From: Phallusia mammillata
Taxonomy: Eukaryota
Direction of reading: 5' to 3'
Length of the DNA stretch: 64,000 nt
Assembly (NCBI GenBank): GCA_965637545.1
Contig: OZ281494.1
Coordinates: forward strand, 11,284,001 to 11,348,000
The translations under genes and the position numbers were made by a program. Below are positions 1 through 64,000 of the stretch, piece by piece (positions within the stretch are counted from its first letter, which is position 1; every line of letters begins with the position of its first letter). The notes below the pieces were generated by a model, which was not told where the DNA came from, ran no database searches, and saw only the letters and a program-made list of their open reading frames with translations.

Positions 1-458
1 CTGAACAGGTGTAAATCGTTAGAGGTTAGAGTGCTATTAAAATATACAGCGGGTGGTCGGTTTTAAAGGGTTATAAAACGACACAAGTTTCACCAGTTGG
101 ATAACGCGTACCAAGTTTGTATCCTGTTTCAAGCCAGTGAGAAAAGGCCAACTTCCAAATGCGATGTTTACTAAGGTGTTTCCGGTGTTTGCTTACACTG
201 ACTTATTCATTACTTATACATGACCAGGCTCGGCTTACCGAAAGGGACGTTTAAACAATGATTTATCTTTTTCCGATACAAATCGTTTTTAAGGGGGATT
301 TTACACGATTGTGCTGAGCTCCTTAAAAACACACTATGACTGTAACTAAACAAGCTGTTCATTGTATTTTCAAACACCCAGAGCTTTATCAATTTTTTTC
401 ATGAAAACATGAAAATCATGTTTTTTGGCATGAAAGGTCATGGACTGACCAAAATCTT

Positions 459-3400
459 TCACAAACCCCTAAGCAACGTTTTCCCTGGGTTTTTGATTGA
501 ACCCCAAGAAGACAGAACTTTGAGCACTGTTGAGAAAGTTGGCATATGTGTACCTTGGAAATTGGTTGGTTGTGGTTGTGGGGCATATTCTGTTGTGTTG
601 GGAATTGGAGCAGTTGGGACAGGTTGAAAGCTGGTTTCAGCTACTTCTGGTGGTGTTGCCATATTACCCATAGTTGACCGAAGTGGAATGGTTCCAATTT
701 CAATGGGTGCTGGCACACGTAGATTTATGTGACAAGTTGGCGTCTCAACACATAACTATAAAAAGCGGACACAAAGAAAGCATGGATAAAATTTCAAACA
801 ATTGTTTAGGTGCAATTTGATTACTTCCCTGGTAACACACCTACACACATAAGCATAGGGCCCAATTAAATTCACAGGAAATAGAACTTCCTATTCACGT
901 ATTGGTATCAATATGTATATACATAGTATAAATAAAAGATTTACAATTGTAAGGTGGTATTATCACACATCACTAGAAAGTATTATAGGTTTGTGTTACA
1001 GACTACATTGTTCCAGAAAAAGTTCTCAACCAACCTGAACAAAATATCTAATGTCGATTATGTTGCAGAAGCGTAGTGGTGATGGTGGCAAGGCAGGAAT
1101 CTAGCATGACAGGAAAATATCATTAATATTTGCTTTAGTTTTAGTTAAAAATACCTAAGCCATTACAGTGTCAAATTATCTTACAAAACCAATTGTGTCA
1201 ACTTTGGTACAAAAAAATGTAACAAAAACACTTCTGACACTCAAGTGTCCAGCATAACAAAGCCTTTTACAATTCTTGGCTTTGTTGAAAACTTTCCAAT
1301 GCTAAAATACACCCAAATCACTTTACAATCAGGATGAAATAAGTACACAAAATATAAACCTAACCGACTTAATGTAAAAATCATTTTTATGTGATTGGAT
1401 ACATGTTGTCAGCAGCAGATGAGTAAAAAACTTTAATTGGTATTCTGATATGTTTATAAACATACTTGTAATCTTTGGTTGCTAAGATGGGCGGATGTAT
1501 GGCTACCACATCCTGGACCACGACCAGAAACCAACGTAACAGGAAATGATCGCGACTTTCTGGTCGAGTGTTGTGTCACCATTTGTACTAGATCGTATGA
1601 GCTCCCCTCCAAGGTTGTGGAGCTAAAAAATTTAAATTAAAAAAAATGTTATTTGGGACATAAATAAAGACTTATAATATATATGACAAGTGTTTGCTGC
1701 AATGAAATGACAATAAGGTGCTCCACTTCTCTTAAAACTTATTACATCAGCACTTTCTTGTTTTCATTTTTTTTAAAGCAGGATGTTGCATAATTCTTTA
1801 CACAAAAATGAATCAGTGTGTCCACTGTTTAAACAAAATATTTCCTGAATGCATTCTTTAGAAACAGAGTTAGTAATAAGATAAAACAAATAAACAGATA
1901 GAGTTCTCTTTGACATATGTTACGTTAGACCACGGGTCACCAAGCTACGGACCCAGCCCGCAACCACGTTTTGTTTTTTCTTTCCAAACTGTATTGATAA
2001 CTTTGTAACATTCAAAAAATTAATCTATTTCTGACAAAAGGTTTCCTATTGCCTCGCATGTTAGGTTTGGAAAGACGGCGCTGACTATAAAAACTATGCG
2101 GCCCGCGCAAATCATTTTTAATCTTATCCGGCCCGCAGTGAAAAAAGTTTGGTGACCCCTGAGTAAGACCATTTTGAAAACACTTTTCAAGCAAATATGT
2201 ATAAAATATACTTTTTGTCTGAAATTAAAAAATGTACAAAGAGTGTAAAAACCTGTTGTTTTCAATAGAAGCATTTATATTGATAAATTCTCCTGGAACA
2301 TATCCAGTTCTATCAGTGTTTACTTTGCCTTCAATTGGGCCACTTGCACAACACCAACAACACAGCTGCTTCGAATCACAACCCGATGATGGCATCTAAA
2401 TCCATTGTTCAATATTAGAATGTGTTTGAGATCATTTATATCACTAGGCAATAAAACATGAAAGCCTGGTTACCAAGGATTGAGGATTTTGATTAAGATC
2501 TATGCAATCCAAAACCGTAAAGAGCACCATAGTCTTGATGTCACTGAAAATTCCAGAACGGTCAATTTTTCCTTTGATCATGTACCGTACATAGCCACCA
2601 GAAACTGTTAAGAGTTTGCCAGTTGTTAGTTGTATATTATGTGGTGTACTCAATAATTTTACACACAAACCATTTGCTACCAACATCCTATATTAATTTG
2701 TGAGCAAGATTCATTTGAATTTCTACCTTTCTGCAGCATTTAAATACGTAATTGCTTTGCAACAAACAACAAAAGGGTCCCAACATAAATACATGCAAAT
2801 AGATAGGTTATTTTTGGACTGCAAATGGCCAATTTGTGGTAAGACTGAAAGGCCAAAGTTACTGACCGTCCAAATAGCTTTAGATAAGGTTTTTACAAAC
2901 ACAATGTGTTAATCTAATATTGAAAAACAAGTTTTTATCTGAACTTAAGTGATATTTGATGAGTTGTTTATGTCAAAATATTACGGCAAGTCTTACTACA
3001 AACTAAAAATTCAGATGCCATAATCATAAATCAGTAATTCAATTCAATTGGAACTCTTACAATACTAAATATTTATAATTACCTTCAAAAGAAGATGGAA
3101 GATTGTTGGGTAATTGAAATTGGAAAGGGTAGACATTCCTTCCAGCTGCAATTTTGGGACTTCTGCCTAAACATATTACTTTGTGTCAAAAGTAAATATA
3201 TACTTCTTTCGAAAGAGAATGTATAGATGAGCTTAGCACAAAAACAGATACATATTTTTCAGGAAAGTGTGTTAATGGAGTAAAATGTAAATAAACAGAA
3301 ATCTACTTACTTGAGTCCATAAGAACCACACCCAGTTTAAAGTATGTTTCCCTTGCACTGTAATGCTCTGTGCGTCGGTTGTCGCCAGATCCATGTGATT

Positions 3401-3628
3401 CACTCCAATGGACATAAGCTTGACCTTTAAACTTAACTTCAATCTCTAAATACAAAACATATACCCAATTTTATGCAAGCATTAGTAAAGAAAAATAAAT
3501 GGCATAAACATACTTTTAAAATCCATTGAATCATTACTCTCGATGATGAGGTTTCCAGCAACAAAATCACCTGGCACATAGACAAATTTGTTGCCATTTA
3601 CTTCAATATACAACTTTGGTTTGCCCAT
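459..3628 (-). CDS. Alpha-arrestin / arrestin domain-containing protein, copy A (ARRDC-like), at least 8 coding exons; 3' end uncertain
   Basis: Phase-consistent GT-AG exons: 3628-3514, 3445-3311, 3166-3083, 2604-2474, 2395-2253, 1622-1466, 1100-1035, 755-459. The last exon either reads to TGA at 461-459 (375 aa) or splices at a phase-1 GTACAC donor after 554. Translation has Arrestin_N/C-type motifs: KFKGQAYVHWSE, YPFQFQLPNNLPSSFE, GYVRY, KQLCCWCCASGPIEG, DRTGYVPGE, IPALPPSPLRFCNIIDIRY, IEIGTIPL. The one-to-one vertebrate orthologue cannot be assigned by eye. Confidence 0.93.
1931..2161. mobile_element. Non-autonomous hAT (Charlie/Buster-like) MITE, decayed, in ARRDC-A intron 5
   Basis: TIRs cacgggtcaccaagct / agtttggtgacccctg (14/16), subterminal GGCCCGC motifs, imperfect 8-bp TSD cgttagac / agtaagac. 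Confidence 0.75.
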
Positions 3629-5531
3629 TTTGAGCCAGTTCAAGCACAATAGTTTTTGATTATTTGTATCAACGTACTAGACAGCAGACAGGATATACAA
3701 GAACAACTGCAAGAAAGTAAACGCAATGTTTAGAAAAGCAGAACAATCACACACAACGTTTCACAAAAGTGATTTTTCACACGAGTTTCTGTGAAATTGT
3801 ACTCTTTCTTTTTAGACTATCATGACCACAAAGACACAGCTCAAGAAACAGGCAGTCTTTGCTCTCAGCAAAAGTGCGACGTACTTCTAACCACACAGTC
3901 ACACTGTCACAAAGACACAAACTAAATTACCCACTTTCACAACAACACAGTCACAGCATAACAAACTGCCTTTTTTCTGAAATCTGCACGCATGACTTCG
4001 TAGCGTCGTGCCGAAGCAACGCAATGGTTGTGGAATTTTTTGGACGCTTCTGACTGTTTGTCACGACTGAAACTCTGTTGTGAATCATCGTGATCGTTTA
4101 CACACTTGGTTTCTAAACATTTTAGTTTGTTCCAATTCACAACTTGCTCCCTCCGAAACGCATAATAAGCATTCCGACAAAATTTGTGTAATTAACTCTG
4201 ACGATGACGTCCCCATACTCTTCCTAAAAAACAAATCAAACAAGGGTCTGTGTTTAGGCTACGCCCACTTTCCTACGAGATTCTCTAAAATCAACAAGCT
4301 CTGTTTATAAAGAGTTTTTGTTTTGCTAAAATACGCCATCCGCAACTAAAATGTTCTATTTAAACCATGTAGCTTAGTTTATGGAATCTATCCTAATACA
4401 ATGGCCAGTCGTTGTGCACATGCAAAATACTCGGTGAATTGTTTCTTTGCTGGCCAACAGAACTAAAAAATACGCCATCCACCCGAAAATAGCCTACGCT
4501 ACCTAGTCTCCTCTAAAATAATCAAATCTAAAAAATACGAAGGTAAAATGCGTATTTTAGAGTACGAATAGATTGAGTTGATTGGAAACTCGCCATTTCT
4601 AGCAGTGTATAGTTTATTGAGCACATTGAGTATGAAAGAGAAGTCCCTTTTAGTTACAGAATTAGGCGCCACAGGATAGATTGGTAATCTGCCACTTGAC
4701 AAATGACAACAAATGTTCACGACTATTTTTATCGACGTTGGGCGTCTGACAATGCATATTGAGCTATTTTTCACCAGCTAAACAAAACGTAAAAAAATAC
4801 GTGTCAAAGTGTCATCAACCTGTGACGTTGTTGTGTTGGTGCATTAACTATTTTTCAATGAGACAACACCACATCAGTAATGTCATCTCTGGCGGAAGTT
4901 ACGTGTAAAGTTACAACAGAGCGTAACTTCAAAAAAATAGTTTTAGTAACAAAGCTGCGAATTAGCCCCAAATGTATGGTCTGTCAAGAAACATAGGCAA
5001 ACATTCTGAATTTTAAGGTATTCTTTTGTTTCTGAAAAAGTTGTAGGCATAAAAAACATTGGCTCACCTGGGTATACCTTCATTTAACAAACGCACTGCC
5101 ATATTAGGCATATAACATACACATTTATCGTTAACAGGCTACATTAATCACTATGTCATTAATTTTTTATAACCCGTTTTCTTAAATACTCGATTTGCAA
5201 CAAACAAAAACAGTGCCCAACTTTCACAATAGATTTTTGCAAAAAAATAAATAAAACGAAAACCTGGTATTATTTAGAAATCAGCGCTGTATGAGGTTTA
5301 GTGAAGAATATTGTTAACAGTTGTGTAAATATATATATATACGATTTGCATACGATTTAAAAGCAACGATTTGCAATGACACAAAAGGCAAATGTAGTTC
5401 AGGCAACAAAGATAAGTGCGAATATACCAAATAAACAAGTACAAAGTTTAATCAGGCAAGCAAAACTTAGCAATAATAGTACATCAGATCATCAGAAAAA
5501 AGTAACTTTAGTACATCAGAAAAAAGTAACT

Positions 5532-8500
5532 TTATTTGTTGTAGGTAAAAGCGCTTTGACTCCAGTCGTAATAGTTGTACTGTGGGGCGAAGGTGGTGGC
5601 CGTGCCTTCGTATGTTGCTTTGGTTTCTATGTTGACAGCAGTCGCAGCAGAGTAAGAAGGTGGAGGAGCTAAAATTCCAAATATCTCAGGTAAAAAAGCC
5701 ATATATTTCCAGCTCGATGAGTATTTTAGTGCAATTATCCTGCAACAATTTGTTTCACCCTACAAAATAAACTAAACTCATATTTAACTGGGTGGCTTAG
5801 CATATAGAGCCATTGCACATTGTTACTTATTTTGAAAGAGCTTATGTTTACTTCATTTTTCAGCTTTGGGCCCATATTTGAAAAAAACTTGATGATTGGG
5901 TTTGAACCCAATTAACCTGATGAGACTAGATCATATACTTCACCATTATTTGAAATAAGGTGGCTCTCTTATACTAAATGTTAAGCAAAACACTGATGCT
6001 TTATCAAGTCCGCTTATTCTGAGGCTTGAAATTTATTACTTTCTGCAATTCTAATATTCGGCCCTCCACACATTTTACCATTCAAAGCTTTACAACTAAT
6101 CAAAACACAACTTATTGGATGGAAACAGTGATAACAAAAAAATTACTGAAGGAAATTGCCTGCTAGAAAACAGGTACTTGATACTTTAATGCCTTACCGT
6201 ATTCTGCTGCATGATCCTCTGTTGACATTGGTGGAGCAGATGGTTGTGGCATCCTACCAGCCATTTGAAGTGGAACAGTTCCAATACCAATCGGAGCAGG
6301 TATGCGTAGATTGATGTGACAAGTTGGTGTCTCCACACATAACTACAAAATGGTGAAACCTAATAAAGACTTTATTCGGTGGGCTTTAAACTTGGGAAAA
6401 AACAAAATTTAACTTTGAATCTATATTTACTTAATACATATGAAACATCTGAGGGATTGCTTTCGACCTTTCGAAACCAAAATTTAAATGTGGATTAGAA
6501 AACAGGATTTCTTTTTACTTATAGATACTCACTTGAACATAATACCGAATATCGATGATGTTGCAGAATCGAAGAGGCGATGGTGGTAATGCAGGTATCT
6601 TAAAAACATATGTTTGTTATGTTAAATTACAGAAAAGCATAGTTTGTATGTATCTCACCTGTATACGCTGATTACTAATTTGGGCTGACGAATGTCTTTT
6701 ACATCCAGGCCCATTATTAGTAACAATTTCCACTGGAAATGATCTTGTTTTGCGTGTAGCACGTTGTGTTACCTGTTGGAAGATGCTGTATTGGCATCCA
6801 GTGAGATCAGTTGAACTGCATGAAAACATTGAATGCCAAAAGTTATTTTTGACAAAAAATGAGCCTAAATATACCATTAAAGGTAAATATAGATAAAATG
6901 CATTATTGCCAGTAAACAGAATACGTTGTTTCCTATTCTTGTTGTCAAGGGAAGACTTGCTAATTTGTCAAACAGCAAATGCGACACAACCAATTGTAAT
7001 TGTATGTAATTTAACACCTCATGTAACATGAACCCCCCCCCCCCCCCCCCCCAACAAAACAATTCCATGCAATATTGTGGCCTTGTTGAAACATAATTTT
7101 CATGGTGAGTAAAATCCACAGACAAGGCTGTAGGCACAAAATCCATTAGGTATAGAATAAATGATTTAAAGTTACTGCTTTGACCGCCTGGCTCAAAAAT
7201 AGTAAACACAGAAACATCAAAATAAACAAGTGAATAGTTTAGGCATTTACACATAAGATTGACAAAATTATTACAGCATTAAAATTTTGAATCTTGTTGT
7301 GCGGTAAATACAGTTAAAAATAAAAAAGTACAAACTAACCTATGGTTTTCTATAGAACCACTGATAGTTATGAATTCTCCAGGAACATAAGCACTTCGAT
7401 CAGTTGCAATAGTACCTTCAATTGGGCCACTAGAACAACACCAACAACATAGCTGCTTCTCATCAGAACCCGATGAAGGAGTCTAATAAAATCACATTAA
7501 TTTAAAACATATTTTTTAAAAACTATTGTAAAGCATAGTGTTTATAATTCTAAACCTTTATTTAGCTCTGTAACCTAACAGAATTTTTCTTATAATTTGA
7601 AAATTCCATTGAAAGTTTAGGACAAAAACATTACAATTTTGAGTTTGTTGCCTGTTTGCTTCATGACAATTTTATTAAAAATGCTTAATTTGTAACTAAA
7701 GTTAGAATTTTTTTTTAATGTGGTTAATTTTTTTTATGCATTTAAGTAAATGGAACAAAATATATAAAGAAAAAATTAAAAACATTGAATCTCACGAGAG
7801 TGTTTGCATTCTGATTGAGATCAATGCAATCCAAAACTGTAAAAAGCATCATTGTCTTGATGTCATTGAAAAATCCAGAGCGGTCAATTTTTCCTTTTAT
7901 TATGTACCTGACATAACCACCAGAAACTGTGAAACAATTTCAATAGGTATCAGAATGTATACATCAGGCAAAGGTTGTTTCGATTGTGACCCAATGTTTA
8001 GCACAACGGTGGTGGGTTCAAATCCTGTCTCTACCACTTAAGTTTTACCAAGCAAGAAATACAAGCAGCATTGCCCAAACTTGGTGGAACCAAATGGGTT
8101 AAATCAAATTGAAATGACTCTTCGAATTGAAAAATAATATGATTCAACAGACTTGATTCATATGAATGATTCAACGGTGGGCTCATTTCGAGCATAACTC
8201 ATTAAGACATTGCCCACCCAATCACGGTAAAAATAAATCAAACAAAAAAAACTTGTTTTAGGCAGTATGCATTTATCAGGACTTGCTTGACACAATTTCT
8301 CAAAAATACCAAACGTCTTATGGAGTATATATGCAAAAGACTGTTTAATTTCAATGTAACATGTAACAAACCCTCAATTGATGACGGTAGATCATTTGGA
8401 AGTTGGAATTGAAATGGATAAACATTTCTTCCTTGAGGCAGTTTGGTATTTCCACCTATAACAAATGGGAATGTGGATATTTTCACAGTGATATGTTTAT

Positions 8501-8878
8501 GTCACTTGTTTGCAAACTATGATTAAATACAACAAACATGCACTAACCTGAATCTGCCACAACAACTGCTTGTTTGAAATATGTCTCCCTTGCACTGTAA
8601 TGTACAGTCCGCCTCCTCTTGCCAGATCCTCTTCGCTCACTCCAATGCACATATGCCTGGCCCTTAAACTTCATTTCAATCTCTAAGAAAAAAAATTTTA
8701 ACATGTAAAAATGTTAAACCATAACCGTTTTTTGTCACATTAAGTAAAGTGAAGCCATCTTACTTTTAAAATCTAAAGATTCGTTGGCATCTATGACAAG
8801 GTTTCCTGAGACAAACTCTCCCGGAGTAAAAATAACTCTGTTGTCATTGGTCTCCACATGTATCCGTGCTTTGCCCAT
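5532..8878 (-). CDS. Alpha-arrestin / arrestin domain-containing protein, copy B (ARRDC-like), 9 coding exons, 370 aa, C-terminal PPxY
   Basis: Exons 8878-8764, 8682-8548, 8455-8372, 7926-7796, 7482-7340, 6815-6659, 6598-6533, 6342-6198, 5668-5532 total 1113 nt, in frame to TAA. The first seven exons match copy A in size (115/135/84/131/143/157/66). Same arrestin motifs plus APPPSY in the last exon. Confidence 0.95.
7033..7052. repeat. C20 homopolymer (G20 on the ARRDC-B sense strand), intron 5
   Basis: Run of 20 C in otherwise AT-rich intron. Confidence 0.95.
7985..8085 (+). mobile_element. Decayed tRNA-derived SINE-like fragment
   Basis: B-box-like GGTGGGTTCAAATCC (about 8011-8025) followed by sequence loosely resembling a SINE core (caagcaag...cattgcc). 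No intact A box or cloverleaf. Confidence 0.35.
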
Positions 8879-9880
8879 ATTTAGCAGACTTTTTTGTTGC
8901 GTTAAACTGAACAAATCAAATGCGCATTGCAAATATTTAGCGACCTAAAGCCGACTAAAAGACGTACTGCTTAACTGGGCTGATTTTGTCAACAGGGTGT
9001 CACAAAAAATTTTCAGCCTTCCTCGACTGACTGCTCCCTCTTTGAAATAACCTGCATAGCGGAATGAAAAAGCCCAAATGTGTTTATCATTGTAAGTGAT
9101 CACATCATGGTAATTTCACCGTTGTATTACCGTATATTATGGGTGGCATTTGCATCGTGAGTAATTTCTTCGGGGTAAATTTATCGAGAATTTAATTATA
9201 GCAATTTCAACCTTAGTAATTTTATCGCGGTATAAGTTCATCGGGAATGGTCATTGCAAACATTTCTTAGTGATCATTAAAGTTGTAAATAATTCGCGGT
9301 AATTCCATTACTGGTGAGTTCATCATGAGTATTTTCCAGAGGTGAACAGAGTGTGAATGAGCTCGGGCGATTTCAAACTTTCAAAAAAGTCATCTCCAAA
9401 ACATTTCGCGAAACACTGTCGCCGAAACCAGGCCAGAGTTGGTTTGTCTGTGTAAACTGATGAAAGCGGTAGACATGATCCATGGTAACCAAGGAGAATT
9501 GTTCCTTGGCGGGAAACTTTTTCCCATATTCAGTCAAGCGTGGAACAAACCACCGGCAACCTGTATCCTGTAGTCCTGTACCAATAGAACTAAAAAAAAC
9601 TGAAAGCCTGTCTAAAAACACCAAGAAAGAAAATTTAGGCCAAGTTGATTGTCAGGGTTTGCTAAAGTACAGTATGTTTGTATTGTATGAAAAAGTATAT
9701 GCTGGTAAAAGTTAACTATAAAGAACATGTGTCCAAAGAAAAACTACCCATAAATTTAAAACAAACATACTGAAGTGTTAAATTTATAGCTTATTGAAGT
9801 TTTGCACTGGTTTAAATCTAAATGTTGTTTTTCTACTTTTATAGCTGTGTATTGCAACAAATAAAAATTGTTTGCTGAGG
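8879..9880. promoter_or_regulatory. Putative bidirectional promoter between ARRDC-B and Nup155
   Basis: Divergent ATGs are 1002 bp apart. The interval is locally CpG-rich compared with the CpG-poor flanking gene bodies. TSS positions cannot be determined from sequence. Confidence 0.65.
9106..9340. repeat. Degenerate tandem repeat of about 15 bp, consensus near GGTAATTTCATCNNN
   Basis: Recurring units ggtaatttcac, agtaatttctt, ggtaaatttatc, gcaatttcaac, agtaattttatc, ggtataagttcatc, ggtaattccatt, ggtgagttcatc, agtattttcca. Confidence 0.6.
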
Positions 9881-12800
9881 ATGGATGGTACAGGTGGACC
9901 AAATTGTGCAAATATATCAGATGCTGCTGCCTTGGTCAGGAAAAACCTACAACAGGACAGAGAAACAATTGATTTAGCCACACAACTTAATATTACTTCT
10001 ATATGTAAGTGATGTAGGCTCTTGATTTAAACTAAAAAACATGTATATTCATGTAAGAGTTGTATTTCAGATTCAAGTGTAAGTAGTGGATTTAGCAAAG
10101 ATGATTACCCTACAACTGATGCTGCAAATTTTCCAGTAATTACTAATGTGCGCAGAGTGCCGCTGCCACCAGAATTGGTGGAACAGTTCAGCCGTATCCT
10201 TTAAAACTTGATGTTTTGCACATGTTAACATTACTAAAAACATTTAAAACGATGCCTACAAATTAAATACAGAATAGTTAAATGTTTTAATTGTATTTAC
10301 AATAAGAAATTGTTTAGTCTAGAAGTGCTTGTATAGTGCAAAGTATATGTACAGTTCTACTTCCATCCATTTTCTTAACCATTAACCTGAACCTACTTAA
10401 GACATGCAATGTAACTGCATCATTGGTGTTTTCCCACAAATTGGAAGAGCTTGGCTAACAGTGGATTCAGATATCTTTGTGTGGAGATACATTGATGGGG
10501 AAGATCTGGCATATTTTGATGGACTTTCAGAAACAATTTTAAGTGTCGCGTTGGTGGAGCCCAAACCAGGCATTTTTCGTGAACATATCAAATATCTGCT
10601 TGTGCTTACAACTGCTCTTGACGTGGTTCTGCTTGGAGTCAGCTTTGCAGATGATGGTATGCTATTTCTTTTTGTTCGGTCACCATTTAGTTTTGAGGTA
10701 TTACTACTTCAAACGTCCATAGTACATCACTGAGATGCCTTTTTTGATAGTTTATTATTTTATTTTAAAATAAAATCAAACCTACTCTGAAAACACTTGG
10801 GTGTCGATATTTTTAACAACCTTGTTGAAACAGAAGTTTTTTTTTCTTTTTGTTGGAAAAAAACTTTTTTTGTTTCTGCAGACATTAATGCTGAAATGCA
10901 CCTCCTGCCTGATCCACTTTTTACCATTTCCTCGGATGGAACTTATTTATTACACACTGTTGGAACTAACAACGGAAGAATTTTTTGTGGTGGAAAGGAT
11001 GGGTGTCTGTATGAAATTGTTTACCATGTATGTTCTGTGAATAATAATTACATGACCTGATGTTCTTTGAAAAGTGTTTATATTTTAGGCTGGTGGCGGA
11101 TGGTTTAGCAGAAAGTGCACAAAGATTAATCATTCAAGAAGCAGATTTTCATTTCTTCTACCATCAGTTGTAAATGTTTGGCTTTCTGAAGAAGGTTGGT
11201 TATATTGGTTAAGTTTTATTTATTATCAATTTATTTGTATAAATGTGTATTACTAAATGTTTACATTTTTTGAATTGCAGACAGCCTATGTCAGTTATCA
11301 ATTGATGATACCCGGAACATTCTGTATACAAGATCTGAGAAAGGTTCAATTACTGTAAGTATTATAATGCAAAGCTGCAGACAATGCACACTCTTTCGAC
11401 CTATAAGGTCTCATCAGTGCAGCTGGTGACGAGAGATAGGTTGAAACAAGTATATATAAAACACAAGTAGTCCATCCCATTGTTACGCGATAGAGCCTCA
11501 TGGACGCCATTTTGTGTCCAAATTAATACAGCAGGTATAGGGAAAAACACATAAATTGGCTGATTTTTACAAACTGGAGGGTTTTAGCACAAAATTGTGA
11601 GGAAATATCAAATAAAACTTTTCGGTTCGAACATTTGAGCTTGATAATGCATGCTGAATGCAAGTATTTTAAGTTTCATAAAAAATATGCGGCAAAATTT
11701 ACATAAAAAGAGCAGTTTAGCTTGTAATATTACGTTGAAATGGTAGAACCCGAGAGTTTCATTCAATTTGGTGAATCACATTGGCGTTTAAGCTCTCCAG
11801 TTTGTAAATATCAGACATTTTATGTGTTATTTTCCTCTACCCACCGTATCATTTTGGACACAAAATGGCTCCATAGGCTTTATTGCGTAACAATAGGTTG
11901 GACAACTTGTGTTTTATATAGACTTTGGGTTGAAACAGTGTGCACTGTCTGCAGCTTATCATTTATTGTCTCGATGTTTTACATTTATATTAACAGCACA
12001 TCTGTGTTGAAAACACAAAAAATACTACCGAACTCAACACTTAGAATTTGTTGTTTTTGTCGAATGAAATTAGATTGCCTATTTGCAGAATTCTTATGCA
12101 CCAGCATACTTTTTCCAAAATTGTAACATTTAGATGTGGTTTTCATTTTTTTTCGGTTCAGGTATATGATCTGGGTGCAGATGGACAGGGCTTGGTATGT
12201 GTTGCCCACACTAGACTAGACGCCATCCAGAGAAGAGCTCGTGAGATTGCTTCAACTATTGCCCCATCTAACTTAAATGAGATCATCCATATTGCACCAA
12301 TTACACTCAGGGAGTCAAGACACCTTCATTTAGTTGCTGTCACCCAGGCTGGTATGTAGGATTTCAGCAAAGGTAATGGCTATGTTTTGTCAGCTTAACC
12401 ACTTTATTTTACAGGTGTACGTTTATACTTTATGACTTGCAACATAAACATGCTTGCAAGCAATGTTAATGGTAAATTAACTCCCCCACCTCGACCCACT
12501 GCACTGTATTTGGTTCATGTTCGCCTTCCACCATTTTTTACAAGTTCCTCATTGCAACGTCCTTCTTCAGTTCATGCTGCCCATCATAATGCAGGTAGTT
12601 TTATTGCAAGCTTTTATATATGCAACGCAAGTTTTTTATATACATCTACATTGCAGAGTAATATTTGTTGCATGCAAGATCTGTTAATGATAGCTACAAA
12701 CTAAAAGCATATGTTTATTGCCAGGTACACTGTTGCTTGCATCGCGCAGTGGAGAAGATGGATTTATTTGGTGCATCAACAACGACATGTATGCATTCGA

Positions 12801-15800
12801 AAAAAGTTTGAAAGAAGTGCAGGTGAAGTTTTTTAAAGCAGAATGTTAAGCAAAGCATCTTATGGATAGAAACTGCCCAGGTTAAAACATTAACATGGAG
12901 GTCAAAATTTGATCACAACAAAATTACACAAATGCCCCTGTATTAGAAGCTAAAGTTTCAGAGGATTTCAACTGCAATCTACTCATAACACATACACAGA
13001 AATAAATGTGAAACCGGAATATAACCAAGGTAGTGCAAGGTGTCTAGTAAAATCCACAGAGTCAGAATGTGCATTTCTCCAATGTATATCGTTTGTTCGC
13101 CGAAATTTGAATGCATCAAGCCAAAGACCCAGTCCACCTTTGTAATAATAACACAATAATTTCGTATGAAGCATATCTTTGTTTTATTACTTCAACAACA
13201 ATCTTTTTTATCAATGGAAAATACCTTCCAACAAATGCAGAAATGCAGAAGTCCTGTTCCAGACTTCCATATTCCCTTGTCCTTCTGTAGCTTTCAAGCT
13301 TGTTACCAAAGCAGCAATCAAGAAGCAGTGCCTTACTATCCAAACCACGTAGAAGACGAGAACTAGGCAAATTTTTAATGAAAACGTTTAGAGTTTAAAT
13401 GACCTATCCAAACACACAAAAATACCTCTTTTGTAGGGCCACCAAACGTCCTGATCGAAACTAAAGGCAAAAGCTTATTGTTAGGGATGATTTTATGACC
13501 TGATGTATGGTGTGCTTTTTATGAAATAGACTGGTGCAAAATTACCAATGTCATTTCACCAACTACCCAATAGAATACATTATTTACTCCATTACTTACG
13601 TTTTGTTCCGTGCTTCGAAAAATAATTTGTAAATAGTGAAGGCGAAATGGCAAACTGCCACTGCTCTCCTAAACTTTACAGAACAACTCATAACTGATTT
13701 TTGTTTTCGAAATATCAAACCAAATCAAAATATTATATCCCTGTGCGCTGTGAGGCCACTGAAACAGTTTGACGCGTTTTTCGACAAGACGAAACTAAAG
13801 TTTTGTGATTGGGTATTGAGGCGTAAAGTTCTCACATACCAACTTCGTTCTGCTTCGTATATTACAGTTAACAGATGCTATGTATATTGTGTTTACGTCA
13901 GTTAGCCATTTGGCTGGCTGAAATGTTACGACCATGTTCATAGTTACACGACTCCCCTAATGGCCACAATTTGCGCAAGGAAAACAAATATGTTGCAAAA
14001 AAACATGGAATTTCCTGTGTAAAGAGGAATTTAAAATATATACGTTGTGAAATGAGTTGTATGGTTTATGTACCCTTCTGCATGTGAAAGGTAAACATCC
14101 AAAAAATCTAGTTTGCTGGAAACGTTTTTTTGCATAGTTTCATGAGACCAATGAACAAAAAATATTTCCACCGCTTGAGTAATATTGGGATAAAATTTGT
14201 TGTGACCAGTAAAAATCAAGCCAATTTTTAGTTTACCAACTTCAACTTCGATTACAGGGAAGTTTTGAGTTAAATGGTCAATCGTGGGCAATCGCTGAAG
14301 TTCCTTCTCCACTTTCCCCCCTCTCTATAGCAGCTATCCCACCCGGAACAAATCAATCACTTCCTCCAGATCCTCCCATCCATATTATCCAGCACATCCA
14401 GAAACCACCAGAGTACGTCGTCATAACATCACAGGTGCTTACATTCAACACACGGTCATTTCCAGCTTTAATGTGCGATAAAACGTAGAATTTTTTAGTA
14501 GTTTGCAATTTGTCACTGTACAAAAACACTTGTGTATTGTTTATGATCTATGGCTTCAGGGTGTTCACATGTTCAACAAACTTCGTCCTGTTGATCAACT
14601 ACGACATTTACTTGAAACGACCACAGATCCGGAATCCGACATAGTGGAGTCATTTTTTAGAGTCTACAAGGTACGTTAAAGTTTACTTTTGTAGATCTTT
14701 ACAGTTTCGAGATGAAAACTATCCCAAGTCAGTGATTCTTTAAGTAACGTGTACGAATTCGCAAGGATCGTCCTAGCAGCTTCACAGAGACCAAAGAAAA
14801 ACTACTCTAGTTGGCTATTTTACGTTGCCGTCACATCAGTTTCTTTCAACTTAGGGTTTAAACTTGTTGTTTTGAACTACAAATCACCTCCAAAAGCACA
14901 AGGGAATGTAAAAAAATTAGAAACGTTTCAATGCCACCAGTATAAGGTCTGTAAGGAATATCTGCGACATTCAACATTGAGATAACATTTTCTCAACTAA
15001 ATTGACTTGTTTTGATTTTTAGAACGGTGAAGCGCTATGTTGTTGCATCATAATTGCAATGTCGGCTGTCCCCACGGAACGTCACATAGCCGAGCGAGCG
15101 GTTGCGGTCTTCCTTCATCACGGAGGTCTTCCTTCACAGAAACCTCCCACCAACATCCAGGGACCTTCCTCTATTGCCTCTCCTCCCGGATTTCCCACTC
15201 TCGCTCCCATGTCTCCCATTGGAGGAGCATTTGACCGTCAGCAGCCTCAGATGAGCATGATGCGAACGCCTGGCGGATGTAAGAGGTTTTTTCGTGTTTG
15301 TCGATTGTGCAAAGTGTTTTTTGAAGTCGTATTGGCCCCACAATGATTGACCCTGCATTAGCATGTGCTATTAGGTGATTGATCAAACAGAACACTAGTG
15401 CATGCAGTAAAACCAAGAAGCCTAGTAGAACAATGCAGTAAAATAGCGTACGACCGTTTCATATACATCCAGAAATCTTTTAGATTACCGTTCACAAAGC
15501 ATTTTGCCTATACGTCTAAAATTCTGATATTTCCATTGAATTTAGTGTTTTTAAACTTTTTATTGCAACAGCAAATTTTGCTTTAGCTAAGCAACCTTAA
15601 GTTTCATTATCTTGGATAAAACAAGCTTACAACGAACAGAATCCAAGCAGTAAACAAATGACAATTACGGTTCATTCACCCCCTCTCATTTTGATTTCAA
15701 ATGTATTTTTCCCATCTAGTGCCCGTTATCAGCACACCGATGCCAGGAGCCTCTACCATCCAACCACCAGTAAACAACCAACAACCATTTCAGCAATCTC

Positions 15801-18800
15801 TCCAACCTATGACAACTACACAAGCAGCCACACCCGTGACGGGTCTGTTGTACTTTTACCTCAAAACCTTGTATTTTCACATGTGTGTACAAGGACTTGT
15901 ATTTCGTTTGCAGAGTCAGGAGTGACAGAGTTGTTGTACTTCTCGGAGCGACAACATGGAGTTTACAAGGTTTTCTCTCGCATCATGCGTCCTCTTTGGG
16001 AGGGAAAACTTGTTGAAGATTACGTTGTGTCCGAGGGAGGAAAGCAACGATGCTTCGTAAGTTTAAATAGTTAACGAGAAGGAAGAAAAATCCAAGCTCC
16101 ATTTACACTGCCACAAAACATACCTGTGCATTTGTTCAGTACATACTACCAAGTCTGGTATAATAAGTTTTGCAACAGTGTGTTGTGTATATATCCCTCA
16201 GTTCATCGGGTAAGATCGCTCAATTACAAAATTTTGCTTTTTTTATTAGTGCACTATGCATGAACCATTAGTTTCCAAGTTCTCACAACCAAGTCTTCTC
16301 AAAACATGCCAATAGTACAAAAATCTGTTATCAATACATTATGTGTTCATCGTTTAGGAACGAACTTCCACCACACGTTTAATATATTTCCTGTGGATTT
16401 TTACTTTGTAGGTTATCAGTCGGCTCGACGAGGAAGTAATTGGAATTGTCCTTGAAAATTTAATTTCCTTTCGCAATTTTGTGACCAAATATTGCAATAC
16501 CCAAGTGCCGATACGGTGAGTGGTGCATCAATCAGTGTGAGAGTAACATGAACAAGGTTGGAAAAAACTTTGCGACGAAGTTTAACTTTAAACGTCAAGA
16601 CACTCAATCATGTACCAACATATGTTTGAGCAAAGTTAACCTAAATGAGAACTTGTAATATTGTTAACCTCTGCTATAGCCATTATCTGGTTTCGTAAAT
16701 GTCATAGGGTTGGCAAGACTGTGACCAATGCAAAATAGTACAGGGGGAAATGCGCCCCTCTTCTAAATAGACCATGGTGTATATTAAAACGGGACACATG
16801 TTGATATTTCAGAGACCACGCCCACTCCTCTCATGACCGCACCTCCCGGATGTACACACAAGGATACGGAAGACCTGAGCAGAACATGAGCGTTCAACAC
16901 GAGATGCAGAGACGCAGTTTAGGTAAAGACACCTCCAACAAACGGAACATTTTCACCAAAATAACAACCCGAATTTCTGTAGAACATCTTGTACATATTA
17001 CGTTTATGTATTGTATCCACTAAAGCATTGATTTCGAACCTGCGGTTTGCGAACCCATTGGGCTCGGAGAGAAAGTTTTGGATTTTGAAATTTTACAAAT
17101 TTATATGAGAAGTACAAAATAGGTTGGAAGCCCATGCGCTAAAGACTGCAAAAAGCGAAGGCTCTATTGCCTCAGTTTGGTACTTAACAGCTGAGCGTCT
17201 TCTTATTCGCAGCAGAAGCAGTGGCAGCCGAACTGGCATCCATGCAGTTCATGGGCGAGTTGGTTAACCGTACAGTGCAAGTGCTCGGTTTGTGGAGGTT
17301 ACTTCTTCATCACCAGTTGCATGTCATATTCGATGCACTGGAAAAGGTGAGACTTTTCCGACGTGTTTAAAATAGTCGACCGCACCGTCTGCCTGCTGTT
17401 GCATGTGAAAACTTTGAGGTATAACCAGTGGTGGGTTCTATCACAAAAGTTATATTTTCAGCAGGTTCTGTTACAAAAAGTCCATTGACAGTAACCAGTG
17501 ATGCTAACCGGTTCGCTGATCACATAAAATTTCGTGAGACGGTTCTATAGAACCGACTGAATCCCACCACTGGGTATAACGCATTTAGGTGTTTAAAAAC
17601 ATTAAACTACAAACCAAGACTATAATAATCAGAACTTACCGTAATGCAGTGATCACTTATGGTTTCAGAGTCACCAAATCGTGTTAAAGGCGACCACATT
17701 TAATGAACTTGTGCTAAACGGAGAAAACGTAAGTTGTTATCTCTTTGTTTTGAAATGTATTCACCTTCGTCGATTTGTTTCTAACATTTTTTGTGATTCA
17801 TTTCCAGCTGTGTAGTGCTTTAATTTCTACGTTAGTGACCAAATACATAGATGACAACAACACAGTGGACGCTTTGAGTGGTCAACTTCGGGAAGTCTGT
17901 CCGTCTTTGTATTCACCCGACGACGCAATCTGCTCCAAGGTAATGTTTCGACATTCGATCGTTAGGTTGTTGGTTTAAATCCCACATCGACCGTTTATGT
18001 TAAGAAATCGCCGTTTTATAAAGCAACGCACAAGTATGACACCTGGAAAGTTAGATTCATTTTAGGATATTTTCACCATATTTTCATCCTCAAAAGAGCA
18101 AACATTGTTGCCAAACTTTATAACTAGTTACATTTGAAGCCCAGAGAAAAAGTATGTTTGACAAATTTCACCAAACCAAATGTAAAGTTTACCTTAGTTT
18201 TCGTAACAAACAAAATACGACAACGTACAATATGTTAAAAATTCTACATTTCCAGTGGGGTTAAGCCCAAGATGTATTTTAATTGCTTCATAAAGACGAA
18301 AATATGTTGAGTAAACACAGGATAAGGAGGACATTTAGATTTTTTGCCTTTGGAGATAAGAGGATGTGTAGTAGGCTCTTTTACATGATCATTACCCAAA
18401 TATTCCACAAACCGAAATTTGTACTAAAACCAGCACAAAACTTTCCAAGTCAGAAATAAGGGCTTTGCTTCAATTTGTCGTGTTCTTAGGCGAGCGAGTT
18501 ACTCAGTGCAGCTCGTCAAAGTCATCCATCACAACGACAAGACCAACTACTTGAGGCAGCTCATCTTTTCCAACAGATCGCTCACTCCGTCAATCTGCCA
18601 GTGGTCGTCCAACAGTTTCAAGCAGGTCGGTCAACATTTAATTGCCATGTCTTTAGTTTTAAAAAGGATTATTATGTGGTTACAACCAAAAAGTGTATGC
18701 ATAATAATAATGTAATGAATATTGACGTGTTACGTTTTACAGGCTAAATTATAGATTCTCGACAAATTATAGACTGTGTTGACTAGGGATGTGCCAAAAC

Positions 18801-21800
18801 TGCAAATGTTCTGTTTGGTCGAGCACCGAGCTTCTCACGTTAATGCTCGGTGCGTTATGACGTCACAAAAAATCCCCTTTCTACGTTCTAGCTCTCAGTG
18901 CCGGATTAACCATTAGGCAAAGTAGGCACGTGCCTACAGGCCAGTCAAAAATCCAGACCACTTCAAAATCAGTAGAAATTTAGTCATGTTTTCAAAATAT
19001 TTATTTTCTAAACTAGTAAGTATTTATCTTAATAGCTCTGTTTGATTGACCTCCAAAAACGAGTTAACGCCTTTTCAATAGCAAAAACGCGCAAAGTTGT
19101 CATTTAGTTAGGCATATGACCAAGTTTTTGCACGGTACCCTATGTTATAGTTGCAACAACGATCTTTGTGACAATGATTTGGCAACACTGATAATTCTAT
19201 TCTTTTAGTTGGCAACCCTGATTTTCGGGTCACTTATAAAATGTGCCTACAGGCCAGCAGACCCTTAATCCAGCACTGCTAGCTCTACAAGGTCTCTTAC
19301 GTCACCAGCGGTGTTTTTTTAAGCTGACATGCCCATAAAGTACGCGCTTTTCCACCATCTAAAACATTTGAAAAATCATTCGTTTTTGTTCATAGATACC
19401 GTTTCGAACACTAGTTACGTATGTTAGCAGGGCATAAATGTGCAAATTTAATGCTCGGGTCAGTTTGTGCAACTGCTCGGCCGAGCACCGAGCATCAAAA
19501 ACAGCGATGCTCGGTACCGAGTACTCGGGTTCTAGTTCGGCTCGGCCCATCCCTAGTGTTGACATGTTGACATTATCGTGTATAAAATCTCGTTAGTATT
19601 GCGCTTAGGGGTTTATTTATGCCGGTTTGTATGCAATGGTACAGTATGTTAGATACGAGCGCAGAAAAAAGGCGACGTAAAGGGATTTTTTTCAATAAAC
19701 TTGACAACACTTATTTCTTTAACCGAAAACGTGAAGTATGTATGTGTGCCAGTTCATACTTTCAATGGAAACGAAAAACAACAACAAAGAAATCAATGCG
19801 TGTAGCATAACCATGTGTGAATTGTTGCAGTTCGTTTCTACACCGGAGCTGTGGATTTATGTCTAAGAGCAGCGCTAAAGCGTGACGAGGACAACCTTGC
19901 ATTGAAGCTCTATCATTCCCCACAAGCCAATAACGACCCGGAGGTGGACCCCGAGTTTCGTAAAGCATATCTCGCAAGGTAAATTTTGCGAAAATATTCA
20001 GTTTGTAAATCAAGGTACCCATCAATACACTAAGATAAACACAGTCTTGTGCAATACTGTGTGAAGGAAGAGGTTGAATACGTGACACAGAAACACCAAA
20101 AAACGCTTGAACCAGCTTTTTGTAGTAGTTGTTTAGGCCAGAGGTTCTTTGTCGGTGGTGCATTTATTCTCAAAGGGGTAACTTCGACATGCCTTAGGGT
20201 CTCCGGTCTGTATTGTTATTATAACCTACACACGCGCACTAGCTACATACCATTAATAAGTCAACGACAAGCAATTTTAGACTTCGCTTTTTTGCAACAG
20301 TTTTGCGGGATAAAAAACACTAGGAAGGGGTTTCAGAAGCCTGCCAGAAAGTGAACGAAAAAATGAACATTCTTACTTATAATAAACATTTTTTGTTAAA
20401 TCAGCTGACATTTTTAGGCAATTAAGAAACTAAGACTTTAAAACGAACATGGTTTTGAGAAGTTAATGATCTTCACTCTTTGTGCAGGGCCGAATGTTAC
20501 AAATGCATTATCGACATGCTTGACGAACTGATGACGGCAGGTCAGAGCCAGCCGCAAGCACCGAGCGTCCCAACCCAACCCGGACCCCCAAAAGTCACCA
20601 CCAGTCCGACTGGGGTTAGTTCCCTGTCAAGCCCCCTACAACCCGAAGAAGCCCAGCAGCAGGTGTGGTATTACAATGCTCCATATTTATATGATTTTAG
20701 TTGTCTATTTTGCCTTATAATCACTGTTACAGAGTTGTAAGTGGACCGGATTCGGGCTTAGGTTTCTTAAAAACCAGACTTGATTCGGGCCTGACTTTAC
20801 ACTCTGTGTAAGTGTTTTTAAATAGATGTAACTGACGTTATGTCAAATAGCCCCAAAACGTCTTACCTAAACAGGCTTTTAATAACGATTCAGGTTCTGG
20901 CTTCAATTTCAGGCCCGTTTACAACACTGTACTGTTAGTATAGGCCTACTACAAAATTAGCTTTGGCAATTTAAGTCTGAAATTAAGTTGTAAACGTCGG
21001 AGACTTTTTTAGGCGGAGAGATGTCTGCAGAAAGCCCTTAATTCGTCAGACGAACTGCTTCATGTCACAATATATGAGTGGATGATGCAAAAGAAACTGA
21101 CTGCACAACTTTTATGTGTAAGTATAACATGGTTGAATGTGCTTCATAGCGCCATTGAAACTTGTGACAAAAAAATTAACTACCCTGGCGATTTTTTTAC
21201 GTTTTCACCGAAATGTATTTCAACTTAAAAACTGATTTTAATGTTGATTTCGGAAAACTCACTTCGCATATTTTCATTATTTTTTAAGTTAATCAACAAT
21301 ACCGGTAATCAACCATTCTAGTTTAGTTGGAACCAACTGTTAAAAAAATGAAAAAAGTTTCAGTTTCATCTTACATATTTAATGGTATTAAATAGCAATA
21401 ATAATATTAATAACAGAAACAATTTAATAGTAATAAAAGTATTAATAGTAATAATATTATTAATAGTACCAACAACAGTAACAATCATAATGTTAATAAT
21501 AAACAATACTTCATATCTGATCCATAGGTGTCATCGCCCTACGTGGAGTCATTTTTGAAACGTGTAGCTGCAAGTCAAGAAGAAAACCCTTCGACCATTG
21601 GCGCGGAGGGCAGCGATCTCTTGTGGCAGTATTATGAACGAAGTGGTCAACATTCTGCCGCGGCAGAGATTCTTGCCAATCTCGCTGAAAAACCAGGGTA
21701 TGAATAAGCGTTATAGGTTTTTGTCAACCAATGTTTGAAAATTATGATAAGAATTGCCTTTGCTAGAAAAAGCCATCAGTCTTGTCAAAGGTTATTCTTA

Positions 21801-24252
21801 AATCGCAGTTACTATTTTTTTAAAGGTTTCTTATAAGCAGTTTTTTTTTCAAACTTTTTGAAGTCACAGAACATTTTATACAGTAAAATAATTTTGCGGA
21901 ACACTAAATGAAATTTTATAACGTTCAATAAAACAAACAAGCTCATAATTAATTGTATTGTGCTTAAGCAGCAACAGGCCAACGCAGTTACACGGTTATT
22001 ATGACACAAGGAGGTTATTTTTACACAACAAAAAAAGCGAATCATGATGGAATACTCATACCGGTGATAATTGATGATTACTTTCATAAATAAAAAGCTA
22101 TTTACTCCCTTTGTGTTAAATCTGTGTCTTCCGACTAGTATTCCATGGACTAATGCATTTCTTGCGGTTGTTGAAAACACTTGTTGAAAGTCACTAATCT
22201 ATATATTATCTTGGGTTACACCTTTTTTTAATGTTGCAACTAATATTTTGTTAAAATGCCTTTGAACAACATTATTCAAATACCGCCTATATTACCTATA
22301 CAAAATTATTCTTCAAAAGGTCAGATCGTCCTCTGTCAGAACGCATCGAAAACTTGTCACGTGCCAAAATCAACGCAAGAAGTGTGACGTCAGTGACAGC
22401 GGATTCAGCGACCGGAGGTCAACTGCTCCACGAGCTTGAGGAAAAACTTGAGGTATTTTTTGACTTTTCCTGCTATATTTTACGAATTGTTTGTGTTTTA
22501 AAACAAGTTTCCAGCCATGTTATGTATTTGAAAAAACAGTACCTTGATAAAAAATTATTAAATAAACTGTTTAAAAACCCACAGAAAACCTTTAGATCAA
22601 CTCATACTGTTCGTGAAATGTTTCATCGAAATACATAATTGCCAGAGAACGTGTGTTTCTTACTAAATACGTGGTATTGATAACGGTTCAATTGTTATTA
22701 GTAGTGCAAATTAGCGGTGTATAGTCGAAAGGGAGCTTGAAAACAGTTTGCTGTGTGATATAGGTCGCAGAAATTCAAATGCAGACTTTGGATCAGCTGA
22801 AGAGTTTGCGTGAGAATGAGGCAGTGACAAAACTCAACTCACATCTCGTTGACATAACAACTGTAAGTTACCACTGTATTTGTTAGCACGGCTCATGAAC
22901 ACAAAACCATTGATGTTTGTCTCTAATTTTATCTTTTCTCAGTGTATTTGATGTTGGTTGCTTTAATAAGATGTAGCGAGGTCGGTTAATTAACTCAGTA
23001 TATATATTTTTTAGTTATATCGCGAATTTGCGGAGCCGTACCAGTTAGCAGAATGCAAGCTGGCGATCGTGCATTGCGCTGGACTTCATGACCCAGCTCT
23101 GGTTGAAGCTTTATGGCAAAATATCGTCGAACACGGTAACATATACCTTCTATACATAGATTTTACCTTTTCGCCTTATTAACAACATCGGGATATTATA
23201 CTGTCGAGTGGATGTAAATCCATTTGCTATTGTTAGTGACTCAAACTTCAGACCTTACACTGTTGTTACCGACACATTAGGGATACCCTTTCATTCAATT
23301 GCGATCTATTTATATTCTATGAATCTGTGCTTTTTTTAGAGTTGTCAAAGCCAAGTAGCAGTGGCGGAGGTGCACAAGGTGAAGCAGCCATCGTTAAACT
23401 GAAGCTGATCGATCTGGGAAAACGTTACGTTTCGACTCGTCGCTACTTTCCCATAGGTAAGCTAGAACTGCATGCAGTGAACAATGGTTCATTGGTGCCT
23501 TTTACCCTAATGGGACGAAATAGGCCATTTGATTAATTCCCAAATCTGCAAGAAAGTAAAAGATCTGCGTTAAATCCGTTGCAAGGAAGAAGTGATGCGT
23601 GGGGCTGCCTGTCAGTGACATTGAGTCACGAAATGATTTGTAAACTTTGCAGAATCACTGGTAGCTTACCTCGAAAAAATTTCATGCGGTCGAGGTTGGG
23701 ATGTGACTTGGACTTATTCATGTATGTTAGAGATCGGAGTTTCACTTATCGAATTACTTGAAGTATATGGAAAACTTCACGCACAAAAGGTAAAAAACAG
23801 GTTTTGTTTCGACAAATTCACTTACGGGTCATTCGCATTAACCGTTTCATTTCTCACAATCGAAACCTTTAGCAATGTATTTAAGTACATCAGCTGCGTT
23901 AACCGTATGTTTATTTGTTTCAGCTCCCTTGCTGGGCGGGATATGGCAACCCACATCACTTGCTTTGCGTCTTTAACGAACTTCTAAATACCTTTCTCGC
24001 TGACGCACATAGATACGCTTCCGGTCAGCAAAGGTCAGTATGCCATTTTCCTACATTACCTTAAAACAGTTGCTAACATACTAGTTGATTTTCAGACGCC
24101 ATCTGCTTAATCGTTCTTTGGACGCTATGGCTCTCCATCTAGTTGAACTTCGATCTATCACGTCTCCCAACGAGCAAGTTCGCCACTTGATAGCGCTGAT
24201 GAGACGTACCCAGGCTGGCCTTGAAGCCATGCAAGAACGGACACACACATGA
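9881..24252 (+). CDS. NUP155: Nucleoporin 155 (Nup155/Nup170 family), 31 coding exons, about 1417 aa
   Basis: Exons: 9881-10004, 10071-10193, 10402-10656, 10882-11027, 11089-11194, 11281-11354, 12162-12351, 12415-12594, 12725-12822, 14258-14434, 14560-14670, 15023-15278, 15720-15842, 15914-16056, 16412-16515, 16813-16922, 17213-17346, 17669-17728, 17808-17939, 18490-18625, 19831-19978, 20488-20662, 21013-21117, 21528-21697, 22320-22452, 22764-22862, 23015-23135, 23340-23456, 23653-23789, 23924-24033, 24096-24252 (sum 4254 nt, in frame). Motifs recognised from vertebrate NUP155: [115 protein letters not shown]. Confidence 0.98.
10194..10401 (+). other. U12-type (minor spliceosome) GT-AG intron, Nup155 intron 2
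   Basis: 5' splice site GTATCCTTT at 10194-10202 matches the U12 consensus. Branch-like TTTCTTAAC at 10371-10379. 3' end lacks a normal polypyrimidine tract (acctacttaag). Splicing restores EQFS-H-MQCNC. Confidence 0.9.
11372..11957. mobile_element. Foldback/MITE element with long inverted arms in Nup155 intron 6
   Basis: Outer inverted repeat aagctgcagacaatgcacact (11372-11392) / agtgtgcactgtctgcagctt (11937-11957). Inner inverted arms of about 125 bp at about 11454-11580 and 11792-11920 (tatataaaacacaag...tttacaaactggag and its complement). Superfamily not established. Confidence 0.85.
12983..13691 (-). CDS. Nested antisense gene in Nup155 intron 9; uncharacterised 139-aa predicted multi-pass membrane protein
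   Basis: Four exons 13691-13600, 13460-13426, 13362-13225, 13137-12983 (92+35+138+155=420 nt) joined by three GT-AG introns of 139, 63 and 87 nt (donors GTAAGT, GTATTT, GTATTT). They give one uninterrupted frame from ATG to TGA: [140 protein letters not shown] CpG-rich promoter-like patch lies upstream (about 13700-13950). Confidence 0.8.
17426..17572. mobile_element. hAT MITE, 147 bp, Nup155 intron 17
   Basis: TIRs cagtggtggg.ttc / gaatcccaccactg; perfect 8-bp TSD GGTATAAC at 17418-17425 and 17573-17580. Confidence 0.92.
18784..19555. mobile_element. hAT (Ac-like, TAGGG ends) MITE in Nup155 intron 20, host of a nested MITE
   Basis: Ends tagggatgtgcc / ggcccatcccta; perfect TSD GTGTTGAC at 18776-18783 and 19556-19563; subterminal CGAGCACCGAG repeats at both ends. 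Confidence 0.92.
18896..19278. mobile_element. hAT MITE nested inside the 18784-19555 element
   Basis: TIRs cagtgccggattaa / ttaatccagcactg; perfect TSD CTAGCTCT at 18888-18895 and 19279-19286; internal direct repeat gtgcctacaggccag. Confidence 0.92.
20730..20929. mobile_element. hAT-like MITE, Nup155 intron 22
   Basis: Imperfect TIRs cagagttgtaagtggacc / ggcccgtttacaacactg; TSD cactgtta / tactgtta (7/8). Confidence 0.75.
21383..21508. repeat. Degenerate (AAT)n-like low-complexity tract just upstream of Nup155 exon 24
   Basis: About 125 bp dominated by aat/aac/agt trinucleotides. Confidence 0.8.
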
Positions 24253-24492
24253 CGAAAAAACATTGTTTCCCGTTTATCGGCGCAACAGCCTAACACTGCC
24301 ATTTTTCATGTGTTTTTTGGTTAGATCAATTGTTATCACGTACCAAAGTTCAGTACACTAATTGACTGCCGCCAAATCGTGACTGAGTTTATGACTCGCT
24401 GAGTATTAACAAAGGATAAGGTTGCTAACTTGGCATTGATGGAATATAACCTGAACGCAAGTGGACATGTCCGAGAAATGGTTCACGTAGGC

Positions 24493-24822
24493 CAGGGGTG
24501 TCCAAACTGCGGCCCGCGGGCCAAATGCGGCCCCCGACGGCATTTTAAGTGGCCCGCGGCTGTTTTTTTTAAATTGTGTTGCGTATGGCCCGCCATAGTT
24601 TGGAACTTTGGATTAAGTTTTTGGGTTTTGGCGACGCTACATCACGCAAAAGCTTTCCATTGAACTTCATTTACCGGTAAAAAGGAAGGTGCTGACTCAA
24701 CAAAATCACAAAATTTCCTTAAATCCTGTAAATTTGTGTCTTAATTCTGAAAAAACTTTGGCCCGCGGGCGTCTTTACCTGGTAAAATTTGGCCCCCGTT
24801 AAAAAAAGTTTGGACACCCCTG
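24493..24822. mobile_element. hAT (Charlie/Buster-like) MITE, 330 bp, just downstream of the Nup155 stop
   Basis: Perfect 16-bp TIR caggggtgtccaaact / agtttggacacccctg; perfect TSD ACGTAGGC at 24485-24492 and 24823-24830; GGCCCGCGG subterminal repeats. Confidence 0.96.
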
Positions 24823-25065
24823 ACGTAGGCAAATAAGCTAGTTGGAAATGGCACGTCGTTAGCGTATGAAATAAATAGACGAAAGGTAAAAATATGTTAA
24901 CAAGAAGGTACAGAAAGTGTGATACATGCTTTTGTGTACTTCACTGGCTAACTGGGATTCAAGTTGAAAATTGAAATTAAATCCATTGCTCTTTTTGCCT
25001 CACAACCTCCTTTTATAACCGATGCTGCGACCCAATGCACCCTTTTGTCTGATGTAACACTAGAA

Positions 25066-25662
25066 CAGGGGTGGACAATTAATTTTTAAAAGGGGCCACA
25101 TAAGAAACCTGACTTATGTCCGAGGGCCAAACCAACGATAACTTGGTTAAACTTTATTCCGCATTTGAGCGTTGTAATGCAAATATTTATAGTTTGCATA
25201 AAAAATAAGCGGGTAAATTGACATGAAAAATGGCCATTTAGCTTGCAATATTACGCTGAAAAGTTAAAACCCAAAGTTTTTATACAATAGGTTGATCAAA
25301 TTCGCGTTTAAGCTTTCCAGTTTGTAAAAATCAGATTTATGTGTTTTTCCCATACCCATTGTATTATTTTGACACAAAAGAGCACTATAGGCTTTATCGC
25401 GTAACAATGGGTTGAACAACTTGTGTTTTATGACGATTTTGACCAGCATCACACGTAGCTGTTCGCCTACGCACGTGCGTCACTCCGTAATCATACATAA
25501 CAAATGGCTTTTTAAAATAACATCAAAATTGCCGTATTTCATGCATAGCATAAATAGACTTATATTGGATTAATGTTTTAATTTACCTAAACCTCACGCG
25601 GGCCAGACAGGGACAGCCAACGGGCCGGATGTGGCCCGCGGGCCGTAAAATGCCCAGGTCTG
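25066..25662. mobile_element. hAT non-autonomous element, 597 bp, carrying a fragment of the intron-6 foldback family
   Basis: Ends caggggtggacaatt / aaaatgcccaggtctg; perfect TSD CACTAGAA at 25058-25065 and 25663-25670; internal 25165-25430 aligns by eye to 11630-11918. Confidence 0.88.
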
Positions 25663-28600
25663 CACTAGAACAACGAAGAGGTTTTCCCTGGATGTGTTGT
25701 GGACCCTGGGGTTTCGCTGTGAACAAATTAACAACACAGTAACAACAAGTTTTTGGTGTGCTATGACAGGATGGAAACTGCACGGATCTTTGCGGTAACA
25801 GGTTTGCGAAACCTTGAAGTGACGCTTGTTTATTCTCGCCACACTTCAAGTACGTGCTAAAGAGCACTAACTGCACACGATCTATTAGTTGCTATCTTCA
25901 ACTGCAATTACCATTTTCATTCACAGTGACAAGCAGAGCCGATAAGGACAGAAGGAAATCGACTAAGTCATTGTAGAACACGGTTGCGTCATCCAAATCT
26001 GTCCAGAAGTGTATTTTTGTTTTAGAAATTAGTCAAAACGGTGAGAGTAGCACACATGGGATAATATACGAAAAAATGGCGGATAACTGAAACTAAAGAC
26101 GCAAAATATTATGGCATTGACCAATACTCGAAAAAACCTTGCATACAATTTTTGCACAACGTTTTTTTGCACGTTTTAACTTGGGAAAGACAAGCAAGTT
26201 TGTTTTACCTCCCTCATAAAAATATATTTTAATGTACAATATTTTGCAACCAAAAATAATCTAACATCAAAAATAAGACAGGTTGGTCACGGTTATGCGA
26301 ATGCAGGTGTAATCATTATTTGCAATGCATACCACGTCGAACTTTCATTTCCACGTGCCAAAACCACAAATCGAAATACGTTGACAGACCAGTCAAGAGG
26401 GTCTATTGGAAACAGATTGAGACGTAATTCGTCGTCTGCTTTCAGTCAAATATATCAGACCGACCCATGACAGAGGTTTAAGTTTTTGTCGGTGCTCAAG
26501 GGGGTAGTTGTTTGATGTGGCAATGACCAACCAGTTTCTTATCAGTGTTGATTTACCGAGCCAGTTTTCTATTGATTCGTTAATTCCTAGATTTTATTTG
26601 GCATGTTGTGCGCAAAACCAACACATTGTAAAATCCGTCAATGCGTTTATTACATTGCTGGTTATTTACGGTAAACAGCGACTTCCACAATGAAATCCAC
26701 AATGATTTAAGGCCGTTTGCATATTCCTCTATTCTATGAAAAACAATTCAATTTGATGTAGCTTATTCGAACACCCAATATACGTTACGAGCATGCAACA
26801 CGATTATTATTTCGCGAGGCACCTTGATTTCGGGATATACCCGAAACTCATCGAGGGAGGGGAGGCTTTACCATCAATTACGTCAATTTGCTTTGCACTT
26901 GACATAAGTTTCTCAATCGCATGACCTCGGGAGCCAAAAAGCAACAATTACAAGTGTTTAATCTCACCACATCTCGCTAATTGCGATATAGCCTAATTGC
27001 AATTGTGCGGTCAATAGGTAGGGCTTATTTCTTGTTGAGCCAAGCAATACTCGCCTGAATTTGAATTGATGTGGCTTTTGTGTAAAGTCTGTTAAACGGG
27101 GTCAAATTAGCTTTAGCTCAGCATGTGTTTGTTTGCAGTCCTTTCGATGATATTGTCGCAACTAATCACTTGAACTTTCAGGTCATGTAATTTTCCATTG
27201 CTGCTGTGAAGTTGTATGACTAAATAAACACTAGGTTGCGCCAGCGAGGCTTCTGTTACAGGGTTTTGGGAGTTTATGAAAATAACCAAAGCTCATGATA
27301 CGGTATCAAGTCAAAACGTCATTTAAGCTTCCTAAAAGTCATTAACGCCACATAACTTTATTAAATATGGCTGTCAGAACCCAGACCATGCCTCTTTTCT
27401 GACAATTACAGAAAAACACAACGGTTTTGGGCGCGCCTGTCAATCAAGACACAACTTGCGGTTTGTGTACATTCTTTTGCCGACCAAAAAATGTTTCTTT
27501 CTCTTTTCAACGCGACTTCTTCAACTTAAAACGGTCCATCATGCCACCGCACGCAAATGTGCAACCGCTGAAATACAATGGCACAGCCTTGAACCGTTAC
27601 GAACAGATAACACAAAAATTCTTTCTGGGTGGCTGTATCATAAACTGTTGTACTAGCACCAGAGTGACAAGCTATCACTTACAAAACAAAATTCTGTCCA
27701 AATTGGCGAACCGCAATGTGTTCAATTGGAATGTAACATTTGTAAACTAGAAATTATTTCATTTTGCGGCTACATGTGCAAGTGTGCTTAAAACGCTGAT
27801 TGATTAGCCTGTAAACGAGGATCACTTATGGTGCTGTGTGTGATGTTTGCCATATCCGCGCGCCTGATGTAGCACAAAGTCGCTGAGTGCGTAAAACATG
27901 TTATTTACCAAAAGGCAAGAACGGACAAATTGTGATAAAAATGACTAATATAAGTTATATATTCTATATATTTCATTATTTGGCCGTAGCCTATTGGGGA
28001 GTCTATGAAAAAACGAAGAAAGGGAAATTCACATTTATGCTTCTTGGGAGGAATCTTTTTACAAACCGGAACAGTTCGACGCCAAAAACAAGGTCAGATC
28101 TCACTCAAAAGAGCTATGAACGTAATACAAACAAATAAATACGACAACCGCGTTTGCAGTTTGCACAACAGCATCTACAAAATTGTATTCGCACCCAAAT
28201 TCCTTTTGACAAGATAATTCTCCTTCAACAGATGGTACAAAGAAAAATATCCGCTGAACGGTACCAGCGATTATGAAACCCTCGATATCATATGCGATAA
28301 TGTCTCACATGGTGCACCAGGTATTCATATTATGCAAAGGCTGAGTCGTCTGGCGGATTTAGAACGTAAAATTGGCGACTAGAGCCACACCTGTCACGCT
28401 GACAGTTGATGAAGGAGTGCACACATGTTTACCAGCGGAACGTGATAAAGCATTACACCAACTTCATGTGTGTCCAATCAAAAAAGCCAAAAGACTTGGC
28501 GTGCTTATTCCCTCTACCGAAACCGTAGGTTGTACAAGCTCGCAATTTACTGCAATGAACTTTTGCTTTGGACACCAGTTTTACCACAGGGTGTAGTATA

Positions 28601-29300
28601 GACTATAGACCAATCGTTAGGTGGTGCTATTTTAACATTCTCTTCCATTAGTTGGCTTTGATGCATATATAAACCTTATGTCCGTTTAAGCTGTGAATTT
28701 AAATCAACGGATAGATTTGGTGTAGCATTAAGCTTGGCAATACTGAGCTGGGTCGAGATATTGTACCATGTTTTAGCTGGGGTTACATTCAGGCCGCGTT
28801 TGGGTTGGTTGAAAGTGAATTTTCATGCACGTTAAGTTTAGTACAAGCACGCGATAAGCCTTAACGAGCGACGGCGAAATAGCATTGTTGTCTTCGGCGG
28901 GCGGAACGCTGGGAGCGGGTTGCCGTTTGCAAACGCAACATTCTCCCAGACCGCCGCAAACTCGATAACTCGGAATTAAAAACTCGTCTCAGCTAGGCAC
29001 TAAAAGGCGCTGTTTATTTACCGTAGCCTGACACATGCAATCTGGTGCGATAATTTGCAAAGTCTCAATGTGATTGTGCAGGAGATAGCGAAGCGCAAGT
29101 GGGACAGAAACCGCTCAACGATATCCGCCTTTCAGTCGTGACTTTAATCGACATGATTCGCTGCATTTTTGCCGTTAGTTGAAACTGCGACCGGGGTGCC
29201 ACAATATGCTACGCCTCGTTATTCGAAATTATCAGGGATCGATCAACGATACGAGACTATCGCAGCATCTGGCCACTTAAAACAATGCTTGTATAAGCTT

Positions 29301-29370
29301 ACACGGCTTTCTATCCGTTTTCTCGAGCTCTACAGCGGAGTTGAATACTCGTAGAAACGGATAACCGTGT
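29301..29370. ncRNA. Candidate pre-miRNA-like 70-nt hairpin, not matched to any known family
   Basis: acacgg/ccgtgt outer stem plus near-perfect tatccgttttctcgag / ctcgtagaaacggata inner stem and a 20-nt loop. Structure only; no expression evidence. Confidence 0.3.
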
Positions 29371-32300
29371 TTGCCTAGGGGCACATGAATCATCAAGGAT
29401 TTTGTTCAAAACAACCCTCCAAGCTGATAAACTTTAATGTTACATCTAATGAAAGCACTTTCAACATTTGCAAACCGAAATCTTTAATAAACAGACATTT
29501 TTTGAATTTCCAGCAATCATCACTCTATGAGAGCAATTTGACTTATTTTCGCTTGTGGTTGCAAGAACCAAATTTAGTTTGACGTCAAAGATTTTGTTGG
29601 TTACGTCACAGATCACAGTGATTAGTTATCTAGCGGATGTTCACCAGCAAAATGTCAACTGTCGTGGTCGACTGAACTCTTACCTGCCTGCCTGATGTAT
29701 CGAAGTTTGCATCACGATTTGAGGTAGCTTGCTGGCAACAGCACACACACACTGTCAATGTAATCCATTATGGATGCCTAATCGGGAGATATCTAATCCA
29801 CCAAAGGCGCCAAATCGTGTTTTCCCCAAAAACACAGACTCTGACATCACGGAATTGCTAAACTGTCAACGTCATTGATCAACTTGCATCTGTTTAGGCC
29901 GCGTTTCTGGTCTAACATTCAAAACATGCCGAGCACAAAATGAATAACACCCGATTTTTATGAACTTTAACGTTGGGTTACCCCGAAATTGCACCTTTTT
30001 ATCAATGACTTTCACAAAAACCGTAACTTGCAAAACTTACTAGCATCATGTTTTTTTTCAAAAAAGAATTGAATAGTTCAGTGTTTTTTCACAAAGTAAA
30101 AAATGGTAATGTCGCATTACTTAGGTGGGTCCGATGCGCAACCATGTAAATATAATTAGCGCCAACCAAAATACAGACCTCTACAGCCTTTTATGTCAGA
30201 TTCACATTGTGGTTACAGCGGAAAACGTAAAAGATGATTCTTAAACGTGAAAGTAAAACGCTTAACCAGTATTCACGATATTGTTTTCCATCATCCCACA
30301 AATCATTTTCGGTGTGTTTGTTATAAAAAATATTACAGTGGTTCAGTTTTCAACTCCAGTCGTCCACTTTGCCAAGCTTTCACGTCTAGACGTCGGGATT
30401 CGCGACTCACCAATTTGTCCTTATCTCGACTTTCGTGAAACTTCAACTGTGATCCCACATCAACCACAAGCCACTTACCGAAAGACGGCACGACCCCCTT
30501 TTACGCGACTGTAGGACCAGCATTTGACTGTTTATGGTCTGGGCTAGTTCAATATAAAACGATACAGATGCGTCACTCGACCCGACCATATGAAAAGATC
30601 TAAAGTGGGTGCTCTTGTTTACACAATCACCTATTATTCAATCGCTTTCTCTAGGATCAGATGGCAAAGTGTCACTTTTTTATAAGATACCTTCGTCGCT
30701 ATCTCTGAAGGCAAAAGTAAGGAAGTGTTGGGTGCCTTTTAAAAACCTTGCTCTCTGTAGTCGTAGAGTTTCTGCTTTGTTTAGAAGACCCACAAGAACT
30801 GGGCGTCAGGTGTTAAATCCGGTAATTGTTTTGCACTTAGATCGAGAATTTTCATTTTTTTACGTACGGTACAAACTTCGAAGTAAAATCCACATTGAGC
30901 TTTCAGGGGAAAACTGAATCAAGTGATTCTAGGCAAAAAATGTAAGAATGAAAATTATTTAATAAATGCAAAGATATTTTCTGCTCATGCCACGAAATAG
31001 TTTATTTTAAGACATGTGTTAGTTTCCACTTTTAGAACACCAAAAAGAACACGTTTTCAAGCTGAAAGTGACAAGCTCGTTACTGCAGATGAATTGAACT
31101 TCCGAATCCTTACATGAAAACGGGAGCCAAATATGTAGAAAACAAGGGCAGAACGCTTTTCTCTTCCGCAAGTAATTTAAGACCAAAGTGCGGGATCAAG
31201 TAACCAACACCATGGACCAAAGCATGCTTGTTTGGTATTTATAAATGCAGCGGGGCGATACTGTAATTAGCGGATGAAAGCAGGCCATGGCGATCCTATC
31301 TTTCCACTAGCGGACGATATTGTGTGTGATAAGGTGGACGTTAATACAGCAACGCAGAGGAGAAACAACCCTGGATTTGTTGACACGACTTGGGTGTTTT
31401 GCCGCTGAGGTCGCGTAATGTGTGTTCACTGCATGAGGGCAAAATAAACTTGGTTAGTTCTTATCGGCAAGGTGTTGAATCGAAATGAACATTTGGTTTT
31501 AGGTGTTTTCCACTACGACGGTGAAGAACAAATGTGCCCTAAATGCACTACACACAAGGGTATCTCACACCTGTTTGTTCGTCCTTATCAGCAAGATTTC
31601 ACTCGAAACTTGCGTTTGACTCACAGGTGTTTTCCGCCCTTATTAAAAACAAAACAATCGTTATTTGCAGTGCCAGCTTTAAACCAACTAATTTGCATGC
31701 ATGTGAACTGGAGGTTGTGAGATTTCACTTCAAACAAGGACATCAATCAAACTTGATTGCAAACTAATTTAAATGCAAGGGAGCATTGTTTGTTGCTTTG
31801 AAAGTTAAGTCGATTTAATGGACTTACGACAGTACACCAACAATGTTAGGTAGAAGACATTTACTACTGCCATTAGAGCCATCTCTAAAGTGTTTGGTAG
31901 ATATGCTTGTTATGGGCAACCAATCTTAACACAAACTTCTCCGAAGACGCAACATCTGCTTCAAAACAAGATAGTTCGGTTTAAGTGACGCATTTGACAA
32001 CTGAGATTACTCCCTTAGCAAAACATTGATGAAGCAACAAGTATTCCGTTGTTTTTGTCACAATCAAGACAGCTCGATCCAAATCTGGACATTTCTCATT
32101 AAATAAATTCCTATTTCCGCTGGGTGGCGCCGATTGATTTGTCAAAAACTGTTTATTTTTAAAGCTCGACTTCGTGTAAACTCCCTTTGTTTGGGTGCGC
32201 GGGAGCCACTCGAGTTAATCTCACTACAATTGTTCATGTTGCGTGCGAGTCCTACTTGTTGTTAGAAAACGGAATTGTCCTTGAGATCATCCACGCCAAG

Positions 32301-35300
32301 ATCGGCCCTTGCTTGTTTCAGTAGAATAATAAAGTCGGAAGTGTTGAATGCCGACCCTTGCTTGCCACTCGCGTTAATAGGGCTGGGAACTATTGTCGGG
32401 CTCAGGTACTCGGCGACGCGGGAGGTACGTCACCAATACGTTCAAACCAACAAGGTCGTATCGACGGGGCCGCCCATAGTGTGGGGACCTCATCAAAGTC
32501 ACGTTGTATAAACTACCTTCAATGGTGCGACAAATCGCTCTCGGTTGACGACTCCCAGGTAGATCGAGGGGACGGTTCCCCGAAGGTCCAAGAGGTGGTT
32601 TGTGAAACGATTTACGGAAGCACGTGTCAATGCCCGTGTGATTGACTCTAGAAAAGTATACACAAGCGTATGAACCCACTTGAGGTGCGATCAGCTGGGG
32701 GCAATTCACCTTACCGCACAAAAACACCAGGGTGTTGTCGCACCTAGTCACCATTCGCCACTTACGCTTAGCGTTTGAATAGCGGTTCGATTATTTACAC
32801 GTGGACTTGATCTTGCAAGCAACGTTGGGGCAAAACACAATTACTTGCTGATTGGGCGTTTACTCCAACGTTGTATAATGTTCGTAGAACCAATGGCAGT
32901 GTGCATAAGGTGTTACGAAACGGCATCACAAAAACGATAAAGATATTTGTCCCAAACTGGTGCCTCCGGCTTCGTGAGAATGGTGTGATAATAGCCTGTA
33001 ATAATGCGTAGCTACAATGTTGTTCTTTTTCGCTTAAGATCGCGACGCTGTCATTTCGTCTATAACACCTCGTAATTATCTCCCATCACTTGTCTGTATG
33101 TTTTCGCATGGCAGTTCTTCTGCAGCCACACGAGATGGTACTTGAAATCGTTTGACATCATTACCTCATGGCGCGGTGACAAACACGCGTATCAAAACTG
33201 GTATGTTTTCCCACGAACGCTACGCGGAGTGTGTTTTTGTGCAAACCAATTTGATTTGTTTTGCCCGTAAAACCAAGTCAAAAAACACACTCAGGCTGCG
33301 ATTTGTCCATAGCTTTTAACCGACTGTCACAACAGCGGCAACACTTGGAAGATATTTCCACCTTTGCTCTACGAAAATGGACAGGGTTAAACTGACCATG
33401 TCATCTCAAAAGGGCGTTTACGGGTACAAGGAATTATCCAACACAATCTGGGGTGCACTAAGGCACACTTGGAGTCCCGAGTCATTAACAGTTGTGTTGA
33501 CATTGCTGTGCGAGGCACCGTATCCTACTTAAAACCCTGTTGGTGTTGAAGTTGATCACAACGGGTGTAAACTATTCCTCATCCCACTTACTCTGTTGAT
33601 TCTGTTAGTATGGGAAAGTGAACAGAGCGTTGCCTTCACTTCCACAGTTCAACGCTTTCCAAAAAGTCTATGTCAACAAACCGAAGACCAGGTACCATGC
33701 ATTTGTAACGGCCTGCAAATTTGGCTTACCTGCGTTGTGTGTGTGACGTTGGTTACACCAAACTAAACGCCAGGTGCACTAACGTATTTCAACTCCAGTA
33801 AAGAGAAACTGAGAAATTGTATAGCTCCACGGAGTGCGAATATTCTGCATGACAAAATGTTGTTCAGCGTCCCCCAAATAACACCTACACTTGGCACTTA
33901 AACAATTTATCTTCTTTGCAGAAAATTCACTTCAACTTGTAGTGGATAACTATTTCAAAAGTGTTACAGGTGTGGCCAACAGAATGTTAATTTTTAAAAC
34001 AATTTTAAGGCTGTGGAAATTTCTTTAGACGCGCGTTTTCAGCAATGCAATCTCGGATGTTTTATTTCGTTCTACAAGGAAATGGCGATTGCGGTTTGCA
34101 CGGTCCAATTGCGCATGCTGTTGGGCCACAACAAACACCAGTTTTCTCCTATATAGAATTCTAACAAGCTGTCGGTATCGAAAAACACGTACGTTCAAAT
34201 GAACTTTTAACTCAAGCATGGCGAATTAAGATGTCAGTGTAAACGAAGCGGTTTTGAGTGTCAGGTGACCGCGAAAGGATTACAGTGGGTATTTTTTGCC
34301 GTGACAAAACAGCTCGGGTTACAGTAAACAGCCGACATGAGAGCACAAGTGGTGGTTATGGCGTTATGCTGGATTGCGATCAAACATAACGCTAAACCCT
34401 ACTCTATAGTCGTTATTGCGTACACTTATTTTCCAAAATGATATAAATAGGGGATCGCAAATTCGCGTGGTTTTCGAAGTGGTCGTGAGGAAGAACGGAA
34501 ATACAATACAATGAAGCATCATGTATTGCCATTAAAATACACCTGACTACAAACATTGATAGGTTTCCAACAAGGTATTTGACATTTTATGCCGACAATA
34601 TGCTACGCGTTTGCGAACAATGTGTTAAGAAAAAATTATTAACGCCGATCAAGACAACCTTTTTTGGAGGTGCGGTGTGTCCACTAGCAATGCTCCGAAC
34701 AAATATACGAAGACAATGGTATAAAACAGACATGTCTAGAGTCAACTCAACAAATAATTGAGCTCCAAGGTCGTTTCAAAGTAAACTTGTACAGGTTAAA
34801 TGCACATTATGAATTTGAAACCTTTTCATTCATTCTCGATCGTAATCCTGCATATGCAAGAAGAGTTTTGTTTCAAAACACCAGTCGCGTACACTGCTTG
34901 GTTTTTCAGATATGCTACCTGGTCAGCCGCGCCCCTGATCAGCACACCATGTCGTAACTGTAGTAAACAACCTCATCAACATGTTACATCAATGTCAACC
35001 CGATAGGCAGGTAACCAAACAACGCATTGCAATATTTACCTTCGGCGGATGTGATTCATGTTCAAAAACACATGTTACAATACTTTCAAAAAGGTGATGC
35101 GAAATACTGTCATCAAGTAACTATTAAATTCCTGACTAGTGAAGTATCGTGGTAAATTAAACATGTCATATCTTGGTGACGTGATACAAAAATGCATGTT
35201 TTGTTTGATGCAATGCTACCCATTTATTGCAAATACATGCCGACTCAATGAGAAAGTTTACAAGATAAACTTGCCACACAGGCGTAGGACCACGATTTTT

Positions 35301-36298
35301 GGCTTTGGTGCGTCTTCCTGCACTTTTCATCACTATTCTCTGAATTTCACTTTAACATGGCAATTGTTTACATCGCATGCCGGTCGCTTATCAGGTGGTG
35401 GGGTAAACACTTCGGAGGTTAGAGATTCTCCGAAGTGCTCGTTGCGACAAGTCGCTATTGCTGACCACTGTGCTAATTGAGCTACATATATGACACGGCC
35501 TTTGTGCGTTGTGGCGTTTTATTTCAATGCTGCGTGGAACAAGTAACAGATTTGTACAATGAAGATTTCATACAAATAAAATACTACAATCTCCAGTTAG
35601 AACGCTGGGTTATCATATAGGGACTGGGTTGAAGATAGATCGATTTCAATGACAATTTTTTTACCTATTTTTATCCCAAAGATTAGCCCAAAAAGTTCAA
35701 TTCCTTTCTTGGTTTCTGCCGAAAACAAACCTCTAGGTTGAAATGAGATGCCTATATTCCAAACAGGGCAAATTGTGGTAACATATGCGATAAGTTTGGA
35801 CATTAACCCATACAACAATTGTCTAAATATGTTCAAGTTAAAACACATGCAAGGTAGATTCTCCTCTGCCTTAATTGCTTGCATGTCATTTTATTTAGCC
35901 GCAATGTCAAAGGCCTGGAGCTATATCTTTGTAGATATGAAACGCAAAAATAACGTTTTAGGTAAGACGTTTACATGGAAAACTGCGGTCACGTCACTAC
36001 AAAGTGCAAGGCTGATCCACAAATGACGTCATAAAATCGCCACATCAAATACAGGTGTCTGAAACGTCATCTAAAGTGTTTGTTTGCGGCAAAAGTTTGT
36101 CGATAATACGAACTTTCCCAGGAATGATTCAGCTCCGTTCTAAATTGCTCACTTTTAAAGCACGTGTAGCGCTACAGCAATTACGCCCGGCGACCGTCAA
36201 ACATCGTTAAGAACGCAATAAATTTCACTTGGATAAAATAAATTTCACTGCTTCCTCCGGAAATTCGCTGTATTAAAAGTTAAAGGTCGCCAAAACAT

Positions 36299-36833
36299 CT
36301 AAAAATAGCTAAATGCTCATGAATCGACGTGTGCGTGTGGATACAGGTGGACATGACAATTGCTGGCACGCGCCCGCAAGTCTTTCATCTTTTGAAGGAC
36401 AATGATATACTCTAGGAAAAGTGAAGATCAAGGTTCTGTAGACACGGACACCGACGCGGAACGGGGAACTGTGATCGTCAATCTCGTTTCAATCATGTGC
36501 GGCCTTTTAACATGTCTATTGCCCGTGACTGCGTGTAGTTGTTGCCGCAACGGCCGTGTACAGTTTCAATGCAGCGCGCCTGTGCGGGGACTTCGTTTAA
36601 AGGGCGTGTGGACGATTCAATTGCACCAAGAAAACCGCCTTGTAACGAGTTGGAACGCCTAATGCGCGTTGAAGCCTTGAAAGGAGCGCTTGCAATTTCG
36701 CGGAAGGGTATTGCTTTCAACGGCATACGACACCCCGCGACCGCCTAAACAAGATTTGCGGTTCCGTTTCAATTTAGCGCAGGGAGTAGGCTTGCCCACC
36801 ACAGGTATGGTTAGTTTAAGCGGCTATTTATAG
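36299..36833. promoter_or_regulatory. Pair of canonical MEF2 sites
   Basis: CTAAAAATAG at 36299-36308 and CTATTTATAG at 36824-36833, with nearby E-boxes (CACGTG at about 36160, CAGGTG at about 36344). Confidence 0.45.
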
Positions 36834-37211
36834 TTGCTTGTTGTTTCACCAAGCATAATTTTCTTGTGTAGGCACAAGTGTAATTTAGTTTCACATCAGC
36901 ACCGAACGCAAGTGGTTCAAGCGACGACCAAAGTTGTGACAACAACGCTGTTAACTGGAAATCCGCACCATAGAGTTTCTTCCAACCGTTGCTCCTACTC
37001 AGAAACGGAGTCGGAACAAACTTTGTTTTCCCACTGATCCGTACGAGGAAACGAAATAAACTACATCATAGTTTTGTTAGCTCTTTTGTATGGGTTATAA
37101 CTTCATTTCCCAATACAAGTATAGACAAACACGGTTAAACTGGACCTTTGCCCAATTCGGACAAAACTTGTGGTACAAATGATTTGTTATGTGGCAAGGC
37201 TTTAATCGACA

Positions 37212-37286
37212 TCGGTTAATCCGGATCTTTGCCTAATCCGGTCAAATGTTTGGTCCAAACGGGTTCGGATTAACCGAGGTTTACTG
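37212..37286. mobile_element. Truncated Tigger/pogo-like (Tc1/mariner) MITE remnant
   Basis: Right end reads TA-CAGTAAACCTCGGTTAATCCG on the minus strand; 12-bp inverted copy tcggttaatccg at 37212-37223; left terminus missing. Confidence 0.65.
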
Positions 37287-40200
37287 TACGTCGATTTCCA
37301 AACTGTTTTACCAACTTTTACGTGACAAAACGTTAAGCCATCTGCTAATTTCGATCAAGGGCGCGCCCCCAAAGTCAACCAACAAAAAAGTGGGATCGCC
37401 ACTATCATTACTCCGACGACCGCCCATTTGGATTTGATTGTTTTCAAATGGCGACTAAGCGTCAATAGGGGACAGCGAATATTTTGGTACAACGTCTCTG
37501 TTTGCGGGAGCATTTTTACGACGCAAAGGTCACGAAGATGCTGCGAGGCCGCATCCGGCGCGGGAGAATAGGGGGTCTTTGTTGACGCGAGAGCTTCCGT
37601 GTCATGTTACCGCAGAAACAATGTCGAAGAGGGCGACAGGGCTGGCCGCGAATCTCGTGTAACTGAGGAATAAATGATAACGGAACTTCGGAGGGTGAAC
37701 TTGAATAACCGACGAGAAGCGCGTGGTACAGGCAGGAGGAAATAGCTTCTTCACACTTCATAGACTGTTTCATGTATTTGTTAAGTATCAACTTTCACTG
37801 CAGGACTTTTTCATTAGTGTGTTTTACAATTTGCAATGAATAAGAAACAAACATGGAAGTTTTGAGAAACACAAAGCTTCCAGCTCAATGTTACGTCTAC
37901 TCCACATAAAGAGTCTATATTGGTCACTATTGAGAAAACTCAAGGCAGATCAAAGGACATGTCGGTACTATCGCCCTTCTGGCTATGTAAAACCTTCTCA
38001 ACCAGCTGGACCACTTATGGAAAATGGGCGTGATTCAAAATTTACCAAAATCCCTTGAGATGTCAATCATTTACAATTCCGGAAAAACTTCAAAACGCAA
38101 TTGCTGCAATATGAGCAATACATTGCAATTGGCTATAATTGCCATCCCTTCAGTCACGAAATACCAACTTTGATTTTTCCCCTTTTGCAGCATCAGCACA
38201 CTGAAAGCAAACGTAGTGTTAAAATCGTGAGAACGGCGGCCACTTTACTCTTATGGTCTTCCACGTTCATGTTCGGCAGAATGTCGATAGCAGACTTGAA
38301 ACGAATACATTTGGCAATGCAGACGTAAACATACACACCTCTATGTACATGCAACTTGTAACAAGTGCGATTTGGCGATTTATCAGAATCTTCAGACCAA
38401 ATCGTGTGTACCTTGTGTTTACCTTCGAATTGATCCACCACTCATTTTATCACGACTGCATGTAACTAGGATGGTGCCAAGAAAGTCAAATTGAATGCTA
38501 TTTCCGTTTTACGCGTTTCAAGCACGACAACATTACTAGCGAGGCGGGAATACACGAAATTTAACGGTAAACAGGCTTCATCAAACTAAAGTGCGTCTTT
38601 CTCACGGCACCAACCCATGTTGAAAGCACCACTCCCAAATGCGGCCGAACGCGGTTAATATTTACATAATTAATTACTTAAGGAACTGTAAATAGTACGA
38701 CAAGCCCTGGTACGAGTCGCAAAACCGGATTAACGCTTGTCAGAATGCTTTCAGCAAGTGGCATTGACGCTTAAAAAAACGAAAACACCCCACAAGCCAG
38801 GCAGCGGTTTTGCTGAGGTCGGCGCCTGTAGGTTGAGTGTGAGCCGATTAAAAGTCGCAACTGTGGAGAATTTCAAATGTTAACAATTGACTGTAAACAC
38901 GCTATTTTTTGGACTGTTTTGAAAGCCAATTTTCACAGAACGCATTATATTTACCAGCAACAAGTGGCAATCTTACGATTACAACGAGAGACAACAACGT
39001 CGGCGAACCATAGCAGGCGCAAAACTAAAAAAAACTTGGTAGTAAAAGCAAATACCCCAAACCCGCAGCAAAATGTCAACAGCTTTGGTTATTCCTCCAG
39101 AATCGTTTTTCTCCCACTCTGCACAGGACTGCGAAGCACTTAACACGCGCAGTGACATTTTCATGGGCAGCCTCGAGGTGCCAATAAAGTCGAAAAACGA
39201 AGATGCCCGTGTCCGACCTTATCCCCAGATTAACGAAACGTAGTAGAAAAAAAAGGCACAGGATAGCAAAACTAAAGAAGTTCATACTACATTAGAAACG
39301 CCTACAAATACAAGTTCTTCATCAACAACACTTTATGATAAGCTGCCTAGAATTTAAGAAAATAGGATGGGTTTCGGCAAATTTCCCTTCTGATTCGCCT
39401 GTTACCAAACGCGGACGAGTTTGACACGATCCAGTGACTCAAAGGAGAAACAGAGCAAGGATCAGGGGCCACATCACGCACAACTTTTCCCATGCCACTA
39501 TTTTGGGGGAATTGCCAAATCAATAGGACTTGTTAGCGAAATACGCTGACTTGACTTCGTCAATGTGAATCATCTGGGGCCTCGAAACCCCATCAGTTTC
39601 TCGCCCTGGTGGTCCTGATTTGCTCGTATGACGTAGCATCTGTTTTTAGCTGGCGTCAAGGGTCGACGAATTGAGTATGGGGTCGAAAAAAGCTGTAAAA
39701 CTTACATAATACCAGCCGACTCCGGAAGTTTTCGACCCAAACTTGATACAACGTCATAGGCACTATTGTGGTAGCTCGCGGTGCCTTTGTATCGCGTTTG
39801 GTGACGTGTTGTCGATTAAAGCGTTTGGTGACTGTGGGGTTAACAAAGTGGGTCTTGTCTGGATGATTCCGAAATTTGACTCGACATTGACATTTTCACC
39901 CTTGTCTTGGTCGAGACAGCAAAATGACTACAAGCTTATTGTACGGTCTGCGGAAAAGTTTTAATTGATGTCTAGGCCCTTGAACCAAGGATCCTCCGAA
40001 AACTTCGTAAAGAGGTTGATGACTGATACGGCGACTCCTTGCAAGTGACACAGGTTCTGTCAGCCACGTGGCAGATATATTACAAAAATGGCGCCCACTT
40101 GACCCGGGATGGTCTTCAAAGAAATCAACCATAAGCCCCGGTAATCATTTCTAGCAGGTGTGAAGATCCTCGAAAGTCGTGTCTGTTGTGGTCATTGCGT

Positions 40201-43200
40201 GACAAACGTCACACAGCTAAATCTATAATCGGTTACCGATTCCTCACGGTTACGGCGATCGTGTCGACGTCCACTAAAGCGTGGACAAACATTTTCCGGT
40301 CTCTTCAAAAGCCTTGAGTGTGGTCCGAAAGCACCGTTTCCGAGTAGCTTTGACGCGGTTAAATTGGTGAAGGAAAGTCATCAATTGATTTAACGTTTCC
40401 GAGTGCGTGGTAATGCAAGTGTCAATTGGAGGAGCAGACGTTTAGTGAAAATGACGAATTAACATCTGGTTAGAGTCGTTTCTCCACAGTTTTAAATTTG
40501 ATGTGAAGTGCTAGGATCGGAAATGAACCCTAAACCAATTTGACCTGAACACCTGATATGATGTTAACTAACTTTGTGCCTTTATTATTACGGTTTGACG
40601 GAAGCTCAAGTCACCGCATGACGATTTAAAACAAATTCTCCAAACGTAAATTTATTCAGCATTTAAGGTCACTCTTTAGAGATTTATGTGTGTATCTATA
40701 CATAACACCCATTAACATTTGTATTTGCTCACGCCTTTACGGTTGACGAAAGTAGCGAAAGGTTTGTTCATACAACAAAAGTATAGGTCAATAGCAACGA
40801 TACGTTAAACTTCACGGTTATAAAAGACAAATATAACCTTTTTAACGCAAGCTGCTAGCATGACAAGGTCAGAAAAAGTAAAAATACGATAGAGCTATAC
40901 GCAACAATGACGGGGTTGGGCAACAAATAATTTATAAATTACGGAATGCGCAGGGAATACAGTTGCAGTTTACGAGACATATTTAAAAGAACTTGGCATG
41001 ATATTTGTTAACATTACGTCAATTGAACAGTCAATTCCATTTGTCTGTCAAACGGCACATTTAGCAAAACCGAAGAAGTATTCTATTACCAAGACTACCC
41101 AAATCGCTGAAAGTAGCAACAATCTGGTGTTTAGGGCCTAGTGTGCGATCACCCAATCAGAAGATCAAATCTAACGAGGTGTTGACTTAAGAGGTAGGAT
41201 AATGGAAGAATAACGACGGGTTGCAGACAGCAACATTTGTCTTTCTGTAAATTGAAATATTTTTGTACTGGTTTTTCAGGCTACGGTTGCGTTCGGGTGC
41301 AATTATGGGTATTAATCAATATTTAGGAGACAGGAACGTGTTACATCCAAAAGAAGCAAACATATATATAATGTAAGCAGCCTAAGTTAAACCGGTCGAC
41401 GCTTTACTGTGACAGAAAATAAAGACAAGCCGTCGTTTTAACGAGTTCTGCGTTTTTGTAACTACGTACCTGCATTAGTAAAACAAACGTAGCAGCACTA
41501 CTAACGCAGCAATATTTTAGAAAGGTAAATATGAAAAATATGGAATAACATCTTAACAGGAAAACCAGGCAAAGGTGGTGACATGTTCCTAAGAATCAAC
41601 GATAAAAAGAACTCTATGCAATTAATTAACAAAACATTCTGTTTTCGTGTATGGTTCATTGCTATCAACATCCCCCTTAAAACACTTTCGTAATTGAACG
41701 GGAGCTTAAAAAACCCGATGTGGAGCATAATGCAGTTGCGTATTTCCCCAAACTCGGTGACAAATTATTATTTATTACTATGCCAATGATCATTAATTCT
41801 CAGCTGTCGCCTTTTCTCAATGAAAAACATTTGTAATCAGATAGAACCAGGAAAACTAGCGAAGCGTACCTAAGCAATACAAACTATAAACTATCTAAAT
41901 GTGTCAATTTAAGGTTATGAGTGCATTCAGTGTATTTACGTCGACAATGTACATCCGGTGCAGTTAAACCGAAATTTACTCAGATGTGTTGAGTAAATTG
42001 CTCGGCCCGTCGAATGCGTGTGCCACGTCAACCTGTATTGATCTTTGGTTGGAAAAGGTGTATCCGCAAAGACCCTGCTGCGTTGTGGAAAACTTTGTAT
42101 TTGGTCGGAAGCTGAGGGATGTTATGCGTATTGCTGACATCCAACACCAACAATGGATGCACTTCAATGAAGCGATCAATTGTTACTAGAAACCACAACT
42201 AGTGAACTTAATACGCTGGAAAGGGCAATCTGCAACAAATTCGATATTCACAAAAATAAAATGAGATATTCTTCGTTAATCACGATGCGCTTTTATTATT
42301 CATATACGCCTACCACAAACTGTCCATGGTGGCTCAGGCGTTAACAAAAACAACAAGCACAACCTTAAGTTGTTACAGATAATTAGATCAAATCCCGCTT
42401 TGCTGCGGTGTGTTCCAGAATGCAAAATCTAATCAAAGCTTTATAGAATAGTTACTTTTGGGTCAGTTGCATTAAACATTTACAAAGTTTTGCATGAGCA
42501 GACAACGTCGAAGACATTCAAAGCACACAAAATACCGTCAACAAATTAACTAGAAACTTGATATTGTCCTCGTATGATTTTCGTCACCTTGGTTGCAGCA
42601 CAAAGTGATAAATTTAACTACTAGGCCTACTCAGTAGCATTTGTCAAATCCGAGATCAGCCATAACGCGGAAACGAAGTTCACGCATAACTTGAGAAGGA
42701 AATCGCACAATCCTCGTTGCTTAACAGCCACAAGTCTTGTGTTTACGCCTATAATGCTAAGGTTGTGATGTGGGGGTCGAATAACAAATTCACTCACCAC
42801 TGTTATGAAAACTTGAGTTTTGCGACAAATCCCTACAAAGCTGTTCAATGGGTTTCTTTCGGGTTTTGGCGTAAAATTAACTTGGCGGCATAATGGATCA
42901 ACGTATATTTGCGGATTTCCTCTACTTTATCTTTAAGCTTTACCTTAATCAACAAGACAAATAAGAACAAAATATTTAAGTTTTGTTTTTGCCAAAATAC
43001 AACGTAATTTACCATTTAACGTGCGTGTCGAGTTGAATGCTTGTGTAATTTGTGTACAAACTCGCCACAAACACAATTAGGAAACTAATCAGTCGAACGT
43101 CATTAAAAATAAAGGAAGATGTGGTTTAGAAAAATTTACCACATTTTTTCAAAAAAATGTTTGATTTATGACATTTCTCTTGTTTTGGAAAAAGTCGATA

Positions 43201-46200
43201 TGATTTAATTCCAGTAAAATTCCTCACTATGCTTTTCAATCCTCAAAAGACAAAAAATCACAGGAGAACGGGACGTTTTCCACAACCCATTAGCACAGAT
43301 TTAAAGTCGGTACCACATTAATGAACCGTTATGTATGGGTTGGGGTGCGGCAGCAGTTGCAAACTCGGTTTAAAACCCTTTTCCTTCGACGTTGATTAGG
43401 CCAGGAACCCAACGAACAGGGGTGAGCGCATTAGGTGTCTTCGCAAGTCCTTGGACTACCTAAGCACGCGCGGAATGTAGTTCATACAGTTGACGTGTGC
43501 CTTGGTAGGTGCCGAAAGACTTGTTTTCGAGGCTCTTGAGCTAAGCTTGGTAGACAAGGAAGCGGCTGGTGGAATCGACGCACACTACCGCGACCTTTTA
43601 GCAGAACTTCCATTCACGTAAAAGTGATTTTCCCCGGACTGGGTTACATTCGCGCCAGCCCAACCCATTCCGTTTTTGGTTGGAACGCCCCAGCGCGATT
43701 TGAAAAGTTGACGATCGAAACAAATTTCCGAGCTCGTTGCTTTGAAGGCAAGCCGCCCGAACTGATCTGACAAGCGATGATGATCGGAAAGTGCTCTGAG
43801 ATTGATCAGAGCTCGCCGACACAAATGGCCTTCATGGGCCACAGAACGTGGGAAAGTCACACCCCGGCCTTGTTACTTAGAAAGACACTCCCTAAATCGC
43901 GAACAAACATAACGAAAACCTGAGCCAATCACAACAGTCGGAATATGACATCCAATAGCCTTGTTCACACACGCTAAACAAACTAAGACGCGACTGTGGG
44001 CAACCGTATACCCTAAATACAAGATCGAATTATGCCCCACTTGCCCAAGCGGCTGAATACAGTTGTGCTGCATCCTTTGTGTACATCCACTAGGCATGGG
44101 TAATGGCTTGACATAAAGACCACCATCCAGATTTAGCTTTAAAAACAGATTTAGCTTAAAAACATACCACATAACATCAAAACAGCTTTACCCACAGCTT
44201 GCTAATTCAAGTCGTTTTGCATCATACAATGTAAAGAAGACCATGATACCGCCCAACTATAACATGAACTTGTTGCAAGGCTGTAAAATCGAGTAAAAGT
44301 GTCATAAGTAAAAAAGTGTTATAAACGACGTACTCTATCTCATCACTTGTTTGTAATTCGTAGTTATTTATCTACAAACAAATACTATCCGCAACAAAAG
44401 AAAAAACGCTTATAGTCGAAAAACCCACATCCCTCATTGATAAAAAGAAAACTTTCGCATGGGGAATAAATAGTATCAAAGATGGCCAGTTTAGCGACAT
44501 TGATATAAGATGTCTTGGTGAGAGTGCACAACAGCAGTGTGGTGCACAAAGGAAGCACTTATTGCGACGTTTCGGTCACTGACCTTCAAAACAAAATTAC
44601 TTTTGCTATGTATTTTTGGAGATAATTGCTTGGTGGTGGCAGCTTAAACGAAGAACATGCTTAAACGGTCGCAAGATGCGTAAGATGAATCAAGTTGCTT
44701 TTCACAAACACCGCGTCATCTTACATGACCACAAGACATGAAGCTGAATCCCGTTAAATGTGGTAAATAAGTTTTAGCAAAACAACTCTGGTAAGGCCTG
44801 CTTTTCTGGACCTTTACTGCAGGCATGCCTGCTGTTTACTCGACATAATGTTTAGCAATTCACTTTTGAATAAAACGTCAACTAAAACTCCGACGGGAAA
44901 CCGTATTGCATGTAAGGGGTAAAAAGTTTCAGACAAAAATTACCAGGGAGCAACGATAACCATTTGATTTTTTAGGTAATAGTGTTTTTCTTCCAAACAA
45001 ATCACTAATTCCTGTTACCACCAAGACACATGGGAAACCTTTTAAATCAAGAAAATACTAAATGATAGTTCCGCGAACAAACTCGAAACGAGTTTCTGCC
45101 GATCTATCAGAGTTTTACGACTTATAGAAAACGGATCATTACAAAATGTGACGCAGACGTCTCCAGATCCCCATAACAATCACCTGCCCAAATTACCCAA
45201 GGCCTACTAACTCTTTGATGTGAAGACAGACGTGCAACGCGGACTGGCACAAGCAAACACTCCATCGTGGTCAGTTGACGCGGTTTCGGTCAGTTTTGGC
45301 GGCCCATAACATCATTATGACGTATTGTCCAGGAAAATGATGACGAAACGATCCTGGGCTAGGGAGAAGAGTGTTGGAAGGTTGGGGCATCTTTCCCACG
45401 GAAGTTTTGGCCACCACGGCCAGTGATGAGCTGTTGAACCGTGATTGAAATATCGCGTGAAATGTTTGGAGAAATTGGTCTATGGTGCTTACTGGTAGAA
45501 CGCCAACGCATCTCCAAATACAGGAAGCTATCACATGCACTTGACGTTTGTTGGGGAAACATTAGAAGCGCAGATTTTGCGTCAATGCGTAATCGTCCCA
45601 CAGTTATATTTGGCGAAGGAGAAACATATAATTAACTCACGCCACGCAAGGAATCTGTTGGTCATATGCATGGTCCAGTTGGCGTTGAAGTCCTTCCTAT
45701 TGTAACCGCCCTTGTAATTCGTGGAAACGGGAACATCAACGACAAACACATGCATGAGCAACGTTAGCATCATGTTTCCACGCAAACTATTTTTGCAATC
45801 AATCGAGCATGATTCAATGAAAACAAACGAGCCAGAACGTCTCGATATTCAGAGCCAGCTCACTGGTGGTTTTAATGTATTTTGATACCTTGTTTAATTG
45901 AGTCATTCCCATTTGCGGCAAGAGTAACCACAAATATCTGTCTAAGGTTAATGACATCGCCTGTGTAAAGGTTTGAGTCACTTTTTGTCCATTCCCAAGC
46001 GACAGTATAGGTCAAATGATGAACAACACATTGGTTTTGATGATCTGGTCTTTCAAACGGTTAATATTTAGAGCCTGTGCATTTGTGAAATTTCAAACGT
46101 TTTTGTGTCCCATCACGCAACTTAACACACACCAAATAGAAAACAAGTTAATGCTTTTATCAAAATGTCTGGTGCAGACAGGGGCTTATCTCTGGACACA

Positions 46201-49200
46201 TGAACGCGTCAATGACACTCTATATTTCAAAATTTTACATTTTAGTAATATGACACAAAGTATATATTTACTTGACCAAATTAAATCAGTTTGTTCAGTA
46301 GATAGAAGCGTTGACGCAATAACACGCTTTTATAACCTAGATGTATTACACGATCCAGACTCCGTGTTGAATTCCTCTTCCTCCCAAGTGCTCACCGAAC
46401 GACGGTTTGTTGGTAAATGTTTAGCTAGCGTTTCTAGGTGAAGGATCCCAAAAGATGACTAATGCCTCGCGGATACGACATACAACACGAGATTGTGAGC
46501 TGATTTGCGACGAAGGCCAATACAAAATCTTTATGTTTACCGATTGAGGAGTGTCCCTGCTTGTCCTCCCTCTGAACCAACACTTGAGCTTTGTCAAGAT
46601 CTGCCACTCAGAAAGAGCTTTTGCTTCCGACAGCCACTATCCCAACCCTTCCCATTCGGAAATTATGAGATGTCGCACCAAACCCGAGTTTATATAAAAT
46701 GTCCATTGGAGGCATGTTGAAGCCAATAAATCGTTGTACAGATTATAATTATCAATGCAAAGACGATTGTGAAAAATATAACAACCTGAATGGACATCAT
46801 ACTTTACTCCTTTACAAACAAAACCGTGTATGATGTTCCAAGTACACAAGCTATTTAAAAAATGAAGCGTGCCATTTTGCAAATGTCAGCAAAACAAACA
46901 ATCTTGGAAATTAAGATGAAAGCTTGGCAATAAAAAACGATTGAAGTATTACACCCAAAAATACTATTTTGGTTCCTAAATTCCTTCCTATTTAATTTTC
47001 TGTTTCAAACGTTAAAAAATGCTTGCGAACACAAACTCCCGGGGTTCTCATACCAGAAACAAGTGAAGTGAGTTCACTAAAATTCCACAAAACATGTCGG
47101 TATGACAGATAAACACTGCAACCATCTCTCCACACACGACAGCTGGAATTTCGCATCAATAACGCCTTAAAGACGTTTTTCTTTCCAGCAAGGAGATTGA
47201 AGTAAACTGTCACGTATTCGAAAAATGCAACGAGGACTGTAATATGACACAAAGTTGTCTTGTTACATGACGTCGCTAGATGTTCCTAGTCGTATTGCAA
47301 AAGTCGGAAGCAGTTCAGGCAGCGTGAAAAACACGTTTTTTGTTTGCTCTTTTGTGTCCCCACTTTTCAAGCATTTGTTTGTTACAAGCTCCATGTTACG
47401 TAAAATAATAACGGAACTGAAATCTTGCAAACCAAAAAGATTTCTCTTAAAGGAAACCGTTTTTTGAGTTTCCAAGAGTGACAAACTTCTTCCAGCCAGT
47501 TTTGACATAATCACGGCACAAACGTTGTCTACCGATTTGCCTAGTAGTACATCCCATGGTTGTTTACAGATGATTCTTTTACGTCTCGCTTTAAGACTTC
47601 CTTCCGACAGGTTAAGTAAAGATTTTTCGACGCAGACGTTCACGAGCCACATTAACAGACGATCAACAAACTCGATACGTGGGCGACAAATTTGCAGCCG
47701 CCGGTGCAAGTGCTACAGACGTCTCGATTAAAACTGCAAATCGACGAAAACGTCCCTATTTAGAAGCGGTTTCCCTTCGATGATGTAGCGGTATCCAGAC
47801 TTTCACCTATAGGGGGAACTTCTTGACAATTATTAGACAGTTCGTGCACGTTGGTGGGACTTGTCCGGCAACATATCTCATTACCATTTACGTTTTTTGC
47901 TTCCCCACATCCTCTATAATACCTTTTCTCAACTTGTCGGTAGTTAATATTTACAAATGGTGGTGGCAAACCGCCGGCATCATCGGCAAAAATAGCGTGT
48001 AGGAGTACGGGAGCCCCGCCATGGCGCAAGAACAATATTATTGGAAATTGGAAACATTTGTACTGTTGTAACAAAGTTATTGATGGAGAACTGTTGTGTC
48101 ATTTTGATTGGACACCCCCTCCAACAAAAACATTCTGAAGTTGACGAGGCTTATTAATATAGAACATACATGCCTGTTGACAATGAGGAGAAAACAGAAT
48201 AACTACGCAGAACTGTTTTTGTTTTGTTTTCACTAAAATGAACAGTTTTACGTCATATTTTTTATAACAATGAGCAAAGCTCTCGTTTTTCCAAACGCTT
48301 CAGTTGTTTCCAATTGGAAACCATGACTCTACGAACTACATAAAACCACAAAAATGAAACGCATTCAAATAAACAGCATCATCCAGCTGCTTTGGTGTAC
48401 ACATGCAAAATTCGAGTTTGAAACAACAGCTCTAAACCCAACGACGTGCTGAGGCAGTGGGTTTACGAGTCACGAAGTTCAGAGCGCAGCAAAGCGGGCA
48501 AAAGAGGAGTAGAACCTGTCGGGTTTATTTGCGCAATGCTAAACAATCTGAAGTGGAAAGGATTGAAAATGAGTCCGAACCACACGAAAGATCTCCGAAG
48601 AAAGCGTCGCTTTTGATGGCTTTGAAATAAATGTGAAACGAGCGACGAAGAGGCCGCGACTCTTTCAACATGGAATCCGTAAAAACAAGCTTCTATAGAC
48701 AGACGATTCGGTGGTTTTGTAAACCTTTCGTATCAAATACTGTTTGAACCACACTAAAAATAACACATTCACATTTTTTGTAAAAAAAGTAAACCGACAG
48801 TATCATGTGGCAATTCTTGCAATTTTACTAGCATATTGATATCCTTCAAAAATTGTGTAACGTTTTGGTAACTTTTCCTAAAACCTTAATACATAAACCA
48901 AGCCCTTCACTTTTTGTCTTTAATTCGGCCACTTGTTCCGACGGTACTTCCTGTTGATCGCATTCTGTAAGCAAAGAATGCTTGATATTTAGGAGCGTTT
49001 TAGGATAAGAAACGTCGGTCATGTTTTTTATGTTTGTGCACCATTTGACCAAATTTACTGTCACACCATAACTGTATTTGTATAGAAAATCGTCACAATA
49101 ACAAAATCAGTTTAACGTAAATTGTAATTACTGCTGCAGCGCGAGTACTTGAAGTGGGTCGCGACGCGCGCCTGAAGTAGATTTGCGTCACTTTTGTCAG

Positions 49201-52200
49201 ATTCCGAGTACACAGCAGTAATTGCGGTTGTGTAAGGATCGTGCCAATAAACCAGGCCTTACGATTACGACGCTCCCACCAAAGCCATTACCTCATCATG
49301 TTATTTTGTTTTCTTTAAAGGGCCGACGCAATAGAAAAATCTAAACTTCTAGAGTGGGTTTACCGTGTGTGCTTACACTTGTCAACATACGAGCAAAAAG
49401 GATCAAGTCGCATCGTTCTATTAATAAATTTCAAACTTGAAACCGCAAAAGGCTCAGCACCGACAAGACAGAACCGCAATAACCCGGGTAGGATGCTCTA
49501 ATGAAAACTTTCCTTCAGCAAAAACACTCGTACCCAAGGCAAGTGCTGTCGAGAGTCGACCAACCCCCGTTTGAGCTGGGTAGGGCTTCTAACACCGCGC
49601 ACCTTCAACGCACAAACACTGCTTTGTTAGAGGTTATGCAGGGACAGGTTTAATCTTAGCGCTGTGGTGTAGTTTTTCTCTTCGTGCTGCCCTCTACTAT
49701 ATTCATAGTACAGCCACCGTATGAGGTGTCTATGCAACAAAAGTTATCATGTGCAAAAAAGAAAAAACAGTCAACAATCTCTTAATTGCGTTAATGTTTG
49801 ACCTATAGGCAGCGATAAAACCTTAAAATTCGGGATATACAGGTGGAATGCACCCTGTTTAGATCAGAGGGTAGCAGCACGTGAGGGTTCAGGGTTCATT
49901 AAACCACTTCAAGTGCATGTAAGTCCCTTCTCCTCAGCGCTAAGTCTGCATGTTTACGCCGTGTTACCGGTATTAGACGGCAGGTTTCCGTAACAAGCCG
50001 GTCCAATAACCATTCAGACGACCAACAACAAACATGATACGAGACCACACTTGCACTTGCTGCAAACAACAAGCCACGCGGTACATCTTACTGAATTACA
50101 ACGACCGTTTTCCCATTTTTCAAATTCCTTGACATTCAAAGTTGCAAAAAGCTGGGTAAAGTGCTGAACTAAACCGAGGTAGCCTATGCCATCATATTAC
50201 TAAAATTAAAATCCGTTATATACCTTAACAACAAATGTGGCGTTTTTCGGGGTTGAGGCTTCGACCCTTTTCTTGGATCTAATGGGATCATGTGACCTCA
50301 ACTAAATTGCACAAGCGAGCTTGAGATGTGTGACTGTTGTGGTCGCTCGAGCAATTTCGCCGAAACGACAAGCGCACTTGTGAAAGTGGAGTGAGGTGTG
50401 TCAGCGTGGACAATGTGGGCGTACCAAGTGCTCGTCATCCTTACACTGGCCACTTGCTGTGATCAGCGGCCTTTAAAGCAAATCAGGCTGTGCAAACATA
50501 AAGATGACACCGCCCAGAGACGAATCATCATTGCCCATGGTCAAAATGATACTACGATCCTTGTGTGTTTTATCAGTAATGTACTGACTTTTCCGTGTAA
50601 AATGTGTATGCCAGACGGGCGTTTTAAGTGTAAATTCAAGGCTTGAAATAAGTGAAGCGCATGCCTTGTGACATTCCTTTGCACAGGAGAATCGCTTGTG
50701 GCTTGTAGGGAGCGGGGTATCCCATTATTGCCAGGCTAAAAGTGCCGCGGCCATAACCCACAAGACATGAACTTACGCTGATTAAATCAGCAAAAAAATA
50801 AGTCGCATTCAACGGTGTCAGGCACATCAATTGGGTGGGGCAACAGACGGAAACAAGATTCGGTTCAGTTCACAGCAGGTCGGTGATATGACACGCGATA
50901 GTTAACACAAAAAGTCAGCAAATTTCAAATGTGTTTGATTAGTTATTAGCACCGCTGACTTGCTTATGTTATCTTGTGAAGGTTTGCGTGCAAAAGGGTA
51001 TGTTTACTGTCGCGTCACAATCAACTCCCGACGCCTGGCATTAATCGACTTTTTGCAACCGCGTGGCCTTTGTGGTGGGATCACGGGTGGCAGCAGTGCT
51101 TTTGTGTAATCTGACCACGATAAGGTATCACCGGAAAAGATCTAAGATGTCCAGTCGCCGGTACTACTCATGTGTAATGCGTTATTTGATGAGATCACAC
51201 TAAAACGTGGATATGCCTACAGATCCTATATCCACTAAAACGCAGACCGGGTACAAAGATAAAAGGTCTGTGATAAAAATTATTCAAAAGAGGTAATACA
51301 CAAATTTTGTTAGTTTAGTAGCGTTCAAAACTACAATTGAATCCAATATCTTGCTAGGACATTTTCCCTTCAACTTTAGACACCTGATATTCCACGAATA
51401 AAAATTCATGTTGCTGCGACTTAACACGCACTGTTATAACCGTTTGGGGAATAAAAAACAAACAGTTTTTGAACACGGAGCACTGTCCAGAAGAAAACTA
51501 TTTAAAGTATTCATGCGCGGATTTCTTTTACGAGTAATTCGTGCCGCTAAAAGAATGTGCGAGCCGGCTTGTTTGCCAACTGCAAAGTTCACGCAACGTA
51601 CCGAAGAATTCCTGACCGTTAAAAGCAAGCATTCCCTTGCAGCTACACTAAAAAACCATTAGTGTCATTTCCAAAAATGGACTGTCACAACAAAAACGAC
51701 GATGGGCAGCTAAACATAGAATATGTGGGAATGTACTTGCTCTGTTTTACTCAAGGACATCATTTGTAACAATTTAACAATTATCACACAATCACTCTTT
51801 AGCGCAGGGACAATTAACGCTAATCGCACGGTGTGGCTGTGAAAACGATTTTAGCCACGACCGCCGCACACTTTCTCTCACGCCACTTGCGCGCAAGCCA
51901 GGTTCGCACGGTGTTGGCACCTTGTCTTTCATATCGAATATCGAACAGGTATCGACCTTCGAAACTCGGTTACAAGCGCGTGTGACTGGCGGTTGCAGTG
52001 GCATTGCATTCAAGATCCCACCCACATGCAGAAAGCAGTGAACAATTGCGGTTAAGTATCTGCTACCGTGGCAAGGCGCAGCGTCAATAAAACTAGGAGA
52101 TATCAGGTAATGCTAATTGCCGATAACCACCTTTACCTACGTCACACGTGCGTCACCGGAGGTCACAATATCTCGATCGCTTTCTTTCCCTTCCAGGTTT

Positions 52201-55200
52201 GTTCGATGCGACGCGCGAATCGCTTTGTTTGTCCGGAACAAAAGAACACACTGTTCCATTGATAGGTCACTACCCGCGGTTCTCTATTTTTGAGGGGTTT
52301 GGGCGCGTCGATGTTGAACCCATAATGGGTTTAACCTTTGAACTCCAGGTTTGCCAAAGCAAAGGGGTCGAACGTTAACACGAAAATACGTTAGCCTTCA
52401 AGCGTCTGCTAAACATCACTGAAAATTTGCTTTGCTTTTTTTTGTCGATTCGTAATCACACAGGGTATTTTCGTGCTAAACTGTTATTGAAATAGAATTC
52501 ACCAAACAGACAAATGTGTGATTGTTTTAAGTTTTCTACAAAATTGGTTGCAAGAAGAAAAACAGTTTTTCCGTTTGTTTTCAGGCGATATACAAGTACG
52601 CCCTTCAAAAGAGGGCAAAGTTATTGTGGTTGTGGACACCAATTTGCTTTAACATTTTTGCAAATCGTTCAAGTTTCCAATAAATCAAAGCCTAAATTTC
52701 CACCATCTCCCTCACAATAGTCGCCAAAAAACACAACATCCCTAATTTTTGAGATGTGTTTTCAGGAGAAACAACAACCGGAAAGTGACGTTAGACGTTG
52801 TGACGTACGCTGTCAATTCTTCGGTCTTAGACACGAACGTTTCGTCACGGCCGTGCAAGTGACTACAAAACTATTGAATATCTGTGACGAAAGCACAACA
52901 CTTGCCAGTTTTAACTGCGGATGTTTTTCCGGCATTAAAACATTCCGGCAGTCAGCGGTCGCCCTAAGCAAATCCCACATTATCCTTAGGTTGGTTGAGT
53001 GGTCACGAGCTATGAACGCACGGTGGTTTTGATACGCGACTGTGGAATGCGCAAAAACAAACGCTACTCTGACAAACAGAGGGCTTGTAAATAGCTTCTG
53101 ACAAAACGATTTTTGAAACACCTCAACATCGCAAGGTCAGGGGTTTAGATCCTGCCTAGATCGCCGTCCCATTTACCGCATACAAGATGTCCAAGCAGGC
53201 GTTGTTTCAAATAAAGAAAATGCACAAATGCCTTAGCTCCGCGATTTTATGGTGCATAATCAAGATCCCCATTTTTCTAGTTGTTTTCGTTTGCTCTGCA
53301 GTGCAAAAATTTGGAAATATGATTTACCCCAACAAACAGATATATCATCAAACTATTTCAAGGAATCATGGTACTAATGATGGAGGACGTTTCATGTTGA
53401 AATTTAGTAGATGAGTATAGAGCAGCAAAGAGGTTCACAACATACCACTCTTTTCATACTTTCTCTGATTTTTCCCCTATTACGTCAAAGAAACATCGAC
53501 CTGACGGGTACGAATCGTTCTACAGGCAATGACAGAAAGCGACGGGTTTCTGCACAAATGGACCATGAAACATCATGCCCATGTGGTCACTACGCACACA
53601 GCCATCGGTACGGACAGTTTTCATTTCAAAACAAAGGTTTTTAAGCGATTAAACAAACACATGAAGTTGTGTGTTGTTAAATGGCATAGATTTGGGAAAT
53701 CTGTGATATATATAACGAAAGGTGGAAATTGTTGCAACAATGCTAATAGAACAGGGCATGATTTCCAGAACCAATTTACCAGGATTTGCTGTTAAAGGGG
53801 AAGAAGTTAATAGTACCGTTTTGGTCTAAATACAAGTGACTGAAGAAAAACGCAAATCCTACACATGACATTGTAGCTAACTTTGTTATTGGTTCCTGAC
53901 AAAGATGCATCATCCGACTCCGATGACGACCATCATTTGCGGATGGAACGTGAGAAAAGTCTCAAAATCAAACAACATACTACAAGAACCAGAGAAAGCG
54001 ATTTTCTTAGTTGTCAACCTGAGATCGCCGCGCACGTGTATCAGCGGCAATAAATCAGCAAAACCTAAGCGCAGATTGTTACAATGTTTGCTCGCCATCT
54101 TATAGCAAAGAGCGCTTGACGTCACGGCCACGTCACATTGAATGAGATAGTGGTAAGATCTCTATGTGAGGTTTGCTTCCGCTATTAAACTGAACGAGCA
54201 ATTGTTTGCGTCAGAAATGTGTTGTGAGCTTCCGCCGGGACCAAGCGATGACGACATAAACGCGCAGTTGGTTGTACATTGTAAACAAGAATCCTGGATA
54301 AGTTATGAGCCGATTTAGACCACAATTGACAGGAAGCGGACATGAGAACAAAGGATTATAACACAAGAACTGAACAAAATATTTGATAAGGCCCTTTCTC
54401 GTGTCAAGAACTGCGTCAGTCCCTTGAAAAAACCCGAAGATTCTTTCGATTTACTGTAACATATAAAACGTAACACATAAAAGTTATTTGTTTCAGACAA
54501 AAACACAAGGAATGAAATCCACTGTGGAAGGCTGTGGGGTGTTGAAAATTACGCAAACACTCTCGATTTAACCCCACTGCAAACAATTGGCGGTAAACTT
54601 GATACTTCCCCGAAAAATCTACCTCACTTATTACGCATGAATGTTATAAATCTCGATTTTATTCCAGAAGCTGTCAACTTCACGTGCAAATGCACATATA
54701 TCGTTTGTTCATATACGTCAGGTCTATTAACAAATCCCAGGCTTTCGCTATGTTGTTCTGTCGCCTCAGTCAACATTGTTTTTACATTAGGGCGGACTAA
54801 ATGAGAAAAACAGTTTGAAAACGCGAATTCGTCGTACACAACCCTATGGATGACCTATCATCGGAATCATGCCCCCTCAAACGTCCTACGACCCGTACCG
54901 TTTCGGAATACGCTACTGAAAGATAAAATAAACATAAAAACGACAAAAACAACCCGAACCACAGGTCGAACAGTGAGATTCATGATCAAAAATTGTCTCA
55001 ATGATTAGTAAAGCGGAACAACGGAACACAACTGTGACGTCAAACACGGCATTTAGATAAAAATTACAGCGACGGAGAAATGCTCCACAATTGTTACGAA
55101 TTTAAATTTCTTCAGTCAGGTCATGGATTCTTACCGAATAGTGTTTATGGTGTAAACGAAAAGCCGTCGATTCCCACTTTGTTCGTTTACTTAGTGTGAC

Positions 55201-58200
55201 GACGATACCTAAAGTCCGTGAGAGTTCATGGGGCTTTGTTAAAAAATAGACTACTTTCGTGTGTGCCTAAATATCAAAAACGTAAATGACAACAAAGTAA
55301 TCGCCTGGTTTTGGAATTACTCCCACAACATTACCATAAAAGTCGTCCTTTACTCTCACATTGACATAATATCTAATTATGATTAGCTCCGCCGTGCGCC
55401 ATCGACCGACACAATACGATTATTTTGATACGCTAAAATTGCGAAATCATGTTGCGACCAGAAGAAGCGCATCCAATTTCCTGAATCGATCGCAAACAAT
55501 ATCAGCATCGATTAAAGGAAAACGCGCGAACGACCAAGGTGGCCTAAATTCACTTTTCCGGTCGTATAATTGTTCACGCGATTACACGCACGTTTTCCTT
55601 TAAACAGTTCCTACAAAAGGTCACAAGGCTATGACCATAGCGACGCCCTTTGACCACATAACGTTGTTTGTACAAAATAGTGTACAGACACATCGTCTGA
55701 TTGCAAGGCCCAGATTGAAATTGCCACATCCTCCGGGTTGGATGCCGGAAAATCGGTGAGTAGCAGTGATAAGAAGAGGGCGAAAGTTGAAATTGGCCAC
55801 GACGTTTATTATTACAAGGACCCAAATGCCAAACCACGCATTCGGAGAAGCCTCAAGCATAGTGCGAAATCTTTGATGTCGCGGGACAATTTGGTCGTTG
55901 CGGACACAATTTCTACCCAAATGCTGCACAAGTGCAACACGTTCGTCTCCCAACATCACTTTCAAAAGAATAGCAATTTCCATGGACAGGTAAGAGTTTT
56001 TTTAGGGCGTAATGGAAATAATAGCTCAATGTGGTTGCTTCGTGTTTGAACTGGTTGAGGCAAAGGTTGTTTCGTCTGCAGGTGCCGACTGATTGATGAC
56101 ATTGTTTATCTAGAAAGTATGTTTCATGTTTCTTACCAAAGTTCAGATAAGTGCTGCGTAATTTTCCCTGTGACGAGGCAAATATTCAGGATTACTCATT
56201 TGTTTTGCAGATGGGCATTTTAAGGCATGCTCTATGATTGACAACGATGTTTGGACGAGAAGAGGACTTACTTGGGCGTTTTTCAGCACTTGATAACCGC
56301 CATTATGGTTTAAGCAACAATTCCTTATGGGGTAAACATTCTAGATCAAAAACCTATGCGCAACAATCTGTCAGCGAAAATGCCATAGCGGTTGGATTTA
56401 TGCACACGGCTTAAGGCCATTAGGTTGTAAAGAAACAAAATCTGGGAACGTTCTTTCAGCAGTCCGCTGTGGGAAGGCGACGCAAAATGCATCATACATG
56501 TTGAAACACACCACTACCAGCGTCACGGTCATGTACGTCACGGAAAAATATTGTGTTCCATTGTCGAGCGCAGCGTGCGTCCGGCACCGTGAAATCTCCT
56601 TAATGAACAGGCACAAATAAACCGCAGTAGCGCAGCGTCGTACCGCTGGGGCCGGGCAAATCGACGCGATGCATCACCAATAAAGTCTAAAATTGTCAAC
56701 TTGTTTTGCTTCCCTTCCTTGAGCATGGGAAGCGTCGCCCCACGAGAACCGCGTTGATTGACTGCAGGGATCGTGACGTCATTGAAATGCGAAAACAGGG
56801 CTAACGTGACCCCCGTGCCCGTGTTGCCGCAAAATTTAACTTGTTGCACAATACCCTTATGAGGCTAGATCCACGTTTTCTGTTTCACAAACTCGTGAGC
56901 ACGGGCCATGTGCGAAGTATACAGAGACTGAAAATACCCTTCGCTATCACATTAGAATCGATTAGCAAGTGGTTTCGCACACATCAAGCTTCTGTATATA
57001 GCTGTTGGTTATTTGCTTTAGCCGGAACGTTATCAATATATCAACAAAACATCCGGCGCTTGTCCCAAGACTGATGATATTAACACGTCTTTCGTTTTAA
57101 GCCGTTCTTTCCTTAAATTTATCAATCCACAATTTGTTCAATAGTGCGTTGGGTCCAGAAAAAAGTTTCCATTCGGTGTTGTTGGACGAAATTTGTGCAA
57201 CCTGTAGTTTGAAGGAATCAATCATCTCTACACCAGCACTTTCTCTATCCTGTCACAGACCCGTCAAACCAAACACACCGAACCCGCATGCCCAAAACCA
57301 CAACTCGGACTGGCAGGGGTTAGCTAGGGGACCAAGGGAGGAGCATAAATTCTTTCGGTCAAGCCCATGCAAACAACGTTACATGTAGGGTTGGGTTTCG
57401 CACTGCACAATATCAAAACTGTGTTTTTGTCGTTTCAGCGGCGACGGCGGCATCAGATAATGCGCTACAAAGGCAGTTAGACTAGAAGGATGGACCACGC
57501 CCTTGGAAAGGCTGATCGGCTTTGATTGTTATCTACGACTGAAATACATCTGTCGGTTAACACAAGTTGAAAGTGAGTTCGTTTTTGGTTCTCGCCGGCG
57601 TGGCTGATATCAAAGCAGATTTGCATGGGATTTGTGACCGCACAGAGGAAACAATGCGACCGAAAGCTGGTACCAGTCAAGCGCGACCTTACCCTGGCGC
57701 GGTACAAGAATTAGTGGCGTCAGAAATGCGGTAGCATCCGAGTGAAAGGCACCTCTTCAAAGCCGAGGCTAGCGAGCAACTCAGGTAATGTATCACCCGG
57801 CGATTGCAAGTTGCAGATTGTGTTTCTGCCGGCTGTCACAACAGAACATATCAGTGGATCAAACGCGCGAGCACCCATGCGGTAGAGCCACACACAGAGC
57901 TGTCATAAACCTGTCGATCTCCAAGGTGCTGCGGAGGTTTTCGAGAAAAAATCGACACGTGCGAGGAACATACACTGTAAATTCGACGCGCTTAAGGTAA
58001 TTTTGCGGGCCACAAAGAATACAGTTTAATACATCATTCGCGCTTTGGCGAGTCGGGCTTGGAACTGTTGCGTCACGTACGCGTACAACTCGGAGTCTAG
58101 TGCATTTTACAGGCAAACTTGCAGGGTGAATCCAACATCTCAATACCCCAGCGAAGTTTGCAGTTTGCCGCTAAGACCACCCAAGCCGTCGAGAAGCTGA

Positions 58201-60293
58201 TTAAAACGCTGTACATTACAATTGCACAAAACCCTGATTGTCCCGCAAAAACATGCACTGGTACCGGGATTATACGGACATTGAGTTGACCATTACTTGC
58301 TAAGGGCGACGTACGTCATTACGAGTTACGGGTTGTTATTCTTGCGCATGAAAACTACGTCACTGGTAGCGTCTAATGTTGATTGAAATCGATCAATTAC
58401 ATCTAGGTGCCGGTTTTTAAGATCTCTTTAATCCTTACACCCGCCCCTAACCCTACCGCAATTAGTTACAAGGTCTTCGCGTTAAAATGGCCAAATCGAC
58501 AATTCGTCTCCATTAAAGGTGCCGTTTCTCCGCACAAGGCTTACATCTTTTGCCAAATAAATGAGTAATAGCTTCGCTCATCGTTAAGGCACGGGTCCGG
58601 TCCCTATTGACGCATGTTTGTGATTATTTGCTCACGACTTGCACGCAAGTTAGCCTGCGTATTGCAAAAGAACACATTTACAATATACGCGAGAACTTCA
58701 CATTGACAAAGTGACGGAAAACAGACGTGACTTTGCGCCGAAAAGTCGGTGAGCAAACATCAGGGTTAATCTTCCAAGCCATTAAGCGAGGTTCTCGACA
58801 CACGCGTGATTGCATTATGGGAGTTCCTAGGCCAAAGCCGGCATTTGCTTCACGTCATCGCCGTTTGATTGGCCACAAAAACACCAAAACGCAAAGGTGT
58901 TTTTGTTGTGAAAATCTGACGGTGGGAGATAGGAATCTAGGAAAACGCCCGCTGGCTGACAAGTGTGGACGGTAGATGTGAGTCGATTAAAAATATTGTG
59001 AGCGTGCCCGCTGAACTGCAACGTGCAACAACACACGCACCTGTAAGGGTCTAAAATAGCTCCAACTAAACTACTCGACAAGTCTTTTAGAAGTTAATTT
59101 TGGATTGTCAGTTTTAAAAGGATAGAGGTGGATAAACAAACAAGTCATGAGTGCCAGTAGCTATAAGTTGTTTTTTGTCGCCAACTGAATCGTAAATAAA
59201 GCGTATGGACATAGTTACTTTAAAAAAGTATGCAATTAGTTTGGTATTTAAAGCAAAAACATAATTGAATTTTAAAAACACATTTTAAAATGCCAAATGA
59301 CAACAAAATTAATGTAAAACTTCGATCCCAAGGATTGAATATCATATGATATGCTCGCAAGAGATCTCCCTCAGGTACGATCAAGTACCATCCCGAAAAA
59401 AACGCATCCCGAATTTTTGTAACAGAAACTTTTAAAGATGCCGTTTAGATACATGTGGTTGAATTGATTCACTTTTAGATCCCGTACTAACTACAAAACT
59501 TTTTGCGTACCTAAAACGTCTGTGAGCAGAAGAGAAACGATCTCAAATGTTCAATTTTAGTCAAATCCGGGACCATTTTAAATGAATCATGCAGAAAATA
59601 CCTATTGTTAATTTAGAATGCAAAATAATCAAAACAAACTTCGAAATCGGATTATATCTCTTACGAAATTCTAAGAAATGCCTTTTGTCATAGGGAGTTT
59701 ACATATGGCTCATTGTGTTGCTTCTTTGTCACAGTTTCAGTCTATTCCAGCAAATTTCTATTTTTATGTCTCCCGTTTTGATGACTGACGGTCACAGTTA
59801 TTCGAACACAACTAGTTTACTGTAAATCACTGTTTCGCGTAAAGATGTGTTTAGCAAATTTTCCAACCATAAAAGTCACTGCTTTTGAATGTCTAAAAAG
59901 CATGAAAGCTGATATACATCATGGGCGGAACCTGCTTTACCGCTAAGGCCAAAAAACACAACTATTTACGTCCTGCCAATTACATTGACAGACTAAACAC
60001 AAAAAGAACATCCAACAAATACAGCAAGGTGTACTTGCTATTATTACAATGCATGACAGACCTTTGTATCGTTTGCCCAATTCATAAACTAAAAAGACTG
60101 ACTAATTATATTGATTCTCTTTGATGTATTCCTCCGGATTTTAATTACTTCGCTCCAATGACAAACAAAGAGAACGGAAGAAAGCCTGAACATGATGGAT
60201 GAAACCAAAAATTTGCATGCGTAATAATACAGTAGTAGGCCCTAACTACACAACGGAAACATGTGGTAAATATTTGCATCTTACTATTTAGAT

Positions 60294-60510
60294 CAGTGGT
60301 TCTTAACCTTTTTTCCTTGCTGCACCCCTTTCAAATCACCAACCAATTTTCGCACCCCCTTACAAATCACTAACCAATTTTCGCTCCCCCTTCTGTAATT
60401 GCTTAAATAGAATTGACCTAACCAACCTTAATGATTCAGCACCCCCGCACCCCCTAGGAACAGTTCTGGCACCCCTTGGGGGTGCGTGCACCCCAGGTTA
60501 AGAACCCCTG
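60294..60510. mobile_element. hAT (MER5/Charlie-like) MITE, 217 bp
   Basis: TIRs cagtggttcttaacct / aggttaagaacccctg; perfect TSD ATTTAGAT at 60286-60293 and 60511-60518; internal GCACCCC repeats and a tandem duplication of about 31 bp. Confidence 0.95.
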
Positions 60511-63500
60511 ATTTAGATAATCATCGTGTGCTCTCAAAAAACGAGGATGTTAAATTACGTACTAAGGCCTAAGGGTATTAGTTATAAAATATGTTTAGCT
60601 CAGAAAGATAAGTGTGCTTAGCTGAGTAAGTATAAACTACTAATAACAACTTTATTATTGTGTGCTAAATACCGTATGAAAATAGTTATAGATAGAGCAT
60701 TGAGGTTGGATATTTTTCGACGTTTTTTCTCATTTAAAATTCGAAACAAGGCCACAAAAAGGTCTTACCTTTGACTAAACTTGCAGAAAATTTAAAAGTA
60801 CTTAATATGCCGGAAGTCAACGAGAGCAAATTCATATGAACGCCGGTAATTAAAGTTAACCGCTGTTTTGATGATCTATTGATAAACGTAACCATCTTCA
60901 ACAACAGGAAACGAACGAGTCAAAAACCACAAAGGTCGTTAATGTGTTTTTTCCTAGGCCAGGAGGTCAATCACGGTATCTGAACCTGGAGCTGTCGCCG
61001 TGGTAATCCGTAACGCACGCGAAAGATGGCAAGATAGCAGCGCTATTTTTTCGTTTGCCGCCATGCACCAAACCTCACGACATGAGTTCGACAAGAAACA
61101 ATTTACTCCCAAGAATAGTTGCGGGTTGCAGTGATAGTGAGCACCAAAACATAGCAACACTGTTTATCAATTAAGGCTCTGGAACAACTCAAAAGTCCTT
61201 GCGACTTTTTACTTTCTCCTTCTCGTTCCATACAATGCGTGATACCAACTTGTGTTTGTGAAAACGCCCGTTGGTCTACCAATGCTTTTAGGGACAGTAA
61301 ATCACCCGCAACAGTCTGTGGAGAAATGCGGGCGAAGAAAACATTTTGTCCTTTTGCAATTCCCAGAATGTTACATTCCTAACAAAGCTGCAACGGGGAA
61401 TGGCGATAAAGCATGCGAAGAGGCCACTTTAGGAATAGGAACTCTTCCTGGTTGTATCATTCTGTGCGCATAATTAGATTTGCAGAGGTCGTTGCCTTCA
61501 CTTTGTCAACGCTCAGTCGCTGGAATTGTTTATGGAGATACGCGTTGCAAATGCTGCTATGTTATTCCAAAGACCCTGTCAACACCTAAAGCATACGGTC
61601 GGTCTAGTATATACCACTACAGCAAGCAGTGTTGAACGTGATTTTCGACTTATGACCTCATACATTGCGCAAACAACTACTATGTACTGATAACCACTAA
61701 ACCACTGAGCGTCATTGATTCAAACAAACCCCTCTGCGAAACTATCGTCATTACGAGCAATAAACACTACCTTAAAGTTCACCTGTTTAGAGACAGCGGT
61801 GGCTGCGGACAGGCTTCGGCCGTGCATTGCAGACGGGTCCAATGAGGGTCATCAGGTCTGAAAAACAAAAAAAAGCGTGAATATATTGTACTGGAAGTAA
61901 TAAAAATCTGTACCGCACACATACCAACAGTACAATTAGTCGGAAGTAGAACAAGTTCGGGATAAATAAGCAAGCACGGCTCAAAAATAGGTAAAATGCT
62001 CGGTTTATGTACGATATGAATACAAAACCATACGTCTAAGTAAGATAAGGGAATGACCTAGAAGTTGTAATAGCGAACTGGGGTCGCTTGCATCGCACAA
62101 GTTTAATCCAAACCCACAACGTCTGCGTCATATTGTTCAAACATTTCGCGGAATTGAGTTACGATTTGTGTAAGCTGCAAATTTGACTCTTCCGTAATAA
62201 AAGAAAAGGGGACAAAGCCGCAAGACCCTGGGGGGTCAATTGTAAAACTTAATAGCGTTAAACATTAACGCCCTTGACATACAGGAAATTCGCAGCTAAG
62301 ATGTGATTGGAATCCAGTAAATGCGTATTGTGTCAAGGGATTATCGTATAATTCCTAATTGCGTCCAGCAAGCCAAATGTCAAAAGGGAGAGACATCTAT
62401 ATCATTGAGTGGGATTAAACGCCTTTGATCAGCTAATTGCGACGGGTCGTGCGTGCTTTGGTGATGCACACGAAACTATTGCGGTTAATATGATCAGTAT
62501 ATGAGTTCTGTGGAAAGCAAATCCACACGTTCTAAAGTGCTTGGGCAAAGCCACAGTTTGACGACCAAAAATTCTGCATAAAAGGTTCAAGGTTTTCGTC
62601 CAGCAGTCTAGCTAAATACCATGTCGACATTGGAAAGGCATAGAAACAAAACAAACTTAACTCAACTCAATATACACCTATACATCGAAAACTGTTAGCG
62701 TAAATATTTTTGCAATTTTTCGACAACCTATCAGTCAAAAATAAACCAGTCTACAAAGGTGATCCATTTTAGGTTTTAAACTTGAATGTGGAACACTTAC
62801 ACAGAAATGAATTTAATATTTACCGAATAAAAAGTGGCTGCATGAAAAAACTACACACATTACCTCATCACCGTTAATTTTTTTCAATCGAAATATAAAA
62901 GCGAAAAAATTCGGACGTACAGAAATTACAGAAGGACGTACAGAATTCGCGAGCCAGACGATTCAATCGTCCCTTTTTCAGGTCGTCCAACGGGAAAGAA
63001 AAAAAGCATTAGTGCGTTGCTTCGACAGACCTCATACAAATAGGCTTACTTCAGTTGAGCTGAGCCAGAATGCCGGTGAACCTCAGTGACAGTCATTGGT
63101 TGCTCTTTGGATTTAGCTTGGAGTTGCTAATGTCAAACTCGGCAATTGTTGAATATGTGTAGTTCACGGTGTTATACCCTTGTACCTTTAACAGGGTTTA
63201 AGGTTTGGAGTACATTTGAAAGTTACTTTGAAACGTGTGGTTACCGCACTCTTGCGTTATTACGGTTTTGTTTGAGCAACAGACGTTTACGTGACTTTTC
63301 TACTTCAAATATCAACTGGATGTTATGTCTCTACGCCATGATTCGAATTCGGAACGCGGCGTTTTCAGCCCCGAGCGATGAAAGATGCAGCGCAGAATGG
63401 TGACGCGGTCAAAGCTTTTAGATGCAAAGGGCCGTAAAAAACGGTGTGAAATTTGTCTATTGTCGGAAATAGTGAGTTCAGAAAACATTTCAGAAATAGA

Positions 63501-64000
63501 AGCCGGAGTCGTTTAGGGGTTAAGGAAATGTGCCGACAAGGCTTGTCGTGCCGCGGGCGGTCGTGCAGGGTTTGACGGTCGCATCGAAAGCCGACAGTAG
63601 TGTTTGCACAACGCTGGAACTCCTGAACATCGTGTCGGTGCGCTAAAAGCTACGAAGTTCGGTGAGTCGTATCGGTAAATATGATTGACATATGCCCTAA
63701 TGTTGATATCGGCGAGTGCCCAGTCACTGCGTCTATGATTGCTGCGGTGGCGATTGTTTGCAGTAGTAAAAACTCGTGCGATGAAACAGCGTTTTGGGGC
63801 CAACGTTGGGGTGGATCGTGGCGCTTTCATGTTACCGCGTTTGTCGTTTCAGTGCAGAGCGTCCAGGCCACCGCGGTATGTTTATTTACGCCGGCCGCAG
63901 CGAAAGTAAGCAACAACAATCGAAGACTGCCACGCGTAAAAGTCGCTGCGGAAATTAGCCGGCGCGCTCGAGAAAAAATACAGGTCGCAGCCAAAAACCT

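What the first reader, a model, noticed from the sequence alone, without database searches (positions are those of the whole stretch)
12983..13691. Hidden four-exon antisense gene inside Nup155 intron 9
The ORF track shows only unrelated-looking fragments here. Three short canonical introns join four pieces into one 139-aa frame, with compatible phases at every junction (2,1,1) and intron sizes typical of the neighbouring genes. I do not recognise the protein. A nested gene opposite an essential nucleoporin implies convergent transcription through a shared template. The gene model comes from the sequence; novelty is inference.
Basis: partly seen in the sequence, partly recalled or inferred. 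Interest (0 to 1): 0.85.

Follow-up and report, generated by a model that had tools for sequence, protein, structure and literature searches.

The report
Real spliced antisense gene in Nup155 intron
A small four-exon gene really is transcribed and spliced backwards inside an intron of the nuclear-pore gene Nup155 of this sea squirt, exactly as predicted, but whether its 139-residue reading frame makes a protein is unproven, and two related genomes lack it at this position.

Summary
The four minus-strand exons (13691-13600, 13460-13426, 13362-13225, 13137-12983) give 420 nt, or 139 codons, with GT-AG at all three introns.

Assembled contigs of public runs that also carry spliced Nup155 show all three junctions as CT..AC joints. 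One 402-nt contig (X5) has all three. A second study (X1) has introns 2 and 3. RNA covers 12823-13853 only, and the remaining 400 nt of the host intron is silent.

From sequence alone the find was not beyond chance. In 32% of 709-nt tiles, free GT..AG chaining gives an ORF of 420 nt or more. Given the RNA-defined transcript, the ORF is unusual: 43 of 20,000 shuffles and 0.3% of genomic tiles reach it.

Evidence for a protein is otherwise absent:
- No Pfam, Atlas or 1.84-billion-protein hit to the exon peptides.
- Codon-position composition shows little of the pattern seen in Nup155.
- Hydrophobicity matches random ORFs of the same composition.

In two related genomes the same Nup155 intron is only about 330 nt and holds nothing similar.

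Verdict: a real, lineage-restricted nested antisense gene. It is probably a young orphan coding gene (about 0.55). A spliced antisense lncRNA is the main rival (about 0.35).

The parts
13600..13853 (-). Exon 1 of the nested transcript. The 5' UTR is 13853-13692 and contains one AUG-UGA mini-uORF at 13837. The CDS start ATG is at 13691-13689, and coding runs 13691-13600.
   Evidence: X1 contig 13600-13853 and X5 contig reaching 13748. ORF and upstream ATGs.
13461..13599 (-). Nested intron 1 (139 nt, GTAAGT...TTTAG).
   Evidence: Joint 13460/13600 with CT..AC ends in X5 only. X1's contig instead runs unspliced from 13426 to 13512 and stops there, which suggests an alternative 5' end or an unprocessed form.
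13426..13460 (-). Exon 2 (35 nt).
   Evidence: Piece 13426-13460 of the X5 contig.
13363..13425 (-). Nested intron 2 (63 nt, GTATTT...CCTAG).
   Evidence: Joint 13362/13426 with CT..AC ends in X1 and X5, two different studies.
13225..13362 (-). Exon 3 (138 nt).
   Evidence: Contig pieces in X1 and X5.
13138..13224 (-). Nested intron 3 (87 nt, GTATTT...CAAAG).
   Evidence: Joint 13135/13223 '(cut +2)', equal to 13137/13225, with CT..AC ends in X1 and X5.
12983..13137 (-). Coding part of exon 4, including the stop codon TGA at 12985-12983.
   Evidence: Contigs cover it in all four runs.
12823..12982 (-). 3' UTR covered by RNA contigs. It probably continues into host exon 9.
   Evidence: X7 contig 12823-13140, X13 contig 12844-13021, and an X5 contig running from host exon 9 through to 12916. 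There is no AATAAA or ATTAAA in this stretch, only the variant AATACA at 12944-12939.
12763..12768 (-). First canonical AATAAA after the stop on the minus strand. It lies inside host exon 9 and is the inferred poly(A) signal.
   Evidence: Its use is an inference and was not observed.
12725..12822 (+). Nup155 exon upstream of the host intron (exon 9 by count).
   Evidence: RNA joints 12591/12722 and 12819/14255, both '(cut +3)'. Sequence.
12823..14257 (+). Host Nup155 intron (1435 nt). The orthologous intron is 333 nt in L003 and about 329 nt in L001.
14258..14434 (+). Nup155 exon downstream of the host intron.

Best explanation
A real, independently spliced four-exon transcription unit lies antisense inside the 1435-nt ninth intron of Nup155.

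Shown:
- Mature RNAs exist with all three predicted minus-strand GT-AG introns removed.
- RNA coverage is confined to 12823-13853. The rest of the host intron is silent.

Inferred:
- Transcription starts near 13853.
- The first long-ORF AUG (13691) opens a 139-codon frame that crosses all three junctions and stops in the last exon.
- The 3' UTR runs on to an AATAAA inside host exon 9, so the two mRNAs would overlap tail-to-body by some tens of bases.

The unit is lineage-restricted. The same intron in two related genomes is about 330 nt and lacks it.

I judge it most likely a young orphan protein-coding gene. Its product would be a small, basic, Phe/Trp-rich hydrophobic polypeptide of the kind that T-rich non-coding DNA yields readily, possibly membrane-associated. 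The confidence of 0.55 is for the coding reading. That the spliced antisense transcript exists is about 0.95.
For: -: joints 13135/13223 (cut +2), 13362/13426 and 13460/13600 all have CT..AC ends. All three sit in one 402-nt X5 contig that also contains the ATG. Two of them sit in an X1 contig from another study.
- the same runs carry Nup155 exon-exon joints with GT..AG, so they are cDNA.
- there is zero coverage of 13854-14254 in all four runs, so this is not retention of the host intron.
- the 139-aa ORF is the longest in the 742-nt RNA-defined transcript. It is reached by 43 of 20,000 dinucleotide shuffles.
- it is reached in only 0.3% of 742-nt genomic tiles.
- only a one-codon uORF lies upstream, there is an in-frame stop upstream of the ATG, and the stop codon is in the last exon.
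- the intron position is conserved, but the intron is 333 nt and about 329 nt in L003 and L001. No tblastn or blastn trace of the unit was found there.
- PMC7005711: T-rich non-genic DNA readily encodes transmembrane-like segments in emerging genes.
Against: - No homologue of the exon-4 peptide among 1.84 billion representative proteins.
- No Pfam match even at E up to 10.
- No Atlas neighbour, with low recognition scores of 1216 and 1368.
- Codon-position composition shows little periodicity and has T-rich first positions (0.31 against 0.18 in Nup155). Its score on a simple position-specific model ranks at the 30th percentile of chance ORFs in the window.
- Hydrophobicity and the number of hydrophobic segments equal those of random stop-free ORFs of the same base composition.
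- The intron-1 junction is seen in one run only. X1 shows a form that starts or stays unspliced at 13512. That form could encode at most the C-terminal 66 residues.
- No translation data exist.
- The whole 139-aa product could not be searched or folded.
Confidence: 0.55

Rival explanations
1. A spliced natural antisense long non-coding RNA whose 139-codon ORF is a chance feature. Any function would come from the act of antisense transcription through the Nup155 intron, or from the 3' overlap with exon 9 and base-pairing with Nup155 pre-mRNA. No protein would be involved.
For: - No homologue, domain or coding-type composition.
- Peptide properties match random translation.
- The unit is absent from the orthologous intron of two relatives.
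- The 5' end varies between runs.
- The finding was selected because an ORF could be drawn, and among thousands of lncRNAs a few will carry such an ORF at a 0.2-0.3% rate.
Against: An ORF of this length is reached in only 0.2-0.3% of shuffles or genomic tiles of the same size. It starts at the first substantial AUG, spans all three junctions and ends in the last exon.
Confidence: 0.35
2. There is no gene. The four-exon frame is an artefact of freely choosing GT and AG dinucleotides in AT-rich intron DNA.
For: Such models can be built on either strand of this intron and in 32% of 709-nt tiles.
Against: The exact three junctions are present in transcript contigs of two studies, and coverage is confined to the predicted exons.
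Confidence: 0.02
3. It is a conserved four-helix, histidine-bearing heme- or metal-binding membrane protein. This is the reading of the other first-stage note on this stretch.
For: Four hydrophobic stretches (about 10-25, 43-65, 80-98 and 121-139) each contain one His.
Against: - Only one segment passes a standard 1.6 hydropathy threshold.
- Segment count and GRAVY equal those of random ORFs of the same composition.
- There is no family, homologue or Atlas neighbour.
- It is absent in relatives.
Confidence: 0.03
4. It is a transposable-element or retro-inserted fragment that happens to be transcribed and spliced.
For: The host intron is about 1.1 kb longer than in two relatives. One 16-nt inverted repeat, 12910-12925 with 14193-14208, brackets most of it.
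Against: - That repeat is at chance level, since 80% of shuffles reach it.
- There is no other copy of any part of the intron in the 64-kb window or in the related loci.
- There are no tandem or direct repeats.
- There is no Pfam transposase or RT signal.
Confidence: 0.05

Closest known systems
Nested antisense genes in host-gene introns. Examples recalled from general knowledge are OMG/EVI2A/EVI2B in the NF1 intron and F8A in the F8 intron. Other nested pairs were noted in this same genome by the scan.
   Same: An opposite-strand, independently spliced unit lies within a single intron of a larger, essential host gene.
   Different: It is very small, with about 1 kb genomic span. It has no recognisable protein family. 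It is not conserved at this position in two relatives. Its 3' end probably reaches a host exon, so it may be an overlapping pair rather than a strictly nested one.
De novo or orphan genes emerging from T-rich non-coding DNA (Vakirlis et al. 2020, PMC7005711).
   Same: The coding strand is T-rich (33% T). The product is hydrophobic with transmembrane-like stretches. No homologues were found, and it sits in sequence that related genomes lack.
   Different: De novo origin is not shown. No alignable non-coding precursor in a close relative was available, and no translation or fitness data exist.
Natural antisense transcripts and intronic antisense lncRNAs.
   Same: It is spliced, antisense to the host pre-mRNA and lineage-restricted. 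No conserved ORF was detected.
   Different: It carries an intact ORF covering 57% of the known transcript, which is rare by chance (0.2-0.3%).

Membership tests
Nested antisense intronic gene | A transcript on the strand opposite to the host, with its own splicing | tested here: met
   Three joints with CT..AC ends on the + strand, which is GT..AG on the minus strand, in contigs of two studies.
Nested antisense intronic gene | The whole transcription unit is contained in one host intron | tested here: inconclusive
   The CDS, the introns and the 5' end (up to 13853) lie inside 12823-14257. However, contigs run continuously to the exon 9 border and, in X5, into exon 9. The first AATAAA lies inside exon 9. 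Contigs carry no strand, so host pre-mRNA cannot be excluded for that boundary.
Nested antisense intronic gene | Own promoter, independent of the host | not testable with these tools
   Coverage ends at 13853 with no upstream joint or loose end. No 5'-end data such as CAGE or raw reads were available.
Protein-coding gene | The ORF in the mature transcript is longer than chance | tested here: met
   The ORF is 139 aa. It is reached by 43 of 20,000 shuffles and by 0.3% of genomic 742-nt tiles.
Protein-coding gene | Homologues or a recognisable domain | tested here: not met
   Exon peptides gave no hits in Pfam, in 1.84 billion representative proteins (exon 4 only) or in the Atlas. Sensitivity was limited to pieces of 30-50 aa. 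The spliced whole protein has no reference and was not submitted.
Protein-coding gene | Coding-type codon-position composition | tested here: inconclusive
   The correct frame scores better than the other two (-0.17 against -0.27 and -0.26). It is still negative and ranks at the 30th percentile of chance ORFs. The model was trained on only about 1 kb of Nup155.
Protein-coding gene | Evidence of translation or purifying selection | not testable with these tools
   No Ribo-seq or proteomics, and no genome of a close relative was reachable. No variant was seen in the CDS in the contigs laid.
Taxonomically restricted (orphan or de novo) gene | Absent from the syntenic position in outgroups | tested here: met
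   The same intron position, after ...LKE-x-x, is 333 nt in L003 and about 329 nt in L001. There are no tblastn or blastn matches to the unit in L001-L008. These relatives are fairly distant: Nup155 exons are 72-82% identical in DNA.
Taxonomically restricted (orphan or de novo) gene | An alignable non-coding precursor in a close relative | not testable with these tools
   No close relative is in the collections. The window's own genome is apparently not in the protein collection either, since there was no self hit.
Four-helix heme- or metal-binding membrane protein | Transmembrane helices beyond what the composition predicts, and conserved ligand residues | tested here: not met
   One segment reaches 1.6 against 0.73 expected. 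Three reach 1.0 against 2.4 expected. GRAVY is 0.22 against 0.28 +/- 0.26. With no homologues, conservation of the His residues cannot be shown.
Transposable element | Multiple copies, terminal repeats, or transposase/RT coding | tested here: not met
   and Pfam. Only the 64-kb window and eight foreign loci were searched, not the whole genome.

The most novel reading that the evidence does not exclude
This is a gene born de novo within an expanded intron of an essential nucleoporin gene. About 1.1 kb of lineage-specific intron DNA acquired a promoter, three introns and a 139-codon frame that is translated into a small membrane-associated protein. Its 3' end uses a poly(A) signal inside Nup155 exon 9, so the new gene and its host are coupled by a sense-antisense exon overlap.
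Probability: 0.2. Interest if true: 0.55.

Novelty: new member of a known kind. Interest (0 to 1): 0.32.

Why it matters
The result shows that a gene model drawn from raw sequence alone hit three real splice junctions, so the locus is a genuine transcription unit that ORF-only views miss. If the frame is translated, it is a compact, tractable case of a lineage-restricted gene inside an essential host gene, probably overlapping one of the host's exons. That would make it useful for studying gene birth and host/nested-gene interference in a tunicate. If it is not translated, it is one more spliced antisense lncRNA. Either way the kind of thing is well known and common in this genome.

Tried and rejected
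- Free GT..AG chaining as evidence: rejected, because the same can be done in a third of tiles.
- Pfam on exon peptides at E up to 0.1 and up to 10: nothing.
- Exhaustive HMMER search of the exon-4 peptide against 1.84 billion representatives: 0 hits.
- ESM Atlas on the exon 4 and exon 3 peptides: no usable hit.
- Rfam on 12600-14400: nothing.
- Tandem, direct and inverted repeats and self-BLAST of the intron: nothing beyond chance.
- Codon-position model: underpowered.
- Search with the exon-10 peptide for more relatives carrying the orthologous intron: no candidates.
- L002, L005, L007 and L008 do not reach the orthologous intron.
- Findings search by sequence: blank.
- Literature search for nested genes in ascidians gave nothing specific to this locus.

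Left out: any search, cluster look-up or structure prediction with the whole spliced 139-aa product. One protein-database search was left unused.

Full report
**The observation**

- The ATG is at 13691.
- The exons are 13691-13600, 13460-13426, 13362-13225 and 13137-12983, of 92+35+138+155 nt. They sum to 420 nt, or 139 codons plus TGA.
- The introns are 139, 63 and 87 nt. Their donors are GTAAGT, GTATTT and GTATTT, and each ends in AG.
- The frame is closed upstream by a stop at 13721-13719.

The host on the + strand is a Nup155-type nucleoporin. Its exon ORFs hit Pfam Nucleoporin_N at E 2.5e-27. The flanking exons were located by three-frame translation and by RNA joints. After resolving the 'cut +3' ambiguity with the sequence, the host intron is 12823-14257 (1435 nt), between exons 12725-12822 and 14258-14434. 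Eight upstream coding exons map in the window, and at least one more must carry the start codon, so 'intron 9' is consistent.

**Is the sequence pattern more than chance?**

On sequence alone, no. A dynamic-programming search lets an ORF jump up to three GT..AG introns of 40-200 nt. It builds ATG-to-stop models of 627 nt on the minus strand and 612 nt on the plus strand of this very intron. It reaches 420 nt or more in 32% of 709-nt tiles of the window, or 4% if donors must be GTA. Compatible phases and canonical dinucleotides are therefore cheap here.

**RNA evidence**

Sixteen public runs of one organism hold parts of 12850-13850, and ten of them are guessed to be RNA. I laid the contigs of four runs from four studies on 12000-15400.

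Three of the four runs (X1, X7 and X13) carry all five Nup155 exon-exon joints with GT..AG ends. X5 carries two of the five. All four runs are therefore cDNA.

The three predicted nested junctions appear as joints with CT..AC ends, which is GT..AG on the minus strand:

| Junction | Contig joint | Seen in |
|---|---|---|
| Intron 3 | 13135/13223 '(cut +2)', equal to 13137/13225 | X1, X5 |
| Intron 2 | 13362/13426 | X1, X5 |
| Intron 1 | 13460/13600 | X5 only |

- X5 carries all three junctions in one 402-nt contig (13058..13748) that includes the ATG.
- X1, from another study, carries introns 2 and 3 in a 368-nt contig. A separate X1 contig covers 13600-13853.
- X7 and X13 cover the last exon and the sequence downstream of the stop (12823-13140 and 12844-13172).
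- No run has any contig over 13854-14254. The coverage is therefore not retention of the host intron.

One nuance concerns X1. By bin arithmetic, its spliced contig runs unspliced from 13426 to 13512 and ends there. Intron 1 removal therefore rests on one run. A shorter form may start inside 'intron 1'. Its first AUG would be Met74 of the same frame, giving 66 aa.

Contigs carry no strand or end information. The strand follows from the splice dinucleotides.

**The 3' end**

Between the stop (12983) and the host exon border there is no AATAAA or ATTAAA, only AATACA at 12944-12939. The first AATAAA on the minus strand is at 12768-12763, inside host exon 9. X7's contig begins exactly at the first intron base (12823), which is a graph branch point. 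X5's contig joins exon 9 to the intron up to 12916. I infer that the nested RNA ends inside exon 9, giving a short sense-antisense exon overlap. Host pre-mRNA reads at that boundary cannot be excluded.

**Coding or not**

For coding:
- In the RNA-defined 742-nt transcript the 139-aa ORF is by far the longest; the next is 45 aa.
- It is reached by 43 of 20,000 dinucleotide shuffles and by 0.3% of 742-nt genomic tiles.
- Only an AUG-UGA mini-uORF precedes it.
- The stop is in the last exon.

Against coding:
- The exon peptides have no Pfam match even at E up to 10.
- The exon-4 peptide has no hit among 1.84 billion representative proteins.
- There is no Atlas neighbour, and recognition scores are low.
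- Codon-position composition shows little periodicity, with T at first positions 0.31 against 0.18 in Nup155. The model score ranks at the 30th percentile of chance ORFs. This test is weak.
- GRAVY and the number of hydrophobic segments are what random stop-free ORFs of the same base composition give. Only Trp is mildly high, 7 against 2.8 expected, p 0.02.

The 'four-helix, one histidine each' reading of the other first-stage note is thus not beyond chance. T-rich non-genic DNA is known to yield transmembrane-like emerging ORFs (PMC7005711).

**Relatives**

A search with a conserved Nup155 exon ORF led to foreign contigs.
- Two organisms reach the orthologous intron: L001 (ENA) and L003/L004/L006 (JGI, one organism). 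Their taxonomic identity is unknown.
- Their Nup155 exons are 72-82% identical in DNA and 41-73% in protein to the window.
- The intron sits at the same codon position but is 333 nt in L003 and about 329 nt in L001.
- Neither tblastn with the spliced product nor blastn with the intron finds anything in any locus.

The unit is therefore not an ancient nested gene. The window's intron is about 1.1 kb longer, roughly the span of the unit. No close relative was reachable, so frame conservation could not be tested.

There are no signs of a transposon. The intron has no other copy in the window and no repeats. The single inverted repeat is at chance level. Rfam finds nothing.

**Verdict**

The gene model is right and the transcript is real, at about 0.95 confidence. 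It is lineage-restricted and has no recognisable family. The ORF statistic and the base rates of orphan genes against lncRNAs that carry such an ORF by chance favour coding. The lack of any coding signature argues against it. I put a translated young orphan gene at about 0.55, a spliced antisense lncRNA at about 0.35, and the other readings at about 0.1 together. Nested antisense units and orphan ORFs are common in this genome and in animals generally, so interest is modest.

**Limits**

- The spliced 139-aa product has no reference, so it was never submitted whole to any search or fold.
- Only contigs were available, not raw reads.

Noticed in passing
window 13426-13512: In run X1 the contig with nested introns 2 and 3 removed continues unspliced 52 nt into 'intron 1' and stops at 13512. 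This suggests an alternative start or a partly processed form. Its first AUG would be Met74 of the same frame, giving a 66-aa product.
   Followed up: partly
window 12763-12822: The nested RNA's 3' UTR seems to run into Nup155 exon 9, where the first minus-strand AATAAA lies (12768-12763). That would make a sense-antisense exon overlap with the host.
   Followed up: partly
window 12823-14257; L003 11606-11938; L001 15980-16308: The same Nup155 intron is 1435 nt here but about 330 nt in two related genomes. The excess roughly equals the span of the nested unit (12823-13853).
   Followed up: yes
window 15058 and 15064: All four RNA runs read G and C where the assembly has A and G, in a Nup155 exon. 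Both are third codon positions, so they are probably synonymous polymorphisms, with the assembled individual carrying the rarer haplotype.
   Followed up: no
window 12861: A T>C difference in two runs (X5, X13), in the putative 3' UTR of the nested transcript. No difference was seen inside the 420-nt frame.
   Followed up: no
window 14031-14312 (minus strand): A 93-aa ORF lies antisense over Nup155 exon 10. It has no Pfam hit, and the RNA there is explained by the host exon, so it is taken as a chance antisense frame.
   Followed up: partly
window 12910-12925 and 14193-14208: A 16-nt inverted repeat (14 of 16 complementary) brackets most of the nested unit. Eighty percent of shuffles of the intron give one as good, so it is not evidence of a transposon.
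   Followed up: yes
window 46016 (+ strand): A 141-aa ATG ORF, the only uninterrupted ORF in the window longer than the nested gene's spliced frame. It was not examined.
   Followed up: no
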